This document shows positions 1-64,000 of a DNA stretch of 64,000 nt, in pieces. The translations under genes and the position numbers were made by a program. A model generated the notes under the pieces. That model searched no databases, was not told the DNA's origin, and saw only the letters and a list, made by a program, of their open reading frames with translations. The stretch's first letter is position 1. Each line of letters opens with the position of its first letter. The DNA comes from Eledone cirrhosa. Taxonomy: Eukaryota. The stretch is from assembly GCA_964016885.1 (NCBI GenBank), contig OZ024753.1, positions 30,442,001 to 30,506,000 on the forward strand. The letters run 5' to 3'.

Positions 1-1123
1 TTTAAGGCAGCAAATTAGCAGAGTGATTTAGGTGTCAGACTAAATGCCTTGGTATCTATTCCAACTTACTCCACTTTGGTTTTAAATCCTGCCAAGATCA
101 GCTTTGTCTTTCCTCCTTTTGAGTACCGGTCTAGTACTGGGGTTGATTCTTCCTCTTTTCTGGCCTGAAGAGAGATAGACTCCAACAGGTTTAAACTGCT
201 CTGCTCAAGGTTTAAAATGTGTCAGGATGGAGCCCCTACAACTCTATCAGGAATCAAGGACCTGAGCTGAGACAAGTTCCTGACTCTGGTACTATGTTCT
301 CCAAGACGAATCACCAAAATATTAATTTCTATTAGGAGCCTTTATAGCAGGTATTTCTAATTGCTGTCACTAAACATATTTTATTCATTTCATATTTGCT
401 TTTAGCCAGTCTTCCAATCAATCTTCACACACATATATGTGTATATTTTAAGCAAATATTTATATATTTTTCTTTTTCTTTCTGATTTCTGCTCTTTCTG
501 TATATTTTTCTAAGATTGCTTGATAATTTAGTGTTTACATGTCTTCAAATCATTGGTTAATGTTGAATTCTGGTCCAATTTAATCTTTTTTCTTTAATAT
601 GTTTTAATTCTGAATGCTGTCTTTCAAATATGATCATAAATTTGAAAAAATAATCCATCCAGCAAAAATATTTTCAAGAGTATTTAAGATAAAATTTAAT
701 CAATTGTAAATTGGATGGTAGACTTAATCTGTCGCCTGGTTTGATGCTATCTCCAAGTCCTTGAATGCCTTTGGTGGAGTTCACTGTGTTGCCAGATCTC
801 CTATTTGAGGCTACTTTCCTCTCTCTTTGAATAAATAATTAATTAAAAAAACTGCTATTGTGACCAGAATTCTAAGTTTGTTCTACCTTTGCTGGAAGAA
901 GAGTTGACAGTAACTGTAAACACTAATTATTAGCTTTGAGCTGGTTGCTTTTGTTTTTCTATAAATTTTCGTTTCTTTCAGAAAGAGCTGAGCCCATCAG
1001 CAAAGATATAGGTTTTTACACTAAACACTTTGCACAGTTGCACTATATTTTACTTCCCAAACTCTTTCTAAGCTGCCTATTTCTATACCCTTGGTAAATT
1101 TCAAGCTGCTCTTCTATTTGATA

Positions 1124-1635
1124 TTTCTAAGCTACCTATTTCTATATCCTTGGTCTATTTCTAAGCTGCCTATTTCTATATCCTTGGTCTATTTCTAAGC
1201 TGCCTATTTCTATATCCTTGGTATATTTCTAAGCTGCCTATTTCTATATCCTTGGTCTATTTCTAAGCTGCCTATTTCTATATCCTTGGTCTATTTCTAA
1301 GCTACCTATTTCTATATCCTTGGTATATTTCTAAGCTGCCTATTTCTATATCCTTGGTCTATTTCTAAGCTGCCTATTTCTATATCCTTGGTCTATTTCT
1401 AAGCTACCTATTTCTATATCCTTGGTCTATTTCTAAGCTACCTATTTCTATATCCTTGGTCTATTTCTAAGCTGCCTATTTCTATATCCTTGGTATATTT
1501 CTAAGCTGCCTATTTCTATATCCTTGGTATATTTCTAAGCTGCCTATTTCTATATCCTTGGTCTATTTCTAAGCTGCCTATTTCTATATCCTTGGTATAT
1601 TTCTAAGCTGCCTATTTCTATATCCTTGGTATATT
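1124..1635. repeat. 34-bp minisatellite, about 15 copies
   Basis: Unit TTTCTAAGCTGCCTATTTCTATATCCTTGGTCTA; units are contiguous with no spacers. Confidence 0.95.
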
Positions 1636-2142
1636 TCAAGCTGCTCTTCTATTTGGTATTTGTTTATAAATACAACTTTTTCTCTTCAGCAATACTGAGC
1701 CTCACTCACTAATTTTGCTACCCTTAGATTTTTCTCTTTAATTATTATTTCTAATTCTCAACCTGCTACCTCACACTACTTTGTGACATATAATGCTTCC
1801 TTTTGCATCTCTCAATTTGCTAGCTTTAAGCTGAACTTTTCCTAAAATTCATTCTTGGATAGGTTTTCTCCGAATTTCTCAAAACCCTATGAAAATGAAT
1901 TCAATCTCTTGCCTTTTTCATGTAAAATTCTGTAAGATTTATTGCTAGAAATAATAAATTTATGTTATTAGCCTGTGTAAGGAATAGCTTCTTAATGTTT
2001 ACAATAGCATGGTCAACAATTTCATTCCAAGTTAGGATGAAACATGATCATACATTTTAATCCACACATTTTCTTTCTGTGAAAAATGTCATATTTCTAA
2101 TGCAGCAAACAAGTTTCTTTTTTGCAAAGAGTTGGAACTGGT

Positions 2143-2390
2143 AGATAGTATCAGCAATGGAAAGACCAATGGAAACATAGTTTCTTTAGTTTGATTTGAT
2201 GGTTAGTTCCTTTCTTCTGCCAGGAGTTGTGACTGACTGATAGTATCACCAATGGAAACATAGTTTCTTTGGTTTGATCTGATGGTTAGTTCCTTTCTTC
2301 TGCCAGGAGTTGTGACTGATTGATAGTATCAGCAATGGAAAGACCAACAGAAACAGCTTCTTTGGTCTGATCTGATGAATGGTGCCTTTC
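2143..2390. repeat. About 90-bp tandem repeat, about 2.6 copies
   Basis: GATAGTATCAGCAATGGAAA...GTTCCTTTCTTCTGCCAGGAGTTGTGACTGA repeated. Confidence 0.85.
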
Positions 2391-3051
2391 CTTTCCTATA
2401 ACTTCTACTTGCCACTTTAAACCCAGTTGTGATTACTTTTGTAAATATAACCAATTCATAATTATAATTGAGATGTGCAAAACTATTAGAAATGATTATA
2501 TTGTATTTAAATTTTTCATTTCTATATTTTTGTTTGATTTATATTTATAATTATTTCTAAATAAAATTAAATAATTATTTTATTCTATTCTCCTACATCT
2601 ACCTTCTCCGAAACATTTAAAGAAACCTCATAACAAATTAAATTTTGTATAACTATTCACTTTAAGAAGCAAATGAATGAGTTAGATCTTTTAAAACTTG
2701 CTGTGGTAATGGACAAAAATATATTCCTTCCAAATGTTTAAAACAGAAAAAAAAATCATATAAAATATGAATACACTTTCTCAAATTTTAGAGATTGTAT
2801 CAATTTCTTGTTTGTTTGTTGATGATGTTGTTAGTTTTTTTTATTTTTTATTATTTTTCATAGCATCTTAACCCCAAAAATAGTGCTGTTGCATTATGAT
2901 GTGTGTATTTCAAAAATGCATTTAAGCCTGTATTAAGCAAACACCTCTATTTTGTAAAAGATGCTTGGGTGCTGGGGGGAAGACTAGTCAAAGGAAGAAA
3001 TTCCCCCTAAAACACTGTACTAATATATATATATAGAGAGATATATAGATA

Positions 3052-3086
<35 letters not shown>

Positions 3087-3193
3087 TCATATTTACACAT
3101 ATACATAAATATGTATATTCATATATGAAAAAACATTGTTATATATATATACACATATATATATAACTTCTTTTCTACTAGTATACATATATA

Positions 3194-3234
<41 letters not shown>

Positions 3235-5204
3235 TGTATAGAATAAAACTTAGGTGTCACATTTTATTTAGCTGGAATTTAACAGGAAAGTTTTTTTTTT
3301 TTTATATATATCTATTTCTATTAAATTCTAATTAATTATGAAATGATATTCTTTCTGAAGAACTCTGTGTTTTTCTATAATTTTCCACTTTTACAATTCT
3401 TGGATAACAACAAACAAAATTGTCTGCTGTTTCTCTGCCTTTCAAGAAGTGTTTTAAAGTAACAATCGGACACTTTGGACTAATAAAATTCTTGTTATTC
3501 TATTCTTGTTTAGAAACTGAAAATAATCAAAACACAAGATTTTTTTTTGTAACCAATTTTGGTATATAAATTATTTTTCATTTCATTTTTTATTTTTTTT
3601 TTACTGTAAGAATCTGTACATGTTTCAGCAATGTATTCTTGCAGATGTCACTGTGTGACTTTTGTGTAGACTGTATGAGATATAATTCTACTATCCCTGT
3701 ATAATTTGCTACTGTTAATACTACTACTACTACTTCCTCCACAACTATTACTAGATGTGTGTGTATGGATATTGTAAACATTGTACATAGTCAATACTAG
3801 ACAACTTATTTATTCCAGATTGCCAGAATTAACCATTAAAGTGTGTTTGACATGTATAAACCAGAATTAAAAAGTTGTCTAATTATAAACATGTTTTTCT
3901 TTTTCTTTGTTTTTGTTTTGTTATTTGAGGAGGGGTGGGCTTTTTCTTATTTTTTTCTTGTCTTTTTCCATCTCAGCATTAAAAAAAAAAACATCACTAG
4001 TATAGTACAGCTTGGACTAGCCTAGGTAGAAACTGGGTTTAAGAGGAATCCGAAGTGGTGTACAAGAGACTGCATTGGTAAGGACATGTGATATGCATAG
4101 ATGATGATTGCTGGGTGAAAAAGTGCTAGAAAATCCCAGTAGAAGGAAGCCACAGTTGTAGACAAGAGAAAACCTGAGAGCTGTGTTGAAAAGGATTTGT
4201 CTAACCTGTGGAAGAATGGATGTAAAAACGACGATGATGAATATATATATATCTGTGTGTGTGTGTATGTATCTGTGTTTGATGCTTCTTTATGTCCTGT
4301 TCATTAAAAAGAAATGAACTGCTAGGTACCAGACTTGAAAAATTAAGTACTGGGGTCGATATGATTGACTAAATCATTTGAAGGTGGTGCTGCACTATGG
4401 CCACAGTCTGACTGAATTGAATAATAATCAGAGAACATCTAGAACAAAAGAACACCACAAAACTGTGATACAACCAGAATAACAGATACACCAAACAAAA
4501 ACAATCTTAAACTTTTAGCATTTAAACCGGCCATATCCGGCCAGAATTCTTTCACCTCTTTCTTTTCAAACCAGTTGTAACTGGCCGCTTATACTGACAT
4601 TAACATATTGTTCTCAAAGTAAATATCAAAATTTCATAGGTTCGATATTATGTGAGATAAAGTCTTTTCTGTGAAAATATAATAGTATATATAGAGTAAT
4701 GTAAATGCCAAAGATATCAAATCTGACTTTGTTTGAACAGTGGTAAGAAATTCTCAGGAGAGCGGGACAGCTGGTCTTAAATAACTGTTTCAGCCCTTAT
4801 ATATATGTATACATTTATATATTTCTTTATATATATATATATCATCATCATCATCGTTTAACGCCTATCTTCCACGCTAGCATGGGTTTGTTTATACACA
4901 TATGTATATATGAATATGTCCAAACCCATGCAAGCATGGAACACGGACGTTAAACGTTGATGATGATATATATATAGTAATAATAATAAATTTGAAGACT
5001 AAAATCCAAAGAGGGTTTGATAAGGATAAATATATATCAAATATATAAGATCCCGTTAGGGGTGAAAGAAGTGATTATTTGCTTAAACTTTAATGTTATT
5101 TTAATAAATATATATATATATATTTATATACATACATATATATTTCTATACATATATATATATATATATTTATATACATATTTATATATATATAAAATTT
5201 ATAA

Positions 5205-5235
<31 letters not shown>

Positions 5236-5546
5236 CATATTTATATATATATAAAATTTATAAATATATATATATATATATACATATATATTTATTTATA
5301 TATATTTATATTATAAAGAAATATATATATATAGATATAAATATACAAATATATATACATATATATAAATCTAGCATGGAAGATAGACGTTAAACAATGA
5401 TGATGATGATACAAATATATATATATTTTTACATATAAATATATATACATATATATATAAATATATATATATATATTTACACATATAAGTATATACAAAT
5501 ATATATATATGCATATATGTATATATAAATATATATGTATATATAA

Positions 5547-5590
<44 letters not shown>

Positions 5591-6383
5591 GCGAGACACG
5601 GTCACCCAACCCAACTTGCCTCTAAATGGGACAAACCTGTCTAACCCATGCTAGTGTGGAAGATAGACGTTAATTGTTAATTGATGATGATGATACATAC
5701 ACATATCTATCTATATATACACACATACATGTATATAAATATATAAAAATATATATACACATACATACATGTATATAAATATATGTATATATGTGCATAT
5801 ATATATATACACACACACACACATATAGACATACCTATATATATAAATATATGTATATATATATAAATATCATCATCATCATCATCATCGTTTAACGTCC
5901 ATCTTCCACGCTTGCATGGGTTTGGACAGGGGTTTTCCCACTTGAGGCAAGATTGGTTATCTTGCTTGTATAGGACTGTCAGGCGGGTTTCCTATGGCTG
6001 GATGCCCTTCCTAACACCAACCACGTTTACAGTGTGGACTGGGAGGTTTTTTACCGTGTTACCTACACGGCCACATTACAGCATGGACTGCGTGTTTTTT
6101 TTTGTCGTGACACCTACACGACCTCATATATATAAATATATAATAATGAAATTATTGTGTAAAGTGCTCAGGTGCACTACAAATATGATAACTGGATATA
6201 TGAGGGGTGAACACAGATATAAGTATACAACAAACCTATATCGGGCAAATAGCCCGATATAGGTTTGTTATATGTATATAAATATATGTATATATGTATA
6301 CTCTTGTACCTGTTTCAGCCATCCGGCCATATAAATATATATAAATATATGTATATAAATATATATATATATATAAATATATG

Positions 6384-6423
<40 letters not shown>

Positions 6424-6656
6424 AATATATGTATATATTATATATATATGTATATATTATATATATATGTATATATTATATATATATATGTATATATTAT
6501 ATATAAATATATATATGTATATATAAATATATGTATATATTATATATAAATATGTATATGTATATATAAATATATGTATATATTATATATAAATATATAT
6601 ATATGTATATATAAATATATGTATATATTATATATAAATATAAATATATGTATATA

Positions 6657-7052
6657 TTCATTTCATTCATTTCATTTCATTTCACGTCCGCTTTTCCCTG
6701 CTTGCAAGGGTGGGACGGGAACTGATTCTGGCTTGATTTCTACAGCTGGATGCCCTTCCTAACACCAACCTCATTTACAGTGAGTGCTGGGTGCTTTCTT
6801 TCCGTGGTGCCTACACGTCCACTTTTACAGTGTGGGCTGGGTGCTTTTTTGCCGTGGCACCTCCACGACCACTTTACAGTGGAATGATAAGGCCCCAAGA
6901 CCCTATCATCTCATTTCTACAGCTGAGTAAACTGGAGCAATGTGAAATAAAGTGTCTTGCTCAAGGAAACAACACATCACCCAGTCTGAGAATTGAACTC
7001 ACAATCTTTCGATTGCAAGGCCAATGCTCTAACCACTAAGCCATGTGCCTCC
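6657..7052 (-). mobile_element. tRNA-derived SINE with RTE-derived 3' tail
   Basis: Reverse complement of the 9901 SINE: A/B-box head, core, RTE 3' UTR segment and tail. Confidence 0.85.
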
Positions 7053-7082
7053 ATTGCTCTAACAACTAAGCCATGTGCCTCC

Positions 7083-7669
7083 ATATATAAATATATATAA
7101 ATATAAATATATATATATAAATATGTATATATTATATATAAATATATGTATATATTATATATAAATATATGTATATATATATATAAATATGTATATATTA
7201 TATATAAATATATGTATATATTATATATAAATATGTATATATTATATATAAATATATGTATATATTATATATAAATATATATGTATATATTATATATATA
7301 TATATATATGTATATATTATATATAAATATATATATATGTATATATTATATATAAATATATATATATGTATATATTATATATAAATATATATATATGTAT
7401 ATATATATATAAATATATATATATATGTATATATATATAAATATATATATGTATATATTATATATAAATTATATATATAAATATATATATTATATATAAA
7501 TTATAAATATAAATATATATATATATGTATATATATATAAATTTAAATATATATATGTATATATTATATATAAATATATATATATATGTATATATATATA
7601 AATATATATATATATAAATATATATATATATAAATATATATATATATGTATATATATATAAATATATAT

Positions 7670-7701
<32 letters not shown>

Positions 7702-8170
7702 GTATATATTAAATATAAATATATATATATATTATATATAAATATAAATATATATATATATATGTATATATTAAATATAAATATATATATATATATTATA
7801 TATAAATATAAATATATATATATATATTATATATAAATATAAATATATATATATATGTATATATTATATATAAATATAAATATATGTATATATATATATG
7901 TATATATATATATGTATATAAATATATGTATATAAATATATGTATATATTATATATATATATAAATATATGTATATATTATATATATATATAAATATATG
8001 TATATAAATATATGTATATATTATATATATATATATAAATATATGTATATAAATATATGTATATATTATATATATATATATAAATATATGTATATAAATA
8101 TATGTATATATTATATATATATATAAATATATATATTTAAGATGCATATATATATTTATATATATATACA
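7083..8170. repeat. Compound (TA)n microsatellite tract; similar tracts at about 5105-5590, 6330-6655, 10250-10790, 23180-23755, 55055-55192, 61030-61184
   Basis: Nearly pure TA/TATG/TAAA repeats. Confidence 0.95.
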
Positions 8171-8829
8171 AGTTAATATAAATTAATATATGATAAACAC
8201 AAAAGTGTTTGTATTGCAAAAGACAAAGTTAGCTCGAATGAAATAAACTAATTCAAATAAAATATAGTTTGCCTGTCTCGATTTAAAATAATAAATCAAT
8301 AAAAACAAACCCATATTGGCAAATAGCCGTGATACCTGGACAAATTTAAATTTCAAAATCCAAACATGTTCCGCAGATAAATTTGAATTTCAAAACCCAA
8401 ATAAGTTTCGCAACGATAGTATAAAAAGTGAAATATTCCAATTTTCTGTGCTTATCAACAGGTATCCAGAAAAATTAGGATGTTTCACCTCTAAATAATT
8501 TAGAAGGTCTGGTTCATTAGTGCAAACGCACGAGGTTTTGCACGAGATTTTCCAGCTCACTAGCTATCTCATATTTATGGCGCTAGAAATAACAGCCGTT
8601 TATATGGGATTAAATATTAGCTCAACAGAAAGGAGCCGTAATATATTATATTCAGAGTTATAAACTCAAACAGTCCTTTACAATTCTTTGAGCTAATTAA
8701 TTGTAAAGGACTGTTTGAGTTTATAACTCTGAATATAATGTAATATAATATATATATATATAAATATATGCATACAACTTTGATAGGTTTTGGCCAGTAT
8801 TGGCCCAGGCCATGTCTAACTTAATAGTA

Positions 8830-9045
8830 CCACCTGGCGAAGTCTTTCAAATCAGGATTTGGACACCATGGCCCACTCAAGTAGAGAGTTATTGTTTACG
8901 GAGACATATCCAGGTGTAGGAGGTTTATCCAGTATTTCTTGAAGGAATTTCTCCAAAGACTTCTTGAACTTTATGGGGTCTGTTTCTATTTTAATGTTTT
9001 GGTGTAATGTTAAAGAGAGCAGAGCCAATTGAGGTGAAATAATTG
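8830..9045 (-). mobile_element. 3' end of a CR1-group LINE
   Basis: FKKSLEKFLQEILDKPPTPGYVSVNNNSLLEW is a typical CR1-group C-terminus. Confidence 0.65.
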
Positions 9046-9062
9046 TGCCTATATATATATAT

Positions 9063-9890
9063 AAGTGATGAACATGTTCAGTGCCCTGTGTGGAGAGAGA
9101 TTGAAGGGACTGAGGAGGCACAGGTATTTCTCCATTGCAGTAGCAGAAGCAAGTGAGGCCTTGCTGCTGAGAAGAGGAAGAACATCAGCTCTGCAGACAT
9201 AGAAGTGTGTGCAGCCAGAGAACACCTGAAAGCTGCCAAGGACCAATGCCATGCTGCTCCTACAGAGGAGAGGAAGGAAGAAGTACCGTTTACACTGAGA
9301 CGAGAGAGGCGGCGCTGATAGAGAAGATCAGAAGTGTGGAAAGAGCGGTTGACAGGTCTAGGTGTAAGGAGAGCTGGATGATCATCAACGAGATCATAGG
9401 GAGGAAGAGAGGGAGCTTGAGTCAGATCCAGGGAACAGGACCTGACTCAGCCATTTCCTCTTCCTACCCTCAGGCCACCTGAGGGTAGGAAGAGGAAATG
9501 GCTGGACCATTTGAGGACCCTACTAGGAGAGTGCCCTCCACAGCCCAGAATACTGGGGAGATCAGGCAGCTGTTTGAGGAAATGGATATTGAGACAGGAC
9601 CCTTCACAAGAGAGGGGCTGCAGAGAGCCAAGAAGAATATCAAGGAGGGCAAGGACCATGGAGAAGATGGAGTGGCATCAGAGGTGATGAAGAGGTGTGA
9701 TTTAGATATCATCTTGGAGTTCTGTAACCAGGCAGAGGGAAAAGGAGATGCCATGAATCAGTAACATCATTCCAGTGCCAAAGAAGGGAGATCTCTCTAA
9801 CACCAACAACTACAGGGGATATCATTGGCGTCACTTATATAGGGGAGAGAACTTATCCATGGATCACAGAAATTTTACCTGCCCTAGATA
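9063..9890 (+). mobile_element. Degenerate RTE-related LINE fragment; same-family 3' end at 14428-14860 (-)
   Basis: IKEGKDHGEDGVASEV...IIPVPKKGDLSNTNNYRG. 9845-9888 matches the reverse complement of 14428-14472. The 14492 ORF has RRGRPRVTYVD. Confidence 0.7.
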
Positions 9891-9900
9891 TATATATATA

Positions 9901-10246
9901 GGCACATGGCTTAGTGGTTAGAGCATTGGCCTTGCAATCGAAAGGTTGTGAGTTCAATTCTCAGACCGGGTGATGTGTTGTTTCCTTGAGCAAGACACTT
10001 TATTTCACATTGCTCCAGTTTACTCAGCTGTAGAAATGAGATGATAGGGTCTGGGGTCCCTATCATTCCACTGCCAAGTGGACGTGGAGGCGCCACGGCA
10101 AAAAAGCACCCAGCACTCACTGTAAATGAGGTTGGTGTTAGGAAGGGCATCCAGCTGTAGAAATCAAGCCAGAATCAGTTCCCGTCCCACCCTTGCAAGC
10201 AGGGAAAAGCGGACGTAAAATGAAATGATGATGATGATGATGATGA
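9901..10246 (+). mobile_element. tRNA-derived SINE with RTE-derived 3' tail
   Basis: A box TGGCTTAGTGG, B box GAGTTCAATTC, core CCTTGAGCAAGACACTTTATTTCAC. 3' part shared with the RTE 3' UTR (AAAAAGCACCCAGC...GGAAGGGCATCCAGCTGTAG). (GAT)n tail. Confidence 0.88.
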
Positions 10247-10251
10247 AATAT

Positions 10252-10286
<35 letters not shown>

Positions 10287-10605
10287 TATATATACATACA
10301 TATATATAAATATACATATATATAGTTAAATATATAAATATACATATATAATTATAAATATATATATATATATACATATACATGTATATACATACATATA
10401 CATATATATGTATATGTATATACATATACATGTCCCACCCTTGCAAGCAGGGAAGAGCGGACGTAAAATGATGATGATGATGACATACATAAATATATAT
10501 AAGTATATATATATATATATATATATACATAAATATATATATATATATATATTCCACCAATCTCTATATATATAAATATAAATATATATATATATAAATA
10601 TATAT

Positions 10606-10636
<31 letters not shown>

Positions 10637-10706
10637 AATATATATACATAAATATATATATATATATATTAAAATAACAGATTAAAGTTTGAGCAAAGAA
10701 ACACTG

Positions 10707-10739
<33 letters not shown>

Positions 10740-11086
10740 CACCAATCTCTCTCTATATATAAATATATATATATATATACATATGCAAAAGTTCTATTTA
10801 AATTGTTGGGATACAACAAGCAAATATTTTTATAACTGATATAAAGCACTCGACAAGTATTTGGAGTAGATATACGATATTAACAAATGGAAACTATATT
10901 TATAAAACCATATTTATTTCATTATACATATTTCAAGGATACCAAGTTAAATTATGGTATGCCTTCATCAGACAAAATACAATATATACCAGTTTTATAT
11001 TTCAGGACATCCTGATGTCTTCCAAAAGTAACTGTTGCATTTTGAAAGGGTACGTCAATGTTTATTTATAAAACTGGTATATATTG

Positions 11087-11151
11087 TATTTTGTCTGATG
11101 AAGGCATACCATAATTTAACTTGGTATCCTTGAAATATGTATAATGAAATA
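11087..11151 (+). ncRNA. Type I hammerhead ribozyme motif (identical copy on minus strand at 10915-10979)
   Basis: Stem I TATTTTGT/ATGAAATA, core CTGATGA, stem II AGG-C-ATACCA/TGGTAT-C-CTT, GAAA, quasi-palindromic stem III ATATGTAT, predicted cleavage after AUA. Confidence 0.65.
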
Positions 11152-11191
11152 AATATGGTTTTATAAATATAGTTTCCATTTGTTAATATTG

Positions 11192-11222
<31 letters not shown>

Positions 11223-12359
11223 TCCACCAATCTCTATATATATACATATCATCATCATCATCAACATCATTTTACGTCCGCTTTTCCCTGCTTGCAAGGG
11301 TATATTCCACCAATCTCTCTATATATATACATATATACATCAATATATATATTCCACCAATCTCTCTCTATATATATATATATATTCCAACCAATCCACA
11401 TATATATATTATATGGATTGGTCGAAATAGGCTGACATGTTTTTTATTCTGCTCTGTTGAATCTAAATCCAAACAAACCTCGAAATTTATTTGAGTTTTT
11501 CTCCTACCTTAATGAACATTACCTGTAAAAGTTAAGTAAATATTTTTCTGTGCGGTTATTTTTTCACTTTCTTGTTCTAAAAGAGTTATTTGCGGTTTCT
11601 TTGATATTTTTATTTTCTGTCTTCGACGTGACACGTGTTTCTCGTAAAAGACTATAGAAATCTAGTTAAGGAATTTAGTATTATTTAGTGAGTATATATA
11701 TTTGTTATACGCCTATTGTTTCTCGTTTTTATTTATTGATATAAATATTATATTATGAAATATACAACATATGTATGTTACCCGATATTTTAACTTGAAA
11801 GTATATTTGTAAACAAACCGACGAAATTGATGCCTAATGATTGAGACTCACAATTAATATCGTAATATCTTATCTATTTATCTGAACCCGATTCTATTTT
11901 ATTTTATCTCATGTTATTTTGTCTCATTTTATATTTGTTTTTCATTTGTTTACATTTCGTTTTTGTTTATTTATATTTATTTTTCTCAAGAACAGGTGTT
12001 TTACGAGGTGTCTCGAATAATACTTAAAGAAGCATACTAATAATTATAATTAACGTTTGTTTGTTCAAGTCACCTTTCTCCGTTGCCGGGTTTTCTTTCA
12101 CGCTCTCTCTCTCTCTCTCTCTCTCTACCCCGGGATCTCACAAGCTCTCTCAATGGCTCCTTGAATTTCTTCCGGCATTTCTCTCTCTCTGGCTTTAACC
12201 TTCTCGTTCGAGGATAGCCTCAGAAGGATGCATAAGTCCTTGACAAACTGGACCAGGGTCTCAACACCCTGCTGCTACGAAAGGTCAAATGGCCTGAGAG
12301 CCACCTCCTCACTAGAATGACATCACTCGAACAGACGGAGTCCCAGCTGGCCCTCACAC

Positions 12360-13285
12360 ACAGGCTTTTCATGGAACAAGCAGTACTCCTCCCAAGAGAC
12401 GAGAATGTCCTGGATACAAACAACGCAGTGCTCATCCATAATATAAAGGTGACACCAACGATTTTCTCGGATCATAACTCAGTAGAACTAATGGTATGTG
12501 GTCTGACAGAATCACCAGAGGTGCAACCATTAAGCAGCACAAGGCTAACTGGATCCAGAAAGAGATAGAAGCAAAACTGGAGCGATATCACCACCACACA
12601 AGACACCAGCACACATTTTCAACATTTCATGACAACAATCCTAACCATATGCCATAAGTTTGTCTTGGAGAAAAAGGCCAATGGACACAAAAATCTTATT
12701 TCCAGAGACAGGAAAATCCCTATGAGACAAATAACTAAGCTCTCAAACCAGTTAAATACACAACAGAAAAACAAGAAGGAACCCTATCTGAAACAGGCAT
12801 TACTTGAAATTGAAAATGCACTCAAACTTTCCCATGAGAAGGAGAGGGCAGAGAGAGAAGCCAGGGCCATAGAAAATATTAAAACAAACCCTAGGGCCTT
12901 CTTTAAATTTGCAAAAACTGCCTTGGTACACTGCAAGATTGGGCCACTCTTCCATAAAGATGGTTCATTAACTGAAGATCCCCAAGGAATAAGTGAAATA
13001 CTGAATGAACATACAAAAGTGTGTTCACACCCCCATTGAGGCATATGCAGATATCAAAGCCAGAGGATTTCTTTGATGCCACAACACTCCACAAAGAAAT
13101 GGTGACCATCAACCACATAGACATAACGGAAGAAGATGTGACATCCGCCATAGACGAAATTAGAACAAACTCAGCTACTGGACCGGATGGATTCCCAGTA
13201 GTTCTCCTAAAAACATGTAAACGTGCCTTAACGGGATCACTGAAGATCCTCTTCAGAAGTTCTTTGGCTAGCGGTAAACTACCTC
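12360..13285 (+). mobile_element. Degenerate CR1-group LINE fragment (EN end and linker to RT)
   Basis: FSDHNSV (APE end), IENIKTNPRAFFKFAK, KIGPL, SATGPDGFP; several frameshifts. Confidence 0.75.
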
Positions 13286-14179
13286 TTCAACAAGTTGCCA
13301 TGGAATTTGAGAGACCTGCATGGTGTGGACAGGAATGTTTTCAAGAAACATCTCGGCACCCTACTATCCAGGATCTCAGATGAGCCCACAGTACGGTACG
13401 AAGGTAACCTAAGGGCAGCAGTAACAAACTCCCTCTTACACCAATGGCTAGCCAACACAGGCTGGAGATAGAATGTGTAGCAACAAGGGCGGTGCCCCAG
13501 CATGGCCTCAGCTGGAACAGGTAAAAGGGGCAAAGAGTATATCTATCGGCAGGTTTCGACATATCAGTAAATATATATATATATAACGTCTATCTTCCAC
13601 GCTAGCATGGGTTAGATGGGAGTTGTCGCACTTGAGGCAAGATTAGTCGGATGACCGTGTCTCACTCGTATAGGATAATCTGGCAGGATGCCCTTCCTAA
13701 CACCAACCACATTTACAGTGTGGACTGGGAACTTTTTACTGTTACCTGCAGGACCACATTGCAGCAAGGACTGTGTGTTTCTTTTGTCATGACACCTACA
13801 CGATCTCATTAGTTTGGACTGGATGTTGTGGTACCAACATAACTTTATATATATATGTGAAGTAATTCCGTCGGAAAGGTCCAGGAAAAAAGAGTGCTCT
13901 ATGTAGGTTATGTATATATATATTATATATATAAATGAAAAGTATAGAAAGTATTGTAGCAAGAAGCCAACAGTATTCCATAATATATAAGTGACTATAG
14001 CGTCAAAATGGGAAAATAGTTGACGTAAGATGTGGGAAAAATAATTCAAACTCAATTCAAAAAGAATCAGGATATAGATTCATCCAACAGAATTTAGTGA
14101 AATCCAGGGAAAAAATCAATAGAGCCTTAACTCATGATAAAATAAAGTCTAAAATACTCATCCTTCAATATATATTAAA

Positions 14180-14269
14180 ACATATCTGAGGAGCTTCTGA
14201 TTCCAGAGTGAGGTTCGATCATTAATAGATCATTCCTCGAGCTGATTGACAGTGAAACATGTAATATGT
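14180..14269 (+). ncRNA. Type I hammerhead ribozyme motif with long stem II
   Basis: Stem I ACATAT/ATATGT, core CTGAGGA, GAAA, palindromic stem III ACATGT, GUA site; AATAAA directly after. Confidence 0.6.
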
Positions 14270-15259
14270 AATAAATATGTATATGATGACATACTGATTC
14301 TTTGTTCATTTATATATTAATATTATTGATACTCTGCTCCCCAAGAGCATTGAGTGCTTACCCGGCCTACCGCCTATGGACGCAATTAACTTGCACCTTA
14401 ACACACATATATTTATATCTATATCTATCTAGGGTGGGTAAAATTCCCAAGGCCCATGGATGAGTTCTCTCCAGCAGTCTGTCCTTCATCATCAGTCATG
14501 TCCTGCATCTCTAAAAGACCTGTCTGTCCTTAGGGCATCAACATATGTCACCCTCGGTCTCCCTCTTCTCGTGTGTCTCTGTAGGGGCTCCCACAGAGGC
14601 ACTGAGTGCAGTGTCAACTCTGAATGTCGGTGACTCTGTGTTACTTTCGAGCTGACTTTTGGGAGGCTCCCGTACAGCTCCGAGTTCTTCATCCTCAGTG
14701 GATACTGATTAATGTTCAGAGCCATCCTCAGCAATCTCATGTAGCTCCCATCCACCATCTGAGTGAGTTTCTTGGTCAGTGTCCAAGTCTCAGACCCGTA
14801 CAGTGGCAGAGACGGATCTTCAGATACATGAATTTTCTTCCAAACAATGGTGCTTGAAGAGTAATATTTATATATCTTAGCTACAGCACAGGACCAGTAA
14901 TATATCTCAACATAAACAATACTCTTTTCTAATTGAAAATCAACAAAGTTTCAAAAGCAAATAATTATAACCAAAATAATTTCCTTATCTCTCAGTAGTA
15001 GTAGTAGAACCTTTGAGATAAGTATTGAAATTGTCCAAACATTAGGTTATGTGCTTGATAACAAAACATTTATCTTCCACGAAGCGGGGGCTTCGTGGAA
15101 GATAAATGTTTTGTTATCAAACCTAATGTTTGGACAATTTCAATACTTATCTATAGAAAAACAAAAATGAAACACCTAAAAAAGAACTGTTATCTTAATG
15201 GAATTTAAATATATAGTCTTTGTGATATAGTTTTCTAGGCCAACATCACCAGTTGATAA

Positions 15260-15912
15260 CATTGACAGGCTGGCTAAAAGAATGGGTCAATACTGACAGG
15301 GCTGGCTGTGGAAGTGAGTCTACTCTGACAGGCTGGCTGTGGAAGTGAGTCTACTCTGACAGGCTGGCTGTGGAAGTGAGTCTACTCTGACAGGCTGGCT
15401 GTGGAAGTGAGTCTACTCTGACAGGCTGGCTGTGGAAGTGAGTCTACTCTGACAGGCTGGCTGTGGAAGTGAGTCTACTCTGACAGGCTGGCTGTGGAAG
15501 TGAGTCTACTCTGACAGGCTGGCTGTGGAAGTGAGTCAATATTGACAGAGTTGGCTCTAGAAATAAGTAAAGATTGACAGAGTTGGCTCTAGAAATAAGT
15601 AAAGATTGACAGGACTGGTTGTGGAAATAGGTCAACGTTGACAAGGTTGGCTGAGGAAGGACATGAGCCAACATTGACATGGTTGGTTGGCTGTGGAAAT
15701 ATGTCAAGATTGTCAGGGGGCTGCGGAACTGAGTCAACAGACAGGATTGACAGAGGTGTAGAAATAAGTTAAGATTGATAGGTTGGTTGTAGAGATGAGT
15801 CAATGTTGACAGGGATGCTTTGGAAATGAGTCAACATTGACAGAGTTGTCTATAAAAATGACTCAACAGTGACAGGCTGGCTGTGGAAATGAGTCAACAT
15901 TGACAAGGTTGG
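15260..15912. repeat. 31-bp minisatellite with a homogeneous core (about 8 copies) and a degenerate flank
   Basis: Unit GACAGGCTGGCTGTGGAAGTGAGTCTACTCT. Confidence 0.93.
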
Positions 15913-18900
15913 TCAAGGAATTGTTTTAATAGAATTTGACAGTTTGACCAAGGAATTGAGTTGACAGTAATAAAATCTCCAAACCAAAAGAAGTATTAAA
16001 AAGAAAAGAAAAGGAAAAAAAAAACAAGTCCACAATTTAAAATTCATCTTTTTTAACAACAATAATAATATAGAAACATACACAACTAGTGCTTTAGTAA
16101 TCAATGATAAAGGAATATAACAAATTTTGTTTAAAAAAAAACAAGAAAAATCAATGACTAATACATTCAGTAAGGGTTGGTTGGTTGGTTGATTTTGTTT
16201 GTAGTTTGTTACTAAAAGTTGGTACAAAATGCAGTCAACGCTTTAGGTATTCAGCAGTAACTAATGGTAACTACTCAGACCAGTTGTTTTTTTTTTTAGT
16301 TTTTCTCCCCCCAAAGATTAACATCAACAAACAAAAAATAAAGTTAACAAGTATCATAAATTGGTCGGATTCTGCTTTCAGGAATGGAAATATGGCAGAT
16401 CTGCCACCATCCAGTGTTTTTGCCGGACATTGGAACGGATTTCTGTTTGGAGTAGTACTGAACGATTTAATGGTAGGTTTGCAAGTTGCAACCAGTGAAC
16501 AACTAAAATATAACCAACAACAGATGGTAGTAAACTACAAAGATGATGAAGTGGGGGTTGGGTAGGGGGATTGCTTAAACTTGGAACAAATAAATGTATA
16601 GCATAACATTTTAATGTTCCATATAAAGGGAGACAGAAAAAGAAGAAAAAATACCTTTCAAGTACCATTTGTATAAAGGAAATGAAGCAGTAAGAAAATT
16701 AGTCGCACCAAATCACACAAAATGTTTTCAGTTTGAAATACTTAAAAAAATGAAACATATAAATGCGTACTGGTGTATATATATGTTATACATGCCCCAG
16801 AATTAGATAAATAAACGGAGATGTGCGTGCATGAACTTTATAGAAGTAAAATGAATAGTTTACTGAAACGACAGTGGAACACAAATATTATCTGTCCAAA
16901 CTACAACAATTAAATTTCCTTGAAGGTAGTTTCGACATTTTTTATAACAAATAATAAAAAACACAATATTCAGGTTAGGTTCACAAAATCTCTGTTATCA
17001 AGACTCCAATGGAATTTATATACTTCATAACTAATAAGAAAAAATATTCATGAGAAAAAAAAAATGACTTTTTCAAAAAGTCAAAATACATTTTATCATC
17101 AAGTTATATTTCCCGTTAGCAATTTAAAGCTGGTATTGCTTAAATACTGGAATAATTCTGGCCAGTAAGGGCTGTGTTTTCACAGAATTTGATAGACACA
17201 AATATTTAACAAAGAGGAAGGAAGCTATACACAGTGTTTCAAATAAAGACAGTTTTCTGCCATTTAAAAGTCCAATGAATTAATCAAAAAAGACAAAAAA
17301 GATAATTAGAAACATTTTTTCTTGAATTTTTTTTTTTAGAAATATGAAAAACTGTGTAAAATGTGATATTAATGTCTAAACCCAGTAAGTTATTTTTTTG
17401 TTAGTTTTTTTTATAGTTTTTTTTATGTAATAAAACTATCAGAGCAATCCTAACAAATACAGCAAATAGAGGCAAAAATTGAAAAAAAAAAAAATACTGC
17501 TTGCATTCTGTTTATTGTTTTTATTTAAAGAAATTATTTTGAACCATTTCCCCCTTTTTATTTGTTTTAAGAATTCCACCAAATAGTATAACAAACAATG
17601 TCACACACCAAACATTATCAAGCTGACTAGAAACATCAGATGCAGATGATAAATTATTGGGGAGCAAACATTAGGTTACCGGTAGAACATTAGGGACCAG
17701 TAAAAAGATATGTGTATGTATGCTGCACATATAGGGGTTTAGAGCAGATCTCCTAAAATGTAATAATAATAATAATTTAAAAAAAAGCTCCAAATAATTA
17801 AGTAACAAGAGGAAGAAATTCCAACCAGATTTTAAAGAAAAAAAAAATGAACTCCGGAGATTACATTGCTTTTCATGAAGGAAATTTTTTTTTTTTTTTT
17901 TTTTTTTAAATTCAAACACATCACAAAGTTCTTTCTCTCAGTAAAGAGTATAAATGATACATTGCATGCTGTTAAGTTGAGTTATGGAGACATGTATGGA
18001 CCTAAAACTCCTGATGGAGTCGTAGGGATGCCGTAATGATATACAGCATGTCCTGGGCATTTTAAAACCCGACGGAGCCCATCTCCTCTCCAGGTCTGAA
18101 CACACTTCCTGAGAAGGAGAGTGATAGAGAAATGAGAAAAAGATATAGAGGAAGAATCGACCCCAGTACAAGACTGGTACTTTTTTTATTGATCTCAAAA
18201 GGATGAAAGGCAAAGTTGACCTCGGTGAGATTAGAACTCAGAGTGTAGAGTCGGAACAAATACCACAAAGCATTCTATCTGACATTCTAATGACTCTGAT
18301 AATTTGTAGCCTTATAGAGACATATAAGAGACATCAATTGACGACACAACAGGCAGTGAAGCAGATTACTAATAATAATAACTGAAGCTCCTTATGGATA
18401 CTAGAAGCAGTAATGAAACATTTTCACAGCCTACACAATTCTGTAAAGAGGATGACTTAAACTTAAAACATAAATCTCTAGTTACACAAATAAAATTAGT
18501 TCATACATAATTTGCATGATTCAAAGGGCCCTCATATACATATGAACTAAAACTAAGGTTACTAGAATAAATGTGAAATCTGTGTGCTATTAGTATATAA
18601 AAAAACAAACCATGATTTTTAAAACTGAAAATTTAATAAAATAATATTTTTTTTTGTTTTTGTTCTGAAGGTGACTTGACTTTCTTTAAAATAAATGTTT
18701 TGATATCCCATCTATACCCATGGTTATCTAATAATTTAATTTCTTGGTTTTATCTGTTCATGAAAATGTTGAGAAAAGAACATATATTTCAGAAGAGAGA
18801 CAAGTAGGAAACAATTGAAATATTTGACTGCTATATATGAAGCAATCTACACCAACAGTCGGCCATCCTACAGCCAGTGTCTTATCATCATTGTTTCACC

Positions 18901-21355
18901 AAACTGGAACTCCACGTGGGTGGATAAGACTTGATAAGATAAAATGTGAGTAAATGTAGAAAGATCTCATTAGATTGGAACCTTTGAAAGATGTTTCTTC
19001 ATAACTGACAAATGAGGTGTAAGATAAAGTTGACAATGTGAAAGAATTTTCCACCACCTTCCAACATTATCACATTAACAAAGACAGCAGATGAAAAAAA
19101 AAAAAATAACTGAAAAATAAACAGTTTAGTATTGTTTGTTTTCTTAAGACTAAAGTAAAAATATCTATGAAAATAAAAACCTAAAATAAAAATACAAAAA
19201 AAAAAATGAAACCTTGAAACTATTCCTGAAATGATAATACAGAAACAAAATAGGGTACATTTTTTAGAATTGCAAAATACAAAAAAAAATATATATAAAG
19301 AAAAATATTCATTCGAATATAAAATCATGACTGTCAGTCCTTTTGAATTTTTCATTATTTAGTTTTTTTTTTCAAATTTTGTTTTTTTACTATTTCAATA
19401 GATATTATCAAAACACATGAGAACCAATACAGAGAAAGGAGTTTGACCACATGAGAAAAGAATATCTATTCTTTCACTAAAAATCTAATAATTATTGCTT
19501 TTATTTTCCTCAAATAATAATATTGGATTGTAATCTCTAAGGGAACTGTTAAATTGTGTTAAGGTGATAGCAGTAATCTTTTGTAAGTTCATAAGAATGG
19601 CAGATTTCTTCTTAAGTACATTAACTATAATCTAAAGCAGTTGTGTAAGTAAATATAAATAATAGAAGGCTAGAACATAAGATATGCCCTAATCAAATAA
19701 GAGTCTGTGCATTAACAACATAATCTGCTTGATATTTACTTAGTATCATGGAATGGTCAAGATTTAAGAATATTTTCACACCATGCTGTGTTCAAAGCCA
19801 ATTTTTGTTGATTTATACCAGGGAATGATTAAAGCTAAATACATTTCTACGATGGAATGATTGAGATACAAACACTGTAATGTTTATATTTGGAAATGGT
19901 TATAGACTAAAAATGTCATATTTATATAAATGGAATGTTTTAGTTGTGACTAAGTATTAGCTAATTTATTCTAAGGAATGCCTAAGTAAATAAAAAAAAA
20001 AAAGACTGACCTTATTTCTAGCAAATATTTTTTGTTAGTGGGCAAGGTTTAAGTGAAAAGCAACATTAAAAGGAAATGATAATTTGACAATATTTTTTGT
20101 CCCTTTTTTTCATGTAAAGTATTTTTCCCAATTTCTTTTTTATTACAACTTAACATACGGCAGTCCGTATAACTGTGTTTAACAGTTTGAAAGTATCACA
20201 ATGGATACAAAGTTTGGTGAGTTAACAATTTAGTAGCTATTTAACATTTAAACCCTCTGTCTGTGTATAATGCTGCTGCCATACATACAACAGCTGTGTT
20301 AAATCTTAACTCTTTAAGTCACACCAAACTCTAAAATTTTGTTCAGAAAACTCAAACAAAAACCAAAAGCTACATGTTATATAAGATTGAACCACTTCTT
20401 TTACTGCTTCAAATTAAACTTTTCAACTAGAACAGCTACTAAGACATCTGACTTCAGCCAAAAAAAAAATAGACAAAATGAACAAGGTGTGATCAAACAA
20501 TGGTGGGGAATCGGCTAACAAAATAGGAATCTTCTGAACAGAGTAAATTAAGAAGAAAAGATGAAGCTACACAGAATAACTGATCTGATTAGATTCATTG
20601 AAGTATTCATGTTTAGAATACTGATACCAGCAATACAGCCCAACAGTTTGTGTGCGTAGAGAGAATAGTTATTACTTTTAAACATATTTCAAGGGCATGT
20701 GTTATGTGTGTATATATATATGTATGAACACATGCTTGCATATATATATATATGTATATTCTTACGGAAATATTTCATATATATATATATATACACACAT
20801 GCATATATATATGCAGATGAATGAGCTGGTATTAAACCCAACGTAACTCGAGTATCTGCATATACCGCTGTTGTGAACTTATATATATACATAATGTATA
20901 TGTTTATATATATATAGATGTATATGTTTATATATATATAGATGTATATGTTTATATATATATGTATATGTACATATATATATATATATGCATGCATATA
21001 TTTAATTATTATATTTAGTCCTTGTTATTTGTGGATGGCTAAATTACATTGGTTTACAAAATGATTTCATCAACATTCTTCTTCATTTATGTTCAACTGA
21101 CGCCATGCTGATTTTTTAACAATAGGTTTTGAAAAGTTAATAATGCATAAAAGGTTTAAGATGTTTAATGAAAAAAAAACAAAAATGATTAAGAGAAAGA
21201 ACATTTTAAAGGAAACATATCACCCAGCCCCACTCTCCAAAAAGAAGTCAACAACAGGGAAATTGAAATGGTAACTAGCATCATTTAACAAATATATGCT
21301 CTGGAGAAAATAGTGGATATATCATAATGGAGGTTTTTTTTCGTTACAGTTCACA

Positions 21356-21624
21356 TGACCTCAGATTTCTAAGGGAGTTGTGTATACTTTATTGAAGGGC
21401 AATTACCAGCAGAAGTGAAATAAACCCTTAAGTTGTGAACTTGGCTTACCGACAGCTTCTTTCTCTATATGAATGGTGTTCATTATAGAGGTATGAATTG
21501 ACCTCAGATTTCTAAGGGAGGTATTGAAGGGCAATTACCAGCAGAAGTGAAATAAACCTTTAAGTTGTGAAAGTTGGCTTACTGAGAGCCTCTTTCTCTA
21601 TATGGTGTTCATTATAGTGGTATG
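21356..21624. repeat. Tandem direct duplication of about 130-140 bp
   Basis: TGACCTCAGATTTCTAAGGGAG...GGTGTTCATTATAG occurs twice with small indels. Confidence 0.85.
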
Positions 21625-22696
21625 TAATGTAGAGTGGAACACAACAGTACCAACTGGTTACCAAAATTATAATTTATTTAATCTCTAAGAAAATAGGTCA
21701 TTTTTTTTTTCTCCCCTATGTATTGAAAGTTTGATCATGAACGATTACCCAATTTAGCATCATCATCGTTTTACATCTGCTTTTCTATGCTTAACCCTTT
21801 AGCATTTAAACCGGCTGTATACGGCCAGTATTTTCTCACCTCTTTCTGTTAAAACGAGCTGTAACTGGCCACTCATTCTAATGTTAAGGTATTGTTCTCA
21901 AAATAAATATCAAAATTTCATAGATTCGATAGAAAAATTGTGAATAAATTTGCAACACTAGTTTTTGTTCAAATCAATGGTAAACAGAGTAATGAAGAGA
22001 ATATTAGGATCCACACCTTTATACAACAAATTCAACACTGCATTGTGTGGTGAGTTGTAACCCTTTAGCACTAAAACATCCATTTCTGATCAAACTAGCT
22101 GTAACTGGCCACTCATACTGATGTTAAGATATTGTTCTCAAAATAAATCTCAAAATGTCATTGATTCGATATTATGTGAGATAACTGAGATAAAGCCTTT
22201 ACCCTGAAAATACAAAAGTAAATATAGAATAATGTAAATGCTAAAGGGTTCGTGTCTACATGGGATTATAAATTTGAATGTATAGATTAGATAAAGATAA
22301 AAATTAAATGAGAAAAAAAAAAAAAAACCCTAAAAAAAAATAGCCAAAAGTAAGTGATAAAAAAGAAAATATTTTTTGTTTTGTTTAGTTCATTAGCAGA
22401 TTGAATGATTGTGGGTTCTGGCCATGCTGGAGCACCATTAGTTTCACTCTAAACTAGTTAATTCAACACCTTAATCAACTATATATATCCAGGAGCATAG
22501 AAAACACTGCACCTATTTAACATATTCTGTATTAAAAAAACCCACTGCAATTATAAAACATATCCATTAGCATGAAATCATTGCACTTAAGTTAGAAACC
22601 AATAAAAATCACAAATATAATGAAGTGATGAAGTGTTACAGATATGTAGAATTATGTCTTAGAAGATTTAATGACATGTCCCTAATTTATTTTAAG

Positions 22697-22736
<40 letters not shown>

Positions 22737-22970
22737 CCTGTATATATATATGTAATATATATATATATCATATTTTATATATAATATATATATATATGAT
22801 ATATAATATATATATGTGTGTGTATGTATGTATGTATTCATTCACTTGATAATTACAATAATTTTAAGTTCCATACTAAATTCTAATTAATTTTTGCATT
22901 CAGCTTAGTTGTCACCTATGAAGTATCTAATTGTTGTTCTTATATATATATATATATATATATTACATAA

Positions 22971-23002
<32 letters not shown>

Positions 23003-24474
23003 TCCCAGGTTCAGTCGGGGGTAACCACAGTAAATAAGATACTCAATACATTTGTAGAGTGTAAACATCATGTTTAATATAGAAATGGCTTCTACAGGAC
23101 TAGAACTGTTTAATTCCTGATGATTTCTTTTGAATGAAACAGTACTAGTCCAGTAGAAGCCATTTCTATATTAAACATGATATATATATATGTGTATATA
23201 TATATCATGTTTGTGTATATATATATCATGTTTGTGTATATATATATATATATATATATCATGTTTATATATATATATCATGTATATATATATATATATC
23301 ATGTATATATATATATATATCATGTATATATATATATATATCATGTATATATATATATATATATCATGTGTGTATCTATATATATATATCATGTGTGTAT
23401 CTATATATATATATCATGTGTGTATCTATATATATATATCATGTGTGTATCTATATATATATATCATGTGTGTATCTATATATATGTGTATATATATATA
23501 CACGTGATCTATATATATATCATATGTATATATATATGTGTATATATCATGTGTGTATATATCATGTGTGTATATATCATGTGTGTATATATCATGTGTA
23601 TATATATCATGTGTATATATATCATGTGTATATATCATGTGTGTATATATCATATGTATATATCATGTGTATATATCATATGTGTATATATCATATGTGT
23701 ATATATATGTGTATATATATATGTATATATATATATATCATGTGTATATACATATATAAAGACAAAATCAATAGTTTATAGATTCCAACTGAACAGAAAA
23801 CAAAAATTAATTAGAATTTAGAATGGAACTTAAAATTATCTTATTTATTAAATAAATGTAATTTGGAAGGGTGTGATAAAATCAATGAAAATTGAATGAT
23901 GTTATATTATTTTAAGATATAAAAATCCTGAATAAGAAAACTTCCCTAATGTGATTTAAAGGGTTGGGGATTTCTCATTAATAAATAAAAAATGATGTGT
24001 ATACCCTTCACACATAGGAAAAAGTTATTTTCAAGAGAAATAATTCAAAATTATATATTGTAAATTGTAAATGGTGCTTTGGTCCTTAAAACGATGATTG
24101 TGAATTATAATGTAAAAACAGAGTTTCATTTCAAATTTAGAAGAGCTTCCAAATTTTGAATAGAATGTGGTTTTTTTTCATCTACAACACCTTCACTTCA
24201 AACACATCCCATTTGCTTCAATGTAGAGAAAAAGAAAATAATCATTACATTGTTGTAAATATAGTGATTAAAGTTGGGGTGGTACAGATGGTTGTGAAAA
24301 CTGGATAACAGATAGCTTCAAACCATCAATTAAAAATGTAAAATATATAGTTTTTAATGAGAGAGGTTGATGAAGAAATGTGTGGGAGGGGGCTGAAACA
24401 GAGAGAGAAAGTGTGTATGTATGTGTGTGTGTGTGTAAGTGGAGAAAAAAAAATATATCAAAGAGCTTTCTTTT

Positions 24475-25965
24475 TTAGGCTTCAGAAGAAGGCTCAATGT
24501 CACAGTCATCAACATCTTCAAGTTCATCCTCATCAACATCATCACCTTGTTTATCTCTTTTCTCAACAGCATCAGCTTCAACTCCTTCTCCAACACGTTT
24601 TCGTTTCCTTTGCTTAAACTTTCTATGAGGGGGTGGCAAGGGCTCCATGTCAAGTACCTTGCGGATTCTTCTAAAAGCTATCAGTCTAAGCATGTGTTGA
24701 GCAGCAGCGGTAATATCCTCTCGGTCCTGAGCAGTCATTTCCATGATAGGGTCAGAAGGTTCTCTTTCACAAGGGTCGTATAGACCCTGGCATGATGGTA
24801 ATATTATTCCGGCAGCTAGACACTCAAAAACTCTACGAAGTGCGTTGCCAGGCCCGAGCACTGCTCTGACGCTGCCTAAACATTTTTCTACCAACAGTTC
24901 CATAGCCCACAGATTTAAATTAGACCAAAGTGGAATCCTTTGAGATAAATCGCGTAAAATCCGCAACACCACTAAACAGTTAGGTAGTCCGCGTGCTCGT
25001 GCCTGAAACCATTTGGCACGCCTGAGTTCAGCTAATGCATTTAAACAAATTTCTCTATCCAATACATCAGGTGGTTCAGATTCCTCGATGTGCGCATCAG
25101 AATGGGTGTTCAATGCCTCAGTTTCATTATCTATTTTGTTACTACTTTCCTCTCCAGTAGTCTGAACATCCCTTTCTTCGGGGGTCTGGTCAGATCCTTC
25201 TCCTGGTGTTTTACAATCGCTATTATTTGCTTCCTGTTGTCCTTCATCGCCTCCAGGGACGACCGTCCTGTCCATATTCTCCCTCATAATCGGTGATGTC
25301 AAAGAAATTTTACAGCTTATCTTTGGTTCTTTTACTCGAATTACTAAAATAGCAGCCTGTGCGACATTAATCTCCAGCTCATATTTTTCTTCTGTAACAA
25401 GAGATAATTGAGAAGGGAAGCATTCATATATTTGATTGAGCAAAGTTTCGGTGGGCTTTCCTGCAGATAACGCTACAAGTTCGACACAAGTATCAGTTTG
25501 TAATAAAAGCCCATGACCAAACACACCAACGCGTTGGACACCTCTCAGAGAACGATATACATCATCTTGATTGTTATTTTGTTTTGAAGTGTTACTATTT
25601 GGTTTGTTTACCTTAGTGTCTGCCTCTACAGACTCCGTAGTCGACTGCTTATCCTCTTCCTCTTTACGGGTTTCACTATCTACAGACGGTAGTACTGCGT
25701 TTGTAGAGAGTTTATCTGATACTAATTTAAGAGCTTTCTCACAAGCAATAACCATTTTTTGAAAAGCAGGCAATTCAGCAGGGTATAGACTGGCATGTTT
25801 AGCCATGACATGTCGATCATCTGAAGACTTCGGTTGACGAGCATGCCACGGAGGTGGAGGAAAAAAAGGCATTGGGGGTTGTGGCACTGAACCTCGTTTG
25901 TTAAATGGTCGAAAGCGGTTTGGTTTTCCACCATCACCTTTCGTAGATTTTCCTGTTACAGCCAT
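24475..25965 (-). CDS. Intronless DZF-domain protein, ZFR/ILF3/STRBP family (ZFR-like, lacking zinc fingers and dsRBDs); probable retrogene
   Basis: Uninterrupted 496-aa ORF with the DZF motifs of ZFR/NF90 in order: SSDDRHVMAKHASLYP, EKALKLVSD, LRGVQRVG, SLTSPIMRE, PPDVLDREICLNALAELRRAKWFQARA, WAMELLVEK, ALRRVFECLAAGIILP, GLYDPCE, REDITAAAQHMLRLIAFRRIRKVL. Followed by a basic NLS-like KQRKRKR and an acidic tail. In-frame TAA about 11 codons upstream of the ATG. Confidence 0.92.
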   Translation of the reverse strand: MAVTGKSTKGDGGKPNRFRPFNKRGSVPQPPMPFFPPPPWHARQPKSSDDRHVMAKHASLYPAELPAFQKMVIACEKALKLVSDKLSTNAVLPSVDSETRKEEEDKQSTTESVEADTKVNKPNSNTSKQNNNQDDVYRSLRGVQRVGVFGHGLLLQTDTCVELVALSAGKPTETLLNQIYECFPSQLSLVTEEKYELEINVAQAAILVIRVKEPKISCKISLTSPIMRENMDRTVVPGGDEGQQEANNSDCKTPGEGSDQTPEERDVQTTGEESSNKIDNETEALNTHSDAHIEESEPPDVLDREICLNALAELRRAKWFQARARGLPNCLVVLRILRDLSQRIPLWSNLNLWAMELLVEKCLGSVRAVLGPGNALRRVFECLAAGIILPSCQGLYDPCEREPSDPIMEMTAQDREDITAAAQHMLRLIAFRRIRKVLDMEPLPPPHRKFKQRKRKRVGEGVEADAVEKRDKQGDDVDEDELEDVDDCDIEPSSEA

Positions 25966-26401
25966 TGGTTTTAAAATGTATTTCTGCTTATGAATTTATA
26001 TGAGTAACTGTGTTTAAAGTATATTTTTTTCTGGTGAATGAGAACAATTATTACGTGTTTATTTCAGATAAGTTGCTATAAGTAATCAGGAACAACACTA
26101 AAATGTTGCTGATGGTTGTATTACTACTGATCGTCCGTGTATCAGGAATGGCAATACTAACAAGTATAATGCTTGAATGATTAGCACGAAAGTATAACTG
26201 ATATTCTAATAATTTCGGCACTTATATCAACAGCAAGAAAGGACGGGATAAATATTAATTAAAAAAGAAGAAATAAAGAAAGTTACTGACGGAATCCCAC
26301 GCGGCGGCGCCCGTTGCTTGGCTCGGTGCTCTCCCTTGGCAGTCGAGATTCTCGTGCGACTTTACACACAACACTTCTCTTCTCTCACTCGCTGATAAAA
26401 T
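25966..26401. promoter_or_regulatory. Bidirectional promoter / 5' UTR region shared by the DZF gene and LAMTOR3
   Basis: 436 bp between divergent ATGs. CpG/GC-rich patch at about 26290-26360 (CCACGCGGCGGCGCCCGTTG) in an otherwise AT-rich background. YY1-like ATGGCGG overlaps the LAMTOR3 start. Confidence 0.7.
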
Positions 26402-26410
26402 ATGGCGGAG
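26402..26410 (+). CDS. LAMTOR3: LAMTOR3 coding exon 1 (MAE)
   Basis: ATGGCGGAG followed by donor GTAGGT, just downstream of a GC-rich patch. Confidence 0.8.
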
Positions 26411-26664
26411 GTAGGTGTCATGCAAGTCCATAGATTCACCTTTCTACACATTTTATTTCCAACATAATATTTCTTTCTGCATTTTTGGGGGCTGTGTATA
26501 AATTTTTAATGTTTATTTTGCTGATGAGTTCTTAAATATAAATGTTAAACATACAGGTTTGTTATATACTCGATTGAATAATTTAGCTTTTGTATACTGA
26601 TCGAAATATTGTTTTAATAATTTATTTAAAATTCTGTTTACAAATAACGTGCCTACTTATTTAC

Positions 26665-26707
<43 letters not shown>

Positions 26708-27703
26708 CTTAAATGCTTTTCCTATGTTTGTATTTATTCATAGTTTATAAATCCAATATTTGACATTCCAATCAGAACATTTCTTTGAAGAAATGTCGTA
26801 CATTTTTCTTTATATACATTTGTACACACTTATAAAATATAGGTGAGTAGACACTTTAAAAAATATAAGTGTGTACACAGAGAAATAATATAGGTGTGTA
26901 TATACACGCCTACAAAATAAACACGCATTTACGTTTTGCTTCGTTTGTTGTGTGATTGGTTTGTTAGTGTTAAACAACTCATTCTAATAATGTTGAATAT
27001 TTCTGATGAATTTCTTGAGAATTTAGTTTTAGTTAAACAGCAGCTATCAATCTGTCTATTGTGTTTAGAGTGTTTTGATAACTTCGTCTTTAACCCTCGC
27101 CTGCCTACTGATCAGCATCACATGATATTTTCACTCTCTCCGTAACATTCCTTCTACTACACAATTAGACACAGCATTAAGCTTTGTCTGCTTATTATAT
27201 GATATTATTTTTTTCCCCTCACAGTCTTTTTACCCCCGATATATATCAATATTTACGTCTATGAACCAATATTTCATCGACTGCTCCCCCTCCCCCACTG
27301 AAATGTAATTTTTTGTGGGTGTTTACCGACCACCGGTTTACGTTATCATTGTTTCGGTACATTGCAACTCTAAAATGGAACTACGTTCAGTTGTACCTCC
27401 ACCACCTCTCTACCTCTGTATGTATCTCTCTCTCTCTCTCTCTCTCTAGATATTCATACATATGCATACTTGTATATAAATGTATACATACTTTGATTAC
27501 CTGTACAGGCAATACTTATTAGAATGCTGTTGAAGTATGTATACATTTTTGGGGGACACCCTGTGTGTGTTTTTCTGTATATATATATATATACACACAC
27601 ACAGGGTGTCCCTCCCCAAAATGTATACATACTTCAACAGCATTCTAATAAGTATTGCCTGTACAGATAATCAAATATGTATGTGTGTATATACACACAC
27701 ACT

Positions 27704-27760
<57 letters not shown>

Positions 27761-30700
27761 TCTACTTTTATAGAGTTGGAATTCATTAAAAAATTCATTA
27801 AAAAAAATCGAGGTAACAATTGGTAATAAATCTGTACCATAGATAGTCTGATAATGGAACAAAGTTCAAAGTTGACATACTGTGAAAGCCTATTTCCTCT
27901 AACAATAATGTTGAGTTGGCAGGCTGAAGTAATACTTTGTTTAGTGTTATATACTAAGTTTCAAATTAACCATTTTGTCAACAACAACCCTGAGCACCTT
28001 TTTGAATTTCATATGTCTAACACCCATGGGCATGCTTACAAAGCCAGAAAACAGCACAGCTCACATGATTTTCGGAAACATTTTTTCACACTGAGTTGCT
28101 GAAGCATGGAACAAACTACCTGCATTGGTTGTTAACTGTCTGGACACTGCATCCTTCAAAACTTCCATGCTTCCAAATATTCCCCCTCCATACATATGCA
28201 TATATCTGTGTGTATTGTAGTGTGCGAGAGAGGAGACTGCGATGGTATGGACATGTGTTGCGCATGGAGGATGACCGGTGGGTGAAGAAGTGCCAAGCAA
28301 TGCCAGTTGAAGAAAGACGTAGTAGAGGAAGACCACGAAAAACATGGGCGGAGGTGATGGGAGCAGATCGCTGAGGCTCTCGGTGGAGATGACGAAGGAC
28401 TGTGACAAGTGGAGAGATGCTGTGTTGAATAGGACCCATCCTACCCTTGCAAGCAGGGAAAAGCAGACGTAAAATGATGATGATGATGATACGTTGACTC
28501 ATACACTGTTCACTTTCCTGACATGAATTGTAGTGCACCTGTGCACTGTGCACAATCATCTTCATTATTATTATCATCATCATCATCGTTTAACGTCCAT
28601 GTTCCATGCTTGCATACCCAATTGAGTAAGAATCCAGCCTGTCTGCTAAAAAAAAGGGTGTAATACTATTTTTGTCTTAGTTTGATTTCATAAGATTAGA
28701 GATCAAAATCTCTGACCCCCTAAATTGTTCAGACTGATGCCAGACCTTCTAAAATCATCTGTGATTCTACATTACAAAACTATTTGTTTTAAAGTGTTTA
28801 TATTTGTCTATAAACCTTCCATATTTTTATGTAAGATCCTTTAAGTTATGTACCAAACACAAGCTTAATAATGAGGAAATTAGATATATTAATAGATCCC
28901 TTTGAAATTATATATTTTAAAAATTATTTGAAAATCATAGGCAGTGTCTTTCGTTAGAAATATGGCAATAAAGGGGTTAATATTTAGAAATAATGTAACT
29001 TATTTTAGTAAAACAAAGGTCACTCGACTGATTGGCTTGGAGTTACTTGCTAATATACTCCCAACTTACAACATACAAATGTACTGTCTCTTCACTAGCT
29101 TTATGTATCACTGTTTCATAGTTGATCCTGTGTCAACTTCACATAGACCCTTGCAATTCACTCATCTCTCTGTACTACCTCAAACTACTTGTCATCCATA
29201 TTGCCAAGCCATGATTAATTTCTTAGTTCTTCCTCCCTCAAATACCCATACTCTTGTATGTTCCCACACTTGTCTATTTGCAGTTGGGTTTAAATTACAT
29301 TATTAATTTTGTTCTATGACCATTAAGATTAAGTTTCAGAATTTGTATAAAGAACAAAATAAATCTTTAATTTTCAATTTAACTTTCTTGATTTTTTTTT
29401 TTTTCAGGAACTCAAAAGATATTTGATGCAACTAAAAAATTCGTAAGTACTTTATTACAGTTATAGAGACTTTTAATGTATTAAGTGATAATTCTTGAAA
29501 GATTACTGAAATTATATAAACTTAAGTACCTTATATACTTGAATATAAACCAAACCCCTACTTTGTCTGAAAAATCCAAACTGCATTTATAAGCAGGGGC
29601 AGCTAATCGATACTGGTTAGATGGCGTATATAAGCCGACCCTCTTCATTTTACCATCAATTTTTTTTTTGGGTCACATATTCCTTGGCTTATATTCATGT
29701 ATATATGGTAATCTTCTTCTAGTCAAAACTTAAAAAAAGAAATTAAGGAGACATTTTGTTTTAGAATTGGTAGTGTGTTAAACATGCAGTCATTAATTAC
29801 ATCTCTTCACATTCTGAGTTCTAATACTGGAGGAGAAGAGAAGGGTTGATTTTGGTTCTGATATTAGTAGGGTCAAATTGAGGGATTGATCTAATTGGTT
29901 ATACCTCTTCCATAAAATGTAGGGTCTTGCACTTATGTTAGAAATTCACGATATTTGATTGTGCATCCTTTCATACCAAATGCATTAAAGTATGAACATA
30001 TGTTTCCCTATAGTAAATTGTATTGATTGAAATACTTATTTAATTTCCTGTAGAAATAGTAACATCTGTTACCAAGGAAAGTTGATATAATTGATCTTCA
30101 GTGTTCAGTGTTTCAGAAGGTTGTAGTTCTTGAGATGATGGGTTTTGTGAAGTGTCTGAAGCAGAGTTTTAGAAGTAAAAGAGTTGTGGTAGTAAGAGAA
30201 TGAGAGGACTGAACTGAACTAGATGGGAGCTGGTACAGAGCTTGATGGTTCAAAGAAACAGGAACTTGTGTAATAAATAAGATTAGAGACATGAAAGTGA
30301 TAGTACATCAGTGTGCAAACGGCAGAATTGTTTTTGTGGGTGAATCAGTTGGATAGTCATGCTTATTATACAGTTTACATGTGTAACAGCATCCTAAATA
30401 TGTGAACACTAGTCTGTTATAGAGTGTAATTGGGCTCTATATAGGAGTCAGCAACTGTTCAAAACTAAAGTAATTTTAGGTCCAAATGATAAGACCTGGA
30501 TTTTAAAGGCTGTTTTGGATGTGTTACAGATATATGGTTATCATAATACCTCATCAGATATTGTAAAATGCTTAAAAGGTTTGAGTTGTTCCTGACTAGA
30601 GAAAACTAGTGTCTACTTCCTTGATCTGTGGTGTCTGTGTTTTCATTCTGTTTAACCCTTTTGTGACCATATTTTAAATGGAAGACTATTTGTTGCAATT

Positions 30701-33618
30701 AGTTAATGAAGAATTTTGGGGAATTTATTGAAATTTTGTTGGAACAGTTTAATTTAAATAATTTAAACCTTTTAAAGTGGCTGATTTTGTTTTATAGAAT
30801 CAGAGCTGGTTTAGGGCATATTGGTATCAAAAGTATTAATGGGGGCCAAGTTGTAATGTTCCCATTGGAAGATGTTTATGGGGGTAGTTCATGTCTAATG
30901 TAAGGTGTTCAAGTGCATAGAAATAATGGCAGCTGTGAATGAAAATTTATTAAAGATTTAAATGTGGTATTTATCTGCATTAGAATGTTTTTAGCTTGAA
31001 TACTGTAGGGCAGTGCTACTCAAAGTGGTGGTCCGCGGACCGGTGCTGGTACGCGAGCCATCAGCTACTGGTACGCAGCCAGTGTCCAGGCCATGCTAAG
31101 GAATCATTTGAGGAATTTTTTTTAGTACTTTTTTATGTTTTGATATTGTATTTGTTTACAATAAATAGAAGATAAATAGAAGATAAAAAAATGGTCAACT
31201 ATTATTATATTTATTATATATATCGTTTCCAGTATAAATTAATATTACTACGAAATATTAGCGGTACGTGGCACATTGAAAAAAAATGCCGGTCCACTAC
31301 ATCAGATAGTTTGAGAAGCACTGCTCTAGGGGACATAACTGAGTTTTGACACGCGACAAAGTTGATGGAATGTTTATCAGAAACTAACTCGCCAACACAT
31401 TGTGTGATTTAGTACACAGACAAATGTCTTCCAACGCTGGATCTGACAAATGCATGGAACAGACAGTTATTTTTTCAGGAGCTTCTTGTAGCAGACAAAG
31501 TCAAAGTAGAAAACCAACATTGCAATCATTGAAGGTCCTAAGACCACTTTTCACTTAACTCAATTTAAACCTCATCATCTTCAGCATTCTATCTTGGAAG
31601 TTAACATATTTAATGTAAGGAGCATTAAAAGGCCAACTAGAAAAAATGATGTAGGGTAATTACTGGCCTTGTCCCAAAAGTAGAAACAATTATGACTTCA
31701 TCGGTAGAGGGTCGGGCGCCATGCTTTGACGCATAGTTACGGCCCTTGCCATTCTGAGTTCAAATCCAGCCGAGGTTAACTTTGCCTTTCATCCTTATGG
31801 GGTCGATAAAATAAAGTACCAGTAATACACTGGGTAATTGCTGGCCTTGTGCCAAAAGTGGAAACAATTATGACTTCATTAGTAAAGTATAGAGTTCACC
31901 AAGTATGTTGAAGTAGTGATAAGGGAATCACCAAATGTACAAAATTCTACTCTACTTGGCAATTTTCTTTTTAATGCTTCCAGCATGAAATATATGAACT
32001 ATTGATTTACATATGGATGACAATTCTAAATCATTTATTCTCTAAAATTTATATGTCGGTCAAATTTACTGTATAGATATTTTACTGGCTGTATTGTCTC
32101 CTTTATTAGTACCTATTTCATTGTGTTTTAGTGTTGCTGGTCTCAATGCTATCATTATCACAGACAGAGATGGTGTTCCTGTTCTAAAAGGTATTCTTAC
32201 TTAGGCTTTTCCATTACATCTTTAACCTATGTATAAACTATATTCAACTGTAACTTCCAAGACATTTTTGAAAAATATCTTTACACTGTTTCTATGCTTG
32301 TGTCAAAGTAAATATAAAACAGCACTTCGTTTAATGTATATCGATTGTTTAAGACATGTTTATTAACATGTTCTCTATTCTGTATAATTTTAGTTGCTGA
32401 TGATAATGCTCCTGAGTTAGTAATGAAACAGAACTTCCTCTCCACATTTGGCTTGGCCACAGAGCAAGCAGGCAAGTTAGGCTTATCTGAAAATAGATCC
32501 GTCATCAGTATGTACACAACGTGTCAAGTAAGTCATCTTCAAGACATTATATTTTATATATTTTATTGTGATTACTATGTTCAACTTAATTAGCTTATTC
32601 TTCTCATAATTATAGTAAATAGCCTTGTTTTCTTCCCCCCTTAGACTTTGTTTTATGAATGAAATTTTCTCATAAGATTAAGGAGTTTTCCGTATACTTT
32701 AATGTTAATGCTACTATTTGACTATTGACCTAAATTTGATCAGAACTAGCTTCAGTTTTGATAATCACTAAATTTTTCAATTTCATCCTGAAATGCAAGA
32801 CGTATAATGATGTTGTATATTTTTCAGATTATCCAAATCAATCACCTTCCTTTTTTGATTACACTTGTTGCTTCTATAAATGCCAACACAGGTAGGTGTC
32901 ATTGCCAATATAATTCTCATTTAACCCCTAATACAATTACTACTTCTACACACTAATAACTGAATTTGTTTTACATCATCAGTTTCTGAACATTTATTTG
33001 TCAACCATGACATTTACTCACTTGATACTAAAACTAGAATGTCACCAATATGTGACTATAAAGCTGTGATGGTTTGTGACTATAAAGCTGTGTATAATAA
33101 CTTAACAACGGTGTGCTTGTGATAACTGTTGAAGCTGCAATAGTTTGCAGATGTAAGAAATTGTCTCACTACTGCTGAGTAAACCTTAGATGACTTATTA
33201 TTATTATGTGACTGGTTTCAAAAGCCATTCAACATGCATAATAATGTAACTCAAGATATCAGCTGAAGCTGTGAATGGCTTGAGGCTAGTATAAATGTTA
33301 GTCCCTATAGTACAGATAATCTGTTGAAAAACATGTGTAGCTTGTGATTGCTACTGAAGTTGAAAAACAGTTTTGGGTTCATAAAGTTGTTTCTTTTAAG
33401 AAAAATTATTCCAGACTTTGTAGCATTGTTTTTGCTATATTCTTGCATGATTGTTGATGCTAATCTGTTATTTATATTATAGAATAAAGTTAGTTCTTCT
33501 GTACATTCAATATAACTTATATATTTTTTTTTCTTTATTCCTAGGAATGCTTTTAAATGTTCCCAATGAAATGCAAGAAATTCTGAAAGACTTAGATGCT
33601 GTTTTAACTCTGGTTTGA
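26402..33618 (+). CDS. LAMTOR3: Ragulator complex protein LAMTOR3 (MP1/MAPKSP1), 6 coding exons: 26402-26410, 29408-29442, 32132-32190, 32394-32527, 32828-32891, 33545-33618
   Basis: All introns are GT-AG with consistent phases. Exons total 375 nt = 124 aa: MAEELKRYLMQLKNSVAGLNAIIITDRDGVPVLKVADDNAPELVMKQNFLSTFGLATEQAGKLGLSENRSVISMYTTCQIIQINHLPFLITLVASINANTGMLLNVPNEMQEILKDLDAVLTLV*. Motifs DRDGVP, FLSTF.LAT.Q..KLGL and ANTG match LAMTOR3. Confidence 0.95.
27870..28490 (+). mobile_element. CR1/L2 3' fragment followed by an RTE 3' fragment with tail (LAMTOR3 intron 1)
   Basis: THGHAYKARKQ...FRKHFFT, then RRLRWYGHVLRM...RGRPRKTW and a (GAT)n tail. Confidence 0.7.
29408..29442 (+). CDS. LAMTOR3: LAMTOR3 coding exon 2
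   Basis: Poly-T tract + CAG acceptor; encodes ELKRYLMQLKNS; GTAAGT donor. Confidence 0.9.
29529..29708. mobile_element. Tc1/mariner (Tc2-like) MITE, degenerate
   Basis: TA-flanked imperfect TIRs CCTTATATACTTGAATATAAACC / GGCTTATATTCATGTATATATGG; internal CGTATATAAGCCGACC. Confidence 0.6.
31011..31323. mobile_element. hAT (Charlie-like) MITE in LAMTOR3 intron 2
   Basis: TIRs CAGTGCTACTCAAA / TTTGAGAAGCACTG. 8-bp TSD CTGTAGGG / CTCTAGGG (1 mismatch). Confidence 0.85.
32132..32190 (+). CDS. LAMTOR3: LAMTOR3 coding exon 3
   Basis: TTTTAG acceptor; encodes VAGLNAIIITDRDGVPVLK; AG|GTATT donor. Confidence 0.95.
32394..32527 (+). CDS. LAMTOR3: LAMTOR3 coding exon 4
   Basis: TTTTAG acceptor; encodes ADDNAPELVMKQNFLSTFGLATEQAGKLGLSENRSVISMYTTCQ; GTAAGT donor. 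Confidence 0.95.
32828..32891 (+). CDS. LAMTOR3: LAMTOR3 coding exon 5
   Basis: TTTTCAG acceptor; encodes IIQINHLPFLITLVASINANT; AG|GTAGGT donor. Confidence 0.93.
33545..33618 (+). CDS. LAMTOR3: LAMTOR3 coding exon 6 (stop)
   Basis: Pyrimidine tract + CTAG acceptor; encodes GMLLNVPNEMQEILKDLDAVLTLV*. AATAAA follows at 33824-33829. Confidence 0.9.
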
Positions 33619-33823
33619 TATGCAGCTTGCTGAACCTCAACTGACATGACCTCTCGTTATATCAGTCCATCTTCTCTGTGGGCCACAAATCAGACAATAC
33701 ACATAACAAACTGTGATAAAATATCAGGGAAGAGATTTGGAACTGTCATTGATAAGAAAATATTCTATTGGCTGATTTTTGTTGGCTTGAAGTTTTATGA
33801 TTCTTTTCAAATCTAATACTGTA

Positions 33824-33829
33824 AATAAA
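33824..33829 (+). terminator. Candidate polyadenylation signal of LAMTOR3
   Basis: AATAAA about 205 nt after the stop codon. Confidence 0.45.
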
Positions 33830-34095
33830 ATTGTGCTAAATGAATATATACTTAGATGGTTGGGTCTTCTCTAACACCCCTCCTCCTCTCCACACACTTC
33901 TGGATCCTCTTTCTTAGCTATTACCTTTTTTTTTTTAGAGTTCTATCATGTATTATATATATCACCAGTGCAATAAGGACAGATTGCTGTAGATGAAGCA
34001 ACAAAACCATCGAGCAATACTAATCTAGAAAAACAGCTTTCCTTCCAAGTTTTCATGGCTAAACTCTGTCAAAAGTGAAATCTAATGAATAATTT

Positions 34096-34309
34096 TAACC
34101 CTTTAACATTTACATTACTCTATATTTACTATTGCATTTTCATGGTAAAGGCTTTACCTCACATAATATTGAAGCTACGAGATTTTGATATTATTTATTT
34201 TGAGAACAATACCTTAATATAAGTATGAGTGGCTGGTTAAAGTCAGTTTGAACAGAAAGAAGTGAGAGATTCTGGCCAGATAAGGTCGGTTTAAATGCTA
34301 AAGGGTTAA
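34096..34309. mobile_element. piggyBac-type MITE (TTAA-CCCTTT...AAAGGG-TTAA). Relatives at about 4507-4710, 21792-21930, 22058-22250, 35060-35270, 49650-49820
   Basis: TTAA target sites flanking CCCTTT/AAAGGG termini; recurrent internal sequence. Confidence 0.75.
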
Positions 34310-35075
34310 CAAAGCTTGCTTATTTTGTTAACCATTGATTACGTTTTAATATCTTAATTAATTAGCAACATAAAACACTTGGCAAAAGAATTTGAAGGTC
34401 ATTTTTTATGAAATGTCTCTTGCTAAATTATTTTTTTATATGAAATTGTCAACAGTTTCATTCAGATGTATTATGTTGCAAACATAAGGGCGGTAGATTG
34501 GCCGTGTTGGTAGAGCGTCAGACACCATGCTTTACAGCATAGTTATGGCCCTTTACGTTCTGAGTTCAAATCCCGCCGAGGTTAACTTTGCCTTTCATCC
34601 TAATGGGGTCGATAAAATAAAGTACCAGTAATGCACTGGGGTAATTGCTGGCCTTGATGCAAACTGCCATGGAGACAATCTTAAAAAGTCCACTTTTGGA
34701 CTATTTTATAAACCCAGTGAAGTTTTAACATGTTCATGGTTTTATATAGATTGTATGATGCTACAACTGCTGTTGTTGTTATTGTATACTTTGTAATGTG
34801 TCAATATTTCCTTTCATTGTTGTATTTTTTACATTAAATTATTCATTTGTTATACCAGTAAGGGTTATTTACCCTAAGAATCCTGACTTTTAATACTTTT
34901 TTTTAATTTCGACTACTCACATCAATATGAGCTTCAGGTAATTGCTGTGTTTCACACTTAAATTCTATAAGAAATTAAAAGTTATTTTGTTCTAATTAAC
35001 CAGCTTCTTTTTTAACTATTAACAGGCCAGCGGTGTTGTAAGATGTCTTTTTTTTTTACCCTATAAGCATTTACA

Positions 35076-35106
<31 letters not shown>

Positions 35107-35719
35107 ATTTTCATGGTAAAGGCTTGATCTAACATAATATCGAATCTATGAGATTTTGATATTATTTATTTTGAGAACAATACCTTAAGATCAGTATGAG
35201 TGGCTAGTTACAGCTGCTTTGAACAGAAAGAGATGAGAGAATTTTGGCCGGTTTAAATGCCAAAGAGTTAAATTATTTGGCAGGTTGATTTAACTGATGA
35301 TTTGTTTATCGTCATTATTATTCCTGACCAAATATGGCAGTGTATTGACAGTATTGAACAACATGCTTTGTAACATAGTTATGTCTCTTAGTTTTGTGAG
35401 TTCAAATCCCACCGAGATTAGCTTTGCCTTTTATTCTTATGAGCGAGATAACATAAAGTAGCAATAATGTACCAGGGTTGATTTGACTTTCCCCTCCCCA
35501 AAATTGTTGACCTTGTGCCTAAATCTGAAACCATTATTCCTTACAAAAGTCACTGAATAAGTTTCAGATATTTTTACTTTACTTATATTGATGAAGTTGT
35601 GGGGCTTTGTGGTTAGAGAATTGGATTCACAATCGTGGAGTTACCAAGTTCAATTCCTGTACCAGACGATGCTTTATGTCCTTGAACAAGACACTTTATA
35701 CCAACCCATGACTTATTTC

Positions 35720-36121
35720 TAAGTATGGCATATACCACTTGTCTTCAAAGTGTGGCATATACCATGTGTTTTCAAAGTATGGACATACCATGTGTCTTCG
35801 AAGTATGGCATATACCATGTGTCTTCAAAGTGTGGCATATACCACTTGTCTTCAAAGTGTGGCATATACCACTTGTCTTCAAAGTGTGGCATATACCACT
35901 TGTCTTCAAAGTGTGGCATATACCATGTCTTCAAAGTATGGCATATACCATGTCTTCAAAGTATGGCATGTACCATGTGTCTTCAAAGTATGGCGTATAC
36001 CGTGTGTCTTCAAAGTGTGGCATATACCATGTGTCTTCAAAGTGTGGCATATACCATGTGTCTTCAAAGTATGGACATACCACTTGTCTTCGAAGTATGG
36101 CATGTACCACTTGTTTTCCAT
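35720..36121. repeat. 27-bp (and 25-bp variant) minisatellite, about 15 copies
   Basis: Unit AAGTGTGGCATATACCACTTGTCTTCA; explains the repetitive ORFs in the track. Confidence 0.93.
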
Positions 36122-36479
36122 GTTAGATATAAGATAAACAAACGTCTCTGCTTTAAATTGTCAATATTGATACATGATGAGACACACATATGTGCAAATG
36201 TATGACAGACTTCCTTACAGTTTCTGTCTACTAAATTCACTCATTGTAAACATAGAAGATATTGGAACAATAAGCTTTTCTTTACATGAAGATTTTCACA
36301 TTCTTGAAGTAATTGTTTATCTAACTGTCGAGTATATTGAGGAAAGCAGAGTTATCTACCTTATTTTGGTTGACAAAGCAGTTACAAATATATATGTATA
36401 TATATATAAATCAGGAAAGAAGGTTTACATGGTTTCAGTTCAGCTTAAGCAAATGTTTGGCTTCAAAATAACCAATTGA

Positions 36480-37680
36480 ATGTTGCGAACTGGATGAAAG
36501 ATACAGGACACTTTCTGGTAGCATCATAATGATGCTTCAGTGGATTCCATTTGCATGAAGAGTACACTATGCAAGCTTTCTTGAGAGGGCAAGTGCCTCA
36601 TTTTTGCAGTACTGATTATCATTCATGCTGTGCAGCACTTGGTAGCAAACCTATCAAGTGCATTTTGGAGATCACCTGGTGAGTTAAGTAATACCATGTT
36701 GTCTGCAAATTTTTCAGCTGATTGATCCTACACTCAAGTCTTGATACCAATTTCAACCCAGCTGCACAAGTCAATCCCGTTCATGAAGATTATGAACAGG
36801 AGAGTCCAACACCCACATTGAATGGTTTTGGTTTAGTACCATTTATCTGAATACAAACACTAGGGCATTCGTATAGACATTTTAGGGTAACAAAAAGCTG
36901 TTCATCAATCCCATACTCATGCAGAACCTTCCTCAATAGGTCTCATGGAATGTGGTCATATGCCTTTTCATGGTCTATAAAACATACACCTCTTGGCAAT
37001 TCTCCCACGATTTCTCAAAAACCTGTCAGTGTGAATATTTGGTCAGCTGAGCTGCATCCTGAGTAAAAAACCACACTGATCATTAGCTGGCTTAGACTCA
37101 ACAATATCCCTACATTCCTTTGCCAGACACTTAGTATTTACTTTATCATGGAGGTTTAACAAGGGGATCCCTCTATAATTAAAGCAATCTCGTCTCCCTT
37201 TTTGAAAATTTGGATTATCACTCCCAATTGCCATTGCTTAGGTGCCTTTCCAGAGATCCAGGCCACCCAGCACACACAAGTCAGCCAGACAGTACATTTT
37301 CTATTTAAGTTTTTTAATATCTTGGGCTGTATTTCATCCTCCCCAGTAGCCTTGCCCCATTTGAGCGCTTTAATTGGCCTTGTGACCTCAGCCCCCAAGA
37401 AGTTAATCACTACTCCCTGATGCACCTCATCTACATCAGATGTTGCTATTGTAACCGGGTTTAGGAGATTAGCAAAGTATTCTCTTTACCTTGCAAGGAT
37501 GCACCTCTCTGAAGAGAGGAGAACCGTAGATGTGCTCCTGATAGCAGGTGTGGAGGAGGACTTCTTATGACGAAGTTGGTGGATGGTCTGCCTGAACAGT
37601 TTATTTACTGATCTGAAATTAGATTCCAGCTTAACCCCAAACTCCTCCCAAGTCTTAACTTTGGATGCTTTTACTGCCTC
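36480..37680 (-). mobile_element. Degenerate RTE (BovB/Expander-like) LINE fragment
   Basis: KALKWGKATGEDEI, WQLGVIIQIFKKGD, NYRGIPLL, DQCGF, with multiple frameshifts. Confidence 0.75.
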
Positions 37681-38180
37681 TGCTGTGACTTTTCACACCT
37701 GCTTGTATCACAAATAAAAGGTGGACTTATTTCCAGATCAAATAACACTGTTAGAACTCCATGTAGTACAGAAGTAGTATGTACTATATACGTATCTGTC
37801 TGTGGTAAGGCCAATAACATTATTAGAACTCCATGTACTCCAGAAGTAATAATGCCAATGAGATTAGGTAATGAGAGTTCTTGTTTTTGTAGAAGGCTTT
37901 CATCATATTGGACTTTGTTGAGCATTCACATGTGCTACAGAGTCATATATAAATGTTGAACAATGAAAACAAAAGGCGAGGTTTAGTGCTTAATCAGTTC
38001 ATTATTTTACGACCAGTTCAGAAGGTTGATTGATATAGTCATTAATCTATAGTAGTTATGTAGTTCCATATTATTAGTCTCAATACTATAGATCCATCTT
38101 ACCATCTTCATCAGAAACAGTATCATACTTTAAAAGAAAGAAATACATTTCTAGTGAGGCATTTACTGAAAAAATTCTCA

Positions 38181-38795
38181 TTAACCCTTTCATGATCACA
38201 TTATTTCTGTGAATTGGCAGTATCGGTAGAGGGTCAGACATGCTTTCTAGCGTAGTTACGTCCCTTTACGGTCTGAGTTCAAATCCCGCCGATGTTGACT
38301 TTGCCTTTCATCCTTACGAGGTCGATAAAATAAAAAAGTACCAGTAATGCACTGGGTAATTGCTGGCCTTGTGCCAATAAGTAGAAGCAATTATTTCTGA
38401 GTGTCAGACACTCAGAACATAAAGAGCCATAACTCTATGCTTTGCAGCATAGAGTTATGGCTCTTTACGTTCTGAGTTCAAATCCTGCTGAGGTTAACTT
38501 GTGCTTTCATCCTTTCGGGGTCGATAAAATAAAGCACCAGTAATACTGGGATAATTGCTGGCCTTGTGCCAAAAGTAGAAACAATTATTTCTAATCAAAT
38601 ATACTCTATTTTGATTAATTAATGAAGAATTTTTGAGGGATTTACTAAAATTATTTCATTACTTAGTAAGTTAGTGTAAGGTTCTTATAAAAAAATGATG
38701 GAATATTTTAATTTAAATTGGAAACCTTTAAAATGAGTGGTTTTATTTCATAGAACTAGAGTCAATTTTGGCCGGGTTGGTAACTAAAGGGTTAA
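38181..38795. mobile_element. Second piggyBac-type MITE interrupted by SINE insertions; relative at about 30652-30840
   Basis: TTAACCCTTTCATGATC ... TAACTAAAGGGTTAA with SINE copies nested inside. Confidence 0.55.
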
Positions 38796-39039
38796 AAAGT
38801 CTTGCTGTGAATGTTTTATATATCATCTTTTGGGCAATGTAGAAGCTAAAAGTAGATGAATGAGTTGTAAGAACAAATATTTATGTATACATTCTTGTAC
38901 TGTTTTAGTGTAGAACTACTATGATAAGGGACAAAAATATGAGTACAGGCATGTTTTTAAAATTTTGCCTGCAAACTCAAACATTGGCAACAGTAGAAAA
39001 TACCTGAAGGAATATAAAATTCTGTGATTGTGAAGTAGC

Positions 39040-39215
39040 CTTCTTAACCACACACGGCTGTTTTAATTGTTCTTAACCATACCTGAAGCTGTTTTAATTG
39101 TTCTTAACCATACCTGAAGCTGTTTTAAATGTTCTTAATCACACCTGAAGCTGTTTTAAATGTTCTTAATCACACCTGAAGCTGTTTTAATTGTTCTTAA
39201 CCACACCTGCAGCTC
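39040..39215. repeat. 31-bp minisatellite, about 5 copies
   Basis: Unit CCTGAAGCTGTTTTAATTGTTCTTAACCATA. Confidence 0.9.
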
Positions 39216-39430
39216 TATTAAATTAATATATTTGATAGAATGTTTGTTTCTGTAATTTATTTCATTTCAGTATGGATTGATGTGACAGGAGACCCCCCCC
39301 CCCCCATCCACAGTTCACCCTGCATAGAGGCCATGCTGGTGACTCAAAAAAAAGCACCCAGTCCACTTTGTTGGGTGGTTGTTTTGATGCCACAATATAA
39401 AACTCTCTCTCTATTTATATATATATATAT

Positions 39431-41189
39431 CTTTTCATTGTACGACAACTACAGGAGAAGTACCTAGCTAAAAGTAAACCCCTATACTTAGCTTTTGTCG
39501 ACTTGGGACTCTGTCGAAGGCTTTCTCCATGTTCCATTATCTGGTGGGCTCTTAGAAAACTAGGTGTTGATGAATGGCTTGTGAGAGCTATACAAGCCAT
39601 GTATAAAGAAACAGTCAGCAAGGTTAGAATTAACAACGAATATAGTGAAGAGTTTAGCGTAAAAGTTGGTGTTCATCAGGGCTCTGTTCTTAGCCCCCTA
39701 CTATTTATTATTGCCCTTCAGGCTATAACAGTGGAGTTCAAGACCGGCTGCCCATGGGAACTCCTATACACAGACGATCTAACGCTCATAGCTGAATCAA
39801 TGGCCGAGCTAGAGAAGAAATTCCAAACATGGAAGCACGGCCTAGAATCAAAAGGCCTTAAAATTAACCTGGCTAAGACTAAAGTTCTAGTTTGTAGGAA
39901 AGAAAATAAGGCACCGGTCCCTTCCGGGAAATAGCCATGCTCAGTGTGTAGGAAAGGCGTAGGTAGAAACTCCATTTTATGTCCCAAATGCAAAGTATGG
40001 GTGCATAAAAGATGTAGTGGGATCACAGGTAAGCTAACTAAGAACATAGATTTTACATGTGGCCGGTGCTCTGGTGCAATAAGTAGCAGCAAGTGCCCAC
40101 AAAATACTAGTTCTTTCAATTGCGCAGAGGGTTCTATAGAAATAGTGGACAGCTTCCGTTACCTGGGTGACAAAATCAGCAGTGGGGGAGGGTGCTCTGA
40201 AAGTACAGTAGCTAGAGTCAGAACTGGATGGAAAAAGTTCAGAGAGCTTATACCACTATTAGCCGCTAAAGGGTTCTCCCTAAAAATGAAAGGCAGGTTG
40301 TATGATGCCTGCATACGAACAGCAATGTTGCATGGCAGTGAGACCTGGGCATTGTGTGCAGAGGATATACGCAGACTAGAGAGGAACGAAGCTTGCATTC
40401 TCCGCTGGATGTGTAATAGTAATATACGTGAACGGCAAAGCATAAACGAACTAAGGGAAAAATTAGAAATAAGAGGGATCAGATGTTGTTTACTCGAGAG
40501 AAGGCTATGTTGGTATGGTCACGTGATGCGCATGAAAGACGACAGCTGTATAAAAAAGTGCAGGGCAATAAAGATAGACGGTAGCCACGGAGTAGGCAGA
40601 CCCAGAAAAACCTGGGACGACCTGATAAATTCCGACCTCACACACTTACACCTCTCCAAGACAATGTCACTGGACCGAGATCTTTGGCGGTACTCAGTAA
40701 TAGAGAAGACCCGCCTTACAAAGTAAAACCTACTACAGTCAGTAGGCATCTCTAACAAAATATCCCCCCCCCCCCCCATCCACACCGCCCCTTTCAATGT
40801 AAAGTTATGTTGGTGCCACAACATCCAGGCTGAAACAAATGAGATCGTGTAGGTGTCACGACAAAAAAAACACACAGTCCACGCTGTAATGTGGCCGTGT
40901 AGGCAACACGGTAAAAACCTCCCAGACCCACACTGTAAATGTGGTTGGTGTTAGGAAGGGCATCCAGCTGTAGAAAACTCGCCAGACAGTCCACGCTGTA
41001 ATGTGGCCGTGTAGGCAACACGGTAAAAACCTCCCAGTCCCACACTGTAAATGTGGTTGGTGTTAGGAAGGGCATCCAGCTGTAGAAAACCCACCAGACA
41101 ACCACTCTTGCCTCAAGTGGGAAAACTCCCATCCAAACCCATGCAAGCGTGGAAGATGGACGTTAAACGATGATGATGATGATGATGAT
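39431..41189 (+). mobile_element. 5'-truncated, inactivated RTE-clade LINE (RT + PHD insert + 3' UTR + (GAT)n tail)
   Basis: RT motifs GVHQGSVLSPLLF and YTDD (YADD mutated), FRYLG. Premature TAG at 39932-39934, 25-bp micro-inversion at 39505-39529, internal 3' UTR duplication at about 40875-41100, GAT-repeat tail. Confidence 0.92.
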
Positions 41190-41654
41190 ATATATATATA
41201 TGGCTTAGTGGTTAGAGTCTCGGGCTTAAAATCCTGCGGTTGTGAGTTCGATTCTTGGATATAAGCAAAACATCTTATTTCATATTGCTCCAGTTTATTC
41301 AGCTGTAGAAATGAGTTAGCCCAGCTTTGGGTTAAATAGCTTAACTAACCCATAATTGGCCAAGTGTGCCTAGTACGGCTACACTCCTGACATGACCGAA
41401 AATATTGGAGGTCAATGAGGGAGGGGTTCCTCCAGTAGGAATGAAAAGGCCCTGAATTGAACTGGATATAAAGAATAAATCGAATTTGTAGCCAACAGTA
41501 GAGCAAATACCAATTGAATTGAGACAGTCACAAAGCACTCCATAGTGCGAAAAATTAATATATTTTTGTCCAGAGTAAACAAAGTTAAGTGTGACTCCAT
41601 GAATAAAACCACTAGGTGTATGTCGCCATAGGTTACAAACAGGTTATACATATA

Positions 41655-43543
41655 TCATCATCATCATCATCATCAACGTTTAACGTCCGTGTTCCACGCT
41701 TGCATGGGTTTGGACGGGGGTAGTCCCACTTGAGGCAAGAGTGATTGTCTTGCTCGCATAGGACTGTCTGGCAGGTTTTCTACTGTTGGATGCCCTTCCT
41801 AACACCAACCACATTTACAGTGTGGGTCTGGGAGGTTTTTACCGTGTTGCCTACACGGCCACATTACAGCGTGGACTGTGTGTTTTTTTGTCGTGACACC
41901 TACACGATCTCATTTGTTTCGGCCTGGATGGCGCGGCACCAACATAACTTTACATAGAACGGGGTGGTGTGGATGGGGTGGGGGTGGTGGTGGTGGGACG
42001 GGGTGTATTTTGTTAGAGATGCCTACTGGCTGGAGTAGGTTTTACTGTATATTTAGGTAAGGCGGGTCTTCTCTGTTATTGAGTACCGCCAAAGGTCTCG
42101 GTCCAGTGACATTGTCTTGGAGAGGTGTAAGTGTGTGAGGTCGGAGTTTATCAGCTCGTCCCAGGTTTTTCTAGGTCTGCCTATTCCGTGACTACCGTCT
42201 ATCTTTATTGCCCTGCACTTTGTTATACAGCTATCGACTTTCATGCGCATCACGTGTCCATACCAACGTAGCCTTCTCTCGAGTAAACAACATCTGATCC
42301 CTCTTATCTCTAATTTTTTCCTTAGTTCGTTTATGCTTTGCCGTTCACGTATATTACTGTTACACATCCAGCGGAGCATGCAAGCTTCGTTCCTCTCTAG
42401 TCTGCGTATATCCTCTGCACACAATGCCCAGGTCTCACTGCCATGCAGCATTGCTGTTCGTATGCAGGCATCGTACAACCTGCCTTTCATTTTTAGGGAG
42501 AACCCTTTAGCAGCTAATAGTGGTATAAGCTCTCTGAACTTTTTCCAACCAGTTCTGACTCTAGCTACAGTACTTTCAGAGCACCCTCCCCCACTGCTGA
42601 TTTTATCGCCCAGGTAACGGAAGCTGTCCACTATTTCTATAGAACCCTCTGCGCAATTGAAAGAGCTAGTATTTTGTGGGCACTTGCTGCTACTTATTGC
42701 ACCAGAACACCGGCCACATGTAAAATCTATGTTCTTAGTTAGCTTACCTGTGATCCCACTACATCTTTTATGCACCCATATTTTGCATTTAGGACATAAA
42801 ATGGAGTTTCTACCTACGCCTTTCCTACACACCGAGCACGACCATTTCCCAGAAGGGACCGCCGCCTTGTTTTCTTTCCTACAAACTAGAACTTTGGTCT
42901 TAGCCAGGTTAATTTTAAGTCCTTTTGACTCTAGGCCGTGCTTCCATGTTTGGAATTTCTTCTCTAGCTCGGCCATTGATTCCGCTATGAGTGTCAGGTC
43001 GTCTGCGTATAGGAGTTCCCATGGGCAGCCTGTCTTGAACTCCTCTGTTATAGCCTGAAGGGCAATAATAAATAGTAGGGGGCTGAGAACAGAGCCCTGA
43101 TGGACGCCAACTTTTACGCTAAACTCTTCACTATATTCGTTGTTAATTCTAACCTTGCTGACTGTTTCTTTATACATGGCTTGTATAGCCCTCACAAGCC
43201 ATTCGTCAACGCCTAGTTTTCTAAGAGTCCACCAGATAATGGAGCGGGGGACTCTGTCGAAGGCTTTCTCCAAGTCGACAAAAGCTAAGTAGAGGGGTTT
43301 ACCTTTAGCTAGGTACTTCTCCTGTAGTTGTCGTACTATGAAAAGAGCGTCTGTGGTACTTTTGCCTGACACAAACCCGAACTGCATTTCATCTAGGTCA
43401 ATTCTCTCTCTGATTAGTTGCGCTATTACTTTTTCCGTGACCTTCATGACCTGGTCGATTAATTTAATGCCTTTATAGTTACTCCTATCTAGGGCGTCTC
43501 CTTTACCCTTATAACAGTTAACGATGATGCTGCTATGCCAGTA
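41655..43543 (-). mobile_element. 5'-truncated RTE-clade LINE with an open RT frame (ORF 42053-43546)
   Basis: KGKGDALDRSNYKGI, QFGF, AFVDLEKAFD, GVHQGSVLSP, YADD, FRYLG, RRLRWYGHVMRM, GRPRKTW. (ATC)n tail on the plus strand at about 41655-41675. No endonuclease domain (truncated). Confidence 0.95.
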
Positions 43544-44756
43544 CAAGCAGGGAAAAGCGGACGTAAAATGATGATGATATATATATATTCATACATATAT
43601 ATATGTAATACATATACACATTCATATATATAATATACACATATATATTTTAAACAGACGCAGAAATGATGATACATAGAGATATACACACACACATATA
43701 CACTCACTCACAAAGAAAGATACTTTAGAAACAACTTTTCTTTTTACTCCTTTTTTTCAATGTAACTAACTTTATATATTACACCATCCTACTTGCCATA
43801 ACACAGAAAAATAACAATTTTCGCCTGATTGCCTCGCTTCAATGTTTGCTTCTTGAGATTCAGAAAGAAATGGAGTTAAGATGAAAAAAATGTTTTCAGG
43901 CAGTGCAATTTGTCACTATATTGGTTCAGTTGCCAAAGTGGGAAATTTTCTTGTGTATTGTTGCAATCAGGAAACAGAGTGAATTGAAAAGCAATTAACA
44001 AAAAAATAAACTAAACTAATAATAATAATAGTAATAATAATGCTTTCTGATTTAGGCACAAGGCCAATAATAATAATAATAATAATAATGTTTCTACTTT
44101 TGGCACAACGCCAGCAATTACCCCAGTGCATTACTGGTGCTTTATTTTATCGACCCCTGTAAGGACGAAAGTCAAAGTTAACCTCAGCAGGATTTGAACT
44201 GAGAACGCAAAGGCCTATAACTGTATGCTGCAAAGTATGATGCCTGACGCTCTATCGATTCAGCCAATCCATAATAATAATTGTTTCTACCATTGGCACA
44301 AGGCCAGCATTACCCAGTAGATTACTGGTACTTTATTTTATCGACCCCGTAAGGATGAAAGGCAAAGTCAACCTCGGCGAGATAATGATAAATAAATAGA
44401 AATAAAAAAGCAAGAATGAAATAAATAAATTGATATGAAGTTTGAGCTGTAGCATGGCCAAAACTGAATTACTGAAATCTGTAAAAGAATGAAAGTATGA
44501 AGAAATGTAACAAACGTCCTTTTAAGCAATTACTAACAAGATGAATAGCCAAGAAAATTGATGTGATTCCCCTAGTTTGGCACACTGAAGACTTTTTCTA
44601 CAGCTATTTTCTGTATGTGTAACTGTATAATTCTGTGTGCATATACTGTTATGTGTATGTGTGTGTGTGTATATACTGTTCTGTGTATGTGTAAGTCTGT
44701 ATGTATAGTTCTGTGTGTGTATATATACTGTTCTGTGTATGTGTAACTCTGTATAG

Positions 44757-44790
<34 letters not shown>

Positions 44791-45221
44791 GAAGGCGCAT
44801 GGCTTAGTGGTTAGAGCATTGGGCTTGCAATCGAAAGGTTGTGAGTTCAATTCTCGGACTGGGTGATGTGTTGTTTCCTTGAGCAAGACACTTTATTTCA
44901 CGTTGCTCCAGTTTACTCAGCTGTAGAAATGAGATGATAGGACTGGGGCCCCTATCATTCCACTGCAAAGTGGTCGTGGAGGTGCCACGGCAAAAAAAGC
45001 ACCCAGCCCACACTGTAAAGTGGACGTGTAGGTGCCACGGAAAAAAAGCACCCAGCCCACACTGTAAATGAGGTTAATGTTAGGAAGGGCATCCAGCTGT
45101 AGAAATCAAGCCAGAATCAGTTCCCATATGAGCAAGACAAGGTCAGCCAACATTGCCCACAACAGGACAGCCCGTCTAACCCATGCTAGCGTGGAAGAAT
45201 GGACGTAAAACGGTGATGATG
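44791..45221 (+). mobile_element. tRNA-derived SINE carrying most of the RTE 3' UTR
   Basis: Same head as the 9901 copy; 44970-45221 closely matches the RTE 3' UTR at 52432-52690. Confidence 0.88.
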
Positions 45222-46847
45222 TGTGTCAATGGAAAATTGTACAACTATTTTGTGTATGTGTAACACTGAGTATGTGTTTTTGTGTATATATACGCATGTG
45301 TCAATAGTGGAAAATTAATCATCTTGTAATAAGTACCAATAATATGTTTTTGATTTAGGCACAAGGCCTACAATTTTGACAGAGGTGGGGAAAGTCAATT
45401 CAATCAACCCCAGTGCATTACTGGTACTTCGTTTTATTTGCCCCCATATATATGTATATCTATATGTGTGTGTGTCTGTGTATGTATTACATAACATCTG
45501 TTATGCACATTCCAAAGGAATCGGACTCTGATTACATAATGTTACATGAATCTTATGCGTTCTTATCAGATGTGATCCTTGTATCACAGAAGCCATGGAA
45601 ATTATTAATCTTGGGCTCAAATAATCAATATGTGGACTGAATTCTTTAACACAGAAATCATCGAAGAATTTTGCAAGAATCTATAGCTAGTATCTACCTC
45701 CTACCAACCCCATGAATTGCCATTCCATCAAGCTAGATATACATAAAATTCATGTAGCTAATCCATATGTCATTCATTCATCTGTATAATCAATTAGATC
45801 CCATAAGCATTTCAATCTAATTTCCAGCTTTGCAGCATTAGCTGTGCAGGCAGTGACATTTGTTTATGTCCTACTTAAACAACCTGTCCTTGGCTGAGTA
45901 GTCCAACATGTAAAGATCAGTATCTTGTAATGGCTGGCATCATAAAAGGCATCTGGCTGTAGAATTCTGTCACAAAACAAGTGTTGAACAATTTAAGCTA
46001 GTGTTAGGATTGGCCATAAAAATAATAATGATTTATAGCTTTCCATTAAAATCAATTATCTCTTAGTTGAAGAATCGAAAAAGTTTCATTTATTGATAAA
46101 AATCCCTCACCTGAACTTTATACGATATGTTTTGAGAGAAACTATATTTTCTGATAACCATATGCCGTGTTAGTATATCTTATTGTGCACAATAAATTTG
46201 ATAAAACTCTTAGTGGAGATTGACACATTCTTACTGTGTTGAGGGTGTGGGGGTGTGAAATCTTCCATTATTTTCTGTTGAAACATTTTCTCTTACTATT
46301 CATAACCAGCTGTGGAATCAGACATCTCATTTATTCGCTTCTTTAAAATTCCTTCCTTCTAATTATAGCATAGGTGCTAGATGAAATTTTTATGATTTCT
46401 TTGTTTTTCTCCAACCCTTAAGGGCATGGGAATTTCTCTAATTCTTTGCCATCTCCTCTTTCAGAACAATCTCGTCAGCTTTCAGACATCTCTTGCTTGT
46501 AAGAATTTTATTATGGCTACCTTATCAAGAAGATTGGCTATCATTATAAAAAGTATTAGCCATAGATTATCTTCTTATTCATTTTCACTATCATTATCCT
46601 GGTTGTCATTGTCAGCATTAACAATATCACCATCACCATCATCATCACCATCATCTGAATCAGAACCAATGCTTCTCCCATCATCAATTTTCACGATGAA
46701 GATTTAATTCTTCACCACACTAAACTTCTTTATGAAGACATAACTCGATACATATTCACTTAGATAGAGATGTATTGATGTAAACATATGCTGTTTATAA
46801 GATATAACTACATACTTATGTGTGAGTGTGTAAGTATATATAAATAT

Positions 46848-47186
46848 GGAGGTGCATGGCTTAGTGGTTAGAGCATTGGCCTTGCAATCGAAAGGTTGTG
46901 AGTTCAATTCTCAGACCGGGTGATGTGTTGTTTCCTTGAGCAAGACACTTTATTTCACATTGTTCCAGTTTACTCAGCTGTAGAAATGAGATGATAGGGA
47001 CTGGGGTCCCTATCATTCCACTGTAAAGTGGTCGTGGAGGTGCCACGGCAAAAAAGCACCCAGCACTCACTGTAAATGAGGTTGGTGTTAGGAAGGGCAT
47101 CCAGCTGTAGAAATTAAGCCAGAATCAGTTCCCGTCTCACCCTTGCAAGCAGGGAAAAAGCGGACGTAAAATGAAATGATGATGAT
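46848..47186 (+). mobile_element. tRNA-derived SINE with RTE-derived 3' tail
   Basis: Near-identical to 9901-10246. Confidence 0.88.
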
Positions 47187-48049
47187 ATATATATATATTA
47201 TACTATTGAAAGGTTATTTTGTTGAAAACAGACAAGAACCACAATTAAAGTAAGACATCCAATACACCAAATAGAAAAGATACATAAATTTATCAAAAAG
47301 TGACTCTTACATGACTAGTTCTGTTTCAAAATTAGTCATATAAAAGTTGTTTTCCAATAAATTAACATACATACATTTCAGAGGAACATAGATCCTTGAA
47401 GAAGCAACATCATCATCATCCTTTAATGTCCAATTTTCCATGCTTGCATGGGTCAGACGACACTGTAAATATGGCTGGATGCCCTTCCTTACACCAACCA
47501 CATTTACAGAAGATACGATTTGACAGTGAGCTAGTCATATAGCAGAAAGTCAAGCCAATTGTTCAACCTGCTAGAAATAGCAGTTGAATCTCCTGTAAAT
47601 CACCCAACCTACTATCTTTGGAAAGGATTGGACTATGCAGGAAAATGATGGTCACAGCTGGACTGCCTTTAACCATAGGTCTGCTCAATCCAAGATGAGT
47701 TGAGAGAGAAACTGTGTATAAGAGGGATAAACTGTAGTGTGTGGGAGAGAAAAGGCGCATGGAGGATGACCGCTGGGTAAAGAAGTGCCAAGAAATCCCA
47801 GTAGAAGGAAGACGCAGTAAGGGAAGACCACAGAAATCATGAGCGGAGGTGGTGAGAGCAGTCCTCAGATCGCTGAATCTCATGGAGATGATGAAGGACC
47901 ATGTCGATGCTATGCTGAATAAGACCCGCCCCACCCTTTCAAACAGGGAAAAGCGGACGTAAAATGATGATGATTAATAATGATTTCTAGTATAGGCACA
48001 AGGCTAGCAATTTGGGGGAGGGGAAAGTCGATTAAATCGATTCCAGTTT

Positions 48050-48450
48050 CAAATTATCCATAAAACAACAGGTAGTTTACTTTGATGTATTAAAGTTATT
48101 GCTTAATGATGGTGAGAATGTGGGTTCCAGTTACAACACCTGTAAATTTTGTACCACTTACCCATTGTGTGTTCTAAGGAGTTTGGCATCCAACAGACTT
48201 CATGACAAGGAATATGATAATCTTTATGAACTTTATAAAGTTATCTGCACACTATCAGTTACCCAAGTCCAATGTGAGAGGAGATTTTCAAATCTAAAGA
48301 TCATAAAGACAAGGTTAAGTAATTCGCTATCTGAGGAGAACTTGGAATCATACGTTGCTATCCATTGAAAAGGAATTGTTATATGAATTGGATGCAGAAG
48401 CAATTATTGATATATCTGCACAATCATCCAGTGAACTCAAATGATTGCTC
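48050..48450 (+). pseudogene. hAT transposase C-terminal dimerisation-domain fragment
   Basis: YDNLYELYKVICTLSVTQVQCERRFSNLKIIKTRLSNSLSEENLE matches the hATC pattern (ERxFSxLKxIKxRLR). Frameshifted afterwards. Confidence 0.8.
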
Positions 48451-50766
48451 TTAATATAGTGGACTGATTGTGATACACTTTTGAACTATTTGTGCAGTAC
48501 AAGTAAACTATTTAAAATATTTTTAAATTGGTATATGTATAACATACTGTTATTTTTAAAAATGTATAAGTACATTATAAAAACAGTAATGGCAAGAGCA
48601 GGGGAAAATGAATAATAGAAGGATGTAAAATATTAAAAGTAGAAGAAATCAAAACCATGAAAGAAATCTCCTTTGTAAAGAGCAAACAAACAAATGATGT
48701 ATATGTATGAAGATATGATATTGACTGCATTGCCGTGATTTTTATAAGAAAACAAAGTTATAGATTTATAAGAATTTATTTTCAGTTTGGTTAAAACTTT
48801 TCAATAAAATCGGAAAGTGCAGCGATAGAAGATAAATAAAACTTCAAAATAATTATAATATCCGACATTGCTTTGAGAATAATAGTGTAAAATTGTGACA
48901 CTGGTTTCGGGATTTCATGTTACCCTTGCCCTCTTGCCCCCACGGTCATTTGATGTTCAGATTAAAGAGAGGTGAGGAGTAAATTTATTGTTTTATTTAT
49001 TTACAAACAAAGAACAAGATACCCGGAAAGAAATTAAAAAATTTGCCGTCATTAAGAAAATAAAGTTGAGCCATTACCCCTCCCTTGAGCCAACAGTGGA
49101 GGTAAATAATTTGACGATTTAGAGACATCAGTTCCTTAAATTTCTCCAGCCCCCGAAATCTCAAGAATTAGATTTAATTAATCGCAAAAATGGGTGAAAA
49201 AAGTTTCAGTACAAAGATATGGTAATTGTCTGCATTGCCGTGATTTTTTATAAGAAAACATATTTATAGGAATTTATTTTCAGTTTGGTTAAAACTTTTC
49301 AAAATGACAGTATTCCACAATTATTTGTATAATATATACACTATAATTAGTAAAAAAAAAAAGTATACATTTTTTTCCGCAGAAATTTGATTGCACTTTT
49401 TTGTTTCCAATTATGTATTTTTTGAAAATGTTGTTTATTCGTTATAAAAATTAAATGATAGCATTCTATATATGGCATTATCTCCTGGCAACTAATATCT
49501 TTAGACCCAGTTCTCCAGGCATGGAATTTGGTGTTACAAAATGTGCCGTTGTTAACATAGATCTAGCCATACTAGAAATTGATGAGATTTTGGGACCAAT
49601 GAAAGATATAGTAAAAAACATGTCTACACAGGCAAAACATTGTCCTTTAAACCTTTAACATTTAAATTGGCCATATTCGGCTAGAGTTCTCTCACCTCTT
49701 TATGTCCAAAACAGCCGTAACTGGCTGCTCATATTGATGGGTATTGTTTAAGGTATTGTTCTCAAAATGAATAATATCAAAATCGTTGGATAATTATGTG
49801 AAAATTACTGTGAAAATACAATAATCCAAATTCCATGCAAGAAACTTGATTGCCATTTCTATAATTTGTTGTTTAAACTCTACTAATGTATTGAGTACCT
49901 TACTTACTGTGGTTACCCCCGATTGAACCCGAGACTCAAACACACATACACACATATATTGGTAATAATGTTTCTACTTTTGGTACAAAGCCAGCAATCA
50001 CCCCAGTGCATATCTGGTATCTGGTACTTTATTTTATCGATCCCGTCAGGATGAAAGGCAAAGTTAACCTCGGTGGGGATTTGAACTCAGATCGTAAAGG
50101 CCCGTAACTCTATGCTGCAAATCCATAATAATAATTTGGAAGGAGTTAAAAGCATAGCTGTAATACAGTGCAAAGTAAGCTTTTGCAAATATTTTACAAA
50201 ATTCTGAAGAAAAGCATCTAAATGTAACAACACAAGAACAACAACAAAAGCAGAAACAAGTTTGAACAATATGACAGAAAAATGCTATTAAAAACGTTTT
50301 AACAATACTATTAACACAAAAGAGTACTTATTGATTTAGAATAGTGTGCATGCAATAGGGAATAAGAGAGAAGACAGTTCTAGAGTATGTAGAATGGTAG
50401 CAGACATCATATTGTGTCATTATCAAGATTTTTGATAAAGTTCACTTGAGGAGCAAACTTTAGATAGAAGGAGAAATATCTTCAGAACAATGTCAGAGGA
50501 TTTCTTGCCAACTAATATAATCTTAATTCCATTTCACAATTTCTAAAAAGTATCACGCACTAATTTGTTAAAGATTTGGCACATGAATATGTTTTATCAT
50601 TACCAATGTTCTGAGTTCAAATCTCACCAGGTTAACTTTGACTTTCATTCTTACGGGGTCGATAAAATAAAGTACCAGTAATGCACTGAGTAATTGGTGG
50701 CCTTGTGCCAAAAGTAGAAACAATTATTATTATACATACAAAACGTGGTCTTAGGAAAAACAGGAA

Positions 50767-50817
<51 letters not shown>

Positions 50818-50932
50818 GGAACGAGTAGGACCCCCGACGGCTGAGCTCAAGCCGTTTCGACGGCTAATTCTGGACGCAATTATGGTCCACCTGGTTCCTT
50901 ACCACATTTCCTTCGTTATATATATATATATA

Positions 50933-52696
50933 GAAGGTAAAGGCGATGCACTAGATATATATACTAGATATATATACAAAGGTAAAGGCGATGCACTAGA
51001 TAGAGGAAACTATAGAGGTATAAAGTTGATGGACCAGGTCATGAAAGTAACAGAAAGAGTTATAGCACAGCTGATTAGGGACCGGGTGAATATAGACGAG
51101 ATGCAATTTGGGTTTGTTCCAGGGAAAGGCACCACTGATGCGCTCTTCCTTGTGAGGCAATTACAGGAAAAGTACCTAGCTAAAAGTAAGCCACTCTACT
51201 TGGCATTTGTCGACCTTGAGAAAGCCTTTGACAGAGTTCCACGTGCAGTAATCTGGTGGGCTCTTAGAAAACTAGGAGTAGATGAATGGCTTGTGAAAGC
51301 GGTACAAGCCATGTATAGGGGAGCAGTCAGCAAAGTTAGGATTGGCAATGAGTATAGCGAGGAATTTAGCGTACAGGTTGGGGTCCACCAGGGCTCTGTT
51401 CTTAGCCCTCTCCTGTTCATCATAGTCCTGCAGGCAATAACGGAGGAGTTTAAGACCGGATGCCCATGGGAACTCCTGTATGCTGATGACCTCGCACTCA
51501 TAGCTGAATCTATGGTAGAACTAGAGAATAAATTCCAAACCTGGAAGCAGGGACTAGAGAGAAAGGGCCTCAAAGTCAACATGACAAAGACTAAGGTCCT
51601 TATAAGTAGACGAGAAAACAGAACCCAGATCCCCTCAGGGAAATGGCCTTGCTCAGTATGTAGGAAAGGTGTAGGTAGGAACTCCATTCTTTGCCCCAAA
51701 TGCAAACAATGGGTACACAAGAGATGTAGCGGGATCTCAGGAAGCTTAATTAAGAATGTAGGATTCACAAGTACCACCAATCTCTGGGAGGGCCCTGTAG
51801 AAACAGTAGACAGCTTCTGCTACCTAGGTGACCGAATTAGCAACGGAGGTGGGTGCTCAGAAAGTACAATAACTAGGGTAAGAACGGGATGGAAGAAGTT
51901 TAGGGAACTACTACCACTGCTAGCTGCAAAAGGCTTCTCCCTCAGAATGAAAGGCAGACTGTATGATGCGTGTATCCGAACAGCGATGTTGCATGGTAGT
52001 GAGACCTGGGCGCTGAAGGTGGAAGACTTACGTAGATTAGAGAGAAACGAAGCCTGCATGCTCCGATGGATGTGTAACAGTAATATACGTGAACGACAAA
52101 GCATAAATGAATTGAGAGAGAGACTGAGCATAAGAGGAATCAAATGCTGCGTGCAGGAGAGGCGGTTACGCTGGTATGGACATGTGATGCGTATGAAGGA
52201 TGACAGCTGCATAAAAAGGTGCAGAGCACTAGAAGTTGATGGAAACCGCGGAGTGGGGAGACCCAAGATGACTTGGGATGAGGTGATAAGAGCCGACCTT
52301 ACCCAACTACACCTCTCAAAGTCAATGACACACGACCGTGACTTCTGGCGTCACGCAGTAATACAGGGTACCCGACCTCCCATGGGTACATGCTGAAGCA
52401 TATAAACAATATGCCCCCCCCCCACCGCAAGGTGGTCGTGGAGGTGCCACGGCAAAAAAGCACCCAGCCCACACTGTAAAGTGGACGTGTAGGCGCCACG
52501 AAAAAGCACCCAGCACTCACTGTAAATGAGGTTGGTGTTAGGAAGGGCATCCAGCTGTAGAAATCAAGCCAGATCAGTTCCTGTATGAGCAAGGCATGGT
52601 CAGCCGACCAGACACTGCCCACAACAGGACAACCCGTCTAACCCATGCTAGCGTGGAAGAACGGACGTAAAACGGTGATGATGATGATGATGATGA
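50933..52696 (+). mobile_element. 5'-truncated RTE-clade LINE, second subfamily
   Basis: Same RT motifs (YADD, FCYLG, RRLRWYGHVMRM) with clearly diverged sequence. Duplicated 5' junction (AAGGTAAAGGCGATGCACTAGAT twice). 3' UTR and (GAT)n tail. Confidence 0.95.
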
Positions 52697-53457
52697 ATGA
52701 AAGGCAGACTGTATGATGCGTGTATCCGAACAGCAATGTTGCATGGTAGTGAGACCTGGGCGCTGAAGGTGGAAGACTTACGTAGATTAGAGAGAAACGA
52801 AGCCTGCATGCTCCGATGGATGTGTAACAGTAATATACGTGGACTACAAAGCATAAATGAATTGAGAGAGAGACTGAGCATAAGAGGAATCAAATGCTGC
52901 GTGCAGGAGAGGCGGTTGCACTGGTATGGACATGTGATGCGTATGAAGGATGACAGCTGCATAAAAAGGTGCAGAGCACTAGAAGTCAATGGAAACCGCG
53001 GAGTGGGGAGACCCAAGATGACCTGGGATGAGGTGATAAAAGCCGACCTTACCCAATTACACCTCTCAAAGGCAATGACACACGACCGTGACCTCTGGCG
53101 TCACGCAGTAATACAGAGTACTCGACCTCCCATGGGTACAAGCTGAAGCATATAGACAATATGCCCCCACACACCCCACCGCAAAGTGGTCGTGGAGGTG
53201 CCACGGCAAAAAAGCACCCAGCCCACACTGTAAAGTGGACGTGTAGGCGCCACGAAAAAGCACCCAGCACTCACTGTAAATGAGGTTGGTGTTAGGAAGG
53301 GCATCCAGCTGTAGAAATCAAGCCAAATCAGTTCCTGTATGAGCAAGGCATGGTCAGCCGACCAGACACTGCCCACAACAGGACAACCCGTCTAACCCAT
53401 GCTAGCGTGGAAGAACGGACGTAAAACGGTGATGATGATGATGATGATGATGATGAT
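52697..53457 (+). mobile_element. Short RTE copy joined head-to-tail to the preceding copy
   Basis: Near-identical to 51947-52696. Starts directly in the (GAT)n tail of the previous copy and ends in its own (GAT)n tail. Confidence 0.93.
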
Positions 53458-53616
53458 ATATATATATTGAAGTTTCCATTGAAAATTGAAAAAGTCATAG
53501 GAGTGAAGAGTGCTCTATGTAAAAATTTAATGTATAATAAACAATACAGTATAATTACCCCATTACCAGACCAGAGGTTTCCCGAATAAGTTCAGATATC
53601 AAATACAGAGAGAGAT

Positions 53617-54147
53617 GAAACTTTTTTGCACCGATTTTTGCGATTAAGTTGCGATTTCGGTTCAGAGAAATTTGGGGAACCGATGTCGCTAAATCGTCAA
53701 AGTATTTACCTCTACTGTTGCATCATGGGAGGAGTAAAGGCTCAATTCTATTTTTGTAACGACGGCAATTTTTTAAATATCTTTCCCGGTATCTTGTTCC
53801 TTGCTTAATATAAGTAAATAAATAAATAAATTAATTTACTACCCTCCTCTCATTAATCTGAAAATCATATTACCGTGGGGGCGAAGGGGTTAACGTAATT
53901 TGATGTTTAGATTAAAGAGAGGTGAGGGAGTAAATTAATCATTATATTTATTTATTTATATCAAAGATACCGGGAAAGTAATTTAAAAATTTGCCGTCGT
54001 TACAAAAATAAAAATTAAGCCTTTACCCCTCCCATGATGCAACAGTGGAGGTAAATACTTTGACGATTTAGCGACATCAGTTCCCCAAATTTCAAGAACG
54101 ATAACTCCGTTTTTACTTAATCGCAAAAATCGGTGCAAAAAAGTTTC
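53617..54147. mobile_element. Fold-back MITE with long (~240 bp) imperfect TIRs; related partial copies at about 48930-49210 and 56641-56675
   Basis: Ends GAAACTTTTTTGCACCGATTTTTGCGATTAAGT ... TTAATCGCAAAAATCGGTGCAAAAAAGTTTC, with internal blocks mirrored throughout. Superfamily not assigned. Confidence 0.8.
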
Positions 54148-54184
54148 CTTTTATGTATGATTGATTATGTATAAACATATATTT

Positions 54185-55004
54185 GGCATAGGTAAAATAT
54201 AACGTCCGGGAAAGTGAAACTAATTTTTATGACAAGTGAATGTGTTTGTTTTTTAGTATTGCGTGTGTGATTATTTTTTCTTTTTCTTTTTTTGTGTATT
54301 GTGTGTACGGAAAATTATACTTACCTTATCAACATCCTTATTAGACCGTATAAATAGCTGAAATACAGTTGATCATCTCGCCAAATTTGTTGGCACCAAC
54401 TCTCTGCCGCCAATGAAATTCAGCTAAATACGAGGGGAATAAATCGTCGCTTGTCCCATGTTGTCGACGGAGCTTTTTCTTCGCACGGCTCCAAGTGTTC
54501 TCTATGAGTTGTGTGTGCACATTAGGGTCTTCAGGATCGACAAAGTTCCGTTGGTGCACAACAACATCATGGAGGTAAATGCCACCTTGAATTTCCTCAA
54601 TATCAGAATAGGAAGCCCAACCATCGGACATGATGTGGCTTCCTGGCAAAATCCATTCCTGTATAATGGGGACAAGAGTCTCACGAGAGAACACTTGGAG
54701 CCGTGCGAAGAAAAAGCTCCGTCGACAACATGGGACAAGCGACGATTTATTCCCCTCGTATTTAGCTGAATTTCTTTGGCGGCAGAGAGTTGGTGCCAAC
54801 AAATTTGGCGAGATGATCAACTGTATTTCAGCTATTTATACGGTCTAATAAGGATGTTGATAAGGTAAGTATAATTTTCCGTACACACAATACACAAAAA
54901 AAGAAAAAGAAAAAATAATCACACACGCAATACTAAAAAACAAACACATTCACTTGTCATAAAAATTAGTTTCACTTTCCCGGACGTTATATTTTACCTA
55001 TGCC
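54185..55004. mobile_element. Non-autonomous Merlin (IS1595/IS1016-like DDE) element made of two inverted 3' ends
   Basis: Minus-strand transposase C-terminus ETLVPIIQEWILPGSHIMSDGWASY...VVHQRNFVDP...HTQLIENTWSRAK...YLAEFHWR. 318-bp inverted arms (54185-54502, 54687-55004) starting GGCATAGG. Identical 9-bp flanks CATATATTT. Confidence 0.9.
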
Positions 55005-55118
55005 CATATATTTATATGTATTTTATATATATCCGAAGACATATAATTACTTAACACACACACACACATACACACACACACACATACACACACACATACA
55101 TGCACACACACACACACA

Positions 55119-55193
<75 letters not shown>

Positions 55194-55395
55194 CCAAGAC
55201 TGGAATTGAATCATCAGCACAGTTGAGGTATGTCACACATCAATTTATATATTTTATCTGATGAGGACGTACTGAAAAAACAGCACAGTACCTCCGACAA
55301 ATATAAATGTTTATAACTGATTTAGAGCACTCAACAGTTTACTGGAGTATTCAATGATATTAAATAAATGGAAACTATATTTATAAAACCATATT

Positions 55396-55458
55396 TATTT
55401 TATTATATATATTTCAAGGGTACCAAGACACATTGGTACGCTTTCGTCAGATAAAATA
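55396..55458 (-). ncRNA. Type I hammerhead ribozyme motif
   Basis: Minus strand reads TATTTTAT-CTGACGA-AAG C GTACCAA tgtgtc TTGGTAC C CTT-GAAA-TATATA-TA-ATAAAATA; perfect 8-bp stem I. Confidence 0.7.
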
Positions 55459-56824
55459 CATCCAACCGATAAGGTATGATTTTCATGGGTATGTCTCTAT
55501 TTATAAAACAAACTTTGTATTATATCTGATGAAAGCGTACCAATGTGTCTTGGTACCCTTGGAATATAAATAATAAAATAAATATGGTTTTATAAATATA
55601 GTTTATTAAATTAATGATGGCATGTCTGAGAAACATGTGCCATACCACCTGTAGAATAAGCTCAAAGATTCTAAGAGAACATTTATTAACATTAAATTAA
55701 AAATCGATTGACACATATATATATATATATATATATATAATAAAATAAACACAGCAAACAATTAAAGGGGCTGCTATTTCTAGCTGTCGATAATCCTATT
55801 AATGTCACTAGGTTCACAGCGGGGCGATGTGTATTTTTCTTTTAAAACCACACTTGCTTTTCATCATTTCCAGATTTGTTTTTCGTGTTTAATCACAAAT
55901 AGTTAAATCTCCTCTTTTGAGATGATCCTGGATTTAAGATCTGTGATTTGCCTATTAATGGTGAAATATATTTCTTTAATGAAAGGAGATTAATCATTAT
56001 TGCAAGGTATCTTATATTTGAGGTTCTCGTTAATTTTTAATATGTTACCTGTAATTGTTTGATGTTTATTTATTTTATACATATATATATATATATATAA
56101 CGCCAACCATTGTAAGTTCGTAATCTGACTTACATAGAGACACACGTACGTGACCAAATCCTAGGACACACACTCACACACAGAGACAGAAATGAAACTC
56201 AGGTTACTGCTTCAAATCAAACCTGGGTAGGTGAACAACATTGTAAAAAAAGATCTGGTGTTGTTCATGCCTTTCTGTTAGTCAATAATATAAACAGGAG
56301 AGGGTCGGACGCCATGCTTTCCAGCATACTTACGTCCCTTTACGATCTGAGTTCAAATCCCGCCGAGGTTGACTTTGCCTTTCATCCTTACGGGGTCGAT
56401 AAAATAAAGTACCAGTAATGAACTGGGTTATTGCTGGCCTTGTGCCTAAAGTAGAAACAAATAATATAAACAGGAATTCTCGTCGTCGTAACCGACGGAG
56501 TGTCACTGCTCTCTCTCTCTCTCTGTCCCTCTCTCTCTCTCTCTCTCTCTCTTTATATACACACATATATATATATGTATGTTTAAGTTAAATTATATAT
56601 CAAATACAGAGAGAGAGAGAGATACATATGTTCATACAAAACTGAAACATTTTCACGCCGATTTTTGCGATTTGTCTGTACCTGTGCACTCTGTACTAGA
56701 GACTCTATTGAAGTTTCAGATGTTGCAAACAGTTTCAAATTGTCCATAAAACAACAGGTAGTTTCAAGTAAAGTCAGAAGCATCTTTCCGCAACTCATAC
56801 ACTACCATCACTTTCCTCAGTACT

Positions 56825-56866
<42 letters not shown>

Positions 56867-58696
56867 ACTATCATCATCATCATCATCACAATCATCATCG
56901 TCATCATCATTACATGCAATTATTTAGTAGTCAAATATCTTTGTCAAGTAAATGTATTTTTTTAATCACCACATTTGTTAATTGAAGGAAGATATTCACA
57001 GAGAATTAACTTATGTCGATTCCTGTATAATTGCTATTGTTTTGTTAATTTTCTAGAATTCAGCTTAAAGTTTAAATTAACGAGATATCTTTTTTCATAT
57101 TTTATTTTAGTCTCATCTCATTTCGTCATTGCATATTTTTTTTTCTGTCATGTCACAGAAAGTTTGTGTCGATCTATTTTAATTTGTTTGTCATCAATTA
57201 ATTTATAGTTGAGTGATCGTCTGCCGGTGACAATAGAAAGGAAAGTTTCTCTCTTCATTGTTCTTTTAAAATCTTTGTAGATGTTCTTGCTTTTAATGTT
57301 TTTTTTCTGATCATATTTATACTAGCTTGTCATACATTTTCATTCTGCCAATGTAGACATGGTTGGGATTGTAATGGTGGGAGGGGAAAGTTGATTAAAT
57401 CGACCGCAATGCATGACGTGGTACTTTATTTTATCGGCCTCATAAGGATGAAAGCTTAGGATTACATTACTCAAAATGTCTTTCACTTTTTTCAGGACGG
57501 CAAAAAAGAGAGACTTGGCTACTATATTTAGCAGATCGATAGATTACGTACAGGCTTTCCCGTTGGCTCATTGATTCCAATTCAAGATAATTTAGAATAA
57601 ATACGTTGTCACTTTCCACTGACTATTTTTTTAGAAAAATTCTGAAGCAATTTAATGAATGCCTATCCTTAAATTTTCCCGAATTCAATTAATCTAATTC
57701 AGATAACAAGCAAACGTTTCCTCTTTTTTCTTCTACATTTACTAACCGTATTTCACGGCTTTCATTTTCTGTTCATTCCCAAAATATTAACTTGATCTTC
57801 TTTCACTGCAAATGGCAGTGTTTACTAGCGTACACGCTTCACGTATTAGGGTTTGACAAGCAGAGACAAAAACAATATTTGTTCCGGCTTTCTGCACAGA
57901 GAATCCCAACAGAGAAAGAACCAACGCCAATACGTCTGCTGAACCCTCGTAGTATTGAAATAAAAAGATAGATTAGTGGCAGAAAAAAAAGGTTGCGACT
58001 GACTATCTCTATATTCCAAGGAGAGAGCTTTTCTGGCGCTACTTTCAAACTGTTTGAAATTTAACCGCCTAATTATGTGATTGGTTCTATAACTTGGGCC
58101 TACGTATTCCCACGCCTTGGGAAACCACGTGACGACAGTGGCAGGCAAAAATTGCAATTGCGTCACTTGTAGACTCTTGCGATAGAACGAGAAGGATCGC
58201 TCCCGTTGACGAAATTCTGTGTTGACCCTGGCCGCATCCATTCCTTTCAGACAACTCTGGATTTAATGCGTGTCTTCTGTGTACTGGGTGCAATTATTGC
58301 ACCGCAATGTGCAGGACATGGAGTAGAAACCAACGATTTCGTTTGGTACAAGCTAAATTGTTTACACTCGAACATAATCCACTAATAACTAAATGTGTAC
58401 TCTCTGAATCACGGACAGGCGCTTGACGCAAGTCCCGTGAATTTATTGAGTGAGTGGGAAAGTTCAACGCACTAACACAAACTCAGTTTGTATAGTTCGA
58501 TACACTTGTATCAATTCTCCCTCGTAATGGATATATCTCTGATCGTAAGTTGAATGTTTCTGTATTTCTTATATATTCTAAATATTTATGTATATTTAAT
58601 GTATTTTAATATTAATTCAACGTATCACGCATTTCCGACTTTTATTTTTCCCATATTTCTCTAGCACAAACTCAGTTAGTCTAGTTCAATACACCT

Positions 58697-58743
<47 letters not shown>

Positions 58744-58922
58744 CATATATATATATATATTATATATATATACTTACATACACTAATATGATATAGAAAT
58801 AACTTCTATAGGACTAGAATGTATCTTCTCTATTAATGTATTGAGTACTTTAAACTGTGGTTCCTTCCTGTTCCTCTTCGGAAAATCATTCTTTTATACA
58901 TATGTTTATCCTGGGTTCAATC

Positions 58923-58973
58923 GGCTTCCTGATGATTTCTCCCGAATGAAACAGTTCTAGTTTTGTAGAAGCC
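58923..58973 (+). ncRNA. Type I hammerhead ribozyme motif (related copy at 23114-23162)
   Basis: GGCTTC-CTGATGA-tTTCtcccGAAt-GAAA-CAGttctagttTTG-TA-GAAGCC; perfect 6-bp stem I, GUA site. Confidence 0.7.
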
Positions 58974-59709
58974 ATTTCTATATTAAATATATATAGACAG
59001 ACAGATGTGTGTGGAAGATATTTCTGTTCATTGGTGAGGATCAAAATCTCGACCTTCGGATGTATCAATTGTTATTTAAATTTATTTAAAAAAAATCATA
59101 TTTCCTAAAAATGTAGCATGACCTGATGCAGCGTTCTGATTGGTCCACAAGAACTGTATAGCTCGCTCGGGTATTTACAAAACCAAGCAGAAACAGTGGG
59201 CTTGCTTTTTACCGCCGTTTATGGATATTACTCTTTCAAGCCCATGTTCAATTCTCGAGATTAATTTTTATTCGCATTCAAATTAATTTTTCCTGTCGCA
59301 TTCCTAATTGGAAGTTGGCTTATATTTTGGTAGAAAAGTTCTTCTAGGCTTCTTTTAAATAAGAAGTAGGTTAGCCTTAAAATTGTGTTCAATACAGCTC
59401 AAATTCATCAATTTACATTTCGAATTAAAAGTTGTGACATATATATGCGTCGAGTTTCTGTGCAGGTTCCACGCAAAGGAATACCATGAAAAAAAAGTGC
59501 CCCAAAACGGGGAGAAATGAGGCAAAATGGGGAGATTTTTCATAATGAAAACTATACCCATTTTCACAAGAGAAGACATCTTTCACCCACCCCAAAGTGG
59601 GTGGGAGATCTCCCCGTCAGACAGGGAGAGTTTTTCAGCAATTAAATTCTACTCTTTCTGTCATAAAGACTCACAAACACTTTACTATTGTATTTATTTG
59701 TATATACCA

Positions 59710-60070
59710 GACATATGCGACTAAACCAGGTTCTACTGCACTTCGGGCTGAGGAGGGCAAACTCTCCAAGTACCGGTCGCTCTTCGACAGGCTTGCGGTC
59801 GTGCCCATAGCAGTGGAGACTTCTGGTGTCCTTGGCCCTAGGGCTACCTCCCTACTTACCACCATAAGCGATGAGCTGGCTAGCCGCAGGTGTGAGCCTC
59901 GCGAGATGGAATGGCTCTTTCAGCGCATCTCCCTTACCATCTTCCGAAGAAACGCCTTCTCCATTCTGTCCGCCGGGACCGTGGGGGAGGCCAGCACGTG
60001 GGACCCCATAATAATGAGAGATGGGGAGGACGAGAGAGATGGAGGCGATGACAGCGGGAGTTCGGCTCTT
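59710..60070 (+). mobile_element. 3' fragment of an RLE-type non-LTR retrotransposon (CRE-like)
   Basis: AEEGKLSKY...VPIAVETSGVLGPRA...FQRISLTIFRRNAFSIL resembles the C-terminal restriction-like endonuclease region of CRE-clade elements. Confidence 0.7.
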
Positions 60071-60595
60071 CAGTGTTCGGACACATTTATCAATTCTATG
60101 TTGCTGTTGATATTTTGTCTTTCGTGATCGCATGAAATACGTTATATTGAAATTACCCAGATAAAAAAATAGTTTTACAATAAACGGAGGTTCGTATCTA
60201 TATTGTTTCCGTTGATTGTGTTAATATTTCACAAGGAGGAATAGGCTCCGTTCTTAACGTTTATTTTATATTTATGTATGACTTCTCTGAGTTTCTTTTC
60301 CATCTACTTTATTGTATCTACTACTTTAATATGATAAAGATGTTCCTAGAAATAATAATGAAACACTCATTCATTGTATTTATTATGGCTGTCTACTTGA
60401 TACATTGAGTAGCTTACCTTAATTGAGGTTCTGTTATTTAATGGAAAAGCACACACACACACACAGACACACAGACAGAGAGAGAGAGATGGAACATTCC
60501 AACCGCGGCGCCAAGCGATTTCGTTATATCTATCTATATATACATACATCGATATACATACATACATCTACACACACACACACACATATATATAT

Positions 60596-60693
60596 AAGGT
60601 GTCCCCAAAACTGTATACACACTTTGATTACCTGTACAGGCAATATTTATTAGAATGGTGTTGAATTGTGTATACAATTTTTTAGGACATCCT
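60596..60693. mobile_element. Tc1/mariner-like ~100-bp MITE; two further copies back-to-back at 27479-27583 and 27601-27675
   Basis: TIRs GGTGTCCCCAAAA.TGTATACA / TGTATACA.TTTTT.GGACA.CCTG and a shared core TTTGATTACCTGTACAGGCAATA. Confidence 0.7.
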
Positions 60694-61150
60694 GTGCGCA
60701 CACACACACACACACGTATATAATATGTTGGCGGAGAGGGGGGGGGTCTATTGATTGTCGATATACTTCTGGAAAAGATACAAATATCGGTAGGAAACAG
60801 GAAAAAAAGTCAGCAATATTCCCTTGTTACTCTCTGTAAGAAATGCTGCAAAATAGTGATTGGTGGATGAGGGGGAGGGGGTCTTTGTTCACAAACTGTG
60901 GCATAAAATAAAAAGTAAGTCGTATCAAAATGTCGCCTTTGTCTAGATATAATTGTATATCTAGTACTCCTTATAATGAGCTCTAGTCTGATAGAGGTTC
61001 AACGACTACTTTTTTCTATTGCGATACGCACACACATACACATATATCTACATACATATGCATATGCATACATATGCATATATGCATGCATATATATATA
61101 TACATACATATGCATATATACATACATATGCATATATACATACATACATA

Positions 61151-61180
<30 letters not shown>

Positions 61181-61187
<7 letters not shown>

Positions 61188-61444
61188 GAATATAAAAGAG
61201 AGATAAACACAGATATATACATATGTGTTCAAATCGTAAGGGACCAGATTCGCTAGGGTGGGTGAAAAATCTAACTATGAACAATAGGGTTTGCCAGACT
61301 CAATTTAAAAGAATAAATTAAGAAAAAGAATACAAACCCCATTGTTCATAGTTAGTATTTTTTTCACCCTAGCGAATCTGGTCCCTTACAATTTGAACAC
61401 ATATATGTATATATCTGTGTTTATCTCTTTTATATTCAATTATA
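61181..61444. repeat. Inverted repeat, arms about 110 bp, spacer about 40 bp
   Basis: GTAAGGGACCAGATTCGCTAGGGTG / CACCCTAGCGAATCTGGTCCCTTAC and mirrored flanks. Confidence 0.9.
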
Positions 61445-61502
61445 TTACACAATTTCTTTCCTTGAGGTATTTTATTGTAAGAGACTATTTTGAGTTTCTA
61501 AC

Positions 61503-61534
<32 letters not shown>

Positions 61535-61563
61535 TAAATAAATAGAGGTGTGACACACGAGTT

Positions 61564-61958
61564 GTGATATATTAGTAAAAAGGAAAAGAAAATGCTGACA
61601 AATTTTTCCCAGTGAAAAATAGTTTAATTAGGAATAAGTATAAATTAGTAATAAGTATTGGTTAGTATTCAGTTTTAAGTTTTTACCGGTTGCGCATTTC
61701 TAATGCTTTTCAAAAATAATTTTGAGATAGAGCGCTGGTGATGTTTGCTCTAATCAGATTAGAGCAAACATCACCAGCGCTCTATCTCAAAATTATTTTT
61801 GAAAAGCATTAGAAATGCGCAACCGGTAAAAACTTAAAACTAAAACTGAATACTAGCCAATACTTATTACTAATTTATACTTATTCCTAATTAAACTATT
61901 TTTCACTGGGAAAAATTTGTCAGCATTTTCTTTTCCTTTTTACTAATATATATATCAC
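61564..61958. repeat. Near-perfect palindrome, arms about 190-200 bp, 1-nt centre at 61756
   Basis: ...GATGTTTGCTCTAATC-A-GATTAGAGCAAACATC...; arms differ only by a substitution and small indels. Confidence 0.95.
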
Positions 61959-62595
61959 TTGCTGAATAATTTAATTTGGTTTCTAATGTATCGTGTTTTT
62001 CATTCACGTCTATGCCAAACCCTCTTCACGTACCACCAAAATTCAAGTAACTGGTATATTTTGTTGAAATCATATTTTGTCGTCGACTCCACTACAAATG
62101 ATAACCACTAACAAAAGGCACCATGTTCACGGGGAGGTTTCATCTCAAAACTGCAGGCTAAAGACGTCTTAGTTTATTTTCCTGTTTTACCACTGCTCTA
62201 TATCTCTTTCTCATTTCCTTTCTTTCACTCTTTAACCTTCTCTGGAAGAAATAGGCCGTGTTCAGACCTGGAGAAAGGGGATCGGCTCCGTCATATTTTA
62301 AAGTTCCCCAAGAAACGTATGTCTCTAGGGTGTCCTTACGACCCATCAGGAGTCACGGGTTCATACAAAATAATATATCTTACGTAATTTTTAATGTTTT
62401 AAATATTTGAATTCTCTTTTATTTCAAACATGATAAACGACAACAAAGTTTTCTGAAATGAATAGGAAATAAAATAAAATAAATAATAACAAAACAACAA
62501 AAACCAACGACATCAACATTTCGTTGCTAAAGTAAATACTTTCTTTTCTCTCTCCGTTAATATTCTTAATTCAACTTTTCTTTGTTTTGATGTAT

Positions 62596-63012
62596 TTAGT
62601 CTGGGACTAGAACAATTTTACAACTTTCAGAAAGACTCGAGAGGCTGACATCTTTCTCTGTTGATTCTTTTAGTGAGTACATTTTGCTACGGTTCAATGA
62701 AGTATTTCTACTTGTAAACGACACTGTACCTCGTTGCATCCAGATTCGATCTGCTCCGGTAAAACGACCTCGAAATAAAGTGAGGAATGAATGTTTGAAT
62801 TTTTCACGGAAGTTTTTCGACATAAACGAATAAACTATTGGGTTAATACAGCTATTGAAGTAGGCCATCAAGTTAAATGCCATACGCATTGGTTTCAAGT
62901 AACCATAATGTAATCGTGGTAGGTATTCAAATCCGATCATAACGTTATTAATAAGAATTGGTGCCCAGCAGATAATGAAGAGAAGTACTACAACGACGAG
63001 CATTTTCACAAC
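62596..63012 (-). CDS. Terminal coding exon of a class A (rhodopsin-like) neuropeptide GPCR, TM6-TM7 plus C-tail; upstream exons not identified in this window
   Basis: Phase-0 acceptor GTTCTTTTGTTCTCCACAG|GTT. Encodes VVKMLVVVVLLFIICWAP (TM6 CWxP) and MAYFNSCINPIVYSFMSKNFR (TM7 NPxxY, helix 8), then a Ser/Thr-rich tail. Subfamily (QRFP/CCK/orphan-like) not resolved. Confidence 0.92.
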   Translation of the reverse strand, partial: VVKMLVVVVLLFIICWAPILINNVMIGFEYLPRLHYGYLKPMRMAFNLMAYFNSCINPIVYSFMSKNFREKFKHSFLTLFRGRFTGADRIWMQRGTVSFTSRNTSLNRSKMYSLKESTEKDVSLSSLSESCKIVLVPD

Positions 63013-63051
63013 CTGTGGAGAACAAAAGAACATTATTATTTAGTTAGAGTG

Positions 63052-63270
63052 AGGGCGGTGGATTGGCAGTATCAGTAGAGGGTCAGACTCCATGCTTTGT
63101 AGCATAGAGTTACGGCCCTTTATGTCCTGAGTTCAAATCCCGCCGAGGTTAACTTTGCCTTTCATCCTTACGGGGTCGATAAAATAAAGTACCAGTAATG
63201 CACTTGGGTCGATTTAATCGATTTTCCCCGCCTCCAAAATTGCTGGCCTTGTGCCTATATAAGAAACCAT
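63052..63270 (+). mobile_element. Second tRNA-derived SINE family (octopus OR-like). Other copies at about 7-150, 18145-18310(-), 29768-29945, 31700-31868, 34488-34680, 35335-35535, 38214-38590, 44090-44385(-), 49968-50120(-), 50607-50725, 56298-56462, 63520-63690(-), 63787-63905(-)
   Basis: Recurrent consensus TGAGTTCAAATCCCGCCGAGGTTAACTTTGCCTTTCATCCTTACGGGGTCGATAAAATAAAGTACCAG with A/B-box head and an AAT-rich tail. Family name is from memory, not from a search. Confidence 0.85.
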
Positions 63271-64000
63271 TATTTGGTTAGATTAATGGGAAAATATACT
63301 GGAATAGCAGGATCAGTAAAGCAACGCCACACACGCGGGATATTTATGTAACACTTGTATGTAGGGTCCCGTAACTCCTGATAATCGTACGGGCGCCATA
63401 TTGACATACGGCGTTACTTGGACATTTTAAGCCTGATGGAGCCCATCCCTCTCCAGGCCTGAGTACAGCAGATTTCTTCCAGAGAAAGATGGAAAGTTAG
63501 AAAGAGCAAATGAGAAAGAGATATAGAGGAAGAATCGACCCCAGTACTAGACTGGTACTTTTTTTTTTATTGACCTCGAAAGGATGAAAGGTAAAGTCCT
63601 CGGTGGGATTTGAACTCAGAGAGCAGAGAGCCCGGACGAATACCATAAATTCTTCTATCCGACGCTCTAACGACTCTGCCAATTTGCCGTCACATGTAGC
63701 ACTTAAGATATCTAAAGGTTTCATGGAATGGCTGTGATTTAAATTCTCATAAAAAAATTTTTGCACCATCCTTTCATCAAATAGCTGTTTCTACTTTTGG
63801 CACAAGACCAGCAATTATCCCAGTGTATTACTGGTACTTTATTTCATCGACCCCGTAAGGATGAAAGGCAAAGTTAAGAGATTTGAACTCAAACCGTAAA
63901 GAAACGTAACTAAGAAAAATATTCATAGAAAAACTACACACGACTTCCATAAACCTCACTGAAGCACTTAATATCAGAAGTCCTAACTAAGACAGGAGAG

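Follow-up and report, generated by a model that had tools for sequence, protein, structure and literature searches.

The window (a 64,000-nt stretch of Eledone cirrhosa DNA) contains five hammerhead motifs, with cores starting at 10971(-), 11095(+), 55258(+), 55450(-) and 55526(+), which were retrieved by a descriptor combining the core with stem II. In its strict form, this descriptor gave 5 matches in the window as compared to 0 in 100 block-wise dinucleotide shuffles. A looser motif scan added two matches, both without the stem of 3 pairs, a C-C mismatch and 6-7 pairs that marks the five, and when a covariance model was built from the five, it retrieved nothing further from the window except, as a sixth match, the antisense of the 55526 stem. 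No Rfam hammerhead family reached the gathering threshold in the window, and none appeared at E values up to 10 in 55190-55720, where only generic hairpin models matched, below threshold; Rfam hammerhead models may not cover minimal dimer-type variants. The type I core (CUGANGA/GAAA/NUH, with an AUA triplet) and the three-helix junction are intact in the motifs at 55450(-), 10971(-) and 11095(+), while the core is broken in 55526(+) and truncated in 55258(+). An intact core in the minus-strand copy at 55450 had already been proposed in a sequence-only reading of this DNA, and the motif scan confirmed it.

The 55.3-55.6 kb locus begins with a truncated plus-strand copy of a divergent subfamily (55193..55292), composed of a leader, the 5' strand of stem I, a core at 55258-55264 and a stem II at 55265-55292 with its C-C at 55268/55292, and cut off near 55293. 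The 3' tail of the left, minus-strand copy follows (55293..55371), with two small hairpins, and then the left arm of the fold-back, also on the minus strand (55372..55460), which holds an intact hammerhead: core at 55450-55444, stem II at 55443-55416 with the C-C at 55440/55419, GAAA at 55415-55412, a palindromic stem III at 55412-55405, and a stem I pairing 55458-55451 with 55403-55396. From the motif anatomy and the fold prediction, the cut would fall between 55404 and 55403. The spacer between the arms (55461..55515, plus strand) is the 5' leader of the right copy and carries, at 55498-55509, the 5' strand of a distal 12-bp stem I helix, whose 3' strand lies at 55587-55598 in the right arm (55516..55604, plus strand). 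The right-arm hammerhead is decayed, with a core at 55526-55532, stem II at 55533-55560 and the C-C at 55536/55557 followed by GGAA at 55561-55564 and a broken palindrome. This GGAA had been noticed before as standing in place of GAAA, and we consider it a private mutation since the sister arm is intact. The 110 nt between the right arm and a (TA)n run (55605..55714, plus strand) have no other copy in the window and form a hairpin of their own, which is as far from the ribozyme as the tail hairpin of the family but differs from it in sequence; this segment is possibly the tail of another subfamily.

A second locus at 10.8-11.2 kb consists of a left copy on the minus strand (10786..10999; tail 10786-10866, arm 10867-10999, core from 10971) and a right copy on the plus strand (11000..11199; leader 11000-11066, arm 11067-11199, core 11095-11101, C-C at 11105/11128), each with an intact hammerhead. 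The homology of the two loci, suggested earlier by eye, was borne out by blastn (72% over 351 nt, E 8e-47). Arm complementarity is 98% over 133 nt in the 10.8-11.2 kb locus and 96% over 89 nt in the 55.3-55.6 kb locus. Since the two arms of a fold-back are copies of each other, the five motifs cannot be counted as five independent copies and represent three independent stem II haplotypes. Three hammerhead copies had been claimed previously; these motifs are real, and their coordinates and stem II sequences at 11102, 55396-55458(-), 55533(+) and 55265 were all correct on re-check, but the window has five motifs (10971(-) had gone unnamed), of which three versions are independent.

Alignment of four out of 11 read and contig sets (X1; X5, from organism B; X7, from organism D; and X9) to 55225-55530 at 80% likeness showed that the repeat is abundant and present in at least three organisms. 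Family members were found in 6,822 contigs of X1, 53 of X5 and 10 of X7, and in 28,279 of the 12.47 million reads of X9, a reduced-representation library in which read counts are not copy counts. A 2,960-nt contig (X7 record 22) was considered as a full-length element and rejected, having a 37-nt match with 7 differences and flanks unlike the family. Neither viral nor metagenome contigs contained a match to a family-specific pattern (0 in each), and a blastn search of phages was likewise without a match. A broader pattern matched 2 viral and 77 metagenome contigs; none of these 79 had a type I stem I longer than 4 bp when checked by script, and they were treated as chance matches rather than relatives.

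These reads and contigs also bear on the truncated copy, in which GACA at 55296 had been taken for an altered GAAA core. An organism B contig (X5 record 11) is identical to 55293-55349 (0 differences) and continues leftward like the tail of the second locus, a tail that is also matched by G>A at 55296 in 136/792 reads. Reads of the 55258 type have an intact core beyond stem II, with T at 55294 (256/503), A at 55298 (474/802 X9 reads) and T at 55300 (476/1,170). The contig and these reads speak against a decayed core. The sequence from about 55293 onwards, including the GACA and the flank noted with it, most likely represents the 3' tail of the minus-strand copy, with GACA and part of the TCC strand derived from the junction. 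The contig match and the continuation of the reads thus suggest that the neighbouring insertion truncated the 55258 copy where its stem II ends, with short microhomology. Reads of the 55258 type also join the downstream sequence of the other subfamily on the opposite strand, with joints from 55272, 55280 and 55293 to 55426, 55423 and 55417, respectively.

After the core, the intact copies have an 8-nt self-complementary stem III, the AUA triplet and an AU-rich stem I of 8 pairs. For the 67-nt 55450(-) unit, the minimum-energy homodimer was a double hammerhead (-28.0 versus 2 x -11.7 kcal/mol) and the monomer was predicted to misfold, so that this short unit has a palindromic short stem III able to pair between two copies. 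The predicted dimer of the 11095 unit had stems I and III correct, with stem II slipped to a bulged C. When longer flanks were included, a 12-bp distal helix was predicted at both loci to extend stem I past an interrupted segment, which would account for the long invariant block 3' of the cut; the predicted dimer was then no longer the active fold. Whole fold-backs were predicted to form hairpins of -125 to -210 kcal/mol in which the hammerhead motif is buried. Based on these fold models the motif is probably a minimal type I hammerhead that acts as a dimer. Position 10.1-11.1 is mostly A-U and the extra base after A9 is absent; the published consensus, at more than 80%, is G10.1-C11.1 with an extra base between A9 and 10.1, with published exceptions (PMC4209133). 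An ORF starting at the ATG in the core was discarded, as read by eye it stops within 9-13 codons in both intact haplotypes.

From the sequence, fold and layout evidence combined, the two loci probably hold short copies, arranged head-to-head, of an octopod repeat that is abundant, bears a minimal type I hammerhead and is likely the pseudo-LTR (pLTR) of a Penelope-like element (PLE), with a predicted dimer-only self-cleavage and a C-C mismatch that is likely, although not demonstrably, under selection. The sequence-only reading had missed that stem III is of the dimer type, that stem I is extended and that the layout is Penelope-like.

Stem II follows one plan in all five window motifs, with 3 pairs, a C-C and then 6-7 pairs (6-8 in the motif overall), and the constancy noted previously (3 bp, C-C, 6-7 bp, in varying sequence) holds in 5/5. 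Among the five aligned rows, two-sided change is seen at 5/9 stem II positions and the C-C column is unpaired in 5/5. A shuffle control of this alignment gave 0/500, which we do not take as significance since it ignores kinship and arm duplication. ViennaRNA gave the C-C register as the minimum-energy fold for two haplotypes; for the 11102 haplotype, a slipped register in which a C is bulged was preferred to the C-C mismatch.

Variation in the reads largely followed the pairing. Among the 40 best-supported of 124 variant places, those in stem II fall at 55416, 55417, 55420, 55438 and 55443, of which 55416 and 55443 together make up a change of pair 1 from A-U to G-C, and none falls at the four C-C positions. 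In the core of the 55450 copy only N7 appears in the same set, and N7 varies in both cores (55446 and 55262; 916/1,079 and 294/889 reads). Variants in stems I and III are A>G opposite U, at 55400 and 55401 in stem I and at the single place 55408 in stem III (15,892/24,678 X9 reads), where the palindrome is kept via tandem wobbles. These patterns support the earlier suggestion that the hammerhead structure is under selection in the parent elements, as the stem II changes are compensatory or wobble-preserving.

The C-C itself, for which a tertiary role had also been suggested, was followed into the loose ends of reads and contigs. We examined 24 of 372 such ends, 13 of which lie behind 55412-55434, reading them by hand and assuming window or common-variant letters on the aligned side; 3 of the 13 could not be read, as one was unrelated, another too short and the third out of register. 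The 5' C of the mismatch was kept in 9/10 of the readable ends, among which pairs 1, 2, 5, 6, 7 and 8 vary, and the single exception is an organism D contig in which pair 3 is broken as well. Since the C-C outlasts change at nearly every other pair and is kept in the 55258 subfamily, in a sample that is small and related, we lean slightly towards its being kept by selection. A tertiary role is only plausible, since the sample is related by descent and pair 3 is nearly as constant.

The strongest competing explanation, to which we give somewhat less credence, retains the ribozyme and its Penelope-like origin and holds that the C-C is an ancestral mismatch, tolerated and functionless, that persists as the subfamilies are related and transversions are rare. 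The evidence for constancy comes from three window haplotypes and about ten read-end haplotypes of a single family, in which the C-C is not much more constant than pair 3 (G-C except in the 55258 subfamily), and the 11102 fold may slip to a bulge. Single mismatches also occur at this position in 2/56 published PLE hammerheads (U-U in Clonorchis 2 and C-A in Strongylocentrotus 1; PMC4209133). However, pairs 1, 2, 3, 5, 6, 7, 8 and 9 each vary somewhere in the sample and the C-C does not; its 5' C lies in a CpG in two haplotypes, yet change is seen on the G side only. The tally of X1, X5 and X7 contains no G>C place, its sole C>G place being 55342, and no repair of the C-C to a Watson-Crick pair; in X9 there is one G>C place, beyond the 40 best-supported.

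Much of this architecture has precedents. The minimal hammerheads found in PLE pLTRs share with the repeat, according to PMC4209133, a type I topology with a conserved core, a long helix II and AU-rich flanks, a helix III that is palindromic or missing so that dimerisation is needed, and many variable families per genome, with opposite-strand pairs 100-700 bp apart. In contrast to the repeat, where the C-C at 10.4/11.4 is constant, A-U usually closes stem II, no extra base follows A9 and stem I has 8 bp plus the predicted 12-bp distal helix, those ribozymes have a stem I of 4-5 bp, and inspection by eye of Fig. S3 of that source found a C-C in 0/56; its list of minimal hammerheads names no cephalopod. 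Hydra-clade PLE hammerheads, as described in PMC8557442, resemble the repeat in their (TA)n preference, a near-palindromic stem III of 3-4 bp, a frequent A at the cleavage site, several members without the extra base, and an octopus member. The ribozyme of this member, Hydra-1_Obim of Octopus bimaculoides, differs from that of the repeat, and unlike the repeat, 0/34 rows of File S2 of the same source have a stem II C-C by eye. Six family motifs were absent from the PLE consensus supplement of PMC8557442, in which line breaks could hide a match. PAc (Poseidon, Anolis; PMC11167929) likewise has stem-loops within ~100-150 nt after the hammerhead, where insertions end, AT-rich targets and priming of both strands; its ORF starts in stem II, from where the repeat has no conserved frame, and the activity of its ribozyme, which is protein-assisted, was tested experimentally, whereas that of the repeat is predicted.

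We found no description of the family or of its C-C in the hammerhead/C-C or octopus/cephalopod literature searched. The hammerhead class and the fold-back layout are already known, and the constant C-C and the extended stem I appear to be undescribed in the papers covered. A more speculative and rather unlikely proposal is that of an undescribed architecture, in which the C-C at 10.4/11.4, where the canonical loop 2 would start, docks on the interrupted long stem I as a tertiary contact in a dimeric PLE ribozyme, and in which splicing competes with self-cleavage because the ribozyme is part of a pLTR intron.

The layout of the fold-backs points to how they were formed. At both loci two copies lie head-to-head with their 3' ends outward, the left copy being ~80 nt longer at its 3' end and the right copy 55-67 nt longer at its 5' end. 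In other contigs, left arms cut at 55331, 55349, 55372 or 55391 join a right copy starting 7-15 nt before 55461, among joints with at most 40 letters between them, a limit that biases this sample. Many 3' ends of reads and contigs abut (TA)n at 55348-55366, and each locus fills the gap between two (TA)n runs, although the window holds 154 such runs. A 17-nt direct repeat flanking the second locus was not counted as a target-site duplication because it lies within degenerate (TA)n. Described PLE insertions have an inverted 5'-truncated copy, a tail of 30-40 bp and a (TA)n bias (PMC8557442), and head-to-head is the most frequent PLE arrangement (PMC3846280). The head-to-head arms and unequal tails match PLE insertions, with a left-copy tail of ~80 nt that is longer than the one described, and the (TA)n flanks may do so too. 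All three leaders contain the donor-like sequence GGTAYGT (10 sites window-wide), which lies 28-49 nt downstream of the 5' start and precedes the core by 30-45 nt; in D. virilis Penelope, an intron begins 46 nt after the transcription start (PMC2377424). In the 55.3-55.6 kb locus these candidate splice donors lie at 55228, 55474 and 55489 on the plus strand, but the G at 55489 is A in 145/755 X9 reads, which weighs against a donor. Recently active Penelope-like families are also reported for Octopus vulgaris in PMC13282606. No RT or GIY-YIG ORF adjoins either locus, as judged from the ORFs by eye; the element behaves like a PLE pLTR and is likely to be one.

In vitro, a PLE protein cuts both strands, extends them and begins copying within the RNA, downstream of the ribozyme (PMC11167929). 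We propose that this both-strand, internal-initiation mechanism also applies to these fold-backs. Two ribozymes, located on one strand or on separate RNAs, would pair via stem III, and each is predicted to cut after AUA. A PLE RT-endonuclease may nick AT-rich DNA on both strands, and reverse transcription would start within the RNA at a short distance 3' of the ribozyme, producing a pair of short cDNAs that are joined 5' end to 5' end and have unequal tails. The fold-backs in the genome would be dead products, as a read-through transcript would form an 89-133 bp hairpin burying the ribozyme; inserted copies could for this reason decay while selection acts on the transposing parent RNA.

A non-LTR retrozyme, spreading via tandem repeats and circular RNA and leaving fold-backs as side products, would be an improbable source. 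Like the repeat, retrozymes are short, non-coding and AT-rich, have type I hammerheads and are abundant in animal genomes (PMC7229834), and a preprint derives them from pLTRs (10.64898/2026.07.22.740005). However, they are described in the former source as head-to-tail tandems of ~300 nt with canonical ribozymes, whereas the window holds no head-to-tail tandem of the unit, the copies are head-to-head and truncated with ragged ends, and the ribozyme is of the minimal type with a long stem II rather than the canonical type with a 4-bp stem II. Capture of a hammerhead by the terminal inverted repeats of a MITE-like DNA transposon would fit the long inverted arms and the arm and spacer sequence common to both loci. 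It is highly improbable, however, given that neither the arm lengths nor the two breakpoints are constant from locus to locus or from contig to contig, outer ends are unequal, variation follows RNA pairing (G-U included), and at each locus the two arms share a stem II version peculiar to that locus, so that each fold-back must have formed separately from a single template.

PLE minimal hammerheads cleave poorly in vitro, no tertiary contact is recognised in them, and what they do in transposition is still a question. With its many subfamilies at high copy number, its fixed mismatch and its extended stem I, the family provides a ready alignment for asking whether a tertiary contact is hidden in such ribozymes. 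The both-strand, internal-initiation model of how PLEs insert can also be judged against the short fold-backs, which count as genomic evidence on it. With two of them in 64 kb, the fold-backs could also give rise to large amounts of long double-stranded RNA, in a host lineage known for heavy A-to-I editing.

Elsewhere in the window, an intronless 506-codon stop-to-stop ORF (24475-25995, minus strand) encodes a DZF-domain ZFR-like protein, with its best named match in Argonauta hians (84%) and only ~44% to an Octopus ZFR entry; it looks like an old, conserved retrogene. The Argonauta match places the window in an octopod. A near-perfect palindrome at 61570-61945, with ~185-nt arms and almost no spacer, lies between (TA)n runs and has no relationship to the hammerhead family. 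Three heads resembling tRNA, whose scores only just exceed the Rfam threshold (6982-7045, minus strand; 41194-41263 and 44798-44861, plus strand), are probably tRNA-derived SINEs. RT-bearing LINE fragments with a zinc-finger-like insert, which we take to be RTE-like, are found at 39401-40726, 42053-43588 and 50819-53146, those at 39.4-40.7 kb (plus) and 42.0-43.6 kb (minus) being near-identical inverted copies. A transposase-like fragment at 54341-54848, presumably ISXO2/Merlin-like, has overlapping ORFs on both strands with near-identical C-terminal sequence, which suggests an inverted duplication. The segment at 59549-60127 (plus) resembles what we assume to be the restriction-like endonuclease end of a non-LTR element, and 62596-63039 (minus) holds the last exon of a class A GPCR-like gene, covering TM6-TM7 with an NPxxY motif.
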